Assembly (NCBI GenBank): GCA_045837725.1
Contig: JBEWZL010000157.1
Span: 1-64,000, forward strand
Direction: 5' to 3'
From: Vermamoeba vermiformis
Taxonomy: Eukaryota
Length of the DNA stretch: 64,000 nucleotides
Part shown: positions 1 to 64,000 of the stretch, one piece after another
Numbering within the stretch: position 1 is the stretch's first letter
Layout: each line of letters opens with the position of its first letter
Notes under the pieces: model-generated
The model's input: the letters and a program-made list of their open reading frames with translations, nothing else
The model's database searches: none
What the model was told of the DNA's origin: nothing
Translations under genes and position numbers: made by a program

Positions 1-63
1 CATAGCTAATAAATTTTGTTTAATTTGCGGATATTAGACTAACATATCGAGTGTAAATCCAAA

Positions 64-639
64 TTAATATTTTATTATGTAATTTAAAGTCAAGAATGGT
101 TGCATGATCGGATGAGGCTGCGAACCACCAGCATTAGCGGTGTTCGTAACAAAAGGTCCAGGATTGGCTGGTCCATTCGGCCAGACCCATTCGTGATTTC
201 CACCGCCAGGCAACTGATTGTTCATCAACCATAGTGATCCTGTTGTCCCTGGCGAGGGCAATCGCATGTTCAATTGAGGGAGATTCAAAGTGTGATTGTG
301 TGCAGGGAGCTGATCCACAGTTAAAGTATGCGACTCGGATCCACCTTTCGTGCCCAACGTGCGGTTAGTTAATCCAGCGCCTTGGCCCGTTCCAATAATT
401 ACTCTTCCTCGCAGATCTGGTACGTGAGGTGCTTGTGTTCCTGGAGGCGAATATCGTGAACCAAGTATTTGAGCTAGCGTGGCGTATTCAGGATGATTGA
501 CCAAATCAAGTGCTGAGCCGTCGCAAAAAAGCCAACCCCGGGGACAAGTAGTGCCGGCAAAGGGGCAAATAGTACTCTCGGGGATCAGTTGGTTAATTTG
601 TTGTTGAAGGTTTGTTAATGTCGGAGGAGTGTCGCTCAT
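64..639 (-). CDS. Phage tail-collar domain protein (MdpB/microcystin-dependent-like), intronless
   Basis: Motifs ICPFAG..CPRGWLFCDG, PDLRGRVIIGTGQGAGLTNRTLGTKGGSE.HTLT..QLPAHNH and C-terminal GGSQPHPIMQPFLTLNYIIKY match the tail-collar/MdpB pattern; single uninterrupted ORF. Confidence 0.9.
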   Translation of the reverse strand: MSDTPPTLTNLQQQINQLIPESTICPFAGTTCPRGWLFCDGSALDLVNHPEYATLAQILGSRYSPPGTQAPHVPDLRGRVIIGTGQGAGLTNRTLGTKGGSESHTLTVDQLPAHNHTLNLPQLNMRLPSPGTTGSLWLMNNQLPGGGNHEWVWPNGPANPGPFVTNTANAGGSQPHPIMQPFLTLNYIIKY

Positions 640-867
640 GTTGGCAGTTTGATTGAGAATGAGTTATAGCTTCGCTCCTATTTTATATTTTCGATTCTTA
701 GCCACGTGACATGACTTTTCAACTAACTTTCACCCTCGTACTTTGGTCAATTCTTTTTCAAACAGAATACATTTGTTTATTCTTTCAGTCCATGGACTGG
801 TGTAAATTAAAACTTTTCGCTTCAACCATTATTAAACGTTTTTGTATTTACCGCACCAAATTTTACT

Positions 868-1629
868 ATGTTAGCTCTTGCAGGATATCTTCTTGGATCC
901 GGCGTTTCAAAAGCCGGGACTGTTCTCGGGGACAGTATAGTAACAGCCTCGAAGAATGTAGGTTCCGACGTCAGATACGCAGCAGATAGTGTAGGCACCA
1001 AAGCAGCAGAAGGAATGATCAATTCGTCAAAAATTTTAGCCGAAGCAGGACTCAAGGCGACAGATCTCGCAACAAAACAGATCGTACTGGCAATGCTTCA
1101 ATCAGTCGCCGATTTGGGAGACAGAGCTGATCAAATTGTATCAAAATTTGGAGAAGGCAATCTCTTGGCTATTACGCACTTCACCCAAGAATTGGATCGG
1201 ATCTCGCGAGACAGAATGGCCGACATCCACTCAGAATTGAAAAATGCTTTGGATATTCTTAAGAATGAGTCTGCAGAGTGGAGGAATACAGCACAGCAAT
1301 TGCAAGGCACAATTATCACTGCTTCTTTAGGACACGCAGCATTGATTGGCTTCTCTGTCTTAATTTCAGCAGTAGTCCACGCCTTATTAACGAATGACAG
1401 TGCGCCAGCGAAATTTTCAGCATTTTCGCAGTACTTTGGTCAGCTTTTGCTTGGCGCTGTGCCTGTATTCCTCACATTCAAGGTCTTCAAGTACATGTAT
1501 GGTGGATTTGCTCGAGCGAAGGCGGATGCAGACTTGCAATCCCTCCAAATGATGATGATTAGTGCTCAGTTGACTACAGTTCAAGCTCGAGTAGAATCTT
1601 TGGAACAAGAATTACGGCGCATTATGTAA
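868..1629 (+). CDS. Hypothetical membrane protein (Ala/Gly-rich helical N-terminus, two hydrophobic segments, C-terminal coiled coil), intronless
   Basis: 253-aa ATG-started ORF; hydrophobic stretches ALIGFSVLISAVVHALL and LLLGAVPVFLTF; no family recognised. Confidence 0.6.
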   Translation: MLALAGYLLGSGVSKAGTVLGDSIVTASKNVGSDVRYAADSVGTKAAEGMINSSKILAEAGLKATDLATKQIVLAMLQSVADLGDRADQIVSKFGEGNLLAITHFTQELDRISRDRMADIHSELKNALDILKNESAEWRNTAQQLQGTIITASLGHAALIGFSVLISAVVHALLTNDSAPAKFSAFSQYFGQLLLGAVPVFLTFKVFKYMYGGFARAKADADLQSLQMMMISAQLTTVQARVESLEQELRRIM

Positions 1630-1684
1630 ATAGTAAAAAAAATAATAAAAATTGAAAATTTACTCACATCTCTAGTAACAATAT

Positions 1685-4600
1685 TTACACGTCTTCGTAA
1701 AAGATTGAAGGCTTCTTTTTCTTGCCCAACAATCTGGCCCGCAATCTCAAACAGGCCTTGATGAGCTCCATCACCGCAGTGTGCACAATCATCGAAGCAA
1801 TGACTGCAAGCCAATCGTAGCCGTTTAATGGATACAATTCAATTAAATCATTGAATCCAGGCACGTAGATTGACAACACGAGCAATGTCGTCGATAAAAA
1901 GAACGCGCCGATCAGCCATCTGTTGCCGATCAGACCCGTCACGAATATCGATTGCGTTTGAGATCGCGATAAGAACGAGTGCCACAACTGCGTCATTGTC
2001 AGCACGGTGAAGGTCGTTGATCGGGCGTGACGCACGTCATAGCCAAAGTACGTGGTTGTCACGAGCAACACGCCCAAGGCCAGACCTGCCATGGACAGGC
2101 CTTGTGCCACTAATACTAGCGCCGATCTCACCGTGAAAATGCCTTGTTTGGGATTTCTAAGAATGAATTAGCAAATATTTTTCACGGAAGGTGTTTTGTA
2201 GGCTTACCTCGGTTTGCGAGCCATGACATCTTTCTCACTCGGATCAATACCCAACGACATTGCCGGAGGAATATCAGCTGTATTATTATATAAGGTCTCG
2301 GGTACTTATTAATGAAATAGATTTGACTCACCAATGATATTTGCCCAGAGAATTTGAATGGGTGCAAAGGGCACTGGCGCAGCGATGATGACCGCAAGCA
2401 ACATGACGAAGATTTCAGCAGCATTGCACGACAAGAGATACAAAATGAACTTCTTAATGTTGTCGTAGATTCTACGGCCTTCTTGCACGGCATAAGCGAT
2501 GGTCTTAAAGTTGTCGTCGGCCAGTACAATGCTCGCTGACTGCTTCGTAATGTCAGTGCCTGTGATGCCCATGGCAACACCGCAGTCAGCTCGCTTAATG
2601 GCCGGTGCATCATTTACGCCGTCGCCAGTCATCGACACGACCTCATTACGACTCTGCAAGGCTTCAACAATTTGCAACTTGTTGTCAGGTGACACGCGAG
2701 CAAAGACAGTCGGGAACGGGTCCAATGTCTTCAGTTCGCCGGTAGATGTCAACATGTCAATCTGATCGCCTGTCAGCACCGTGGAGTGTTCACTGGCCAG
2801 GCCTAACTTGATTGCAATCGCTTTGGCTGTTGAAGGATGATCGCCAGTGATCATGCAGACACGAATACCTGCTCCTTGACACTACAAGTATCTGGGTTAG
2901 AAGTGTTCTTTTGACTAATCTTTGACCAGGACTTACGCGTGCAATGACTTTAGCGACTTCTTTTCTAGGCGAGTCCATGAGACCAATCAGGCCGACAAAG
3001 TTCAACTGATCTTCGACTTGATTGATGTCCTTAAAGTCGTCGTCGTGCTTCTCGTTGAGGTTAAATGACTTGTACCCAAAAGCAAGAATTCTGAGTCCAT
3101 GTGCGGCCATCTTTGCTGCTTGTTTCTCGACCTTTTCAATCTTATCTTCGAGCGGCTTTTCTTGGCCCTTGGAATGATAGTGCGTGCATTTCTTCAACAA
3201 CGATTCCGGCGCACCTTTAGCGAAACAATAGTACTTGTCGTTGTTCTTATATACGACACTCATTCGCTTTCTTTCGGAGTCAAATGCGAACTCGTTCACG
3301 AACGTGAAACCTTGCTCTTGCGTGAACTTTTCCTTGCCCAGCCCAACTTTGATTGCCGCCAAGTGCAATGCGATTTCTACAAGACACTTAGCCTTGATAT
3401 ATTATATTAATATGGCTTTAAAGTACCTGTGGGGTCGCCAGTCATGGCCACAACGCCGTTGTCATCTTCCATCCAGCCAGTATTGTTGCACAATGCAGCG
3501 CCCATGAGCAACAGCTGCAAGTACTCAGGCACATTGACACGCGTGATCTCGACCTTGTCACCGTTCTTCAAGGTCCGCGTGATCTTGCTCGAGGTGTCGG
3601 TGTGGTCCATTGATCGGCCTTTGATGCGGTACTCGTGGCCTCCGACCCAGATCTTCGTCGCTCTCATTTTACCTTCCGTAAGCGTGCCGGTCTGTAATCA
3701 CAGTAAATCAATAATTCTCAGAATGTTACTGGTAAGACGCACCTTGTCCGAGCAAATAGTCGTGATGCTGCCCAATGTCTCAACAGCGTGCAATTTTCTC
3801 ACGACAACGTTGTGCTTGGCCATGCGCGAGACACCAATGGCCATGGTGACAGTAGTGACAGCGACGAGGCCTTCAGGAATGACTGACACCGCGAGACTGA
3901 TGCCGACACGCAGCATGTCGAGCCAGTAGTTGCCACGAGCAAAGCCGATCACCACGATCAACACGCACAAGACTACAGAGACTATTACGAGCCACAAGCC
4001 GAGTCGCGTGAGTCTCTTTTGCAGCGGAGTTCGTGGTGTCTTGGCTTTGGACAAGCGCAGCGAGATTTTGCCCATCTCAGTGTGCTCGGCTGTGGCGACC
4101 ACTATACCTTTGCCGCGACCTTTCACGACCATAGTAGACATGTAGCCCATGTTGAATCTATGAGGACGTTAATACTGGGTCAATTTGAGTTGGTTGTGGG
4201 TCGTACCTGTCACCAATAGGAAGTCGCTTGGTAGTGATTTGCTTCGTGCTTTTTTCGACGGCCGTAGACTCGCCTGTCAAAATTGATTCCACTACTTGCA
4301 AGTTAACGGCCTCACCTAAAGATATGCGTTAGTATTATGGTATTAGGGAGCTACTATTCACGTACATAGTCTGAGATCTGCTGGTACTTGCGCGCCTTCA
4401 TCGAGCAGTACTATATCGCCAGGCACTAACTCCGCAGCGACGATAATAGACACTTCGCCATCTCTCAATACCTTAGCTACCATATACTTCGTTAGACATG
4501 CCATTTCCAACGAAATTTCCTTACCTTGAGGCACATCCAGCTTGAGCAAAGAGTTCAAAGCTTTCTCGGCTCTATACTCTTGGGTAAAGCCAATGATGAC

Positions 4601-5737
4601 GTTGATTATAATGACTGTAGCAAGGGCTACCGTAGCTTTGTAATCTCCAATGCCTGCACTAGCTGCAGCGGCCGCAGCCAAAATGATAATCATCAGATCT
4701 TTGACTTGGTTCCATAAAATTTTCTTTAGAACAATTAGTAATGCTTCACGTAACACTTTCATGCCATTCTTACCCAAATGCTCTTTGGTTTTGCACGAGG
4801 AAGTAGATTTGATCCGTACTTCTCGCGTCGGGCAGGAATTTCAGACTCAGCCAGGCCCTTCTCAATAGACGTCTTGAATATGTTGACCGCAGTATCAACA
4901 TCTACATCATAGTAGGTCGCTGGAGGAAGAGTTAGTTACCTTTTCGGATCCAGTACGCGATCATTCAAGTTACTTACGAGCAGCTTGGATCAGCTTTTGA
5001 TCTTCCTCCGACATGTTCGGTAGTATGACGCTATTCTCAATGATCGACTTCATGTCTTTGAGCTTCTTTTCGACGTCGTTTACATCGTTAGGAATGAAGT
5101 TCTTCAGCTTGGAGTACTTAGAGAAGGATTGCTGAATGAAATAGACGAATTTTAGGGCCACTAATGAGTGTTCCTCGCCCATGTCGAGAACGTGCTTTTG
5201 AAGCTTCATTTGGCGCAGTTCTCCGACATTCTTCGACTCGATCGCAGTTCTGATCTCTTCGACTACGAAATTGAATCACGATTAGCATAGCGGCCAGAGA
5301 TTCTTTTGGTTAAATTTAGCTCAAATTGAAAGTTTGAAATTTCTAATCATTTCTTGTTTAATCGAAAATAAGCCGGATGTGGGCCGCATACCTTTTTGAG
5401 CGTATTCAAAGAGAACTACAAGGGCCAATTGCGAGTCTTGATTGAGCTGTCCTTTGACCTTGCTCTCGCGTTTGCCAATAGCTCGAATCAATACATCTAC
5501 AAGCGCGGATGCAGTCTGCGCATCAACACGTTCGATGCCGCTGTTGTGGATCAGCCAATTGCGTAGATTGGATAACGAACTGCGGGAGACATTTTCCGAT
5601 AGTGCTAATACTAATTGTTGAAACTGGCTAGCTTTGGTTTCTTTTTGCTCTTCGACCAGAAGAGAGAAGCTTTTTCGATCCGGTGTAGGAGATCCGATGC
5701 CGCGTCTTTTAGAAGAGGTAGGTGACCGAATGTCCAT
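1685..5737 (-). CDS. P-type cation ATPase, type II (most like IID/ENA Na+/K+ efflux pumps), multi-exon, with long N-terminal extension
   Basis: TGES, IPEGL, DKTGTLT (across an intron), KGAPE, MITGD, GDGVNDAPA, ILWANIIADIPPAMSLG; upstream exons 5737-5392 and 5262-4978 splice in frame; start codon uncertain. Confidence 0.9.
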
Positions 5738-6174
5738 CCAATAGCAAAAGGTGTTGTTATTGTCAATAATAAACAAAACTGGACAGCCTTTTTGGTTTTT
5801 ATAGCCGATCGCGCGAACATCGCACGTGCTTGAGTGTAAAACTCGTTGAAGATTCGGCATTTACTCACCAAACCATATGATACGACGTTTGAGAGTAATT
5901 ATAAGCTTACTTATCGCTTGGACAAAAAAAATGGAATGCAAATCCGGTGTTTGGAAAACATCGAGAAAACTCGCCTTTCATAAGCGAATATAATAATTAT
6001 GAGATGAAATTATCGTTATTGTAGTGAATTAGCACGATATTTATGCATATTATTAAGCTAAAGTGTTATTTATTATCACACGGTGCGGATCGATAAAGCT
6101 AATCCGCATTAAAATTTGCTTGAGAAATCAGTGCATTATTAAGCAAATATACTATTGTATCATATGCATTATAA

Positions 6175-6693
6175 TTAAGCGACTAAGCTGACCTTCTTGC
6201 CAGTCTTTTGAATAGCAGCCAACATAACGTCGCTGGGCGCAGTACCAGTCACGAAAACTTTTTGCTTCTCGAGGTCAGTCTTAACATCGGCAACGCCTAT
6301 AATATTATCATTACTATAAATACAATGACGGAGTTGTTATAGGCCGTTTGTTTCGAAAATGACGTCAAAATATACGAAAATGATAATCTTGCAATTAAGC
6401 GAGTAATTCTGGTTAAAAATAATTATATTATTTCGTACATAATTTTACAATTAATGTCATAATAAAAATAATGATAATACCCCGAGTAAATATTGCGGGT
6501 TGGAATCTTACCTTCAACTTTCTTAAGCGCACCAGTGACGACTTTAGCGCAGCCACCGCAGCTCATTTCAACATTAAATTCGGTTTCCTATAATAAATAA
6601 ACGTTTATTACGTTGAATTGCAGATCAACCAAATAGGTTCGTTGATCGATGGTAATAAAATTAGATTATAGTTATACGTACTTTGCTAGCCAT
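6175..6693 (-). CDS. ATX1: Atx1/ATOX1-type copper chaperone (HMA domain), 3 exons
   Basis: Spliced product MASKETEFNVEMSCGGCAKVVTGALKKVEGVADVKTDLEKQKVFVTGTAPSDVMLAAIQKTGKKVSLVA; MxCxxC and KTGK motifs; absent from the ORF track. Confidence 0.92.
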
Positions 6694-6999
6694 GTTGCTT
6701 ATGTTTTTCTTATTGAGTTTGAATTGAAACAATTTGAACTCGTGGCTTTTTATGTCCGTCGACACGTGGCGGTCGCCGCCAAAGATTTTGTTTATATTCC
6801 GCCTTGGGGTTAGCGGCGCAAGGTCTCAGATTATAGTCGTAATTTTCGTGACGTCATCAACATTCGAGTTCAAGCCAGAGATCATCAAAATAATAGCTTA
6901 AAACCTGCTTTACGTACTGTACTAAGTCTCTTGCTTTTATGTTCTAAAGATAAGGCTATTTATTACAATCGCTAGTACTTTCAACTAATCAGATCCACT

Positions 7000-9673
7000 T
7001 CACTTGGAAGGCAGGAACACTTTGCTTTCACCGTTGTCGAGGAACACTTGGAATTGGTTGTTAGCCACGACAACGCAGTCTGAAGGATAGAACCTAATAC
7101 AATATTAGTCTTAATAAATGCATACATATTAATCTATGCATAGAACTTACAAATTGCACAACTTTTGACCGTTCTTGTACGGATGGTACGTGATCGTGCG
7201 AATAACTTGAGGACCGTTTTGACCAACGTTAGTTACAGCGACAAAGTACTGGCCACGAGTATAGGCGTAGAAATAATCATCGGCGTAGCGTTGTACTTGG
7301 TCGTAGTTCCATAATTGGGCTTGTTTTCTGAAAATCAAAATTAGATTCCGATCTCGTCGTACTAAATTTTGAATTGCTTACCTGAAAGCAACAAGAGTCT
7401 TAATATGAGTATAGAGGCCAGTATTAGTGTTGTATCCGCTAGTCCAAAGAGGCTCTCGATTGTTCGGGTCGTTTCCACCAGCATAGCCTTGTTCGGTGCC
7501 GTAGTAAATAATAGGAATGCCAATAGCAGTAATAACGTAGGTCAAAGCGTTCTTGTAAGCCACGTGATCAGGGTTAGAGTTCAAGAATCGTTGGTGATCG
7601 TGATTATCGATGAAGGTGCCTAAGACGGACAGATCCGCAAAAGCAGCTTTGTATGAAGCCAAAACACCTTCTAATTGATGGAAAGAATTCTTATAAGCAA
7701 AGCAGCCCATGAGAGTGAAGTAGAGCGGGTAACTGAGCACTGAATCCAAGGGGCCTTGGTAGCTAGCCACGTAGTTGACGTCGCCGTTGTAGACTTCTCC
7801 AATAGCGAATACTCCAGCCTTTTGATTGAAGTCGTACCAGAATTTCTTGCTGTAATCAAATGGCGTATTAGTCAAGCTGAAATTTAAGAATTTTAATTTA
7901 TCCATCCAGATCCACCGTTACACGAGCTTAGACCGCTCGTTAACCGAATAATTGAATCGAATGTATTATTTTTGTCATAAAGACTATGTAAATAAGCCAT
8001 TTTCAGGCAATACTATAAGTAAGATCTGATTCTTCTTGGATACTTACGCGACTTCAGGGACGGTGTCGATACGAAGACCATCAAACTTGTATTGCGCTAC
8101 CAAATTAGAGATCCAGTTGTACAAGAAGCTAGCGACAATTGGGTTGGTTTGATTCAGATCGGGCAAGCCAGACAATCGACAAAGCTCTACTTGTTGCTGA
8201 TTATTGAAGTCTTGAATTTGGCAGCCATTCGGACAATTGTTGCAATCATGATAGTAGCTCTGTTGATTAAACGGCACAATGCTAGAGTAATCATAGCCGA
8301 CTGGTCCCACGTGATTTCCGACCACATCCACCATAACCCAAACACCGTTATTGTGCGCTGTAGTCACCATGGAAGACAAATCGGAGCTAGATCCGAAATG
8401 GTCATTAACTTTGTTTAAATTGCGCATCCAATAGCCGTGATAGCCGCCAGGTGTGTTGTCCACAACTGGTGAGATCCAGATCGCATCGAAACCCATGCCA
8501 GTAATGTAATCAATATTGTTCGAAATGCCTGTATTAATAATAATTGTTAGTAACAGTATTGATAATAATAAAACTGATTGATTTGAAGCGACAGGAAAAT
8601 GCCTAATTTAGAAATATCGGCTACGACTTTGAGACCGACAGACTCGGCTGAGAATACAAAATTTGTGCTGCTAGAATATCATTTTGTAGTGCTCGTCAGT
8701 GCATAGAGCAACACGACTCGACTGAATTGAAAGAATGAATTGGCTGGTCAGAATGTCATTATTAAATGCTCGACATGACGCGCCGACTGATTGACTACCG
8801 AATTCAACAATGAAAATAGTACTATTGTGCATATATCATATATTATGAGGTAAGCTTTCAATAGGATCAAAGTGCTATAAATGAAGGAAATTGTAATGGT
8901 ATTATTTTCGTGGCCACGAACGTTTATACTCCATTTGTTCGAGTGTCATCTATTGTTTATCTCAGTTGTTCTATATTATTAATATAGTACTAATATGATT
9001 GACAATTGATAGGGATAGTACGCAGCGTAGGCGTCTTGTTCGTTCGAACATTCCAAACCGAGGTCTGAAAGTCAATCTCGCGTGTGAATTATGCGCATAT
9101 CTCAAGCATATGTCATAAGAAAAGTTCATATACGATTTACACCCATGAAATATGCTTCTGATGGCGCATGAAATAACGATCAAATTTTGGATCCGAGTTT
9201 AAATGGAATTTCGCAACCGCTAAAGATGAAAATATGATGGTTACGGGCTTACCCTTCCATGTTCCACCGCAATAAGTTGAAATATCAGCGCAAGGAGAGG
9301 TAGAACCGTCAGTTCGTGCAAATCTGTCAGTCAGAAGCTATTTAAAGGTCAGTATCTAGAACTCATATTTTTAACGTTAAGAATATTGACCTTTGCGTGT
9401 ATTATATATGAAAAAATATGATCATATTGAATTTGGAATTTTTGTTAATAAAATCGAATTATCTTTTGAACGGTCAATAATTGCAACATTAGAATTTGTT
9501 CTAAACAGGCTGCTTTAAGCATAATAGATTGCCGTTGAATAATTTACAATGCTCTTTAAACTTACTTGGTAAATTGTTTTTGATCTCCAAGCAGGCGAAG
9601 ATGCACCAGAGCACATCTGGGCTAAAAGCAAGAAGACAAAGCTCAAGCCAATAGTTTGCTTACACCGAGTCAT
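7000..9673 (-). CDS. Secreted alpha-amylase, GH13 (Taka-amylase-like)
   Basis: Signal peptide then WRSKTIYQLLTDRFAR, GFDAIWISP, YHGYW, DVVGNH, DGLRIDTV, IGEVY, FIDNHD, GIPIIYYGTEQ, DPNNREPLW. Confidence 0.95.
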
Positions 9674-9985
9674 TGTCGTCGTCTTCGCAATTTAATTTGA
9701 AAATGGCTCAACCACGAAGCCAAAGATTTTTGTCTGTCTCAACAGAATTAGTTGATAGAAGTTTCTCCCGCGCCACCAATAATAGTACTGAACATCCTAA
9801 AATAGGAAATAGAACCTTCTCCTAAAGAACATCACGTTACCGCAGCAACTAGAATATTCTCCCGGCATCTTGAGCGTACTTTTTGTCGCGAGGTTCATTC
9901 TGCATCAATCACATTGCGCAATGCCTAGGCTCTTGAAAATTCAAGGAATATTTATTATAGGATGTAAAGCATCTTGTTTAGTTGT

Positions 9986-11699
9986 TTACAGCTGAGGGCA
10001 AGAAGACAAAGGACCAAAGCCGACTTGCTGGTTGTTACGATCGAAGACAACGTGGTATCTGCGCATGAAAACATCGCCCAAAATAATGCCGAGGTTGGCT
10101 ATAAACAAATTTGTCGTTAGCTAGTGCCAAAGAAGGCTCACAAAAGTAAGCAGGTCTTCATTGAAATCCTGTTTGGATCGCAGTACGAATCTTGTTACAA
10201 AACTTACCAGTTTGAATACCAAGGCAGTAGTAACCAGGCTGACCAGCACCTTCCCACAAATAATCAATAGGAAGAATAGGCAAGTCACCAGCACCGTCGA
10301 GAGTGATAGTGATGTTGGGGTACATAGCAATATCCTTTTGCGTCATTTGGAAGCATTGATTGTCGAACAAAGTGTTACCAGGCTTTTCATCGCAAATGCC
10401 CTTGAGCTTGGTGGTAGGACAGTACGAGTAGAACAACTTCTTGATCGCATCCATCTCTTCTTGTTCAACGACCAAGAGGGTAGTACCAGAGTCAACAATG
10501 ACCTAAAAATAAATTATTATTATCATATTCATAATAACTGCAATCAGCTTACGTTATCAGTGTTAAGATCTGAAGCAGAAATACCCAAGGATGTGTTGCC
10601 AATCTTGATATCGTCGAGCCACACTAAATAGAAGTATATGATTAGTTTATGCATTATTGTACCATAGCCCACGAGCCTTACCAACAAACCAGTTCTGAGT
10701 TTGAATCGAAGTCCATTTGAAGCGAGGATCTTTGCTCCAATCAGTGCCCATGCCCAACACACCGCCGTCGTTGTAGAGGCACATTGAGAACGAATCGTAA
10801 AGGCTGTAATCCATCATGTAGTGGTACCACACTGAGTGACCGTTCCAGCCACTGAGCTCTTGGTAAGCAAAACCCCAGATACCATCAACACCAGTCTGGA
10901 ACGAATTGTTAGCCACGCGAACATGACAGATCGAGAAAATCCAATTTTTCGCAGGATAGTTTAAAGTCAATATTAGATATACTTACGGCTTCGAAATTAT
11001 CGAGGCCATCGACTTCAGTAATAACACCGATAGGAACAGCGCTTTGAGTCGGCCATCCGTTGATCGAAAAAATGTCGGTATCCAAATAGCCCTTAATAGA
11101 AGCGCCACCACCGTATTGATCTTCCCATGTGCAAGAGAATCCATCGCAGCTAAAAATCAAATGAGTTTAGTACCGCTAATTCAACTGATCTTTCTCGTGA
11201 ACTTTCGAAAGTTGGACGTACTTGCCGGAGTTCATGCAGAGGTACTGAGAGTCCGAGCAAGTCTGAGTAGCGTAGGTCGAGGACTTGGTATCATCGTATC
11301 TATTAACGCTCTTGCCGCAAGAAGTGCACGTAGCACCGTACACAACAAGATCCGTTGAACCTAAAAGAAAATAATCAGAAAAATTGTACCGATATCACCA
11401 AAATACCTCATATAATCAGTATTTAGTATTTACGTCCGTAATCAGACGACAATAATTTTTGTACTGCACGGAAACGTACCGGTATCGATCTGCAAGTACA
11501 AAGGCTGAGGAGGAGTGCCCAAACCAACCTTAGCGAAGAACTCTCCCCAATAAGTCATATTGCCGAGCAAAGGATAGTTCTTTCCGCCTTGAGCAGTCAA
11601 TTTATTCGTTTTTCTAGCAATGAGCGGGACGTTGATCTTAGCTTCGTAGAGCGCAGCGCTCACGAGCACCACTAATAGAACAACACTAATTAATTTCAT
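9986..11699 (-). CDS. Secreted pepsin-like aspartic protease (A1)
   Basis: Signal peptide; GEFFAKVGLGTPPQ..LQIDTGS; second catalytic motif VIVDSGT; DGIWGFAY; IIFGDVFMRRYHVVFDRNNQQVGF. Confidence 0.92.
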
Positions 11700-12976
11700 T
11701 GTTGCGTTGTATCTCGTAGAACAGAAAATACTAATAAGCTCTGTAACTTGTACAAAACTTTTCGCGGTTCAGTGAATTTCAAACAGGCACGTACCTGATC
11801 GTGCAACTGAGGCAGCGCAATGAGACAAGACCAACAAAGGGATAGTTCGGAACAACAAAATTTATTTTCGTTAATTAGCTTCAAGATCGGTACCCACATT
11901 CAAGGCATCCGATCGGGATTTGCAAGCGTCACTGAGCAGGTTTCACGTTATGATTTACAGCAGGACATGGCGGTGGTATGCGAGCGTATACTATCTGTGT
12001 ACACGTTGCGCAGCTTGGCCAATAGTCGGGCTTGAGGAGATCTCATCGTGCATCAACAATCTTGAAGGAAGTTAGATAGAGATACTTGAGTAATTGATGT
12101 AAGCATGTGCGAGTAACAATTGCAAGATATAATTTCAAAAAGGAATCGAGTTAAAGAGAAATAGATATCGCGTCCGTAAGTAAGATCGGCACTTATAAGG
12201 GAAATGCGATCAGTCGCAGGACGCTTAGTGTCTATGATAACATATTGCAGTGTATATCAAACAATATTTACCTTCGTTGCTAGCCGAGGACTGGACATCT
12301 AGAACTTGGCACCGAATCTTGCTTGGATAGCACGCTAGAATTTTAAAAATTAGATACCTTGATGCAAAACAGTAGAGAGTAATATAAAAAGGTTGAAATC
12401 AGGTCAGCAGAATTATTTGAAAAATGATCAAGAGAATCTCATCTTCAAAAAAAAAATCTCTTCGTTACTTACGTTACGTGATATAGAACGTCTAGACTAG
12501 CTACGTGAACAGTTCGAAAACTATTCGGTGACATGCAGTGCAGCATGCAACAGAGTAGCAGTTCGTCCTGGACACGGGCTGGTATTGCCGCATGCGCGGG
12601 TTCGAGAGAAGTCAACACAACGGACTATCCAGATAATCACATCAGGAGTAGTCTTGTGGTATGTTGATGAGGTATGGAGGAATAATAGATTGAAATGGCG
12701 GAGTGCAAAAAATTAATCGTGCTGCGTAAAAGTTTTTCCGAAGGAATAAGCCCCAAAATAATACTTAGCACAACTTTCTTTGTGTGCGGAGTACACAGAC
12801 CTCTTGTAGATTTGATAGATCGATTACAGCTGATCTTTTCGTTATTTTCACCTTGCAGCAGTTCACTGAATTTTCGATCAACTCTCGGTTTCGTATTTTT
12901 GTGCGTTCGCGTCTAAAATCAACCAGATCAATTTACTAAGCGATCAGAACACGACAATAAGGCCTCTCGTGTGCTG

Positions 12977-15900
12977 ATGGAAAAGTTTATTCATTCAATA
13001 GCGATTGCAGGTAAAACGGATAATTCAACTACGCCTCGTCTTTATTGGTTCAGTAAAGACTCGCAAAAATGAAAATAGTACTAAAGTATAATATTCAGAG
13101 TTTGATGTCGATAAGGGATGTACTCTTGCGGAAAGCTATCCTGAATCTGTCAAATTTGAAGATCCTGATGATTTAGCGCACCTGTAAGTTTTAAAACCGC
13201 AAATTATTATACATCGCATCAAAATATTTACTATGAGCGATAATTACTAGCGATACGCTTTTCTGTGGTGGTTGCTCAATTATTAAATCAAAACGTAAAA
13301 TCATTTATTTCCGATTGAATAAGAAATCTTATAATTAAATATTATTAGTGCATTTCCCGATGGCGCGCATAATTATCATGAGGACTGGACGTATTTCGTT
13401 TATCGGAAAGGTTTCACGAACGCGACTCAAGCGCAATCACCTAGATCCGAGTCAAGTTCCGCTTCAACTGCATCAAATCCCCCTAAAAGACGCGCTACTA
13501 TTTTAAAGGTAATTATTTATTCATTATTATCTAATTTTCTCATTTTTGTTTAAATTCTCAGGCCTCAATGGTTTCTGAATATCGTGTGGAAGACGGAGTA
13601 TTTTACGGCGTCGCTCAATATAGGTAAGAATTGATTGATACATAGATGTTAATATTAAACTAACGTTATTTACATCATATGTCACCGTATTTAGTTGCGA
13701 CTATTTTTAACTGTTTCCAAATTTAGGCAAGAAATGAATGAAGCGAACAAGCGTGGCTATAAACAAGTAGCCTTATTCATATTAACGCCTTATCCGCATC
13801 GATTACCTTTATTACAACATATCTTGCAGCATACATTTGAAAAACAACCAAAATGTTTATTCGGATACGATAATCCATATTCAACTCCGCAACAAATGAC
13901 AGATCCAGCATTGAAAATTGAATCAACGGCAATTAATAGTATCACAAATGGACATAGTATCACTATTGACCCCGAAACTAAGCCGGAAGAAACAATTCAG
14001 ATCTACGCGCTCAGCCAACGATTAATGATGCTAGAGTATTTATATGGCGTGCTTAACAGCTCATTTGTCTCTCTATACAAAAATGCACGTATAATCAGCG
14101 CAGACGACTATAATACTGATTTAATTTCTAATAATATGATTTATTTTTAGAGGTTGAGCAATGTCGATTTTACTCTTTGGCAAAAAGAATTCTCGCTCAA
14201 ATTAATCTCCGCTGAATCTGAAGAAGAACGTTATGAGACTCTCAGCTTAATTAATCTCGTCAAAAAGTTTGGCAAGAAAGTCATGTTCATTTGGTACGAC
14301 ACCGAAACTTTATACTTGTTGAACCATACATTAATTTTATATGTTTAGGTACTCGTTAATGCTCGAACAAAGGGTGTTGGTCATGTCGGACAAAGGTTCT
14401 GAAGCAAGTTCCATGTGCTTGTCGTGTGCGGTACTCTTGCGACCGTGCCATTACGGCCTTTACAGCCAGACTATGCCTCACGTCTCCTTGTAAGTTGACA
14501 TTGAGATGAACTCTACCCGGGACCTACTAACGCTGCGTAACATAGGCACCAAATCGACGATGTTGTTACCGAGTTACATCGGCCTGAAGTGAAGGATGAA
14601 AAGAAAGATGACAAAGCTAATGGCGCGAGCGAAGGCCTAGAGTTCACTAAGAAGCCTTATTTAGTTGGTTCTACAAATCCCTTGTTTGCTACTAGGACAG
14701 GTACGATTTTAACTTTGACACGTGTCAAGATGTCAAAACTAATATATCGTTTTTGCAGATCTGTTCGATACTGTCGCTTCAATAATGAGTAAAACCCTTA
14801 ATAAGCCCGAGGACAAGTATTTCTTTCGAAGGCCGAAGGCTATGAAGCTCAGTCACAAAGACAAAGCCTTCATTAAATCTGTTATCAAAGGTGTCGAGGA
14901 CAATCAAAATGAAGCTTGGTAAGAGACCGAATATATATCATAAATAGCACCTAATTTGCGTATAGGGTGAGAGAACAGTTCAAAAAGTTCACGTCAGATT
15001 TTTTGAACAAGTTTGAAGGAGGTACTTTAGGCAAGAGAAAACGCGTCTTGTTCGACAAGTTTGGCTCATCTTATTTGTATAAAAAGTAAGTAACAGCCCT
15101 TTATATGATAATATAATGGAGCTAATGTCATCTGATAGATACCGCGAGGCGTACAAGAACCGCGTAGGCAGCTCATTGGACCTAAAGTTGAGTCGACGGC
15201 CTTCACTCCAAGAACTCGCGTCAAAGAATATTATCAGCGAGACCATTCCCGAAGGCAAGTAGAATAATTAACCGTGCTGAGTTACTAACTGGTGAATAGA
15301 CAAAGAGACGCAAAAGAAGAAAAAAGTCATCGTTAAAAACTTTGACAAGGCACTCAAACAGATTAAACAAAACTTGGAAGCCGAGAAAAAAGAAGAATCT
15401 AAACAGACTAAGACCTCACCGCGCGATGAAACGAAACTATCACCGCGACAGCAACAAGAGTCAAGTTACATCGAACATCATCCAAATCCTTTTGACAAGA
15501 AGGCTTTCGCGGAGAAAAAACCCGAGACTCCAACTTCTCCGAGCACAGGATCTACTTTGAAGCCTGAAAGTGCTCGCAGCGGTCAAGTCACACCAAAGTC
15601 TAGCGGTCAGGTGACGCCCAGATCCATCACGAGTGAGGATGAGGAGCCAGAGTACATGGCGTTGCCTGAAGAAGAAGGCAGTGACGAAGACGAGGACGAT
15701 GCAAATCCCGAGAAGAAAGATCGAAAGAAGCACTTTAAAGGGCTCAAAAAGTACCTCAAGGCCATAGCTCACAAGAAGACCCCGCGCAAAGACAAGGACA
15801 GCAGTGACAGCGTGCCACAGACTCCGCACACGCCACAGGCCCCGCCTAGTACTGAATCGCAGGACTCAACGGCTGGTAGTGACACAACGAGTCCCGACAA

Positions 15901-16429
15901 CCCTCCGAAATGGATCGAGGCCAAGTCGGCTTGGGCGAAGAAGACAGCGAAAAGTACAGCCGAAATTAAGCGACCAGCGCAGCGTCCTGGACACAAGAAG
16001 CAGACTTCAGCTGATTTTGATCGGGTAGACTTGTTAATAACCCCTGCAGCCCTCACAGCAATTCCTAGTAGTTCTGCGGTAGCTTCGAAAGACGCGCAGT
16101 TGAAGAAGTTGTCGCCAAGACCTAAAGACGAAACAGCTGAAAATAATCATAAGAAACGAAGGGCGGGCAAGTCTCATACGCGCAGCAAGTCAGTGCAGAT
16201 CGGCGGCGAGAAAGACAACGACTTTTTGGCGGGCTCATCTGGAGAGTTTCAACGGCTGAAAGACGACAAAGAGCCTTCAAGCGATATGTCCTCGTCGTCT
16301 AGCAAGGCAGAATCGCCGAACAAACAAGGCACGAAGAGACTGAGCTGGAATCATGCGGAGCCGAACATTGTTGTAACGAATCCGTTCCTGCAGACCCAAT
16401 CTTCGACAAAACGAGACCAACATTCTTAA
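12977..16429 (+). CDS. uDENN/DENN-fold (Afi1/MesA/AVL9-like) protein with RPEL-like motif and long Ser/Lys-rich tail
   Basis: N-terminus IAIAEFDVDKGCTLAESYP..AFPDGAHNYHEDWTYF; later WYSLMLEQRVLVMS and YLVGSTNPLF; multi-exon; tail is ORF 15374-16429. Confidence 0.75.
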
Positions 16430-16512
16430 CGAAGAGCTCATCTATTTAATTTATTATTTGTAAATAATTTAACTTATTTATTGCCAAGGGCATTGCATTG
16501 TTAAATAAATAA

Positions 16513-17231
16513 TTACCTCACCAGCATCTGCTTCGCCAATGTAAGAACATGACTGTAATTAACAAGATCAGAGCGTGCAATGGTATATTCACGCCAAACC
16601 TTGCGAATGATGACGGCAGCACCACGTGCTTTCATGTTTTGTTTTCTCGTCAACTTTTCTTTACGTTAGTAACACGCACCAGAAATATAGTACCTTCGAA
16701 CTATACCGTCATAACTTTGGATTATAACACACTATATTGTGTTGTTACAATTTCGGGAGGAGGCTTGAAAATTATGCTGTGCAGATCTAACAGAAATATT
16801 CGCGAGAAATATTATTTAAAAAAATCTGTAATATTTATTTTACCATCTAACAACATTTATCATATCATTCCTTATTCGTCAGAAGCAATATTCTATGCAG
16901 AAATATTTGTTGTTGACTTTTACGTACGTCGCAATAATAATGGTGTAGAAAAAGAGGCTGGTAAGTCATATTAATACAAGGTTTATAATATTTAATATAT
17001 CAACTGGTACTTATCAATGTTAATTAAATTTTTTGTGCACAAGGATCTTTCGTTCCGCAGATGTGTCGCGAAAAGAACTATTACGGCACTTATACAAGCA
17101 ACATTATCGTTGGTGTGTTTATGTAGTTGCCTTAATTATAATACCACCTACAACATAGAATGTCATTCGAATTTGGCGCCAATTGCCATTTTTGCAAGCA
17201 CGATCGACCAACATTCGTAGTGAAGCTCCAT
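16513..17231 (-). pseudogene. Possible degraded multi-exon gene remnant
   Basis: GT/AG-bounded exon-like blocks on the minus strand; the last reads KKLTRKQNMKARGAAVIIRKVWREYTIAR (IQ-motif-like); no stop-free spliced frame could be built. Confidence 0.2.
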
Positions 17232-17564
17232 CACAGGTATTATTATTTATATATGCGATACTACTATTAATACAATTTGATGCACGGCGAATTGAAATTA
17301 TAATTGAATTCAATCGCTGTGTAATTTAAACGCTGTGTAATTGAAAACACCATGTGTCACGCACTTACCTGATCCTTTAATAGGTTGAAGGTCTCTCACT
17401 AATTGGTTGTATAATAATAATACTAAAGTTAGAGCTATCAAAGAATGCAAAACAAACCGATTCTTTCGTTGGTCCGCAGACTTTTTTGGTACTTTTCCAT
17501 GTTTTCACACGCTAGCGAACAATGCGGAGGCATTTAACGCCAATTAGCCAACAGTAGACCACAA

Positions 17565-20500
17565 ATGAGTGACTTAGCAGTACTTAACCGAGATATAGGC
17601 ACTCAAGCTGTGCCTTCATTGTTTCAGCAGACGTTGTCCTACATCTCGCAACTTAAGCAATGGACATTTGTCCAAGACGTGCCTGAAACAGCGGTGCCTG
17701 AACTATTGTCAATGTTAAAGTATACAGGTTCGTACAATATCATTGAGTAATGGAGAGAAGTAGTTTTGATCTGATATTTTTTTCAGATTTCGATTTGGAT
17801 CAGCTACCGAATGTGTTGCCAGCTTCATTACAACAATTGGATTTGACAGGATTCCACTACTTTGGAGGAGTCTACGCTATTAGCGATCATTAAAAAGGTA
17901 AAGAATTAATTTTTCTTGCAACGCCGTATTTTCTATTCTACGATAATAGTCAGCTGATTTATCCTCATTTAAAATTGATATATTGCTCAATATAGAAGTA
18001 TAAAGTCAAACTATAAAATCGATTCTTTACGAGGTAAATTTCATTCTGATCTCCGTTATTTAGTGCTTTTCTTTACGGGTACTCATTCTGAAGGACATGC
18101 CTCTGCTGAATGATAGTACGCTGTCCAAAATATTATGGTAAGAATTAATGCGGCAATTTCGATTTTCTAATTCGTTTTATTTTAGGTACTTGCGGGATCT
18201 GGAATATTTGAGCTTAGGCGCTGGAATAGGCTCGTTATCGATCCTCGAAATGGAAAATACACCTAATAAATTGAAGTATCTTGAAATCAACTCTGCTGCT
18301 ATGGACGGCATGTGGCTCGAACATTTACGTTACTTTCCACATCTAATGTAAGTCCAACTGGATCCGATATTTTTATTTCATATTTCTAATTTATATGTAG
18401 CTCGTTAAAGCTCAGAAATGTAGCGCTTCCGAAGGTCCGATCAGCTCCTTTCAAATTGCCTCCCAACCTGGCCGTTGTTGACATTTCTGTCGCAAATCAA
18501 GAGAGCCAAGTCAGCACCGTCAATTTATTCAAATTCTTTTTGATGGAAGCTCCTAATTTGCGAACATTTGTTTACGGCGGACAGAGTTTAATTGTAGATG
18601 GGATAGGGCCCATAGTGTAAGTACAAAAGAAACAGAAAAATCACCGACCTCAATCTTCCTACAGTACTAATTGATGTTTTGCAGTGCTAAGAACTTGCGT
18701 TTGCTGCGAGGAAATGGCTGTATCAAAGTGTTACAAACCGTGGCTGATGTCATTAGTGACACGTGTCAACAATTAGAAGAAGTGTCTGGCTTGAATTTGT
18801 TCGTGACTGCCGCCAACGACGTGCCTTTCGGTCAGGTCCTTATACCCTGCCGGCGGAGCTTCCGTGTGCTTCACTTACACGCGCAAAAAGTTGAATCACG
18901 ATTACAGCGGAATAACTTCAGAAACTGCTTGGAAAGAGGGTCCTACGAAGTTCAACGCACCATGGTTAGCAAGTTATGTCCTCCCAATCGACCCTTGCCC
19001 GACATTGAGAACTTTAGAATTGACCGACGGAACTGTGGACGTTGTTGAGATGCTTCAACTTTTTCCTAATTTGGAAGTCTTACTATTGAACGGAGTAACC
19101 CTCAAACTGCAAAAACAACTTCCAGTGGCCGGCCATGCATTGGGATCTAAGCTGAAGATATTAGATTTGCGTTGCAAGGAAGTGCCCGCTGGTGCAATTG
19201 ACCTACTCTCAACATCATCGTCACTCAAACGCGTCAAACTGTACTTAAATTTGATTCCAGAGTTCAACGGGCAGCCAATACACCTCGATCACGTGCTCAG
19301 GAAATTTCCGTGTGTGAAACGTTTGACACTTTCTGGGCACTCAGCGGCGGCAATTACAATCACTAATGATGGCAACACTAAGGCTGTCAAAGCTATGACA
19401 TATCATCCGTTGAAAGAGCTCGTAATCAAAGGCAGTTCCGATCTAGAATATGTTCTCATCAGAACCGCGCTTAGTCTCCATAATCTGGATTTCAATCGGT
19501 ACAAGCAACTTCAAGTCCTAACACTAGACAACGTGTACATTGGCACAAACGTGACTTTACACAGCCGTTTGCGCGTATTGTGCGTGCTTGGCTTGCTCAG
19601 CATGTATTCAAAATTCTCGTTCTCTGAAACGTTGTACCATCTGACGTGGCATTCACGGTACTTGCACGATCAACTCTTGAAGGCAGTGCCCAACATGAAG
19701 AGCCTTTGTTCCGCGGACCTCTCTGCGTACTTGCGAGAACAAGCCGAAAAAATATTAGGAAGAGGTAAGTTTCGCTGGTTATAAAACTAAGCTTGATATA
19801 AAAATAATTCGATATTATTTCTAGCGGTGCCGCTCATCAATTCGAAGTTGAAATATCTTTTGCCGCCGCAAAAGGATGAAGTTGGTAAAACAAACTTGCT
19901 CAATGGATTCGCTGGAACAAATGACGATGTGGCTCTCTTGAGAGCGAAGTTGAATGAAAGCGGATCCAACTTGACCATTCGAGAGTTGCAATTGTAAGTA
20001 GACTAAAGCATCATATATAGCCCTTACGAATATTTCTTACAGGATCGCTGAGATGTATGGCAAACAAGAGATTAGCATTCGCTCAACGGAAGAGCTCGTG
20101 CATGTCAAGATTAGGTAGAGTGACACGTGTCAAAATGTCATAATATGTCACTCGCCAAACTTGAGCTAACGAATGATTCAGGTTGGTTTCTGGCGCAACG
20201 TTGCCCATTATTTGCAACCCAAGTCATCGTGTGCTTGATCTTTACGCTTATGCAAGACAGTAAGTATTGCTGCCAATTTAAACGACATGTACTAATTTGG
20301 TAATAACGAAGTGCTGTCAAACTCGATGACAAAGCCTTTGACTTGTTAGCGCCATCAAAGAGCGTACTTGATCTGAGTACCTATGACAAGACAGTGCAAG
20401 AAATGGATCTCGCTAACACGACGCTGATTCAACGACTTCGTGACTTCACGCCTGTTGAGAACGAACTGCGCAAATTCAGTTGGGCCAATATAAAGTTGTT

Positions 20501-21221
20501 AGATATTGGTAAGAATAGGACTACCAGCCAGTCGAACTACCATTGCCAATCGCTTCGGCCATCGAGTGCTGTCAACGTCAATGATGCACTACAACACCCC
20601 GTCACACGACGATGACGTTTCGATGTCTGAAAGTGTAGTGTCCGGTGAAAGCGAGTCAGAAAGTGAGCGCTCGGGAGATTCCGATGATGAAGAGGAGGAT
20701 AGCATGCTAATAAGCGATGACGATGACTTTGGTTGGGTAAGTTATTACGACTTAAATATGATTTTTTTTCTTAATTTTTTTTTTGTCTGGTTTAGGAGCC
20801 CGAAAAACCATTGCAAACCGACGATAAGAGACATATTATGGATCAATTAAAAGCTGCAAACATGCGCAAGTCACGCGAATACCACGAGCAAAAAGAACGT
20901 GAAGAGCGTGAAGCGGCTTTAAAAAAGCATGAAACCCAGCAAGAAAAAACCAGCGGGAGATCGCAACGAGATTTTGTATCGCAAAGAACGCCGCAGAGAA
21001 GAGTAGCTGAGCAGCGAGTTGGTTCAAATCCAACCGTGCGTAGATCTGCTTTTCAACCGTTCAATCCTTCCACTCAAAGCTATAACCAACCTCTTCCGCA
21101 TGCAATGAATTGGGAGAAAGACCGTGCTGTTAATAACGGAGTGATGGATGACGAGCAGATCGCAGAAATGTTGCAACAAGACGAGTACTTGCGTGGCGAT
21201 GATTTCGTGCCTTATTTGTGA
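17565..21221 (+). CDS. BC-box-like / LRR / UBX / MIU protein, copy A (apparent +1 C at 18845-18847)
   Basis: LRR segments LRDLEYLSL, FPNLEVLLL, LQVLTLDNV; spliced UBX-like VKIRLVSGATLPIICNPSHRVLDLYAYARH..FDLLAPSKSVLD..KTVQEMDLANTTLIQRL; C-terminal DDEQIAEMLQQDEYL; paralog at 35809-39517. Confidence 0.75.
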
Positions 21222-21392
21222 ATAAATTGTTAATAGTTTTCGAAATTAATCTTTTACTATTACCAAATAGTATCACTCTTCCGCTTGAGAACAACTTGAG
21301 ATTAGAAACGAGCGAATTTTTTTTCTTGTTTGTTACCAACAACATTTCTTACTTACGGCTATTTTTTAGTAGAAATTTAACACGCGACCAGA

Positions 21393-24300
21393 ATGGAGAT
21401 CAATAATAACTATTTGGACATTACAGAAGTGCTATTCTCCTTATTTGGAGTTCTGGATCCGCGCAGTCTTGGTTCGTGATGATACTTCGTATTAAATAAC
21501 AACATTAATAATATTTTATTAGATCGATATAGCACCGTTTGCAAGCGATGGAATCAAATGAGCAAAGATCAAGAGTTGTGGCGTCAGTTTTGTATAAAAA
21601 AATGGAAAAATCTTCCTAAGGATTCTGACTGCGCAAAAAATTGGATAATTCCTTCAGAAGGTAATCACAAAATTAGGGAATTAATTATGATTTTTTTGAC
21701 GTGATTAAATCCGGATCAGGTAAAGAAAAGAAGCGAATAGATTGGAGACGAGTATATATTTTACGGTATGCAAATTATTATTTGAGATTAGCATGTAAAT
21801 GGATTTACCTTTTCATGAAGGGATCTTTCAGATCAGATCTCGGATTACTTACGAGAAGTCATTATTGCTACAACACCGGTGCATAGAAGATCAGCATTTT
21901 TCATGAATAAGAAGAAAGTCAAAGATTTTTTCGCTAAAGGATGGATCGAAGCAAAACAATTAACTCAGTGGGAGGATCAGCTCAAAAAAATCTTATTCAA
22001 ACTAATACTCGACGAAAATAACGATTTTCCAACGGACAAATTATACAAAATGCTTCTAAGCATATTGGATTTCCATTTAGAAATGGAATTAGTGATGGTC
22101 AAGCAAGCAAAAATATCGAACACAAAACAACTCGGATTCGCAAGTTATTTCTTGCACGAATCCAAGTTTATATTTAGAGGAATTTCATCATTTTCATTAC
22201 ACGCATTATCAAAAAGGTACTATTAGCTTAATATTTTTTCGTCTCAGCTAATATTTTTTTCAATAAGACTTTTGCGATCTGCTCGTCAATACGTTGAAAG
22301 TGCTAGGGCCAATGAAATTCCTATTATACATGTTGGTGATTATTTACATGGACTATCGGGCATATTTTCATTATTAGACGCGAAACATCCGAATTTCAAC
22401 GAATCCATTCCCGATCTCGCAGAATTTATCAAACTTGTATTGCATTGCATCGATACCTGGCCAGTAGAAAACGAGTTTGTAAGTATATTACTCTTATTAA
22501 TAATATATACTAAGCCTATTAATGCTCCAGAAAGTATGGATCAGCGAAACCATCGATGAGACCCAAGAACATTTCCCGTCACCAACTTACGACCTCGAAC
22601 AATGCTTTTCTGAACTGAGCACGAGAATACGTATGATTAATTGTCAATAATATAGCATTAATAATTAATATAATTATTCAGAGTTGATTATGGCAAAGGA
22701 CTATAAATTTCTGGATAATTTATTGGAGACTTTAAGACCTCAAATCCCACGCCAGTGATGGGATTAATATGTTTCTTGGCCCCACCGTGCCGCGGACTAT
22801 TTTTAGAGCATATGGACGAATTTATGGATAAGTACGTTCAGATATTTTTTCTAGAGCGGAAAAAATTGTACTGAAATTTCGTTTTTTCTTAGATATTTCA
22901 AGCCTTATTTCAAAGTGAGCAGCGATCCCAAAGACCTCATTCCGATGTTTTACTACTATCAAAATGTCATCAATCAATTCCCAGTACGTACCATAACAGT
23001 TCTCTGTGATTAAATTACGGGTTCTTAACATTATTTGCAGGACGAATTGTGCTCTAAATACGCTGATTTATTTTTCCCGGCAATTATCACCGCAGCACGT
23101 GTCAATCATGTCAAGTAAGAGCCACGATTAAGTTGAGAAAAATTGAATTTGTACTGACAGTTTTTAAAGGGTGAATGGCTACGTATGCAGCACCATATTC
23201 AATTTCTGTCGGACGATCTCCGATCACGCAGCGTTATTGCCTTATATGGAAAGCCTTCTCGACGCGCTCTACCCGTTCCTGAAGAGCTCTAACACCGATG
23301 TGCGTGAAGGCGCTGTCTCATCAATCACTTCACTCTTGATGCGCACCAAACAAGAGTTCCACAAGGTACGTCTCGATGACTTGACACGTGTCAAAGTGTC
23401 ATTCGTGAAAAATATTGTTGACACGTGTCATCAAACTTGTCACATTTAACGATGCTAACTGCGCTTGTAGTACCAAGATCGCGTGATGCGTGAGTTCATG
23501 GAGCTTAGTCAGCGCAGCAAAAGTGACCAACAGACCGTGTTTGAAGAGTTGGGCAGATTGAGTGCAGCACTTGGAAATCAAAGCGGAGCACTGGGCACAA
23601 TGATTGAAAAGAGATTTGACGAAGTTATTGAAAATTTCAAACGAGATAGACCTGCAAATGAACAAGCCTTGTTGAACTTGGTCGGATGCGCTGCTGTCAC
23701 GCTCGGCAAAAATTTCTCAAAATATTTGACGTTAGTGATGCCGTTCATATTAGAATTAGCTACGCCTAATATACCCGATGATAATGGCGATGATATTGAA
23801 GAAATTCCTGAGGCTAATCCTGATAATGACGGTAAGATCCAGTTTTTCAATTTTCACTGAAAACTGATTTGGGCTATTTAGATGATATTATGGACGTGGA
23901 AGAAGATGAAAATAATAATGAAGATAAAGAAGATAATAATGATAACGATGAGATAGCCAATTTTGGACGAGAAGATGGCAAACGAACCGAACTGCGAGAA
24001 AAAGCACTAGAAACACTCGGATTTTTATTAGAATTGCCTCGCGAAGACATGCTGCCTTATTTCCAAGAAATTGGGGCAGCTTTATCAGTCAACCTAGAAG
24101 CTGAGCAAGATTTAGGTAAAAAAATTTCACCATCGGATCCGGACAACTTTACGAACCATTTTTTCACAGACATTTTGATGCAATGTATCAACGACTATGC
24201 CGATTATACACACTTGTTCTTCACAAAAGACGCAGATGAAGAGTTTTTGAATGGCATTCGAACATTCGCTGAACACGTGACCAACTTGTTCTCTGCTGCG

Positions 24301-25603
24301 TTGGTCAATATTGAAGATTATGACAGAAAAAATACTCTGAATATTGAAATTAGAATAGTAGAACAGTTCACTGACGTAAGTATATTAATTATATTATATA
24401 ATTTTCGGCTTCTAATTGTTTTTCTTTGCAGATATTGAACATTTTGAAAAACGCGAGCAAGACCCCATTGTTCGACCAGGAGTTCGTATCGCAAGTTATA
24501 GAATTCTTTATGCTTGTGTACACTAATTTAGCTGGCCGGGCTGATGATGATTTTCAAGCATTTAGTGACCTCGCTAATCAGGTATCGTGTCAAAGTGCAC
24601 TTTTTGACACGTGTCAAACATGCCATTTTTTGACACTTTTTTCAGGTTGTGACGTTATTTGAAGTTATTCTACGCAATGCAGTTGATAAAAAAGACGTAT
24701 TGGAAGATATGGCCGACTTTTTCGAAGAAATGATGACTACTCTGAACGAGCCCTGTGAAGCGCGTTGGACTGAGATCTGCCTCCTCGCTGAAATTATTGA
24801 AGAAGTCGGTGAACTGCCTAATCAAGAAAACATCGTAAGACCGCCATACACAACGGTTTATTAGACTCGAAATGTAATTTTTTGTTACAGATCCCGTTGC
24901 TCAGTCAATGTTTGTGGGAGTGTCGCAACATCGATTCAGACATCATACAACAAAGCGTCGCTTGTACATTTGGTAATATTACCTATTTTATATAGCATAG
25001 TATTATTCTAACCTATTTATAGGCATAATCTTCAGAAAGTTTCCAGACAACGGGTTGGCAACAAAAAAAGGTAAAAATTTAATTTGTAATTTATTCTCAG
25101 AATATTATTCTAATTTATCGAATATAGAACTCAATGATTGGCTATTGACGCTACTCAACGATGAATATAGAGCTAAGCGGCCATATGTCTACGATAACGC
25201 CCTACGTAAGCAACAAAAACGAACATCAGATCCATCCCAATACTAACTTGGTTATTTCCTTTTTTAGTAACACTCGGATTATTTGTGACGAAAGACAGTA
25301 GCCTGGATCGTATATTAACATTCGCTAAGAAGTTTCCACCCGCTCGCGATGGAGATCGACACGAGATCCCAAAAATAATTGCGATGTTGTTGGCTTTGAT
25401 CAATCAGTGCGTATTAGATGAATTTATAATAGAGAATAAGAATACTAATATTACATTTCTTAAGGCACAAAGACGTCATTTTAAAGACCGAAGAATTGCG
25501 ATCAGAAATTATTCGTGCTTTAAAAACAACATTAGCGCTGGAGAATTATAGCGATATATTGCCTATTGAACAAATTAATCAAACTTTTGCCATGTTACAA
25601 TAA
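21393..25603 (+). CDS. F-box protein fused to importin-beta-like HEAT repeats
   Basis: N-terminal F-box ITEVLFSLFGVLDPRSLDRYSTVCKRWNQMSKDQELWRQFC; HEAT-like LLPYMESLLDALYPFL..DVREGAVSSI and LGKNFSKYLTLVMPFILELA, acidic loop, then RTELREKALETLG. Confidence 0.7.
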
Positions 25604-25689
25604 TAAAATGACCTGAAAGAATTTCGCCGTAATAAATCAAAGGGATCCGGATCCCCGAAATTATAAGCGTACCAGACTATTAGGTTTAT

Positions 25690-25797
25690 TAAAAAAAAAA
25701 ATTTTTTTTTTTTTAAAATTTTTTTTTTTATTTTTTTTTTTTTTGATTTTTTTTTAAAAAAACTTTTTGTTTTATTTTTAAAAATTTTTTTTTTTAT
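25690..25797. repeat. Poly(T)/poly(A) low-complexity tract between convergent genes
   Basis: About 100 nt consisting almost only of T and A runs. Confidence 0.9.
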
Positions 25798-25936
25798 AGT
25801 AGAGTTCGGAATTATTCAACAAAATCAATCCTTATCTATCCTTAATAAATGTTGCTGTAATGTTCATAACGATTTACTTTTCATATTAGTACAAACCAAA
25901 ATGTCTTCGAGATCTGCACTTAACAACAGGAGCTAT

Positions 25937-27623
25937 TTATTTCTTTACGTAATATTTCATTACAAGTGCGTATATAGCATTGAGAGCTAATTTATTGACT
26001 CGAAAATGCTCCATCCGCCTATTTGTCGCGTGAGTTTGGTTTACTTGCAGTTCGTTTTTTTTGTAAACCTGGCTGTACTCCAATGGGCAATACTCCATGG
26101 TTTTTTGGACGAATAATAGTAATGATATAATTTCCTCTATTGGTATCGGTTCAGCGAAATCATAAACGCTCACATCCACTTTTTCGTGTTCAAGGGACGA
26201 AGCAAATTGGCAGTGTCTGAGATCTACACCAACTATATGTGAAATGATAGGAAAGCCATACATATGAATAGTATAATGCTGAATACGAGCAAGGGTGTAC
26301 CTTAAGAGTTGTTAGTTCGGATCCGTAATTTCAATTTGTTATTTTGGGACTTACGTGTATGAAGTAACTGGAGGAAGCGGAATATTCTCTTTCCAGAATG
26401 GATTTAGCTCCATTGATTTATACTGAATAACTCTTTCGAGAATTTTAAGCACTTTTTTAATTGCGTTTGTTTTGTAGCCGTTATTTTCAACACGCGTTGT
26501 GCCTTCTTCATTTTTGAACTTATATTCTTGTATATAATACACTATGACAGAAAAATAGATCAGCGACGAGTTCGTTCTCGGGTTGTGTACTGGAATTTCA
26601 AAAAAAGGAAATTTTAGACTTACATTCGTTATTCTCCTTTAAAATGAGTTCAAATGATTCTATTAGACTATGACGATCTTTTTCAATCGTCGTTGATATA
26701 TCTGTCTTATGCCTATTGTATTTCACTATATCTAATATCTCTTGATAAACTTTTGGCGACGTTCGAATAGAAATATATCTTGGAGGCATTCGAATTTCGA
26801 AATCTCCTTCTCCATTAGCCCTAACAATGACGTTACAATCATATTCTTCCTGCTTTTTTGGCGTTTTTCGGTATTTGACGTTGATCTCGATCTGCTTTAA
26901 TTCTTCATTTTCATCTTCAATAACATCACTGATTGGTGGTATATCTCTGCCAATGTAATAAATGTTACACATTAGGTAATATAATCTGCTGCTCGCTGTT
27001 TGACTCAATATCTGCATTCCTAAGGGATAAGATCCGTATGAGTTATAGCCAAAATATTGTGAAGCGCCATTTGATGAGGTTGTGCGGAGTATCAACTGTC
27101 TAACTGATGATCTTTCAACACCTTTCTCTGGCGCCGTCATTATTTCTTTGAGTTCGCGCAAAAAATTGACGAGATCTTGTACCGAGGAGAAAAATCCACG
27201 ATTAATAGCTACAGAGGTTTTGTAATAGTTTACTCCGTTGAAATACGATACTATGGGATAGTATTTATTAATGATATGCTAAATTAAGTGATTTTGAGGT
27301 ACCTTACCACATCCTTTTTTAATCGTGTAACTGCGTCTGGATACATCTTCAATATAACGAGTTTCAATTTGCAAAAATATGATGTCGTGATTAACAATAT
27401 GCTTGTATTTATCACGCCAGTATTTGCACGACAAATAGATTGATGCTGCTGCTTGAATTGAGGTTTGCAAAAAGATCGTGTTCATTAGATCGAACGGGAG
27501 AATGCCAATTGAGCCTGCATATGCAACAATAATTTAAAAAAATGTTTAAAACATTTATTAGCATTTAACGTGCTGACTGTCATATAATTATAATTTTATT
27601 TTATTTTTCTTACCGTGATCCAT
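25937..27623 (-). CDS. Divergent F-box protein
   Basis: Spliced N-terminus MDHGSIGILPFDLMNTIFLQTSIQAAASIYLSCKYWRDKY (LP...IF...CKxW); remainder unrecognised; 3' end uncertain. Confidence 0.6.
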
Positions 27624-27838
27624 GGTTGGTGGTTGTTATGACTCGTGTATGGTTGTGGTGTTAGTGATTAAATTATAAGTGATTATTTTAAATTACACCC
27701 TAATGTTCTAGTCTTTTTCTCTATCGTGTGACACAAGTCCCGTTGAAAATGCCAATCAAAAATTGCTATAATAATTGAATTTATGCGTTGTGCGCCACTT
27801 TGACCGGTTATGCGAGATAAACAGTTCGGAGTTTATTA

Positions 27839-29954
27839 TTAATCATCCTCCATATCATCTCCGTCCTCTTCGCTATTCGAATAGTCGCTCAGATCGCTAT
27901 CAGAATCGTCCAAGCAAACCGATAAGAAGTAGGCTTCAGTGGAGCGAGGTGCCAAGAAGTCGAACCAGCTCACTTCAGTTCTAGCGAACTGTATCGCTAA
28001 TGCTGCGAAGAAATTGACGGTTTCCAGATCCGATAAATTTTCTGGGAATTCCATTAATGTTTTTAGCTCTTGAATAACATCTGGATGATGAATAACCGGC
28101 GCAGAGTTCTTGTTTGGAGCTTGTACGTATGTCAATAGTGCAACGGTCTCTTTTTCTTTCTTTTCGAGCGACTTGATCCCGACGCCGCGGATCATCAAGC
28201 TGCTGTAATTGTTCATGCTTTCAAACTGAGCGGCAAAACGTTAAAATATGATAATACAATTGCTTTAAATGTAACGTACGTTATCTACTTTGAATACGGC
28301 CATTTGAGAACTATTAAAAGTGATCGAGTAGCCAAAGGTGGACCAACGTCCAAACATCGCTGTAAACTCCGTTAATATCGCTTAAAATTATTATTATAAC
28401 TCGTATAGTACGTACTGCGCAGGGGTTTAGTCAACTCTGCGAAATTTCTTTCGAGTTTGAACCACTCGATCTTGTTCGTAAACAGATCTTGCAACTTAGC
28501 GAGGTTATATTGCGGCACTATTGATCCCATATGCTTAGCAATATCAACGAAGCGCTTTTTGTTCTTAATTCGCATGATCGTCATCAGCCAATAAGCCTGC
28601 AGTGCGTTACGCAGCTGATCGTGGTAAAGTGTTGCTCGTTCAAGCGAATCAAATGTGACTTTATGCCCTGAAATCATCTTCTTTAATTCGTGGGTGAGCT
28701 GGGCTAACGAAGGAGTCTTTCCGCCAGGCAAGATCTGCGACGAAAAATTTTTGAGATCCCATCCGGAACAAATCCGCTTTCAAACTTTACCTCTTCGATG
28801 CGATCGTCGATTATAGAGAAAGGACCATTGCCTTGTTCGACTAATAAAGGACTACCATCCATTGAAACTTCAATTTCGTGGTTGGAATAGCCTAGCGCGA
28901 GCTTGTGGTAGTTGAACATCGATAGAACAAAGCGAATGAAGCAGTATTCATGTTCATGAGGCTCATATTCATCTCCGTACGTATGTTTCAAGCTCCATTG
29001 AGGTACACCAAGCGCTGTTACGAGGCTACAAAAAAAAGTCAGCCACATCTGCATTGTTTTAGAGTTACTTACGTATTGATGGTCGTCTGTGAGATTTGTA
29101 ATACTCCGTTGACTATTCTTCCATTATTGATAGCAAGTAGACCCAATTTTCTATCGTATTCTTCGTAATTGCTCGTAAAATCATCGAAGATCTCCTTGCT
29201 GGTTCGGAGTTCGCCAGGCGCCTTCTTATTTTTGTAGTCAATAATGCCCGCGACCATGGCACCGCTCATTTGAATATCGCCCATGTAGGAAAAGTACGAT
29301 TGAAGGATAACTAAAAGAAAAACATTGTCAGTGATCAAATCCGTCATTTAATCACATATTTCGAGGAAATACCATAAGAGCTGTTATTGTTTGGTATATG
29401 GATGCCAATTGTCTGATTTACTGGTCCTAATTGAAGGTATACCGCAGAATTGAAGATATTCTTCGCGATATTTTTGTCCTCATCCGTTTTAAATATTTGG
29501 TCGATCATAAAGGGGACTACAGCTCGTTGTTCCTGCACGTTGACCCACTAAATATAATAAATTAATTATTTTGAAAATATTAATTAAAAGAAAAAAACGC
29601 GCGGTAAATATTATTCCGGCTTGATCTTACTCTAACGAGGGTTCCAAATAATGAACTTGTTTTAGGCTCCCTAATGGCAGTAACATCGTTGAAATTTAGC
29701 ATCGTCTTTCGTAAAGCAGGCAATAGACCAACGAATCTGTTTGGATTCAGTTGATCTACTTTCTTCTGAAACGCCTTGCTAACCAATCTACATTGTAAGA
29801 ATATAGGAATGCTATTTTCTACCATTTTTTGGAACGGATTGCGCGTTTCTGGGTCGTGGATGTGTCTAGCTCCATCCGAAGCAGGCGTCATTGGCTCGCT
29901 CAAATGAGCTAATATTTGCTCAAATATTTCTTCTGGACAATCCAATAAGTTCAT
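27839..29954 (-). CDS. F-box protein (F-box with insertion) with acidic C-terminus
   Basis: MNLLDCPEEIFEQILAHL ... IFLQCRLVSKAFQKKVD; multi-exon; ends DDSDSDLSDYSNSEEDGDDMEDD. Confidence 0.65.
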
Positions 29955-30456
29955 TAGGGCAAGATGTTGTGCTGATCGGTGCAACTGTCAAAATGCAATT
30001 CGCGACAAATTCCGTTTTTATCTTGCCCTATTTCCTGGAAATAGCTTACCTGAGGGACAGGTTGTGTTCCATTATCCCAATATTGCTGCTCTAGTCTTTT
30101 GAGCGGATTTTTTTATGTAGGAAGTCACCTTGGGCGAAATTGCAGTAGCCGAACCAACAAAACTTCCGACAGCAGAATTAGGCCTCACAAATCATGGAGT
30201 GCACTGACAAGACAAACACCAATCCTATTCATTCACCAGTGTCTCACTTAGCATCGTTGTAATTGCTTGGTTGTCATGATCGTGGCAACTTATTTTATTA
30301 CACGCATTGATTGTTCGTATTACAGAGCAACAAATGACCACCAATAGAATCGTTTGTGACACTCCTTGCCCTTGTGCTATATCGCCTTCTTACTCCACAC
30401 GTTCATCGTGTAACGGATGCTGGATCAGTCAGATTTTCTGTTCTGGAGGTACCTCG

Positions 30457-31655
30457 TCAAGCATTCCGTTGCATTAACTCCACGAATTTGTCGTGTCCAA
30501 TATCGATCATTTTCTCCATAGTCTCCGTAGTGTCATTAATCATCCAAATTTCCTCCGGATCCATCAACAACTCGGTCATGTAGTTCAGTTGCATAATACC
30601 AGTGATGTAGTACAGCGGAACAATTATCTTCCACTCGTCGGCTGTTAACGGAAATCCACGTGTTCGTTGATATTCGTTCATGAACGCGCGTGTCAAATTG
30701 ACGTCAAGTTGCGATCCGACAAAACACCAACAAAATATGGACTGGGCAATGTCAGCGACCAATGGGCCGTAAAATGCATCGTCAAAGTCGAGTACTGCTG
30801 CAACTTGTTCCTTATTAGCGTCAAATAAGACATTTTCGTCGTGCAAATCCGCGTGGATCACGCCTTGAGGTACATTTGCAAGTCTTTGCACGAATTCTTC
30901 GCGCGTGATCGGATCGTCTAGAAATTCGAGTTGTTTGCAGATATTTCCTATTCTGGCAAATATCTCCGCGTGATCTGCCGCCCAATCCAGGTGATCTTCC
31001 AACATGTGATCTTTGATCTCGAGGTAATCTATCGCGCTTCGGGCCTCGTTCTTCCATTCTAAGCTGTTGTAGGTCAATTTATGCTGATTGCCTAAATATT
31101 CTGCTATTTTTAGGGCTTGCCAAGTCTGTCTCGAGGTCGGATGCGCCGGATTTCCATTCACGAATTTGACTCCTTCGACAAATTCAGATAAAACGCCATA
31201 ATAGTCATCTTGCGTGACGTGTATTCCTTTTTTGGAAAGAATCGAATCGGATTCGCTCGCGTTTTTAAATGTGCAAACTTTTGGGACTGGAAGATTATGG
31301 TTTTTCAAATGGCAAAGTAGATCCACCTCGAAAATAAGCGCGTCGGTCGTTCTATTCATATAATCCTTCGTATATACTCGCAAAGCGTATTTCTTGTCGT
31401 CTACAGTCGAGATCTTGAATGTCGAGTTGACCCATCCGCCTGTCAATCGTTCAATTTCTTTTGATTTTGCTAGGCCACAATTTTCTAGAATTTTGTCGAC
31501 ATTTTCATGCGATATCTAACCACGAAATAATTAGTCTACAATAAATAAATAATTTATCTTTAAAAGTTATCTTTATTGGCATAGCTGCAATTTATATACG
31601 AATGTTAACGTTCGATAACAATGTATTAATAACGTATACTTACTGATTGCAACAT
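30457..31655 (-). CDS. APH/choline-kinase-fold phosphotransferase, homoserine kinase type II-like
   Basis: GGWVNSTF, YALRVY, Brenner-type GVIHADLHDENVLF, VLDFDDA; 4-codon first exon MLQS spliced to one long exon. Confidence 0.85.
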
Positions 31656-31897
31656 CTTGTTCTCCTTCTACTGAGAAATTAAATTGAATGAAAAAATCTG
31701 AGCGACACATTTGAACTTTCTTCGGCGGCTTCCGCGAGGTATTACCCATATAAGGAAAAGAAAGAAGCTTCTTCAATATAATTTCTCACTACGTAGTCCA
31801 GTTTAGAATATCCTCCGAGCACATCCGTAAGATTTTTGTGTTTGTAACGGATTAGGCCTAAGTTGCCGCTTTAATTATCCTATCATGATGAAACTAT

Positions 31898-32588
31898 TTA
31901 CATTGCAATGCACTTCTCGTGCTTTTTCTTATTGTTATCGCGGCTATTCCGCTCATTAATATCTTGCACAGCCACATCCATAGCTGACTCGAACAATATT
32001 GCGAGTCCCTCTTGCGTTAACGCCGAGGTCTCGTAATAATTCTTGGCACCTATTTTAGTGGCTAATACTTCGCCCTGTTCGTAGGTCACTGGCACTTGAC
32101 CATTCTGTTCCATTTTGAGGATGTGCTCACCATCTTGACGAAGATCCAGTTTCAGACCCACTAATAAGACTGGGACCTTAGGCCAATACTGAGATATAAT
32201 AGCGGTCCACTTTGATGCTATTTGCTCAAACGAGAGCGGATCTACAACCGAGAAACATAATAAAATGACATTTGGTCGCACTGTCTTGCTTACTTCCACG
32301 TCGCTAACGATAATATGTTAATATAATATATATATTAATTAATACGTACCTATGGCTTCTAATATTTAAGGCAACATTCGTTCTGTCACTCGTGCGAGTG
32401 TTAGCCGCTAAAAAATAATTAAAAATTTAAAAATTTATTGTAAAGTATTATAGGCTAATACGCTTACTATAATTATCATCGTGTCTTTGAAGTGCGTTAG
32501 AATCAGCAAATATATTATTCACGTAACTGAGAACCAAACTTGTTTTGCCAACTTGATCCCCAAGAATCAGACACGATAAGTGCAACAT
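31898..32588 (-). CDS. Atypical Rho-family GTPase (degenerate G1-G3), CAAX-terminated
   Basis: LILGDQVGKTSLVLSY, VILLCFSVVDPLSFEQIASKW, LVGLKLDLR, Rho insert, YYETSALTQEGL, ends KKKHEKCIAM; 3 exons. Confidence 0.85.
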
Positions 32589-32772
32589 TTCCTCGGCAAA
32601 TATCGTGCTAATAGTTCATTTTACATATCTATTTTATAGCATGCCTGGACGACTATCTGGGCATTAAAGATTTTTTGGTTGGTGAACAAATATTCTTTTT
32701 TGTTTTCAATGTAAATACGCGACCATATTTATTGTAGCGAATATCTAGATATTTTATATAAATATAAGACGA

Positions 32773-34987
32773 ATGGAAAGCAAATTTAAGCTTGCTGGGC
32801 TGGTGTTCGTGGAGTGGGATCTGATCCCTGTTATTTACGCTGGTCTCAATATCTTGAGCCGTAAGTACTTTTTAAATATTAACATCATACATATAAAATA
32901 TGCTCGTATTATATCTTAATCAAAGTTAGTCACGCGATGTCACAACAAGAGAGATCTTTTGTTTATTGTGTTCAACAAATTTTAATTAACAAGATAATAC
33001 CAAATTATGCGTACACAATATTAAAAGATGTTATTTGACATTCAATATTAATTTTAAAAATTGATCTAGTCGTTATGGCCTTCACCGCCGGAGAAAAATT
33101 ATTGGGCCGGTATTCAAAATTTGTAACGATGAAAAACGATGACTCAGGTATGTTATTAAACATGATATATATCCAAATTGATCTATTCTAATTGCCTAAT
33201 TTAGAAATGATTGATGGGCGCAAAGGCATGCTTTTGTTTTATAGCCCTGCATTTATATCACACGTCGCTCTATACTTCTTATTTGGCGCGCCTATGTCAC
33301 TGTATCATATATTAATATTTCTTGGTATTACTATTCATTTTGCTAAGCGACTCTTGGAGGTAAGTTTACTACATCCGCTTTCTACCAAAAGTTTAGTCTT
33401 AAATGCTTTACAATTATTATATACTAAACGCTATCATAACATGTAGGTGCTTTATGTACATATATACACCAATCAAGTTGAATTACAATCGACTTTAGCC
33501 GGATCTATTTTTTATGCAGCAAGCTACGGAGTTGCGTTTGCTTATTATGCCTATTACTTGATCGATCCATCATGTAAGTCTAACCTATATTATTATGCTC
33601 ATTATTGTTATTATTGTTTTGTTGAATTACTACTGGACGAAATTGAACGTTTGGGATCGGATGTCGTTCTTTCTTTGGGCCACCAAGAATGAAATTTTTA
33701 GCGCGTTTCATCGGCTTGAGTGATTTCATGCCACATTCAGTACATTCTAAGCACAAGACTATTTTTTTGGTGGTCTTAGCCTTTAATAGAATTTCGTTAG
33801 TTTGAAATTCGATCCAAGTCTTTATTTTACCTTCTTATGAAATATTGGCATAGCCTGAGGATTTATTCTAGGTGCTATAATTTGATGACGTCTTTTGCCT
33901 ATTGAATTGAATTTTAGCCAATGAAATCAGATTTTTCTCGTATGCTCGATCCAAATTTACCTTGCGTGTAAGGTCTTGATCGACCAGTTTTATATTGAGC
34001 GACTTTATGATTAGTATGTTTTCTGCATTGTCTAGATTTGCAAAAGGTTTTGCGATGTTTGGGGACGTTGACCTTAATTATAAAATAATCAGATCCGGCA
34101 ATCCAAAAATTAGTTAGTTGTTTACGTACCATAAAATAAAAAAGGACTAAGGAACTACTAATTGAATCGGGCGCGTGATTTTTTATTGCTCGCCTTAAAA
34201 ATTTGCCTGTCAAAAATTGGAAATTTGACACTCAAATTCAATTTCGTTTCGCTGCCTTCGCATGTTTTTCGCACCTTTTTTTAACTGAATCAATGGTGAA
34301 AAATCCAACCGCCATAATCATAATCAAATTGACATTTTGCAAAATTGCGGTTCGCGATGGATCGAGATACTTGGTTTATCGAGTCATGAATTCCTAACCC
34401 ATTGTATTAATTATAGTCCCTGTTATACTCAATTTCGAGAAGTATTGGCTCATTGGCGCAGTTTTATACGTCATTGGCATCGCTTCAAATGGTTATCATC
34501 ACTGGCTGCTACGCGAAGTTCGATTGAACAAAAAGAGCCAGCTTCAACGCCAAATACTCAAAATAATAATAAGGTGGTTAATAAGGCTAATACTCCTGGC
34601 AAGAACCAAGCGGCTGCTTCGCCTTCAGTCGAGATCAAATCCGGATCGGTCAAAGTCCGAGTCGATGTCTCGAAGACAAATAACAATAATACTAATATTA
34701 ATAATAATCCTCAACCTAATACTACTGCGAAGAAGGAGACTAGCGATAATCAATATGAAATACCTCGCGGAGGATTATTTGAGTACGTAGTTTGTCCGCA
34801 CTATTTCAGTGAATTGATTGAGCTGATTGGCCTCGCAATCATATTCAAGCATTTAGTAGGCTACTTAATCGTCTTATTCTCGATTATTAGTCTCGCGCAT
34901 CGAGCGGACACTACGCTCAAATGGTACGCCAAAAACAAACCTAATTTTCCAAAGGACAAATTGCGGTTAATTCCGTTTGTTTGGTAA
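32773..34987 (+). CDS. Steroid 5-alpha-reductase / enoyl-reductase family membrane protein (apparent missing A at 34530-34534)
   Basis: [67 protein letters not shown]; 843-nt intron at 33574-34416. Confidence 0.88.
33580..34132 (-). CDS. RPL36A: Divergent 60S ribosomal protein eL42 (L36a/L44) paralog, nested antisense in an intron
   Basis: Exons 34132-34130, 34072-33961, 33898-33831, 33780-33580 give 127 aa: [63 protein letters not shown]. Confidence 0.92.
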
Positions 34988-35055
34988 TGAACATAAAGCT
35001 CATTTTGTATTGAAATGAATATTTATTTAAGTCCATGAATTACTAACGGAAAGGC

Positions 35056-35697
35056 TTACATTTTTAAGTTAGCAAGTGCATCTTCGATGTTGACTTCTTC
35101 GCCTCCGTTCTTCATCTTCTTGCCCTCGGTTAAGACTCTTATTTTAGTACATACTCACCAGTTATTTTTCAGATAGGCACGAAATTTTTCTTTTTTAATG
35201 GTTGACGGAGAAGACGTTTGATCGTACACCCCTCGCAGAGCACGCCGTAGAGTTCGCCTCTTCAGTTCCCACTGGATACGCGCCGCACTCTCAGTCTCCG
35301 TCTCTACTACTCCGCAGGGCGAGAGTTGGTAGCCAAAAATTTATCCACAAAGACCCCGGACTCGCAGCGAGCCCCAAGAGAGCGTTGATCGAAAGGGGCC
35401 CCCAACGCGAGACGTTCTCGGGACCAATTGCAGCTTTTCGCTCTTGTTTAGAGCGTTGCAAACCCTCCTCCGAAGTTAAATTTTTATTTTTGCTCCGCGA
35501 GAAACCGATGTTTTCCCTTTGTCTTCAAAAATTGTAAAAGATGACCACATAGGACGACCATTTTGGTCTAGACTACTCGAGTAATGATAGAGATTATCAT
35601 CATCCAGGATTTGATATTGCGGAGGTTGAGCAAGCTGCGGTTGTCCTTGAAACTGGATATGCTCGTTGATTTGATGCTGAGCTTGTGGTTGGGCCAT
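35056..35697 (-). pseudogene. Possible disrupted Gln-rich gene
   Basis: Protein-like frames (MAQPQAQHQ..., GYQLSPCGVVETETESAARIQWELKRRTLRR...) separated by stops or frame changes; GTGAGT donor near 35158. Confidence 0.25.
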
Positions 35698-35808
35698 CGT
35701 TGTTGATTACTGTGGTTGTGAGATAGAAAAGAAGGCAAGACATCGCTTTCTCAATTAACTCACTATAAACGGTGGGACAATTATTTGTTCCGCTCTAATT
35801 AAATTTTA

Positions 35809-38800
35809 TCAACCGTCAAAATTGTTCAAGTACTCTTCTTCTTGCAACATCCGCGCCATTTCTTCGTCGGTCATAAATTCCATGTTATTAACCGGATTAG
35901 CTCCTGGCGTGGGAACAAAATTATTTGGTTGTTGAGGTTGTAGGTGACCAGGCAGGAAATTATTATTATCGTGTAAAGGTACGTTTCGCCATATTGTTCT
36001 CGCTTGATCCGCAATTCTTTTTTGTTCCGCTTCATTTTTTCTTTTCGCCTCCTCGCGCCTTCGCATCTCTTGTTCTTCTTGTAGTTTTTGTTCGTTGCGC
36101 TGCTTTTGTGCGTGGTACTCCATTGACTTGCGCATTGCTTCAGCGTTCATTTGATCTAGAAGGTATTTGTTCTCGCCTGTAATCTCCACTTTATTTTCGA
36201 CTTTTTCCGGCGCGTAGAACATCTGCGCAGAAAAAAAAATCAGAAAATAATATTTCCAAATATGGTAATAATGACTTACATCGAGATCATCGTCATCGTC
36301 GCTAATTTGCATGCTATCACTTTCATCTTCATCTTCGCTGATCTGATCTTGATCTTCATTCTCTGCCTCGCTGTCGTAGGATTCTTCGCTCTCGTCCGAA
36401 CCATAATTATCGTCGTTGCGAGAGGTCATATTGTTGTTACTATTTGTGGTATGATAGTTCGATTTCTTGATCGACTGGTCTTGCGAGTTACTTAGGCCGG
36501 CATCCTTGTTCTTGCCAAAGTTGATTAAAGCCGAATGGAACAAACCAAAGCTGCGTAGTTCGTTCTCAACAGGTGTTGCCTCGCGCAATTTTTGAATCAA
36601 AGTCGTGTTGGTCAAACGAAGTTCTTGCACTGTCTTGTCATAGGTGCTCAGATCGAGAATCGTCTTCGGCGGCACTACCAAGTCAAAGGCCTTGTCGCCA
36701 AGTTTGACGGCACTGTATTACCAAATTAGGAAATGTCGGTCAAAACCAGCGGTTGAAACTTACTGTCTTGCGTAGGCATAAAGATCTATCACGCGATGCG
36801 TAGGATTGCAATTGATATTCATCACGGCACCAGATGTCAATCTGTTCATGAATTAGCATAATCTGCTGTTTGACACGTGTCATCTTTGACATACCTAATC
36901 TTGACACGTACGACCGGTTGATCAGAACGAAGACTAATTTCTTGCTTCGAATACATTTCGGCAATCCTATGAAGGCATTAGTATCGTTATAAATGGTAAA
37001 TGAATGACCTACAATTGCACGTCCTTCATCGACAAGTTGGATCCGCTCGACTTCAACAACGCGGGCAATTTTTCCATTGGCGACATCTCTTTTCTAATGC
37101 CCGAGAATGCGCTGAGTAAATTCGTCTTTGTCAGTTCTGATCGTCGTGGCAGCAGATATTTTAAGCTCCACTTGTGTTGCGACCCGTAGATCATTTGAAT
37201 TTCTGCGATAAAATGTCAAAAACTCCGCTCAAAGCCAAAATAGTATGAATTATATACGTACGATCGCCAAATAATTGTTCCGCTCGCTCCTGTAAATGTC
37301 CCATAAACTGCACGGACCTCAAATGCTTCATGTTGTGCATGGCGGCAAGAATTTCACTGAACATCATGTTGGACTTCCATTGCAGATGATACAACGTGAG
37401 AGGTATATTAAATGACTCCTTATAAAGGCCATGAATGTCTTCGACTTCCAACACTCTCAATCGAGTCGGTAGTTTGACATCCACGCCTAAATAAACTTCT
37501 TGTAATTTCAAGGCCTGTAGATTTTTGTACCGGCCCAAATCGATTCTCCGCAGTGTAAGGTTATTTGGGAGAGCATTTACGATTACGACTGGCCGACGAA
37601 TGAACGAGAGCTTTCTCACTGGATGATCGGAAAAGTTGGCGTTGGATCCGAGATCCGAGGCGTCTTCGTTTTGATTGGTGATAGTGGTTGAATTTGCAAG
37701 GCCTTCTATTATTAGATCTTCCGCAAATGGAAATTTTTCGAGTAATTTCTCAAAGTGTAGCGTTTCAAGTTTGAATTCGGGAATTCTGTTGATTTCTAAC
37801 GAGACATTTTTGAGCGACTTTGATCGCGTGAGTAGGTCGATTGCACCAACTGGCATTTGCATAGGAACTAGTTTCAAGCTCTTCAAATGATATCCTAATA
37901 TCTGAGTGTCGTCCTGTTGCTTTTTGTCCATTTTTAGAGTTGCTCCTGATAAATCTAAGTGTTCCAAATTAGGAAAAAGTTGCAACAATTCAACGACATC
38001 CACCGTTCCACTTTGCAAAATTAATGTGCGTAGGGTCAGGCACGGATCGATCGGCAAAGTATAAACTGCCAGCGTTGGTGCGTAAAACGAAGTCGGTCCT
38101 TCTTTCCAAGCACCATCGCCCGAAGTTATTTCCGTGAAATCGTAATTCAACTTTTTGTTCGTGAAAATGAAGTGAATTTTTGCTATTGCGCCTGCAGCAA
38201 GTGATCTTTCGCCTATTAATTCAGACTTATCATCTTCTATTATTCGTGACAGGCCCGACACTTCTTCTAACTTTTGACACGTGTCATTGATTGCGTCCAA
38301 GACAAACTTTGACACTTTGACTGACATATCTGTTCGTAATACTCTCAAATTCTTTGCACTACATAAATATCATTAGTATTATATTAATTATATCCCTACT
38401 ATGCCTTTCTTACGCAATAGGGCCAATTTCTTGAACAGTGTGCTCGCGGTGGCGATATTTACAAATGAATTCTTGCAAGTTTGGCGCGTGCATCAAAAAA
38501 AACTCGAATAATTTGACGTGTTCTGCGGTGAGAATTTGATTCTTCGCCGTTGAAATATTCACGCTGGCCAGATTCGGAGGCAATTTGAACGGAACCGACT
38601 GGATCTTCGGAAGTGCAACGTTTCTTAGTTTGAGCGCTCTAAAAAATAGTTAGAATATTATATAATAATTAGAATATTGTTGATATTAAAATTATTATTA
38701 TTTGCTGCTACGTACATTAGATCAGGAAAATAGCGCAATTGTTCCAACCACATTTCGTCCATTGACGCGGAGTTAATTTCAAGGTGAACTAATTTAATAG

Positions 38801-39517
38801 GTTTTTGCACTATTTCAAGCATCGATAACGATCCTACGCCTGCACCCAAGCTCAAGTAAGTCAGATCCGGCAAGTGCCTTTAACAACATCAAAGAATTAG
38901 AAAATCAATTCATTATTTTAATTTTTTAATAATTACCAAAATATTTGTGGCACCACTTGCTGCGTAATTAATGGCACGTCGTTCAATATGAGCTCACTGA
39001 TGCAAAAACACTAAACACAAAAGAATATCAATTAATTTCATAGGTCATCAAAAGGAACCAAATAAATAGAACAATGTCTTAATTACGATATATACTTAAA
39101 TAAATTGAAGAAAATATTCGGAATCGTATCTTAACAGGACACCAAACGGGACAAAAAAAGATTTTACCTTTTTAATAATCACTAATAATGTATCTTCGGT
39201 CAATTGGATATATCCAGAAAGATCTAAATGCTGCAGCGATGCGGGCAATAAGTTTGGTAGAAGATCTAAATCGAAATCTGGAAAAACGACGTCAGATCGA
39301 AATTGAACTGCACTCCGTTACTTTACATTTCATATTAATATTTACCAGTAAGCTTAATCTTTTTCAATAATCCAGGCACAGCAGTCTCAGGGATATCTTG
39401 CGCGAATGACCATAACGAAAGGTTCGAGATCCAAGACAAAGCCAGCTGAAATAGCGTAGGCACTGTTGGAGCACTAAGCTCTTGCATAATCTCCGATGAT
39501 TCTGTTAAGTCGCTCAT
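35809..39517 (-). CDS. BC-box-like / LRR / UBX / MIU protein, copy B
   Basis: Colinear paralog of 17565-21221 with matching intron positions; shared blocks AWKEGPTxF, LPIDPC, GTVDVVE.LQLFPNLE, DLSTYDKTVQE; ends TDEEMARMLQEEEYL. Confidence 0.8.
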
Positions 39518-39798
39518 TTGTGGTCGACATCAGCATAAGCGAAGGAAAATGCTCGTTTGACAAACGAATTAGAAAAAGTTACGAAAAAAGTTAGACAAAA
39601 GCAATGCTATTTACTAGCAACAATTAGAGGTCCCCTAGCACAATACCATTCCAGATACTTAGAAAAAATTCGCTTTGTATTCAATTTCGCATTTTATTTT
39701 GGTTTGGACTATTTACATGTTGTTTTGTTACATTTTAGCAACCAGGTCTTTGCTATTAATACTATAGGACGATGTATTATGCTCTACAGTATCTTCAT

Positions 39799-41552
39799 TT
39801 AGTTTTTTTTAGTTTCGAGCCATCTTTCAGCAGTAATTGCGGCCATACAACCAAATCCAGCAGCAGTGACGGCCTATAAGATTCAAATATTAGTATTTGT
39901 GGTTAATATACTATATATATTGTATTTAATACATACTTGTTTGAAGTGAGTGTCGTGCACATCACCGGCAGCAAAAACGCCGTCAATGTTGGTGTAGATG
40001 TGGTCGTGCACTTTGATGTAACCCTGCTCGTCCAATTCAAGGCCACTACCCTTTAAATGTTGCGTCAAGGGCTCGTGACCAATAGCCATAAATAGACCAT
40101 CAGCGTGGACTTCACGAGTGGCACCAGTAGTGGTGTCTTTGAGCACGAGACCCGACAAGCGAGTGTCGCCAATGTATTGTGCAATAGTAGTGTTAAATAG
40201 GATTTCGATCTTAGGATTGTCGATGGCACGTTGTTGCATAATTTTTGAGGCTCTAATAAGGAAAGAAAAGTTTTGTCAGTACGCGGATGTAAAGCCGAGA
40301 TTAGACGAGCTAGTGCTTACCTCATTTTGTTGCTACGGACCAATAAATATACTTTCTTAGCGAATCTAGTCAAGAAAGTAGCTTCTTCTACGGCTGAATC
40401 ACCGCCACCCTAGATTTGAAAAGTTAGAATCGGATCACTATACCGCGGACAATTTGACTTACAATAACGTAAATTTCTTTGTTTCTGAAGATAGGCAAGG
40501 GACCATCGCAAGTGGCACAAGCGCTGATACCGTTGTTGCGAAGTTTAGTTTCGTTGTCCAATCCGAGCCACTTGGCAGCAGCACCGTTAGCGAGGACTAC
40601 GGCATTAGTTAAGTACCACTCTTCGCCAATTTTAACTTGATGAGGACCGCCTTGTTGGAATCTGAATTCAGTGGCAAACTCTTCGATAATTTGAGCGCCG
40701 AATCTGGAGGTAAAAAGCCGAGCTCCGTTAGTATCGAACTATCATCACAATAAATCTTTATATGAACTTACTTAGCAGCTTGAGCCTTGAATCTTTCCAT
40801 CAACTCCGGGCCGTCAATACCATCAGGGAAGCCAGGGAAGTTTTCTACTTCAGTGGTAATCATTAATTGACCGCCAGGAATAGACTGTGGTGAAACAGAT
40901 CCGGCGGCGACGATTGGTTTGAGACCTGCGCGACCGGCGTAAATAGCAGCTGTGAGACCGGCAGGGCCTGTTTGAAAAAAGGGTTGTTAGATTTGAAACT
41001 TCTCGGTAAGTCTAAAACTCCAGACAAAGGAATAATTAATTGTTGCCTAATATGATGCGTAACTAAGCCTGAGAGAATTAATAGGATGCACGTACCAGAT
41101 CCGACAATAACAAGTTCAGTTCTCTTGAACTCAGTAGGTTGATTGTTTGAAGCCATAATATTTGCTTGACTTATGCTCGAATATCTCTTGCGTGACCTTA
41201 ACACGTTGATTAGATTTGAATGAATAGACAGAATGGCGATTTCGACCTTATGTCTGTTTTTTTGTTCACGTGCCAGAAAAAAAATCACGTGACAATCGGG
41301 AAATTTCACGGATTCGAAGGATCTAGAAAGGAACCTTCCGCTATCTTCTTTTACTTACGTTTTTGTAACGAAGCTGCTCATAATTCCGATATTTCTAGAC
41401 CGTTCTCGGCGCCACGGGAGATCTTCCGTTACAGATGCGTTGGTGCAGGCTTTTGTTCCAGCATTCCATAGGGCAGCTGAAGCCTTATTTCTCGTGACTA
41501 TGCGGTTGGTGAGTGACCTTGATATCAATTTGATGCCTAGTCGCGTGAGCAT
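39799..41552 (-). CDS. TRR1: Low-molecular-weight thioredoxin reductase with an upstream exon encoding a probable mitochondrial presequence
   Basis: [57 protein letters not shown]; exon 41552-41359 splices in frame ahead of MASNNQ (41156). Confidence 0.93.
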
Positions 41553-41680
41553 GAGCCAACAGTCAGCGCGTTGTGTTGTTTTGTTTCAGATCTGAAAATA
41601 ATTTCTGAAATTCAAAAAAATATTCGGTTTTATCTTTAAACACCCGAAGCGGTAACACTATCAGTACTGATATCACATTG

Positions 41681-43417
41681 ATGGAGGTAAGTATCTGCCG
41701 ACCTATTCAAAAATATTTTTCGTCCACGTAACGGTCATTTTATTTCTTTCAGCCTGAAGCCAAGAGAATGAAGCCCACAAGAACAATCGGTACTCACGAT
41801 GGTATGAATTACTTATGTTATAATCTTGCACGAGTACTTCGATCCGTGCTAGTGCTTCTTGTTCGGTGACAGTTTTTGAGATCGAGATCTGACCTAATAA
41901 TCCTCTATTTAATTTTAAAAATTACTAGGAACCTTCCATTGCGATGAAGCTATGGCATGTTTTATGTTAAAGTCCACAGACGAATTTAAAGACGCAGGTA
42001 AATATTAAAATCAATAAACTGATATTGGATCTCGCTTATGTGATGATTAGAAATCTTCAGAACACGCGATCCTAAAGTATTAGAGAAGATGGATATATTA
42101 GTTGATGTTGGAGCAGTATACGATCCCGCCAAGTAAGAAAATATCCACAAAATCAGATCCTGAGAAATAAAAATTAATTTCATTATTATAGGCACCGCTA
42201 CGATCATCACCAACGTGAATTTACTGGCACATTTAACGAGAATTACAAAATTAAATTAAGCAGCGCTGGTTTGGTTTACAAGTAAGTTCTGATCCGATCG
42301 AACAAGTTCTGGCGATACTTTTAACCTTAATAATTAATAATAATTATATTTGCAGACATTTCGGCAAAGAAGTCGTTCAAAAGATTTTAAACAGCGATGA
42401 AGCCACGACAAACATTATTTACCAACAAGTCTACGATGTACGTAGATCCGCGCGATCCACCCACTTTACGCAACTTTTTCTCACTAACACTGTCAATCTT
42501 TCCAAATTTAGAAATTTATTCTTGCCCTCGATGCCATTGACAACGGTGTCAACCAATATGAAACTGATGTGCCGCCATTGTACGTCAACAACACTGACTT
42601 GGGTGCACGTGTCGGAAAATTAAATCCTGCTTGGAACCAGCCCGCCGCTAACAGAGACGTACGACTAACATTAGTTATTTCCTTATATGGTAATACCTAT
42701 TAATTGCCCCTTTAGGAATTATTCAAACGTGCGATGGAAATTGCTGGCACAGAATTCACTGAAACTGTAAAATACTTCGGTCAAGTACGTTTTAAGCATC
42801 CTCCGTAATAGCAAGAAATTAACGATATATGGTGAGTAATAATACTAATGGTCTAATCAGGTCTGGTGGCCCGCTCGTCACATCGTTAAAGAAGCAATTG
42901 AAAAGCGCAACGAAATCGATCCTAGCGGAAAAATTATCGTGCTGTCGCAGTTCTGCCCGTGGAAGGTACGTATAGGCATCGATTAATATAGTGGCTCGTA
43001 TTAATTTATCGTAATTTATAGGACCATTTGTTTGAGTTAGAAAAAGAATTCGGAATTTCCGGTCAAGTTATTTACATTTTGTTCGGAGATACTTCCGGCG
43101 GCTGGCGAGTGCAAGCAGCGCCCAAGAACGAGACGGGCTTTGATTCGCGCAAGACTTTGCCGCAAGCCTGGTGTGGCTTGAGGGACGATGTTTTGAGCAC
43201 CGCGATCAACATTCCTAATTGCATTTTTGTGCGTATCCTTTTGATTATGATGTGAGCTAGGGACCTATTATAGGGTTATATTATTATGATAGTAGTGTTA
43301 TGTAATGTTGTTTTGCTTTGACTTCACTTTTTGACAGATGCGAACGGATTCATTGGTGGCAACAAAACTTACGAAGGCGCATTGGCGATGGCTAAAACAG
43401 CTCTTACTATCGAATAA
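41681..43417 (+). CDS. MYG1: MYG1 family exonuclease (UPF0160)
   Basis: IGTHDGTFHCDEA, RTRD, VDVGAVYDP, YDHHQ, KLSSAGLVYKHFG, DAIDNG, WRVQA, LPQAWCGLRD, FVHANGFIGGN. Confidence 0.95.
43233..43337 (+). other. Putative U12-type (minor) intron in MYG1
   Basis: 5' end GTATCCTTT; branch-like GCTTTGAC about 16 nt before AG; phase 1. Confidence 0.75.
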
Positions 43418-43853
43418 TACTATGAGTACTATAGTATCATCTGGTAATAAATGCTTTCCGAAGTCGATCAGCTTCGCATCCGCCAAATTTTTTTTCAATT
43501 TTATTTTCAATTTTATTTTTATTTATCTTGTTTATTTACACGAATTTTGGCACTAACCATCATCAACTTAACTATTTCATCATGCATAGCAGTAATTTGT
43601 TCAATCGAAGTCTTCGACGATTTTTTGGTATTAGTTGGGTATGCAAGACTGCATCTGGTTCAATTTCATTCTCGAGCTCCCATTTGCGTGCGTCTTCAGC
43701 AGACATATTGATAATATTGTTATATATTCGAATGTTATGCGCGCTCTACATTATCAACTCTGCTAAGTCTTTTATTTTACTAACAAAGAGCGAGTGATCG
43801 CAACTAAACAATTATCTATTACTAATAGAGGTCATTAACAAAAATAGCTCTGT

Positions 43854-44639
43854 TTAAAAGAGAAGAGGATGGGCAGGAACTTTGAATTTCTTCAAGTTCA
43901 TCATACGCAAGCCCGCTGACAACTTGAACGAAGAGCTGCAAGTGCTTGGCAAGCTGAACACGTCCGGGTCAACATAGCCAACGAAGTTGGTCACGAAGTA
44001 GATCGAGTTGACCTGAGTGCCGTTGTATAGACCCAAAAAGACGGGATAATCGTCGGTGAAGCAAGCAGCCAAAGTAATATCATCGCCTAAGTAAGACCGA
44101 TTAATTTCTTTTTGTTAGCGGATTTAGATTCGGATGTACTTACCCAATTGAGAGAGCCAAAGGTCGCATTGCTTGCCAGGGTAGTACTCATCAACACCAG
44201 CAAAAGTAGCATCGTTCAAGAAGTCCCAAGCGTTGATCCAAGGAGAATTCAAGGCCCAAGTAGTGCACTGACCGGATGCGCTGTCGTACCAGTAGCCTTG
44301 ATTCTATGATACTGTGATTAGAATTGATTTTATATGATTACAGTACTTACGCTCTCATAAAGTCCAATGAACTCGCCCACTTGGTTGAAATTGGTGTCAT
44401 AAATATCGCTGCGAGCTCTAATTGGATCTCGGTTAGTTTTACTTGTTAACAATGATTGCTTAGAAGACAATCTACCTCTGATTAGTTTGGTCGTAATAAG
44501 TGTTAACGGAGACGTAGCCACTGGGAGTAATGGCAAAAGCTGACAGACTGTAGTCCGTTGGTGGATTTGGCTTGGCTGGATCTGCCAGGGCAATGGTTGC
44601 CAAACAGAGTGCTGCTAAAGTTACCAAGAATGATTTCAT
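43854..44639 (-). CDS. Ependymin-related (EPDR, LolA-fold) secreted or lysosomal protein
   Basis: Signal peptide, P.PPTDYS, YYDQTNQRARSD, CTT, CDLW, C-terminal TNF..VDPDVFSLPSTC; 4 exons. Confidence 0.72.
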
Positions 44640-45227
44640 ATTTGATTGTTGTATTCGAAGTGTTTCAAATGTGTTCTTACTGATCCGAAGCTGATGAAAA
44701 AATGACCGATCTTTGTTCGTATTTAAATGCGCGCAAGCCCATGAAAATCAGTAAAATTTCCTAACATTATGGACGTAACCGTATTGTCTAGCGCAGAAAG
44801 TTCAACTTGCCGGAAGTTTGAAACACTTTAAAGTGTGGAACTTTCTTCGGAATGTTCAGTGCGAACAAGGTGCATTCGCAAGATATCGCTACACCAAATT
44901 CGGTAACACCAATATTAGCATTTTTCTAGGAAATTAAGATCCTTTGTATCATCCACTAAACGAACAGTCTGCGGATGTGCTCCAGTTGAAAATTAACGAA
45001 TCATAAAATGAATCCGAACTCTGGAGGCTTTACTTGATTTTCTTTAAAATTAATATGCGGATCTATTTGCCACCACGAAATAGAAGCAATCATTTAGCTT
45101 ACTCTAATGAAGGCGAATACAACACTCGCGCCGAAAGTAAAAAGCAAACCTTTCGCTAGCTACAAATGACGAGGACCTGTTAATTTTATCTATGTACATT
45201 GGTTAATATTAATAACCATTACGTTAA

Positions 45228-48200
45228 TTACATTGTCCGAGATAGCTCCGGCGATGAAGCACCGCTATCGGTGAAGTCATCCGTGTAGTTCAGATCATCG
45301 CGCGAATCGTTCAATGAATTCGAAACACGCAGGACAGGATTAGCATTAGATGCCAATACATATACTTTGTCGCTGACTCGGAGCGGCAGACTTGGATCTG
45401 GATTCGTTACGACAAAACCGCGGGATGTCGCTCGTACTCCATCTAATGTTCGGCGATAAAGACCAAGCGCCAGAATATTTTGATTCAACAAACTCTTAAA
45501 TAGATCTTCAAACGTGTTCCGTTGCTATAATAACAGAGTTAATGTCATGATAAAGACAAAAAAAATTGGATGCAGATCCGATTACGTACCATTCCGTCGG
45601 GCAATGAGATCAATATTAAATTGTCTTTGAAGGTCTGTTGTCTCATAGGCTCGTCGTTAGTATCTTTCCACTGCACGAATTGTCGCACAATGTCCAATAA
45701 TAGCGGATTGACCACTGCTTGCGCCATCAAGATCTGAATGAAGTGACTATGGAATACTGAACCACGCATAAATTCTAAGAATAGGCGATGAGTACATACT
45801 ATCATATTAGTATTGTCAATGAAGGACGTACCTGGATATAAATACGGGTCCTTAAAGTGGGTCGTGTTCGCGAATCCCAAACTTTCCAAAGTGAACAGCT
45901 CTAAGATCACGTGACACTTGGGGAAGTAATTGCGAATATTTACATAGGCCAAGATAGTGTTGCGATCAGGCGAAGATGAGTCTGGGTCCTAGTACAACAA
46001 GTTGTTAATGCCCGCTTCATACTCGCGCAAATTGATCACGATTTAAAGAATAATAACAAAGAGCTTGACTTCGTGATACTCAGGTCAAAATGAACAATAA
46101 TTGACATCAAGACGATGAAAAGTATTAATCGTGTGATAAATTTCTTACGTATTTTGTGCCGACTAAGATGCACACAGAAGCCAAGTCGATGTTGACGCTG
46201 ATCAAATCTTGCATGTTGATCGCAGAGCCCTTTAAAAGAAAACACAATAGTTAATCCTAATCCTGACGAAATTTCATGAAAAAACATCACTGCGTACCTG
46301 CTGCACCCAGACTTCAGGGAACATGGCAATTTTGTTCCACTTCTCCGGTGTCATTGTCGTGCTGAGAATGACGATCGGCTTCAGCTCGCTAATGTGTGCC
46401 TCACGTAACGGCGCGATGAAATAGAACCAATCGGTCATATCACCTGAGATGATAATATGATTCGACACGTTCTTCGGCATACTCTGCCCTTCGCTATAAG
46501 TTGGTGGCTCATCGTAACAGGCGTACTGGCCCTTCAAAATATCTGGGTCACGTGATCGGAACACATTCGTCCAGTACTCGCGAGACGAGCTGGAAATATC
46601 AATAGAATTTCTTCTGCCTTCTTCTACTGACGACTTGACTGAGCCAGGGGCCTGTGTGTGTGTCATCAGACTCGACAACTTGATTTCAGACTTGTTCAAG
46701 TTGAGCGACATCGGATCTCGTGTGATGAAAAAGGCAACCTCACCGCCCTCGATGATGTACTAATAAGGTGTGAGCAGCTGTATAGTCAAATATATATCGA
46801 TCTACTTACGTCATTGCCAGGGTTCAATGAAATGGTGTTGTCCTGCATTTGAACGGCAAAAAGGATGGATTTGTAGTTCTTGTAGATCAGCTGATAAAAG
46901 CGTTATTAAAATTGAATTAAGAGCTTCAAATAATATATATTACCTTAACAATGTCATTAAATCTGCTTCCAGAAAGAACTTCAGGCAATCTAGCCATGAA
47001 GATCTGGTTGTTGGATCCGTCATCTTGCCGCACATGTCAGTGAGTGCCCATACATTAATATCACTCTTTATACTTACAATATTCATATAGGTCCGTATCT
47101 TGATCGTAATATTCCGCCCTAACTTTAACCGTGCGAATAAGATTGGTGATAAATGTGAGTGAACCCTTCACCATTGTGGCCTTAGCCAACATGCCCATGC
47201 GCAGCTCCAAGTATGAGAAACTGTACAAATATTTGCCAACAGACCTCAATAACGTCTATATATGTGTAAGTAAGGTTATCTATGTCGTTGGTATTACACT
47301 TACATTGGTCTCGGGAAATCTCATTTGCACGAAGATTGGCAATCTCTTGCGAACATTTCTGAAGCACAAACAATACAGTGCGTTATCTAAATATATCGAT
47401 TAGTACATATATAATATGCAATAATAACCCTTTCGTACCTAGGTCTTTGCTCTCAATGTTTTCAGTGAGCTCGGGATCCACGACGATAAAGCAGGCCTTG
47501 GCTTTATCAACACGAATACGCGCTAAATCTTTAGGGTGCTATTATTGTAATTAGTACAGGCACGATATTGATTACCATCGTTCTTACCAAAGGAGTGCCC
47601 CTGTAAAAGTAGATGCGTTGATAGAACTTGGTTCTGGCCAACAGTTCCAATTCTCTACTCGGATAATCTTTCAACAGCACCACCATTTTGTACAAATTTC
47701 GATTTCTTTTGCTGTAAAATTCATTCGCAAACGCCACCAAGTTGCCGTAAGTTATGTGTCCAGTCACTATCACGTGCTTCATGCCTTTCAAACGAATGAA
47801 ACTGCCATCGTATCTGCCCAACATCTTTTGCAATAATTTGCCAAAGTATACGGCCTAGGGGTGTGTGATTAGCATGTAATTACAACGCATTATCATGCGA
47901 GGGAAGTTACCTGAAGTGGCACCAAAACGACTGATGACAGCACCATTATCACAACGAAAAATCGGCCCAGACCAGTTTTAGGCGCCATATCACCATAGCC
48001 GAGTGTAGTAATCGACACTACGACAAAATATAATGCCACGTGAAATTCATTGTTGACTGTGTCTGGCTCCACCTGAAGCGAAAAGTTAGCGACTCGCAAG
48101 TGCGTGTACGTGGAAACTTACAATTAGAATAATACATGTGGACACGAAAATCAATGAAAATACGGTGAATGTCAATCTAAATACTTGTCTCCATAGTACT

Positions 48201-49109
48201 ATATTACCAAATTAGTAAAAGAATAGCTGTTTTAGTCGTGACAGTACCTGAATTAATCAAATTCAAAATAGATAATGCTCGGAAGATACGTAGAATAGAT
48301 ACCACACGAAAGAATGTATCAAATGATACTGTTTCTACTAGCGCTGGTACAATAGTAAAATAATCGATGAATGCGTAGAATGACAAAGCGTAACGGATTC
48401 TGGATTGAGTAATTAGAAATTACCTTAGTATTAGTTCTGGCATGTTAAATTACCTGTTCTCCGTAATATATAAGTTCAGTGAAAATAGGAATAAGAATGT
48501 TAACGCCATAGTAAAGTCCTGCAGCCGCTGTTAGATCAGATCCGACAATACTCGAGCCAAAACTTACTAGTGCAACCATCCAAGGTGGCCGTTCGATTAA
48601 ATAGGTTTGCCATACGTATAGCGCGCACCATGCAAGACTTAATACAGCATGGATGCTTCCCTAAATTAATTTTTAATTAGATCGCTAGATTGAATTGATG
48701 ACTTTCAGGATATTAGCCGTAACATTTTTCTATAGTGCTGATATGGCTAAAATTATATTTTAAATCAATTTTAGTGACTGGAGCGTAACCGCTGACCATA
48801 ATTTTCCGAATGTTTATCGGTTAATTAAGATCTTGATGTGGCTTCTTTGCCTACCAGAGTATAAGCCACAGGTCGTTTTCTAAAATAACTATTAGCTCTT
48901 AGCCACAATGAATTGCTCTCTCTTTCGTTGTCTCGCTGCAGTTGCTGTAAAACGGCATCTAGCTCCTTTCTGCTTAGATTTGACGGGGCAATTTTTTCTG
49001 TGCTACGTCTCGGTGCAGGCAATAATTTAACTTTTTGGGATCTGTATTTAGAATCGTCAATGAAGTTGGATTCGTCCTCGTAATCCAATGGATCCACTGA
49101 CGTCTGCAT
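45228..49109 (-). CDS. Slo/BK-like K+ channel with RCK domains
   Basis: S4-like SILRIFRAL; pore ALYFVVVSITTLGYGD; RCK HVIVTG and NHIIISG; LGLYR and FVVTNP near the C-terminus. Confidence 0.9.
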
Positions 49110-49279
49110 TTTATAAATAAATTAACATAAAAATAAATATATAGATAATGTATCTTATACAATTAAATAGGAATAAAACTAGTTCCGTTAGAACAAACAA
49201 AAATTTTTGACAGGGCAAGTTACCGTTTCAATTTTATCAGTCAAAAATCAATCACACAACGAATACAACAATTTATAAT

Positions 49280-49920
49280 ATGAGATTATTTATTTTTCTC
49301 GGTCGCTCGCTAATTGCAGCCTTTTTCATTATGGGTGCTCTTCAAACATTAAAGGTACGTGGGGCGAACTTTCTCAAGGCTTGTCATGCACTTCAATAAA
49401 TATTTAATGTGAAAATATTTATTATTAGCCCTTAAGCGAATAAAATGATAAACACGGTATAATTTTATGAATTATAGGAATATTTTTTTGATTTTCATTT
49501 CCCTGTTCTAGGAACCCTTACCAGTCTACAGACTACTTAATCAATATGGTTTATCAGCTGAATATGCTGAATTTGCTACAAATGCTCTTGGTAAGAAAAT
49601 AGATTCGGTATACAATCGGTGCAGATCTGATCTTTCCTGTCACAGCTGTCGTGCAGATCATTTGCGCCGTAGGTCTAATTAGCAGTGTCATGGCATCATT
49701 TTTTGGCATGTTATTATTTTTGCAATATTTAGCCGTCGTTATGGCCTCAAAACCAGACATTTACTCGACTGCTGGCCAGATGGCACTCGCAAAGGTAATT
49801 CCGCGATTAATTTAACAACAATAATTAACCTATCAATAGGAACTCGCTATATTGGGCGGTTTGTTGGTTTATATTGGCTACAGAATGTTATACAGCGGTC
49901 AGAAACGAAAACTTGATTAG
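49280..49920 (+). CDS. Small multi-TM DoxX/SURF4-like ER membrane protein
   Basis: Spliced MRLFIFLGRSLIAAFFIMGA...KELAILGGLLVYI...KRKLD; KxKxx-type ER retrieval end; 4 exons; not in the ORF track. Confidence 0.65.
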
Positions 49921-49959
49921 ATAAACCGAGTAGTTTAGCCCACTACGACGATTTTGTTC

Positions 49960-50992
49960 CTATTCTTCTGGCTGCAACAGCTCTGCCGTGGATGCATGCG
50001 AGTGATACTGATACTCGCGCACTATTATACTGCCAGGATCAGTCGTGTACACGGACATGATGACACGTGCTTGACACGGCTCGTCGTTGGGTCCTTTGGT
50101 GATACAGATGTATCGCTGCGTCCATATGAGACCGCCCTTAGCGTTGGGACTCTTATTAGGGTTCCTCTGCAAAGGTAGTTAGCATTAATAATTCATTTGA
50201 TAGTGATTTAAGAGCGAGACTTACGCCACTCCCATACACGCGTCCACCGGCTTTATGGAAGAGACAGTTCCAAAGCGTGTTCGTCTTGTTGATCCAATGG
50301 CCCTCTTGATCGATGTTGATAGTCGACGATGACGTTGGCTCTGCACCACCTTTCGATTTCCTGCCTCGTTTCGCGTGGATCTTCTTCGGTTTGGCAATTT
50401 TGATTTTAATTTTAGGAGGCTCGATCGGCTGAGGCCGTGGCTTAGAGCGCAGTTTTGGTCGTTCTTTTTCTGGAGCAACGTCATCTTTTTCTGGATCAAA
50501 GTCAGTGTCGGAAGCGTCCGACTCAGCGGTTGCCTCGTTGAAATTGCTAAGCGGATCTCGCTTTGGAACCGATGCACTTCGTGGCAAGGCCTGACGTAAG
50601 GTAGTCTGCTTAATTTCAGATGATTTTGTAGGTTCAGGTTGAGTCTTTCTTCTGAAGCGATCCAAGTTGCTCCAGTTGAGTTCTTTAAAAGGTACTGGCG
50701 ACTTATCATTTATGCTGGAGACCATATTCTCTGCCCCAATATGAGCTAGAAGAAATGCTACAGCGTCGTCCTCGACTCTCGAATGAATAGCCTTTATTTT
50801 TAGAATTATTTTCAATTTCTGAAATTTTGACAAAAATGAATTTCGTACCTCGTTTAAGTTCTCATCGATACTGACGTCGCAGAACTGCATGAGCTCCTCG
50901 AAAATATTCTGGTCTTCCTTTTTAGCCACATTAGTATTCGAGCATCGTTCAACGCTCTGTTGACACTCAAAGTCGTTGCCGATCTGCTCCAT
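49960..50992 (-). CDS. Putative WRKY/GCM1-fold zinc-finger DNA-binding protein
   Basis: C-terminal QRYIC-X9-C-X23-HSH; basic KRGRK segment upstream. Confidence 0.55.
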
Positions 50993-51137
50993 GTTAGCGA
51001 GTTCCAAAAGAATGATAGGTTGACTTTAGCAGTAGCGCATATAAGCACTTTTAGCTTAAAAAGAGCTTTTTGGAGCCAATTTAAATCTAGGAAATAACCG
51101 AAGCGCTCCATAAAATTTGTAAGCGCTTTATTCTCGC

Positions 51138-53069
51138 TTAGAAAACATATAAACTCTTTCTCTCCTTCTTGATGATGTCTCTATCCATGATGTATACAGT
51201 GGAGAATAAGAGGAACAATGCGATAGCGCTCAAGAAATGCCTAAAATAGTTGTTAGATCCCGATCGACCTTCAATTTCAGCGTTACGTACCAAACATCGT
51301 GAGTATCAAAATAATCAAATGCAAAGCACGGCTTATTTAACTTCTTCGACTCATCGAAAGGCAAAAACTACCAAGCTAGTTAGTACGCAACTCGCCGTTC
51401 AGTGAACGAACGTACCTTGTTTGTAACAGGGATTTGGAAGAAATAAAGTGCTCCAGACTAATTTAAAGTTATTACGTAGTCTATTTGAATAAATAATATG
51501 ACTTACAGTAAACGACAAGCAGTTGAGCCACACAAGCCACACAAACCAAGGAGGTCTTTCAGCGTGTCTGAACTTCATCACTGTGTACCAGACGAGGTAC
51601 ATCAGATCTACTAACACTAGCAGGCCCCTGACTCATCGTTAATAAAAGGATAATATGGCTCATAATGACTTACAAGCAAATTGTCGGGAAGTCCAAAGTA
51701 TCAGCGATAGTGATGCCATAACCCGCGGCCAAGATCAATATCGTGTAAGCAACAGCGTTACCGACGAGGACGAATGTCAAGCGTGCCTTGTCTCCGTGCC
51801 ATTTGCGTCGCACAGTACGCAAGATCTTGCGTGGCTTGCAAATAGGCATGCGATGGTGATACAACATGTGGTACGAGCCAAACAAAGAGAAATACGTCCA
51901 CAATACGAACACAATAGGCCAAAAGCTAGCAGTAGTTCGTAAACAAGTCGAATAAGATACTATTTTGAACCACTTACACATAAGGCGGGAAGCTAACGAG
52001 CGACAAAAAGTTCAAAATGACTACGATAACGAGCAAGCCAAATGTACGGAATGGTCCAGGACTGAGCGAATGTTGTCTCTTTTGATATATACAGACGAAG
52101 AGAAGCAATGCACCAGCGAACATAAACGTTGTGTCTACGGTCGAATTAGTCGCTTGACACGGTGCTAGACACGTCACGTACCGAATTGAAAATTGAGCTT
52201 ACTCGGGCACACATGATACAATGCCGAGAAGATGCCTAGTATAATATATTAATACCGAAGTCAAATCATAGAACTCGTTATATACCTTCAAAAATGAGTG
52301 CCAAACCCATACAATAGAAGAGTGACATATCTGTGTGCAGACCATGCAATCCATCTTCTTCAGGCTTGGTGAACTTGACAATTAAAATGAACGATACACC
52401 AGCTGCTATATAACCAATATTGCTGATAACTGAAGTAGGACACGTTAGCAACTAGAAGATGGTTCATTTGCCACGTACCATTATTGAATGCTGAAATAAA
52501 CCAAAAGTCGTGCTTGCATTTAAAATTATAATAACATGAGACTTCTTTTGTTTGATATTGAAAGAATACGAACTGGACAGTGTGCCGTTAGTGGTGACGT
52601 AGTAATGGCATTGGCACTTTCATACCTGGACTGAAGGAAGCATATAAAACAAAGCGGCTATCACGAGCACCTTTGGTCATGTTTAGCTATTGAGATAGCA
52701 ATGCGCCAGACTACATCTGAAACTTACCTTGTAAAACTAAAAATATAAATAAATTAATAATTTGAATACGCAAAGATTATATGAAGTCTTAACGATATAA
52801 GACTACTAACGAGGCATTTAAGAATTTTCAGTCGGCTTCACTTTCGGAAAAATCGAAAATTGACTTACTGGCTTCATGTAAACCAAAGCTTTGGCGGGCT
52901 TTATCTTGCCGTGTTCGAATACATCGTGTATTGTCTTTGGATTCGGAAAATTGAGCTTTTCTTCAATTACGGTAGTTCTGTTCACGATCAGCTCGTCCTC
53001 ATCTCCTGGGAGCTCCCTCACTGACGACGAAACTTGTATTTCTTCTATCAAAGGTTGCCGTTCGTCCAT
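51138..53069 (-). CDS. SID-1/SIDT transmembrane family protein lacking the ectodomain
   Basis: FYMLPSVQ, CYYNFKCKH..SAFNNVISNIGY, SALYHVCP..NFQFDTTFM, CFAFDYFDTHDVWHFLSA, C-terminal DRDIIKKERKSLYVF. Confidence 0.92.
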
Positions 53070-53243
53070 TGAATACAACCTCTCGAAGATTTGTTGCACC
53101 GCATCAATCTATCACAAAAATAATGAAATTAACCATGTTTTTGGGAAAGCACTTTAGCGAGATTTCCCGCACCAGTACGCGACTGAGCAATCTCGGATTT
53201 ATTTATTTGTACCAGCCTTTAGCTAGACAATAACGGCTTTAAG

Positions 53244-54326
53244 ATGTTCAAGTTCGTCAACTCCGTTACTAGCATCTTCCGCAAGCAGTTCCAGCCTGCA
53301 GTAGACGTCGACAGAACAACGGCAGATGAGTCGTCCTTCATGCCTGAAAGCACAATCGCGTGTCTCTCTGATGCACCGTTAGCTGCAAAGCCTCTACTTC
53401 ATCACACGGGAGTCACCATTGGCCCAGAGTTCATCTCCGATACGGTTGAAGATCGGCATCTGCAGCAATGGAGGCTCGCTCAAGAAGACGACGTTTCAGA
53501 CTTCTATGTATTGAAGACGCCTACGCGCGAGAACGAGAGGCCTAAGGAACGCAGTTCATCGCCAAAGCTCAACTCAGAGTTCTTCTTAAGGGCCTTCTTG
53601 AAGCAGTGTCGCGAGCATCAGTCCTTCTTAACAGATTCAATCTGCATCGATGAACATATATTATCTGCAGCATACATTTACTATAGACGGTAATTATAGC
53701 CGATTGCTATTAATTAAATCGATTTTCTTCATTTTGAAATTTGAAAATTAGGGCGCGCGTACCGGTGGCGGAGTACAAAGACGAAGAGCTCTTCTTCTCA
53801 GCGCTATTCTTGTATGATATTGCACCCATATACTAATTGATCCTAATTTGTTGAGCAGAGCATGGCAGGTTCAAGAAGACAGTCACAAAGGCGAGTACGG
53901 TACGAACGAGTCTCCGTTGTGCTTCTATTGCTCTCTTCTAACTGTTGCTAAGAAATCCTCGAGTATCTCTACGGAGAGCCACCTCGAATCCATAAATCTG
54001 AAAGAAGAAAAATGAACAAGAAAGCCAAATCCGCTCATCGACGGCTGGTCAAGGCCTACAAGCGCAATGTGCTCAATTTTATGGAAGCCAAAGATAAGGT
54101 ACGTTGTAGTTAATAGGAAGTAAGGCTAAGGTTTCATTCTTACCAGCTGTGGCGCCGGTTGGACTATCGTGTCAGCATCGAGCCTGAACTTGTCTGGACC
54201 GTTATTCAGTATCTTAAAAAGTACGAGTCTGTATTCAACATTAGCCAGTGCAACAGAGAATCGCACTTTCTGTTGGAGCTGAACGACAGTGACACCGAGC
54301 TTTCATCCATCCCCGATTCAGATTAA
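53244..54326 (+). CDS. Speedy/RINGO-like (Spy1 domain) CDK activator, 5 exons
   Basis: Spliced core IDEHILSAAYIYYRRA..FFSALFLAWQVQEDSHKGEYEILEYLYG..NFMEAKDKLWRRLDYRVSI matches the Speedy/RINGO box pattern. Confidence 0.8.
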
Positions 54327-54900
54327 TTATTGTTTGGTATCAGAATTCGCCGAATATTAACGATAATATTGTATCCATATTTGCTATGATAAAATTTGAT
54401 ACGAGGATAATTTAAACATCAATATTGAATAATAAAATCATTTCGGATGTTTAGTGACCGTTCAGAACCACCTTTTACCTGGTAACTGCTCTCGTGCGCA
54501 TGAATGTATTAAGGTCTGCGTTGATACTGTGATCGTATCCTCGGTGGCATTAGACAGCCCCGTGAGAAGGCACATGAGTAATCTAGCATCGTACGTTGCT
54601 TGCAAGCACATCCGAAGCGAAGGTCTGGCAGATATCTGTAGACCTTGCAGGAGATACGCCGACTCACGGATTAATTAATTAAGTTGTGTTCGCCACTAAA
54701 GGAAATTAAGTTTTATTTGCCGTGGAGATTACGCGAGAGATTGTTTTTTTGCAGCGAGCGGCAGCAATTTCAATTTTGAACGCTATTTGCAACGAACGAA
54801 CACCACTCGCAAGATTTTGCTCGATTTTGCATATTCGACATAGTAGATTCTCTAGGAGCGAGTCATTCTTATTAACCAATTATGCGTCTGGCAAGGTGAA

Positions 54901-58547
<3,647 letters not shown>

Positions 58548-58797
58548 ATGGATTCGAACTTGAGCTAACTCGATCGAGTTTTGAATTCTGCGGTGTATCA
58601 TAGTATAGTATTTATTCCCCCTAAAAACATCACCATCCATGTAATATAACAGTATTAGCTTATTTATAACCCTAATTAACCCTCTTGTACAACACCTAAT
58701 AAACCCAACTCCAAACAACGGCGCTAAATTTCTGTCATCTGTTCAACCGAGCAACACAACAGAAAAAGGTGTCAATTATTTTGCACATTAATTGAAT

Positions 58798-60862
58798 ATG
58801 GAAGAGATATTGATGAAGTTTGAGCCTGAGAGAAAAAGCACGCAGGTAAGCGGCAGATTTCACTCTTAGGATACTTCAATTAAATTTTAATTGTTCAACT
58901 ACCAATAATTATCTAAAAAATCAAGGAATAAAGCTATGGTGTTTACTTTATTTATATTTTCTACTGTTAAAAAGGCGGGATCTGATCAAGATCTTCTTTG
59001 TGACAGGTTCGTGCTTTGCGCACCCTAGAAAATCTGTGTTGTCTAGCAATAGGAAAAATGGAAAATAAAGAAGGACTCGCATTGCATCGTTTACCACGCG
59101 AAGTCAAGTTGCGACTTTTCGGTGAGCTAGATCTGGCTTCATTTTTCTAATACTGAATGATCTAACGCAATATACGATAGATTATATCAAGTCCGATTCT
59201 AGGAATTATTTAGGAGTCGAAGTAATCGAAGCGTTGTTAGGTAATTGAACGGGCACCGTGGATCCGTTTGTAAACTGAAATAATTTTTATCTTACTCGTA
59301 TGATTAATTAATAATACCAATATTATTATTTTAGATAAAGATGTCACAAAAGTGCTTTTTCAGAATGCTATTCGATTTCAAACGCCGCAAGTCAAAAAAC
59401 TGATCGAGATCTGTCCGAACATCACGCACTTGTCTGTGAGTGGTTGTCACAAGCTATTAGGTACATTATTGATACTAATACAATCAATATACTAACATTT
59501 ACTCAGATTTGACGCCGTTGATCGATGCCTATGCGAATACCTTAGTGTCGCTTGACTGCAGCAGATTATTTTTCAGCGCAGAGAAATTGGCTGGCCTGAC
59601 AAAACTTAAAAAATTAGAGCGATTAATATTGACCGGAAATTCTATCAATAATGGCGAGCTGATCCTAAATATAGCACAAGCCTGTCCTAATCTCAAATGT
59701 TTGCACTTGCCTTCAGTGAAAGGCAATCATCTATTACAATTGCACGAGTACCTTCCTAATTTGGAAGAATTGAAGTTGATTGATCCGATCGATCTGCCTT
59801 TCGAAGAATATCACCACTTGCGTCGCATTGAAATCACGTGCGTGTCAAGCATTCAGTCAATGCACATAGTCTTGCAACGATTGGCCAATCTGCAGCACTT
59901 GGAGTACGTCAAATTGGACGGCTCACGTGAACTCGACGGCGCACTGCCACTTGAATTTGCAACCAATCAGCGCAAATTAATGTAAGTCATCTCTGTCGGA
60001 TCTGACCCCGTATGATCACGTACTTAACTGGTACTAATGATACGATGTCTTGTATAGTGTTTTTTCGCTCAAGTGTCGGCCGTGGTTTGGTCAACATGAT
60101 AATGGCGCTGATTCTGAATTTGTCGATCGTTTGATCCAAAACAATCCTAATTTGGAAGGACTAGTAAGCCTCGAAAAAAAGAATTGTAATCGAACTACAG
60201 TCGTCTAATTGTAAATGTTACAATAGGAATTAGTGAATGTGAAGATCAACGACGACGCCTTTCAACACATCGACAATTTGCGTCGCTTGTTGCTGTTGAC
60301 ATTGACAGGCGTCAACTTTTTAATCAACGGCACGTGGTTTGAGAACTGTGCGCTGAATTGTCCGTTGATTGCACTGCAATTACAGTGCTCTGGCAGCTTG
60401 TATCCGTCACTCCTGAACTTCCTACAAAAAGTACGATTGACACTGGCCCGAGTAATTTTAACAATATCTTAATGCCATCTTATTATAGGCCCATACTACG
60501 ATGCAGTACCTCGAGCTTCACAACTGTGCGGTGACGAATGAGATGCTGGATCTGATTGGCAGCAGATTCAGTGAACTCAAAGTACTCAAAGTCGAGGCAC
60601 TTAATATCAACTTGACTTACCCTATAGAACTCAAGTAAGGCAGATATATCTATATTGGTGTTAATAGACTTGTTGTCTGACGTTTTTTAACAGCGCGCAA
60701 AATCTGTTCAAGTTCGTGTCAGCGGCGCGTAATCTGACCATGCTGCGAGTGCGTGGAGCTAATATTGATAGCGCGACACTCAGCCAGATGAAAGAACTGA
60801 ACCCTCGCTTGAGCATTTATACCGGTCTCACGGCTGATCGTACTGTAGTACTTGAATACTGA
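58798..60862 (+). CDS. LRR protein with N-terminal BC-box/cullin-box-like motif
   Basis: LRTLENLCCLAI...LHRLPREVKLRLF followed by LRRs CPNITHLSVSGC, CPNLKCLHL, LPNLEELKL. Confidence 0.75.
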
Positions 60863-60954
60863 TTAAACCTACTGGATGCGGAGTTGGTTTTTAAAGTAAA
60901 TGGTTCGGGTTTTTATTCTAACCTTGGATATATAAGCTATTTGTTATTATTGTT

Positions 60955-61821
60955 CTATTGCTTTCTGCGATCGATCCAGCTCTCCACCGTTCTGTACAAA
61001 TCAGGCGCAGTTTGACTCAACTTGATGCCTTTCTGGTTCATTTGCTGCGGTCAACGTTAATCAATGAAGCTTTATATATGTTAGTAGTATTATAGGCGCA
61101 CCTCATATAACTCAATGCTGTCGTCCTCGCGCTTAGCATTGATCAGCGCGTAAATAATTCGGTTGTAAGTAGGCTCGTCGGGAGTTATGTCACGCGCCTT
61201 GAGTTCGTCGTACATTTGAAGCACGGCGTCGGAATTTCTATTGGAGCGTTAGGAGCCTGTCAGTGTTGATTATCAATACACTATTCTACGTACTTCATAT
61301 CGTGGTACATGTGAATGACAGGGTTGTAGATCTTGATGTCCAATTGGTCCGAGTTTGCTGCTTTGAGGTCATCGAGCAATTGACGTACGGCAGTGACGTC
61401 CTTTTTCGCGGCAATTTCTTTCATGCGAATGTAATGAGGCCTAATTAATTATTAATTTAAAAGGATCGAAAATTGTGGTGAATTCAGGCTGAAAAATTTT
61501 CCAGCAGTATTTGGCAAATAATTTAGAATATTAAATTAAAAGAATATTTGCACGTACTTCTCGGATTTAGGTGAGCGTGGCGTGTCGGTGAATAGAGATC
61601 TGGCTGAAATATTCGCACTAAATGTTTTGGGAACCTTAGAATAATAGCAAAAATTAATAAATTGCTGACAATAAATAATATATAATTAGTAAACATACTT
61701 CTTTATGTTTTTGAGTTTTCACAGTGAAAAGAGAAGAAGTTCCATTTCGTGAAACAGATCTTGAGGCCGAAGTACAAGCCAGTCTTTGAGCAACTCGACG
61801 GGAAGTTAATAAAAATGACAT
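60955..61821 (-). CDS. Small mitochondrial PPR protein
   Basis: Arg/Ser-rich presequence MSFLLTSRRVAQRL; PPR-like IYNPVIHMY..AVLQMYDELKARDITPDEPTYNRIIYAL..ELYEQMNQKGIK; 5 exons. Confidence 0.8.
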
Positions 61822-62010
61822 AGTGACGAGGTATTAAGGAGAATTGAGATAAATGGACAGAGTTCTGAATATTTAATTTGTGCCGACAAACAAGCGGAAA
61901 TTTCTCTGAAACATAGTTGATAGACCACAGCAGAATAAACAACAAACGGTCTTACGAAATTTGTAATTAAAGGTCGTAGTAGTTTTGGCTTGGGCCAGTG
62001 GATTGGATAA

Positions 62011-63081
62011 ATGAACGTGGTCACATCTCTGAAAGAAGCTTTGAGAGAAATTGAAGACAAGCGGAGGCAAAAAGAAGAATCGCCAGATAATACATTAGAA
62101 AATATATCTGAATTATTGAAAGTAGTGACAGCTCGATTTGAAGACCTAAACGAATCTGACGCGAACCAAGGTCTTTGTGCCGAGTTATTAGCGGAGGATA
62201 TTCCAGTGCGATTAATCCATCATGTAATATATTTGAATAATAACGTTACGAAAGACGTGAAGAATTTTATTCAGGCCCTCTTGAAGTACAAAATTAACGA
62301 TCAACAACCGGCATTAGCTTATTTCTCTTCAAATATTGCTGTTATATTGGACAGAATATTAAATGGCCTCGAGAATGCATTGACAGAAAATGGTGGATGG
62401 TGGGCTATGGAAATTTTGACAGCTTGTATGAAATACGGATGCTTGACGGTTCAGATGCTAAATCTAGCGACAATCCGCAGACTTGCACAATGGGCGACAG
62501 TAGACGATTTTGACATATCAGGTGCGGGAGTGCATGCATTACGACAGTTACTGTCCTCCCAGCCAGATTTGGTCTTGGAATTTCTGACACCAAATTTTGA
62601 AGCGTTTTTTGACGTCATAATCGACATGGTGGACGCTAATACCCGTAACACGGGCAGAAGCGTTATGGGATTACTACGAAATATGTTGTTCCAGCCCACA
62701 TACAAGCAATTTATGTTAAAGTTTGTGGCAGATGAGCCTCAAAAATACGCTGCGTTTGTTATCGAGCAGCAGTTAACGCCTTGGACTTCCTATCAATTAG
62801 ACGTATGGCACGTTTTCAAATTATTTGTGGCCTATCCGAACAAAGTGAGTAAATTTCAAAACAGCATCGACTAGTCTACTAATTTTCTTCAGACTCCCGC
62901 TACGAAAAGGCTGTTAATCGAGAATAGAGAGGACCTATTACCAGTAATTAACCGATTGAGAGGGCTCATTTGGAATCCTGATGATGTTGAGGAAGTGGAT
63001 CACGTTCATTACTTACTCTCAAATATGACCGAAGACTCGCATCAATTTAGCAGCAAAGAAATGGGGGCTGCGCAATTCTAA
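62011..63081 (+). CDS. Divergent Mo25/CAB39-like armadillo-fold protein
   Basis: KDVKNFIQALL, DFDISG, EFLTPNFEAFF, WHVFKLFVAYPNK, LIENREDLL. Confidence 0.8.
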
Positions 63082-63263
63082 AAGGAACATGACCAAGGAC
63101 CACGAGGAAGACTAGGGGAGCCGAAGACTAGCAACGGTTACTGGCGTCGCAAAATATTCGTCTTTTCATCGCGTGCTGACGTCGAGAGAACCACGCAATA
63201 ATTTGTTGTTTATTAAAACAGCGTGTACTATTAGTAAATATACACTTATATTACCACGAGAGA

Positions 63264-63975
63264 ATGCTGGATGAGCTGCCAAGCGAGATTCTGTTTCATA
63301 TTCTTGGTTACGGTTGCGATGATATTACATCGTTAGGTAAATTTAAAAATATTGAAATAATTCATTAATATTTTGGTGTTCATTTGGGAAGCCAGTGTAA
63401 CGCTGGCTTATCCATAGAAAATATTGAATTTAATATATTAATAACCATCAAGAATATTTCTGACTCGTTCGTTGCAGCAAAATTGGCCCTTGTTAATCAG
63501 CGATTCCATCAAATAATTAATAGCGAAGATAATTTCCTTTGGAAGCACATCTGCGAGGAGAACGGGTAACGCATCCGATAGCGTTTATTAAAAATTCAAC
63601 TAATGCCCGTTGCATCAGCTACTACGAAGCGGAAGTATTAACAGACCTTGGCGAAACAAATCCCTACAAAGGCGTGGCTATTCAACACTTTTTGTTGGAA
63701 AATCGCAAACACACTTACGTGGATCGCAGTTCGATAGAGACGGAGCGCGTTGATTATCATCAAGTGGTATTAGATAGAAAACACAAGCGATTTAATAATT
63801 GGGTACGTACCTTGACCTCCTCGCGGATGTACAGATAGATCTTAAAACTAACAATCCTGCTTAGGTTTTGGTCAACATATTGGTAGTAGCTGTCGTAGTA
63901 GTTGTAGCTGTCATGTACGGCGACAGTACTGGCGGCGAGGACTTGATTCTCAAAAAGAATTTGCAGCATATTTAG
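63264..63975 (+). CDS. Small F-box protein with C-terminal hydrophobic helix
   Basis: MLDELPSEILFHIL..AKLALVNQRFHQII..LWKHIC; last exon VLVNILVVAVVVVVAVMY. Confidence 0.7.
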
Positions 63976-64000
63976 ACTAATGTGCAGTACTTTATTGTTA

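Follow-up and report, generated by a model that had tools for sequence, protein, structure and literature searches.

Two inverted paralogues in Vermamoeba vermiformis, one frameshifted and one intact, the latter encoding a predicted LRR solenoid, a ubiquitin-motif-like tail and a probable UBX-like module

The window analysed here, a stretch of 64,000 nucleotides of Vermamoeba vermiformis, contains two old, inverted paralogues that belong to a small gene family restricted to one lineage (Table 1). In copies A and B alike the gene has 11 exons, which are homologous between the two and bordered by GT-AG, and when the protein of copy B was compared with the DNA of copy A by tblastn we recovered the same exons, distributed over three frames. 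The coding sequence of copy B, once spliced, is 3027 nt long and free of internal stops, its 10 introns are all of the GT..AG type, and only from this copy can an uninterrupted product of 1008 aa be read. The 11-exon structure is real in both copies, and the motifs listed in a first-pass annotation after manual splicing are present in the sequence. The strings that it quoted were located at 17610 (copy A) and 39463 (copy B) for the N-terminal motif, at 20346 and 36675 for the LAPSK and VPPK loops, and at 21159 and 35859 for the C-terminal motif. The order of features in copy B is an N-terminal motif pair, the LRR solenoid, the UBX-like module, an acidic linker, a long helix and an acidic C-terminal helix; the overall layout claimed in the annotation stands for the intact paralogue; copy A, the interval to which it had been assigned, is frameshifted. 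Because the two copies are 51% identical over 955 codons, with a dN/dS of 0.215 and a saturated dS, their resemblance goes beyond chance, and purifying selection has acted on both (dN/dS about 0.2). A segmental inverted duplication involving neighbouring genes was rejected, A and B being the sole duplicated pair in the window.

Table 1. Positions of the two gene copies and of their features within the window.
Feature	Position	Strand	Basis or remark
Copy A	17565-21221	+	11 exons homologous to copy B; frame broken three times
Copy A exons 1-4	17565-17727, 17787-17897, 18064-18137, 18186-18347	+	
Copy A exons 5-8	18401-18616, 18685-19764, 19825-19993, 20043-20114	+	
Copy A exons 9-11	20182-20259, 20312-20736, 20796-21221	+	
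Frame break 1	17847-17858	+	exon 2; three-frame view, exon alignment
Frame break 2	18848	+	exon 6; one extra T after ATACCC
Frame break 3	20590	+	exon 10 linker; extra T in GCAC[T]ACAAC
Copy A UBX-like module	20043-20444	+	exon 8 (20043-20114), exon 9 (20182-20259), first part of exon 10 (20312-20444); alignment with the module of copy B
Copy A C-terminal motif DDEQIAEMLQQDE	21147-21185	+	string position; conserved with copy B
Copy B, intact gene, 1008 aa	39517-35809	-	spliced coding sequence without internal stop
Copy B exons 1-4	39517-39346, 39277-39168, 39010-38937, 38877-38716	-	
Copy B exons 5-8	38638-38414, 38358-37262, 37202-37013, 36966-36895	-	
Copy B exons 9-11	36841-36764, 36712-36280, 36222-35809	-	
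Copy B exon 1	39346-39517	-	BC-box-like TLFQLALSWI (residues 21-30), IPETAVPGL (residues 42-50)
Copy B LRR region	37262-39277	-	exons 2-6; the AF2 model covers exon 6 (38358-37262) only
Copy B UBX-like module	36544-36966	-	exon 8 (36966-36895), exon 9 (36841-36764), start of exon 10 (36712-36544)
Copy B acidic Ser/Asp/Glu-rich linker	36280-36543	-	end of exon 10; composition
Copy B long helix	35986-36177	-	exon 11 residues 16-79; AF2
Copy B MIU-like C-terminal acidic helix DEEMARMLQEEEY	35830-35868	-	AF2; conserved in A and B

When the exon borders of copy B are applied to copy A no single ORF is obtained; three +1 frame changes are found, in exons 2, 6 and 10, and the conserved reading begins in frame 0, moves to frame 1 in exon 2 and to frame 2 in exon 6, and is back in frame 0 after the break in exon 10. 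Exon 2 has a length of 111 nt in copy A versus 110 nt in copy B. The orthologous ORF P0003, which is 94% identical to copy A (325 of 346 alignment columns, one column pairing an X placeholder with a gap), is uninterrupted across the site of the second break (18848), and the orthologous ORFs P0008 and P0015 are uninterrupted across that of the third (20590), this comparison covering exons 6 and 10, that is two of the three sites. In the exon 6 alignment of six sequences, all 68 columns listed as invariant include copy A. Since these invariants are kept and dN/dS has the above value at a saturated dS, copy A was functional during most of its history; as assembled, it is either a recently inactivated pseudogene or a gene affected by three local sequence errors. 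If all three breaks were local assembly or base-calling errors, copy A would be a working gene. Such a view is consistent with its conserved segments, which have no in-frame stop, with the retention of every family-invariant residue of exon 6, with the orthologues intact at the two sites compared and with the CAC[T]AC context that two breaks have in common, a possible sign of systematic error. However, copy B has no frame break over its 3027 nt, the intronless APH (352 aa) and Mo25 (287 aa) ORFs match their Pfam profiles in one unbroken stretch, and the extra bases lie outside homopolymer runs; we consider a working copy A somewhat unlikely. Programmed +1 frameshifting was rejected, as the breaks are not located at stop codons and the orthologous ORFs do not have the extra base.

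The LRR array reported in the first-pass annotation was recovered by structure prediction. The AF2 model of copy B exon 6 (pLDDT 73.8, pTM 0.75) displays regular short strands over residues 90-351, with pLDDT values of at least 85 across most of residues 120-360. All 44 rows among the Foldseek matches listed for this model are LRR-containing chains or complexes; SKP2, TIR1 and COI1 are found in this set, and the best of the matches listed is SDS22 (6obn_D, E = 5e-4, TM 0.37/0.46, 15% identity). A specific kinship with SDS22 was rejected, the match being one of generic LRR similarity. At the sequence level, a profile of the LRR region compared with the PDB matched DRC5/TCTE1 (E = 0.013), Pfam LRR_4 remained below threshold (E = 0.12 for copy B and 0.06 for P0004) and LRR_Zer-1 gave a weak match in exon 6 (E = 0.38). 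The named language-model neighbours, which we use as a lead only, are FBXL15 and F-box/FBD-type LRR clusters (score 0.91-0.93). The predicted fold supports an LRR solenoid in copy B, which we take to be long and of F-box/RNI-like type.

Conservation is highest in a module of about 110 aa (residues 677-790), which is 70% identical between A and B, as compared with 51% overall; in six family sequences 24 columns are invariant. A UBX domain split over three exons had been placed at about 20095-20441, which fits copy A exons 8 to 10 (20043-20114, 20182-20259 and 20312 on). With single exons as queries, the domain being split over three, PF00789 matched the exon 10 half of copy B over positions 45-81 of 82, with E = 0.063 and 13.9 bits, or E = 0.12 and 13.0 bits in a second scan, the gathering cut-off being 21 bits. 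It was the only Pfam family reported for the N-terminal part of this exon, and the match is in register with the half that the exon should encode. We did not obtain a PF00789 match with the halves of A, P0005, P0006 and P0007, with exons 8 and 9 or with full-length P0008, so that one of the six family half-domains scanned, that of copy B, was recognized. Sequence searches of the PDB with the B half, the A half, the six-sequence profile and exon 9 returned no UBX chain, and the ESM Atlas queried with the half-domain gave only unrelated coiled-coil-like clusters (0.85-0.87). The sequence pattern presumably resembles that of the p47 type. The UBX label is thus weakly supported for copy B, by a sub-threshold, in-register match of its half-domain, and the support did not extend to the half of copy A; judging from sequence, the module most likely adopts a UBX-type beta-grasp.

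In canonical UBX domains an Arg of strand 1 is conserved, and the p97 N-domain is contacted by a loop of the Phe-Pro-Arg type. The strand 1 Arg is kept in both copies (VKIRL). The altered loop that had been described (LAPSK, VPPK) is indeed present in the sequence: the putative p97-contact loop reads VPPK in B and P0007, APSK in A, VPPR in P0005 and ISPK in P0006, with no Phe in any of them and a varying position. As this loop is variable and without Phe-Pro, p97 binding may be weak or lost. The presence of a SEP domain or of a SHP box, whose pattern is F-x-G-x-G-x-x-L, was rejected: Pfam reported no family in copy B exon 7, and the segments found about 50 residues upstream of the module, FSGIRKEM in B and FAGTNDDV in A, are both off-pattern. 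Alternatively, the module could have a ubiquitin-like or UBX-like fold of a generic kind and have lost p97 binding; the protein would then be an LRR scaffold in which this module and the acidic tail serve a different partner, e.g. the proteasome or another ubiquitin-binding protein. The contact loop that varies in the family next to invariant residues, the absence of a SHP box and the sub-threshold UBX score all argue for it, but UBX is the only family that Pfam proposes for the B half, in register, and the Arg-containing first strand is conserved in A and B. We regard a module devoted to another partner as unlikely, a little more so than a working copy A.

Downstream of the module, residues 800-871 of copy B contain 35% D+E and 24% S+T, in agreement with the acidic stretch noted previously, and the coiled-coil region noted after it corresponds to a 64-residue helix predicted by AF2 in exon 11 (residues 16-79, block pLDDT up to 95), in which both copies have conserved the motif MRKS.EYH.QK. 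A C-terminal helix is also predicted in this exon (residues 119-133, pLDDT 52-64). The motifs DEEMARMLQEEEY and DDEQIAEMLQQDE both keep the Ala and the acidic flanks, and may fit the MIU consensus, an amphipathic helix with acidic flanks and a central Ala. In RNF168, the central Ala of the MIU motifs is needed for ubiquitin binding (PMC2699339).

We propose, with a probability of roughly 45%, that copy B encodes a lineage-specific LRR client receptor, acting as a substrate-recruiting cofactor of Cdc48/p97, and that copy A is its frameshifted paralogue. The product of the intact copy would be a cytosolic adaptor of 1008 aa in which the LRR solenoid provides the client-binding surface and the UBX-like module docks on the p97 N-domain, while the acidic helix at the C-terminus, amphipathic and MIU-like, may add affinity for ubiquitin on the client; the N-terminal motif pair would be short and helical, and the acidic linker disordered. 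The combination of an LRR solenoid, a ubiquitin-motif-like tail and, probably, a UBX-like module would be unusual, if unproven. Clients reach Cdc48/p97 mainly via UBX proteins, which for this task rely, as far as known, on UBA, UAS, SEP or PUB-type modules; UBXN7 in addition interacts with cullins by way of a UIM. UBXN7/UBXD7 (yeast Ubx5) and the accessory p97 adapters FAF1 and FAF2 are described in a review as having a C-terminal UBX and a ubiquitin-binding element and as bridging ubiquitylated clients to p97 (PMC9941556). On that description the layout of the three proteins is like the one proposed for copy B, with a p97-binding UBX (UBX-like in B) and a ubiquitin-binding element (an MIU-like candidate in B). 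They have, however, UBA and UAS domains and no LRR, whereas in copy B the client-binding part would be a long LRR solenoid, the putative ubiquitin motif is located after the UBX and not before it, and the UBX loop is non-canonical. The same review reports that the LRR protein SDS22 and the SHP-box/UBX module of the SEP-domain adapters p37/p47 cooperate on p97 and deliver a client without ubiquitin (PMC9941556). In that system LRR and UBX lie on separate proteins, whereas copy B is a single chain in which we found no SEP domain and no SHP box. The F-box/LRR proteins (FBXL, TIR1/COI1 type) have a similar type of LRR but differ by their F-box, a domain that Pfam does not report in exon 1 of either copy. 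In a full-text literature search, the titles and abstract openings of the matches listed contained no description of an LRR-UBX fusion. If the cofactor reading is true, the fusion of an LRR solenoid with a UBX-like module would give p97 client specificity by a new route, and copy B would be a one-chain parallel of the SDS22-p37 or CRL2(LRR1)-UBXN7 pair, in which these functions reside on separate proteins. Its present value is limited because the UBX score is sub-threshold, the loop is non-canonical, the relatives are environmental ORF fragments and copy A is broken.

A role as an E3 receptor had also been put forward from a BC-box-like motif at the N-terminus. The BC-box consensus is [S/T/P]-L-x3-[C/S/A]-x3-hydrophobic, and the Cul2-box-like consensus is hydrophobic-P-x2-hydrophobic-x3-hydrophobic. 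We scored the motifs of exon 1 with regular expressions written from these patterns, which hold little information. Residues 21-30 of copy B fit the relaxed BC-box pattern, Ala occupying the key position for a small residue; the corresponding SLFQQTLSYI of copy A, which has Thr at this Cys/Ala/Ser position, does not. The Cul2-box-like pattern, which occurs nine times in B, is found in both copies, as IPETAVPGL from residue 42 of B and VPETAVPEL from residue 39 of A. Sequence searches with exon 1 gave no Pfam and no PDB match, and an N-terminal F-box was rejected since Pfam reported none in exon 1 of B (E ≤ 1) or of A (E ≤ 10). The BC-box claim is thus weak, a relaxed consensus being matched in B and not in A.

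These motifs would make the protein an Elongin BC-cullin (CRL2/5) substrate receptor that also contains a p97 adaptor (UBX) and a ubiquitin reader (MIU), and in which, speculatively, recognition, ubiquitination and extraction are coupled in one polypeptide. In copy B the Cul2-box-like motif follows the BC-box-like one 11 residues later, and of 20000 shuffled B sequences 82 had such a pair in their first 60 aa; the second motif is conserved in both copies, and E3-receptor types make up the nearest LRR clusters with a name, again a language-model lead only. LRR1, ZYG11B/ZER1, the PRAME family and LRRC58 likewise have an LRR with a BC-box/Cul-box helix pair, as proposed for copy B, but no significant sequence similarity links the Elongin BC LRR receptors to copies A and B, and to our knowledge none of these proteins has a UBX domain. 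As the key BC-box residue differs between A and B, exon 1 goes unmatched in Pfam and in PDB sequence searches and both patterns are poor in information, we judge a receptor of this type improbable. Slightly less probable still is the complete version, in which a cullin-RING receptor (BC/Cul2-box and LRR) is joined in one chain to a ubiquitin-reading helix and a UBX and would itself pass the client, once ubiquitylated, on to Cdc48/p97; if true, one poorly sampled eukaryotic lineage would have evolved a natural 'receptor-segregase coupler', the equivalent of LRR1 plus UBXN7 as a single polypeptide.

The cofactor reading places the LRR and the UBX-like module on the same polypeptide, in a family that is rare: we found four representative matches among 1.84 billion proteins, and outside the window the relatives are environmental ORF fragments only. 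Word-index homology searches gave no match, either for B exon 6 against longer proteins or for the 62 residues at the start of the exon 10-11 ORF, and scans of genome contigs with P0003 and with alignment A1 gave no relative. Reading on from B exon 6 into its intron leads to a stop after 27 codons (ORF 37191-38369), which makes an LRR-only product by intron retention conceivable; that the two parts are adjacent genes is nevertheless very improbable, as all 11 exons of B are phased for a single ORF and have canonical splice sites, the exon order is the same in A, exons 6 and 8 are not separated by a start codon context or a terminal signal, and ORFs of both kinds appear on shared contigs in three relatives. 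In these three other family members, the exon 6-like and exon 10-like ORFs have identical contig figures (number and longest contig), with six contigs and a longest one of 74318 for P0001/P0005, one contig of 3146 for P0003/P0008, and 23168 for P0009/P0014, from which we infer that the LRR-exon and UBX-exon ORFs are co-located there as well.

All sequence strings quoted in the first-pass annotation were found again, in copy A at 17565-21221 (+) and in its inverted paralogue, copy B, at 39517-35809 (-). Spliced by coordinates, copy B comprises 11 exons separated by ten GT..AG introns, and its coding sequence of 3027 nt encodes an uninterrupted protein of 1008 aa. All 11 exons recur in copy A, with identical phases and comparable lengths, and the length difference between the copies is not a multiple of three in three exons. 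The reading of copy A that is conserved with copy B runs in frame 0 to exon 2, in frame 1 to exon 6, in frame 2 to exon 10 and again in frame 0 to the stop. Since the conserved reading changes frame three times, the copy A interval does not contain a single ORF for the described protein. Both copies share the start context ACCACAAATGAG; just upstream of the copy B start, two out-of-frame ATGs (39541-39518, -) open a short uORF of about 20 codons.

Copy A was probably inactivated recently. An ORF fragment retrieved by exhaustive HMMER search, P0003, is 94% identical to copy A exon 6 (325 of 346 alignment columns, one being an X placeholder against a gap) and reads continuously across the break in this exon; two other ORFs, P0008 and P0015, are orthologous to copy A exon 10 and also read through its break. 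The conserved segments of copy A contain no in-frame stops and retain each of the 68 columns that are invariant when exon 6 is aligned, which counts against a long-dead pseudogene. Local sequence errors at the three sites are a less likely explanation. Copy B has no frame break in 3027 nt, and the APH ORF (352 aa) and the Mo25 ORF (287 aa) of the window each give one uninterrupted profile match, so the assembly is not generally affected by indel errors. One extra T per site could explain all three breaks (17855-17860, 18845-18851 and 20587-20592). Two of them have their hexamer context in common, CAC[T]AC, which may be due to chance, to a systematic error in base calling or to a mutational hotspot.

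Exon lengths of copies A and B, frame breaks of copy A and bacterial-looking ORFs of the window
Feature	Position	Strand	Observation
Exons 1-6, lengths A/B (nt)			163/172, 111/110, 74/74, 162/162, 216/225, 1080/1097
Exons 7-11, lengths A/B (nt)			169/190, 72/72, 78/78, 425/433, 426/414
Frame break, exon 2 of copy A	between 17847 and 17858	+	three-frame view; no orthologue covers exon 2
Frame break, exon 6 of copy A	extra T at 18848	+	P0003 intact across site
Frame break, exon 10 of copy A	extra T at 20590	+	P0008 and P0015 intact across site
Phage tail Collar domain ORF, intronless	64-663	-	Pfam PF07484, E=1.2e-14
APH phosphotransferase family ORF, intronless	30457-31515	-	PF01636, E=4.6e-27; 352 aa

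The two proteins are 51% identical, and with dS saturated (about 1.9) their dN/dS is 0.215 overall, with 0.19 for the UBX-like part and 0.16 for the N-terminal exons; these values indicate purifying selection on both copies for most of their history. Among 1.84 billion representative proteins, copy B exon 6 (365 aa) gave only four matches at E<=0.001. All are ORF fragments, 352-399 aa long and 39-55% identical to the query; a full-length annotated protein was not among them. A word-index search with exon 10 gave four clusters, 45-68% identical. The records of relatives come from JGI/IMG, ENA, Logan or NCBI, and no relative was found in bacterial and archaeal genome contigs. In three relatives the exon 6-like and exon 10-like ORFs agree exactly in contig counts and lengths, from which we infer a probable linkage of the LRR part with the UBX-like part in these relatives as well.

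The AF2 model of copy B exon 6, built on a six-sequence alignment (pLDDT 73.8, pTM 0.75), has low confidence over residues 1-80, followed by a confident solenoid. Foldseek against the PDB listed, among the matches given, only LRR-containing chains or complexes, headed by SDS22 (E=5e-4, TM 0.37/0.46) and followed by NLR LRRs, internalins, TLRs, TIR1/COI1 and SKP2, with no specific family prominent. Against PDB sequences, the exon 6 profile matched DRC5/TCTE1 (E=0.013), and the named language-model neighbours were F-box/FBD-type LRR clusters, a lead only. Residues 1-80 (38358-38120, -), which separate the N-terminal LRR block from the C-terminal one, have a pLDDT of 32-49 and nonetheless carry family-invariant residues, including WKE.P and F..T..KL.

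The UBX-like module is divided among exons 8, 9 and 10 and was scanned exon by exon. The exon 10 part of copy B aligned with positions 45-81 of the 82 of the Pfam UBX profile, with E=0.12 (13.0 bits) and E=0.063 (13.9 bits) below the cut-off of 21 bits, and UBX was the only Pfam family reported for these two trimmed copy B queries. Pfam UBX was not matched by the corresponding pieces of copy A, P0005, P0006 and P0007, by full-length P0008 or by exons 8 and 9 alone, and PDB sequence searches returned no UBX match. The N-terminal half presumably resembles p47-type UBX domains, which serves as a lead, not as a test. The loop of a UBX domain is expected to carry a Phe-Pro contact; the family varies at this position, with VPPK, VPPR, ISPK or APSK. 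We consider the module to be a UBX-type beta-grasp with a probability of about 0.7, and its binding to p97 is a tentative proposal, slightly short of even odds.

The following linker is acidic (35% D+E). It is followed by a helix of 64 residues predicted by AF2 (pLDDT up to 95), a P/N/Q-rich disordered stretch and a short predicted terminal helix with a MIU-like motif; in the MIUs of RNF168 the central Ala matters (PMC2699339). The long helix of exon 11 carries a second conserved motif, MRKS.EYH.QK, invariant between the copies (20850-20900, +; 36150-36090, -).

The most economical mechanism would be an LRR-based client adaptor of Cdc48/p97, to which an auxiliary ubiquitin-binding helix would be added. 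Its logic would be comparable to that of UBXN7/FAF1 and of the SDS22-p37 pair, both covered by the review PMC9941556. Among the papers listed by full-text literature searches, no title or abstract opening described an LRR-UBX fusion. The stronger model proposed initially, in which an Elongin BC-cullin receptor has its own p97 adaptor built in, is speculation: copy B fits a relaxed BC-box pattern and both copies a Cul2-box-like one, but the motif is of low information and not conserved in copy A, where the key BC-box residue is Thr. Background patterns, none of them tool-derived, served as consensus motifs for the BC-box, Cul2-box, SHP box, UBX loop and MIU. Exon 1 had no Pfam or PDB match.

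The window is eukaryotic DNA. It has short introns of about 50-160 nt with canonical GT-AG borders and a GC content of about 40%, and the neighbouring ORFs include ordinary eukaryotic families in Pfam (Slo-like RCK, Mo25, SIK-type UBA, steroid dehydrogenase, alpha-amylase). Two intronless ORFs have a bacterial or phage-like appearance: the Collar-domain ORF, on a contig that is eukaryotic, has the look of a gene gained by horizontal transfer, and the APH ORF is a second bacterial-looking gene. Within the window, duplication is limited to the A/B pair. A further LRR-looking ORF of 168 aa (59479-59985, +) had no Pfam match at E<=0.001 and no kinship to the pair by tblastn. Directly 3' of copy A (21384-21700, +), the next gene looks, on inspection by eye, like one for an F-box protein, its putative motif being interrupted by an intron.

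Follow-up and report, generated by a model that had tools for sequence, protein, structure and literature searches.

The loop of the ribosomal protein eL42 (RPL36A/Rpl42/L44e; PF00935) is reported to sit where deacylated tRNA in the P/E state has its 3' end, and the same reports describe replacement of K55 or of the Gln in yeast as lethal or activity-lowering (PMC10380927; PMC5418926). Lys55 is reported to be monomethylated by Set13/Rkm4 and Lys40 by Rkm3 (PMC4023394). The protein is also described as helping to hold the N-terminal extension of eIF5A (PMC4770232). Changes in the E-site loop occur in the Q-type eL42 (L41) of Kluyveromyces lactis and Candida maltosa and in C. elegans RPL-36A P55Q, where a single Pro56-to-Gln replacement is found in an otherwise canonical, fully functional protein. 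Natural or engineered, this change is reported to alter inhibitor binding and to make K. lactis, C. maltosa and C. elegans resistant to cycloheximide (PMC12132315).

The window, i.e., the whole stretch of 64,000 nucleotides that was analysed, contains an eL42 gene of another kind. It shares with canonical eL42 the zinc Cys residues, the N-terminal arm, QGKRR, P56, F58 and the intron positions, whereas the loop at residues 43-52 is replaced, K55 has become Met, an Asn-rich tail of 19 aa is added and read depth resembles that of an ordinary gene. The change lies in the same E-site loop as in the Q-type forms. Unlike these, the variant keeps Pro56 and has 12 of the 13 preceding residues changed, and inhibitor resistance would be a candidate trait at most. 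Tissue- or condition-specific ribosomal protein paralogs, such as the rpl42 paralogs of S. pombe (PMC9367792), are second genes for one ribosomal protein with an expression level of their own, and as a probable second eL42 gene the variant would resemble them. Known paralogs have near-identical functional sites, whereas here the functional loop is replaced. We consider it very probable that the gene is a real, expressed and conserved divergent copy of eL42.

Gene structure and conserved core

The ORF of the variant (Table 1) is 384 nt long and consists of 127 codons and a stop, which gives a 127-aa product. Pfam PF00935 (Ribosomal_L44) matched exon 4 with an E-value of 3.4e-9 and 37.4 bits (cut-off 25) over profile positions 44-75, and exon 2 with an E-value of 0.0026 and 18.5 bits over profile positions 1-20. 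Profile positions 21-43 therefore fall to exon 3. When exon 4 was compared with PDB sequences, 45 of 45 matches were ribosome chains, nearly all of them named eL42, L36a, L42 or L44.

Table 1. Features of the eL42 variant gene and of the intron that holds it, in positions of the window
Feature	Position	Strand	Remarks
eL42 variant gene	34132..33580	-	4 exons, 3 GT..AG introns (57, 62, 50 nt)
Exon 1, ATG only	34130..34132	-	sequence reads ATG/GTACGT; predicted
Intron 1, 57 nt, GT..AG	34073..34129	-	predicted from the sequence and the same position in L001
Exon 2, residues 2-39 (first base of codon 39)	33961..34072	-	first zinc knuckle C12/C17
Intron 2, 62 nt, phase 1	33899..33960	-	contig joints in X5 and X7
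Exon 3, residues 39-61	33831..33898	-	the region singled out by the sequence-only reading
Rewritten loop, codons 43-55 (H43..M55)	33849..33887	-	Q53 kept, K55 to M
Intron 3, 50 nt, phase 0	33781..33830	-	contig joints in X5 and X7
Exon 4, residues 62-127 and stop TAG	33580..33780	-	second zinc knuckle C74/C77
C-terminal extension, residues 109-127	33583..33639	-	past the canonical eL42 end
Predicted phase-1 intron, 843 nt	33574..34416	+	Steroid_dh-family gene; holds the whole eL42 variant CDS antisense

All four zinc-ligand Cys residues (C12, C17, C74 and C77) are present, and QGKRR, the basic N-terminal arm, K40, KKAKTTKK, P56 and F58 are kept. An earlier sequence-only reading of this DNA had claimed that both zinc-knuckle Cys pairs and QGKRR are intact, which the translation and the alignment confirm. 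It had also claimed an added Asn-rich tail, and this is indeed found, 19 aa long (residues 109-127) and directly after the kept QF (residues 107-108).

The predicted intron 1 has its counterpart in the canonical eL42 gene of locus L001, in which the acceptor lies immediately 5' of codon 2; no read or contig joint spanned intron 1 among the reads of four runs placed over 30000-38500. Searching the 64-kb window by tblastn with the variant, the canonical protein P0123 and the protein P0007 (see below) returned no second eL42.

The replaced loop

The same-length loop replacement that the sequence-only reading had placed at 33831..33898 is borne out: this region is exon 3, and the variant loop aligns there without gaps with canonical eL42 (L001 and P0123; MAFFT). 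Residues 43-55 are non-canonical as a stretch; canonical eL42 reads YDRKQSGYGGQTK here. Numbered as in the 106-aa forms, the variant has H43 Q44 I45 I46 A47 P48 R49 I50 N51 P52 Q53 A54 M55 P56 I57 F58, and the canonical loop motif Y-D-x-K-Q-x-G-x-G-G-Q-x-K is not matched. Residues 43-52 are all replaced and K55 is Met; Q53, P56 and F58 are retained. The loop loses R45, K46, K55 and flexible Gly residues, and Ile and Pro are gained. On the DNA level, similarity to the canonical exon picks up again at the Gln codon, as judged by hand comparison with L001. Codon 56 is CCA and encodes Pro, as the earlier reading had it, and the Gln that gives cycloheximide resistance is absent.

The change is sharply local, far beyond what chance would give. 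Among columns with a conservation of at least 90% across 28 canonical eL42 rows (MAFFT alignment), the variant keeps 40 of 41 outside the loop and only 1 of 9 inside it (Fisher p 1.5e-7). The sole conserved loop column that is retained is Q53. The earlier description of a rewritten GGQ loop is thus correct for eight of the nine conserved columns and incorrect for the Q of GGQ, which is kept.

Transcription, splicing and expression level

Reads of the four runs were placed on 30000-38500 at 85% likeness. A 262-nt contig from X5 covers 33703-33779, 33830-33897 and 33960-34073, with 2, 3 and 2 other letters in these segments (7 in 259). The joints from 33779 to 33830 (50 nt skipped) and from 33897 to 33960 (62 nt skipped), both CT..AC on the plus strand, are found in contigs of X5 as well as X7 and confirm, to the base, the predicted removal of introns 2 and 3. 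An unspliced piece is additionally carried by X7. Both X5 and X7 were classed as RNA by guess only, and the spliced form itself argues for RNA.

The raw transcriptomic run X22 has the same species label as the likely source run. From this run 613 reads were placed, of which 5 were at least 99% alike, 45 were 95-99% alike, 212 were 90-95% alike and 351 were below 90%. Because every listed difference occurs in all X22 reads, these reads stem from a diverged lineage or copy, which is roughly 90% alike to the variant (85-95%). Passing from exon 2 into the diverged exon 3 are 36 X22 reads (30 loose letters). Its first 12 codons, read by hand, show five synonymous changes (CGT>CGC, ATA>ATT, GCA>GCG, CCT>CCA and ATA>ATT) and no replacement relative to the variant. 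Two further X22 reads suggest N-A-Q-M-M-P where the variant has N-P-Q-A-M-P, and in the same two reads exon 3 is 5 nt shorter, which breaks the frame. This shortfall may be an error or may come from a broken minor copy. The sequence-only reading had made its proposal depend on expression, and expression is seen both in the spliced contigs (X5 and X7) and in the X22 RNA reads.

The level appears to be that of an ordinary gene. In 13.0 million records (about 46% of the run), X22 gave 58-66 reads at exon 2 sites and 29-40 at exon 4 sites, compared with 83 reads (35836) and 126 reads (36577) in neighbouring genes; the depths are those of the diverged copy, and the comparison is with neighbouring genes. 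At 0.31, the variant has the lowest GC3 among the ten window ORFs compared (0.42-0.63).

Genomic setting

The gene predicted to hold the variant belongs to the 3-oxo-5-alpha-steroid 4-dehydrogenase family, with PF02544 positions 66-150 matched within 34289-34987. Its intron has a GTAAGT donor at 33574 and a TTATAG acceptor ending at 34416, and joining 33573 to 34417 keeps the frame. No read of the four runs over 30000-38500 crossed the 33573/34417 junction, and the host intron stands as a prediction. Contigs of X3 and X5 extend from the upstream exon of the Steroid_dh-family gene into exon 4 of the variant; therefore, either the transcripts overlap at their ends or the host intron is sometimes retained. 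Elsewhere, the window encodes Slo-type RCK and SIK3-type UBA domains, and a phage-collar gene was also noted. Together with introns of 50-62 nt and best PDB matches that would be animal ribosome chains, these features prompted a bdelloid-rotifer-like animal as no more than a guess at the source.

Rarity of the variant form

Metagenome eL42 loci were taken as the best 80 of 238 confirmed stretches from metagenome contigs. The canonical loop G-x-G-G-Q-x-K/R-P was present in 66 of these 80 loci and the other 14 end before the loop exon; the variant motif was found in none of the 80. The protein searches gathered 124 proteins, in 51 of which the canonical loop is visible. The remainder consists mostly of short gene calls or of frames that read through the intron preceding AKTTKK; a few of these proteins have no AKTTKK motif at all, and the loop exon is missing from P0058 and P0122. 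P0007 alone combines a genuinely different loop with a correct joint to HKK.

A search of 1.84 billion representatives gave 122 matches, among which P0001 and P0007 were the only related forms; representatives at 50% may conceal variant proteins within canonical clusters. A search with exon 4 among longer proteins gave no match, and shorter annotated orthologues, of 36-115 aa, may exist in the 90% clusters. Used as a protein query, P0007 matched itself and two canonical eL42. A full-text literature search, covering few subscription journals, retrieved no description of an eL42 form of this kind.

Relatives of the variant

P0007 has 140 aa and comes from one ENA contig, which is only 697 nt long and therefore probably a transcript. 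It combines an eL42 core with a non-canonical loop and reads QGKRK-LWLLGDERKHPIRNGQSMPVF-HKKSKTSKK, followed by GGTSKKER where the variant has GGPKKER. Its loop ends in P-I-R-N-G-Q-S-M-P-V-F-H-K-K, similar to the variant, and the two proteins have the derived P-x-x-N-x-Q-x-M-P-(I/V)-F-H-K-K and GG..KKER in common. Around the kept Q, both carry derived P, N and M where canonical eL42 has G/Y, G and K. Both loops open with a hydrophobic stretch, but the stretches differ, the loop of P0007 is five residues longer and its tail is another one. Among all rows, P0007 has its best identity with the variant (60% of 81 columns). In the core, 51 of 92 positions are identical between the two, a likeness that does not exceed that of either protein to canonical eL42. 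P0007 keeps 33 of 41 conserved columns outside the loop and 3 of 9 inside (p 0.009). One old duplication and convergence are both possible.

P0001 is a gene call in prokaryote style, made on a contig of 1062 nt from a close relative. It is 92% identical to the variant across 53 residues of exon 4, and the tail is largely kept. The stop codon of the variant is replaced in P0001 and the frame continues for 48 residues. Among relatives, the replaced loop is itself conserved.

Origin of the gene and of the loop

The terminal branch of the variant is 0.81, about nine times the median of 0.087. Mean identity between the variant and canonical rows is 0.61, compared with 0.71 among canonical rows; the nearest row is L001, with 73% identity over 82 core columns. 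The tree did not resolve where the variant and P0007 attach (2 of 25 inner branches starred). The intron positions after codon 1, within codon 39 and after codon 61 are identical in canonical L001, and exon breaks at 39 and 61 were found also in L012 and L032. Because three ancestral intron positions are kept, the variant appears to have arisen by DNA-level duplication of a canonical gene and not by retroposition.

For the loop, a compensated frameshift was rejected, as the offsets require three indels. A frameshift is disfavoured also by the X22 copy, in which the same 15 bases differ at 6 positions (two reads), so that an old frameshift relic would hardly survive. When canonical exon 3 DNA was read in alternative frames, the best match came from L001 in frame +1, with a score of 24 in 1 of 32 loci; in the shuffled control the 95th percentile was 19 and the maximum 32. 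An alternative frame of the variant reads KSSGY against canonical KQSGY, with a score of 22, where shuffling gave a 99th percentile of 21 and a maximum of 25. A hidden alternative canonical exon 3 was also rejected, since the introns are merely 50-62 nt and leave no room, and an inversion was considered and not supported.

Selection

Between the X22 copy and the variant, 17 codons are changed in exons 2 and 4, 7 of them synonymous and 10 replacement; adding the exon-3 changes gives totals of 12 synonymous and 10 replacement codons. The variant gene has 77.7 synonymous and 303.3 replacement sites. From the differences in exons 2-4, omega is about 0.2 (binomial p 4e-4 against neutrality), a crude value that uses the best-supported 40 of 161 differences over the whole stretch, chosen blind to coding effect. 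Restricted to exons 2 and 4, the omega estimate is 0.37 (p 0.04). Outside the loop, the variant evolves faster than canonical eL42. An omega of 0.2-0.4 together with the long end branch shows that constraint is much weaker than on canonical eL42.

The gene does not have the features of a pseudogene: its frame is open, its introns are GT..AG and omega is about 0.2-0.4 (p 4e-4). Two caveats to this intactness are the missing stop in P0001 and the two X22 reads with a 5-nt shortfall. The dN/dS check that the sequence-only reading had proposed, crude as it is, thus disfavours neutrality. The earlier judgment that the change looks more like selection than decay agrees with the 40 of 41 core columns kept, with a spliced and transcribed gene, with this range of omega and with the motif in P0007.

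Interpretation

Our best reading is that the variant is a low-expressed, selectively kept divergent paralog. That it is a paralog of a canonical eL42 gene elsewhere is likely because its read depth is like that of neighbouring genes and its GC3 is the lowest, both indirect indications. The modest X22 depth, the GC3 of 0.31, the weak constraint, the stop loss in P0001 and the 5-nt-short reads speak against a selectively kept copy that acts on the ribosome.

As the rRNA- and zinc-binding core is untouched, the variant would most likely dock in the eL42 pocket of the 60S subunit, where it would compete with canonical eL42 encoded elsewhere. Its occupancy would give a changed E site in a small fraction of ribosomes. 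Because R45, K46, K55 and flexible Gly residues are lost and Ile and Pro are gained, the loop would lose its usual hold on the CCA end of deacylated tRNA, and it may alter one wall of the pocket beside the cycloheximide site. A ribosome-bound variant with an altered E site is a plausible proposal that falls somewhat short of being probable. The three roles that the sequence-only reading had offered, a specialised ribosome, inhibitor resistance and an extraribosomal function, are all candidates. Yeast mutants suggest that translation would be poor with such a loop (PMC10380927).

A role off the ribosome or on the pre-ribosome, as an assembly placeholder or a free RNA-binding factor, is the main rival reading. 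It is unlikely, although several observations would suit it. The zinc-ribbon core would bind rRNA or other RNA and the loop and C-terminal extension would act as protein-binding surfaces; the ribosomal-like proteins Rlp24 and Mrt4 are models for an assembly-stage placeholder. To our knowledge, the known placeholders of this type are universal across eukaryotes. The variant is rare, being found in none of 80 metagenome loci (best 80 of 238) and with only P0001 and P0007 as related forms among 122 matches. The kept core, the changed functional loop, the added C-terminal extension and expression at the level of ordinary genes are all in line with such a role, but the tail is not firmly conserved, with the stop lost in P0001, and the E-site-pocket residues P56 and F58 are still kept. 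The loop, which is now hydrophobic and Pro-rich, seems better suited to protein than to RNA contacts, and impaired translation upon loop changes in yeast (PMC10380927) would also agree with a function outside the ribosome.

That the gene is a redundant duplicate on its way out, with residual transcription and a loop that drifted first by chance, is quite improbable. The long end branch (0.81; median 0.087), an omega far above ribosomal protein expectation, the low GC3, the unconserved stop in P0001 and the frame-breaking 5-nt shortfall in two X22 reads could all be signs of decay. However, a gene in decay would not have kept 40 of 41 core columns and changed 8 of 9 in the loop (p 1.5e-7), the reading frame and the splice sites are intact both in the variant and in the diverged copy, the 12 exon-3 codons show 5 synonymous and no replacement changes (binomial p 4e-4 over the gene), and the derived loop motif is common to the distant P0007.

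It is very improbable that the variant is the sole eL42 of the organism, with a loop typical of the lineage, even though the 64-kb window is without a canonical copy. As the only gene for a ribosomal protein, it should rank with the most strongly expressed genes, and one to two orders of magnitude more expression would be expected. In 13 million X22 reads, each site is covered by about 30-66, of the same order as in the neighbours, and GC3 is the lowest. Since K55 and Gln changes in yeast are reported to be lethal or crippling (PMC10380927), a sole eL42 of this kind is not to be expected. Moreover, the loop is canonical in 66 of 66 visible loci (best 80 of 238) and in 51 proteins.

Lys-to-Met histones inhibit SET enzymes. 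The thought that Met55 likewise makes the variant a pseudo-substrate decoy, which would trap the SET-domain methyltransferase Set13/Rkm4, is hardly credible: K55 is reportedly monomethylated by this enzyme (PMC4023394), Met stands at this position in the variant and P0007 as well as in two X22 reads of the diverged copy, and AAG to ATG is one change, but the idea is pure analogy and the residues before Met, which the enzyme would recognise, are also changed.

Within the reading of a low-expressed, selectively kept paralog, the variant might be a conditional alternative subunit, and the E site of its ribosomes would then fail to hold the CCA end of the leaving tRNA because of K55M, the change of GG to NP and the loss of three positive charges. 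We regard this as doubtful. If true, such ribosomes could resist glutarimide-type E-site inhibitors of soil and fresh water or, alternatively, could be parked in a protected, non-translating form under stress, and the variant would be a naturally occurring paralog of a ribosomal protein in which a functional site has been remodelled.

Few parts of the eukaryotic ribosome are as invariant as the eL42 loop, which was canonical in all 66 loci and 51 proteins in which it is visible. The variant changes precisely this loop and nothing else in the core, which makes it a ready-made probe of loop function. It also offers a testable case of possible ribosome heterogeneity at a functional site or of possible natural tolerance to inhibitors.

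Genomic setting of the eL42 variant

The eL42 variant gene appears to lie antisense within a single intron of a gene of the Steroid_dh family (PF02544). This intron is about 15 times as long as the other introns seen in the window. Contigs from sequencing runs X3 and X5 are continuous from the Steroid_dh exon at 33445 into exon 4 of the eL42 variant. Further along the host gene, the Asn/Thr/Pro-rich insert immediately precedes the conserved stretch [11 protein letters not shown]. Low complexity is common to this insert and the tail of the eL42 variant.

Features of the host gene and of the window start
Feature	Position	Strand	Remarks
ORF with Phage Tail Collar domain	64-663	-	PF07484, E 1.2e-14
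Steroid_dh-family (PF02544) gene	exons about 33205-33357, 33445-33573, 34417-34510, 34700-34987	+	predicted
Host-gene intron, 843 nt	33574-34416	+	predicted; encloses the entire eL42 variant gene, antisense
Asn/Thr/Pro-rich insert, long	34500-34700	+	in the last large ORF of the Steroid_dh gene

In P0001, a relative of exon 4 from a prokaryote-style gene call on a 1062-nt contig, the TAG stop codon of the eL42 variant is replaced and 48 further residues follow in frame, which correspond to sequence antisense to an exon of the Steroid_dh host gene.

Two stored eL42 proteins, P0058 and P0122, lack the entire loop exon, the N-terminal part running straight into AKTTKK. In these other organisms the exon may be skipped, or its absence may be an artefact of annotation.

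At the start of the window, which is eukaryotic and intron-bearing, the Phage Tail Collar ORF adjoins a P-type ATPase gene and may have arrived by horizontal gene transfer.

Diverged sequences in the sequencing runs

For exon 4 (window 33652-33795), run X3 contained one piece that matched the window exactly (0 of 81 letters different) and a second that was 85% alike (21 of 144 letters different). These two forms represent either two diverged copies within one genome or a mixed sample. The species label of the raw RNA-Seq run X22 matches that of the likely source run, yet the likeness of X22 to window 30000-38500 was only 85-95% across all genes of the stretch, with 5 of 613 reads at least 99% alike. 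It seems that the species label of X22 spans diverged lineages, or that expression is limited to diverged copies.

Follow-up and report, generated by a model that had tools for sequence, protein, structure and literature searches.

A conserved five-exon gene with a probable Speedy/RINGO-type box in the genome of a probably non-animal eukaryote

The stretch of DNA analysed here (64,000 nucleotides, hereafter the window) contains, at positions 53244-54326 of the forward strand, a real and evolutionarily conserved protein-coding gene of five exons. On the evidence of its sequence, we consider it probable that the 290-residue product of this gene has a Speedy/RINGO-type box and that it would activate a kinase of the CDK1/2 type independently of phosphorylation. 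The animal Speedy proteins are described as binding CDK1/CDK2 and holding the activation loop in the active state without T-loop phosphorylation, by means of an acidic loop in which an aspartate replaces the phosphothreonine. The Speedy proteins and the cyclins have the cyclin-box fold in common; however, the full CDK activity obtained with cyclins requires the phosphorylation of the T-loop, which Speedy bypasses. The gene of the window is a modest extension of this known family, and the feature that is its own is a conserved basic insertion.

Gene structure and conservation

The earlier note on this DNA had proposed five exons with canonical splice sites that encode three quoted peptides, and this proposal was borne out. 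The exons, spliced by script from their coordinates (Table 1), yield a coding sequence of 873 nt and 290 aa without internal stops, in which IDEHILSAAYIYYRRA, FFSALFLAWQVQEDSHKGEYEILEYLYG and NFMEAKDKLWRRLDYRVSI are all contained, and the four introns are all of the GT..AG type, which goes well beyond chance expectation. The remark that an ORF track displays exon 1 only is equally correct: the sole long ORF is placed at 53223-53693 (156 aa from stop to stop) and includes exon 1.

Table 1. Coordinates of the five-exon gene, of its parts and of neighbouring features in the window
Feature	Position	Strand	Description
Exon 1	53244-53689	+	ATG at 53244; aa 1-148 plus 2 nt; poorly conserved N-terminal region, then the start of the box, including D136
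D136	53649-53651	+	in exon 1
Intron 1	53690-53751	+	62 nt, GT..AG, phase 2; in-frame stops
Exon 2	53752-53811	+	60 nt; RARVPVAEYKDEELFFSALF
Intron 2	53812-53858	+	47 nt, GT..AG; TACTAAT branch-like box
Exon 3	53859-53899	+	41 nt; AWQVQEDSHKGEY
E175	53875-53877	+	in exon 3, acidic loop
D176	53878-53880	+	in exon 3, acidic loop
Intron 3	53900-53952	+	53 nt, GT..AG; CTAAC 12 nt ahead of AG
Exon 4	53953-54098	+	146 nt; EILEYLYG, conserved basic insertion, NFMEAKDK
Basic insertion	53976-54071	+	aa 191-222
Intron 4	54099-54146	+	48 nt, GT..AG, phase 0; in-frame TAA and TAG
Exon 5	54147-54326	+	LWRRLDYRVSIEPELVWTVIQYL..., acidic C-terminal tail; stop TAA at 54324-54326
Speedy-box-like region	53565-54218	+	aa 108-255, broken up by the four introns
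AATAAA	54431-54436	+	about 105 nt past the stop; possible polyadenylation signal, from sequence alone
ORF with Phage Tail Collar domain	67-663	-	199 aa
P-type ATPase, type II	1688-4840	-	multi-exon
ORF with weak F-box match	29583-29987	-	
ORF with leucine-rich-repeat look	37194-38369	-	392 aa
Slowpoke-like RCK pieces	45231-47854	-	three exon ORFs
CAMKL-type kinase	54856-58544	+	UBA-like and KA1 domains
Mo25-like gene	62011-62871	+	very divergent

A scan of metagenomes provided three related loci, designated L001, L002 and L003. Over the length of the gene, L002 does not differ from L003, and L001 contains only a part of it. The intron positions are common to the three loci, and the DNA alignment places GT..AG at all four homologous positions of L002. 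The nucleotide identity to L002 is 69, 83, 88, 77 and 72% for exons 1-5, respectively (exons 2-4 being gapless), against 63, 45, 56 and 52% for introns 1-4, which contain indels (6 nt in the case of intron 2) and in-frame stops. The spliced L002 ortholog has 281 aa and keeps the MFKFV start. The comparison of the whole gene with L002 gives a dN of 0.21 and a dS of 1.44 (dN/dS 0.14). The strongest constraint in the protein falls on the box (aa 108-255), whose dN/dS is 0.077, versus 0.31 for the N-terminus. The collinearity of L002 with the window extends over positions 51269-57497 and takes in the gene upstream as well as the kinase downstream. The exons and introns of the ortholog, the dN/dS values and this collinearity indicate that the gene model is sound and that the protein is under purifying selection.

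The search for relatives was extended to proteins: HMMER was run in full against 1.84 billion representatives, and the read-through of exon 4, intron and exon 5 (P0001, stops written as X) served as the query. Five proteins were matched, and no known Speedy is found among these matches. Four of them (P0002, P0003, P0004 and P0006) are short ORFs with 54-87% identity to either exon 4 or exon 5 and are read, from their sequences, as putative single exons of the genes of relatives: P0002 is 80% identical to exon 5, and P0003, P0004 and P0006 are metagenome fragments that cover exon 4. The remaining match, P0005, belongs to the FG-GAP repeat proteins; it was picked up through a repeated pentapeptide ('DLVWT') and was rejected as a relative. 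The scans of genome contigs and of viral contigs returned no relatives, and the word-index searches of protein collections came back empty.

A basic insertion of about 25 aa that splits the box had also been described, and it is confirmed. The insertion counts 13 K/R among 32 residues; its conservation extends to L002 (without indels) and to P0003, P0004 and P0006, with a dN/dS of about 0.10 against L002. This conservation identifies the basic stretch as coding sequence, and the possibility that it is an unrecognised intron was ruled out by the absence of indels together with the low dN/dS. The distance between the YEI and LW motifs of the box is 47 residues in the window protein versus 22 in human SPDYA, according to the human numbering that we assume. 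The insertion would form a surface loop between these two motifs, and a nuclear-targeting (NLS) role for it is a guess. In addition, one contig from run X7 departs from the window at 53998, and its next 8 letters are the same as 54145-54152. Such a join (53998 to 54145) would disrupt the frame by skipping 146 nt, namely most of the basic stretch and intron 4; the match is too short for an interpretation.

The expression of the gene was inspected in three RNA runs under one species label, which is also borne by the run that best contains the DNA of the window, each sampled to about 1.85 billion letters. A stretch of 2.5 kb gathers 5-19 RNA reads per run, almost none of them on the gene. No splice joints inside the gene and no RNA end at the AATAAA are found in the three runs, whose reads are only 95-99% like the window: this holds for 28 of the 30 reads of runs X21-X23 at positions 52500-55000. 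The species label of the RNA runs therefore covers diverged strains or species. Reads of a diverged strain may fall below the matching threshold, and the low coverage need not mean silence of the gene. The sexual or encystment programme suggested in the earlier note found no backing, given that there are next to no RNA reads on the gene and that the Dictyostelium Speedy gene speA is a marker of stalk and basal disc. In the upstream minus-strand gene, six reads from the three runs skip 291 nt (52578/52870). The ends of this skip read AG..CT, which is non-canonical on either strand. Six other reads at 52870 run into sequence that is absent at 52578, and the RNA strain may differ from the window at this place.

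Resemblance to the Speedy box

The membership of the product in the Speedy family is considered likely, based on motifs attributed to human SPDYA and on published contact residues. The motifs, which we take to be those of the human protein, are Y[FY][KR]RA, FF.A[LI][FY]LA, [EQ]ED, YEI and LW.[RK][LIM][DN]Y (motifs 1 to 5). Each of them occurs once in the spliced product, and they appear in this order (aa 146, 163, 174, 182 and 232, respectively). Across 200,000 composition-preserving shuffles of the product, motif 2 arose 0 times, motif 5 in a fraction of 2.5e-5 and motif 1 in a fraction of 7.7e-4. The six-frame translation of the window (127,996 residues) does not contain motif 2, and it contains motif 5 at this gene only. 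Motifs 1, 2 and 4 straddle exon junctions and exist only after splicing. Since these three motifs arise through the proposed splicing, the gene model and the resemblance to Speedy are supported together. The spacing of the motifs agrees, within one residue as far as YEI, with the numbering that we assume for human SPDYA.

This numbering is presumably right, being consistent with the published positions D97, E135, D136 and 134-139. In the alignment built on it, D136, E175 and D176 of the window protein are placed at the contact positions D97, E135 and D136, respectively, and all three are kept in L002. According to reviews and a 2026 study, D97 and E135 of human SPY1 hold the CDK2 activation loop in place, D136 mimics phospho-T160, and residues 134-139 form the acidic loop. 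The corresponding loop of the window protein (QEDSHKGE) has acidic residues at three of its eight positions, and its acidity is well below that of the human loop. The L002 ortholog differs in two of the five motifs (YYRWA and FEI) and has LDYQV in place of LDYRV.

The profile and structure-database searches had to be carried out with pieces of the protein. The Pfam queries were three exon translations, five exon ORFs, P0001 and P0007, the latter being a frame-0 read-through that contains exons 1, 4 and 5. The box is split over five exons and three frames, the pieces hold 13-48 box residues, and the core exons 2-3 were queried apart from the remainder, which confers low power to these searches. 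Within this scope, hmmscan with E values up to 10 gave no match to Spy1 (PF11357) in the exon translations, ORFs and read-throughs and, with equally low power, none to the cyclin families. Weak Pfam matches to DUF4890, HTH_48, RUFY4 and Sipho_Gp157 are located in the basic stretch, fall under the cut-offs and were taken as noise. The PDB sequence searches with pieces, read-throughs and two small profiles (E up to 10) returned no Speedy chain (5UQ1-5UQ3), and the matches, such as those to PYR1, ORF8 and a designed protein, were dismissed as chance. In the Atlas, exon 5 by itself was assigned to unnamed clusters only, with values of 0.79 and 0.76 and low recognition, a result that speaks neither for nor against Speedy. 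The designation as Speedy/RINGO-like, which dates from the earlier note, is still the best reading; it has the five motifs in their order as its support, and the Pfam and PDB searches of pieces added no Spy1 or Speedy match to it.

Two other identities of the product have to be weighed against a Speedy box. The gene may encode a conserved lineage-specific protein unrelated to Speedy, such as a nuclear protein organised around the basic stretch, the likeness being the result of chance or of an error in the motifs attributed to the human protein. The profile, PDB and database searches of pieces and read-throughs, all without Spy1, would agree with this, as would the lack of a full-length relative in protein collections. 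On the other hand, negative searches are low-powered on such short pieces, and the five motifs are in the right order with nearly the expected spacing. Two of these motifs are essentially never obtained in shuffles, three are formed only after splicing, and the assumed numbering agrees with the published D97, E135, D136 and 134-139. An unrelated protein is, consequently, regarded as improbable. An ordinary cyclin that has diverged (Pho80/PCL-like, cyclin Y or CNPPD1-like) could also resemble Speedy at low resolution by virtue of the shared cyclin-box fold. However, no cyclin family was found in the Pfam scans of short pieces with E up to 10, and the matching motifs are, we presume, specific to Speedy, which leaves a cyclin with a very small probability.

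The host genome and the neighbouring genes

The genome that carries this probable Speedy gene is, most likely, not that of an animal. The earlier note had called it apparently non-animal, and that description remains likely given the divergence of the neighbours (scores of the Mo25-like gene, the kinase and the ATPase), none of which is decisive. The neighbours are eukaryotic and include, besides the P-type ATPase, an alpha-amylase, an APH-type kinase, a Ras-family GTPase and a steroid 5-alpha-reductase-like gene, as well as Slowpoke-like RCK pieces, a kinase with UBA and KA1 domains and the Mo25-like gene. Judging from their sequences, several of these genes look too divergent for an animal. 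No RNA genes were detected in the window by Rfam at gathering thresholds. The GC content of the window varies between 34 and 49% (2-kb windows), and its DNA is represented in metagenomes of water, aquifer, biofilm and soil as well as in runs that bear the labels of other organisms. Vermamoeba vermiformis is described as a free-living amoeba with 41.7% GC and 3.5 introns per gene, ORFans making up one third (PMC7125106). Our guess is that the features of the window would fit a free-living amoeba such as this one.

Several neighbours deserve a description in their own right. The CAMKL-type kinase is placed directly downstream of the five-exon gene and is 87-100% conserved in L002, and the Mo25-like gene is found about 3.5 kb beyond it. 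In animals, Mo25 is the cofactor of a kinase that activates MARK-type kinases, and in view of this role the adjacency of kinase and Mo25 is curious. The P-type ATPase scores 160-164 bits against the bacterial Ca-ATPase LMCA1, SPCA and SERCA alike and, because of these near-equal scores, falls clearly in no animal subfamily. The three exon ORFs at 45231-47854 have weak Slowpoke-type RCK/Slowpoke_C matches (E 6e-9 to 6e-10), which suggest a divergent large-conductance K+ channel. The Phage Tail Collar domain of the ORF at one end of the window is clear (PF07484, E 1.2e-14) and lies on a eukaryotic contig, and this ORF may have been acquired by gene transfer, with bacteria or phages as the source. 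The ORFs with the leucine-rich-repeat look and with the F-box match (E 0.0025) have no significant Pfam family. A weak Innexin match (14 bits) at 35812-36717 was rejected, since the translation corresponds to an acidic low-complexity protein.

A further alternative accepts the Speedy box and places it in a small animal with short introns (rotifer, tardigrade or nematode-like), in which case the gene would be an ordinary animal Speedy. Small animals, too, can have a compact genome with introns of about 50 nt, and the water, aquifer, biofilm and soil metagenomes in which the DNA was found represent habitats of such animals. The Slowpoke-like RCK pieces of the window point in the same direction, although the matches are weak (E 1e-8 to 1e-10). 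On the other hand, the Mo25-like gene scores just 53 bits against human CAB39L, and the UBA/KA1 kinase scores approximately the same against SIK3, MARK, Snf1 and AMPK (72-64 bits), MARK not being clearly the best. Moreover, the scan of the 1.84 billion representatives found no annotated full-length relative, though annotated proteomes are available for most animal phyla. This counter-evidence is not decisive, and a small animal as the host is held to be unlikely while keeping an appreciable chance.

Published precedents, probable mechanism and comparison with known Speedy proteins

The notion of Speedy as a family restricted to the Metazoa, on which the earlier note relied, is out of date. A 2018 preprint counts 544 Speedy genes across 258 species. 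Of these species, four are non-metazoan (Amoebidium parasiticum, Capsaspora owczarzaki, Dictyostelium fasciculatum and D. purpureum), and the authors place the origin of Speedy before the Metazoa (bioRxiv 10.1101/354886). In Dictyostelium, the gene speA (speedyA, DDB_G0280357) has a Pfam spy1 domain and is conserved throughout the Dictyostelia, according to a paper from 2022 (PMC9117722). The same paper describes the expression of speA in the stalk and basal disc, to which the spores are added in taxon groups 2 and 3 (PMC9117722). Protist homologs are therefore already documented for Dictyostelium, Capsaspora and Amoebidium, one of the findings that the earlier note had listed as refuting its own reading. 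In the literature searched, no further reports of Speedy were found for Amoebozoa, holozoans or unicellular relatives.

The product of the gene would carry a single cyclin-box-like domain, whose sequence is not related to those of cyclins, and would bind a CDK1/2-type kinase through it. By analogy with human SPY1, D176 would then stabilise the unphosphorylated activation loop of the CDK. The same phosphorylation-independent mechanism appears the most likely one, because the matching acidic residues (D136, E175 and D176) are present and are conserved in the ortholog. The conserved and lineage-specific basic stretch (25 aa), which is predicted to be a loop between YEI and LW, may target the protein to the nucleus.

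If the membership in the family is true, the window provides a well-supported Speedy, validated by its introns, from a microbial eukaryote that had not been sampled and to which at least three lineages in freshwater metagenomes are related. The residues that allow the animal Speedy to bypass the phosphorylation of the T-loop would then be old, and the conserved basic loop insertion would represent a natural variant. The current picture is not overturned, because a pre-metazoan origin of Speedy is already published. A bolder reading is also conceivable, and we hold it only tentatively, as rather doubtful. The host would be a free-living amoeba or some other protist of a lineage in which no Speedy has been reported, possibly outside the Dictyostelia and Holozoa, with the contact set Asp/Glu/Asp kept; the phosphorylation-independent activation of CDK would go back to the ancestor that amoebae share with animals, or further; and the basic loop would redirect the activator, for instance to the nucleus or the chromatin, in a specialised life stage.

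The comparison with the cyclins (Cyclin_N, Pho80-like) extends to the expected fold and to the CDK partner, which would be alike, but no cyclin profile matched the pieces of the window. Human SPDYA/SPY1 (RINGO A), whose structures with CDK2 are deposited as PDB 5UQ1-5UQ3, likewise has a single box of about 130 residues. The motif series of the human protein is presumably in the same order and has nearly equal spacing. Human SPDYA differs from the window protein in lacking, by the numbering assumed here, the 25-residue basic insertion, in an acidic loop that is far more acidic, and in N- and C-terminal regions that are unrelated to those of the window protein. The proteins of Capsaspora owczarzaki, Amoebidium parasiticum, Dictyostelium fasciculatum and D. 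purpureum are non-metazoan members of the family and are comparable by their published description. Among the known systems, speA of Dictyostelium, likened by description as well, is the closest published precedent, since it is also a Speedy-domain gene of a non-animal amoeboid eukaryote.
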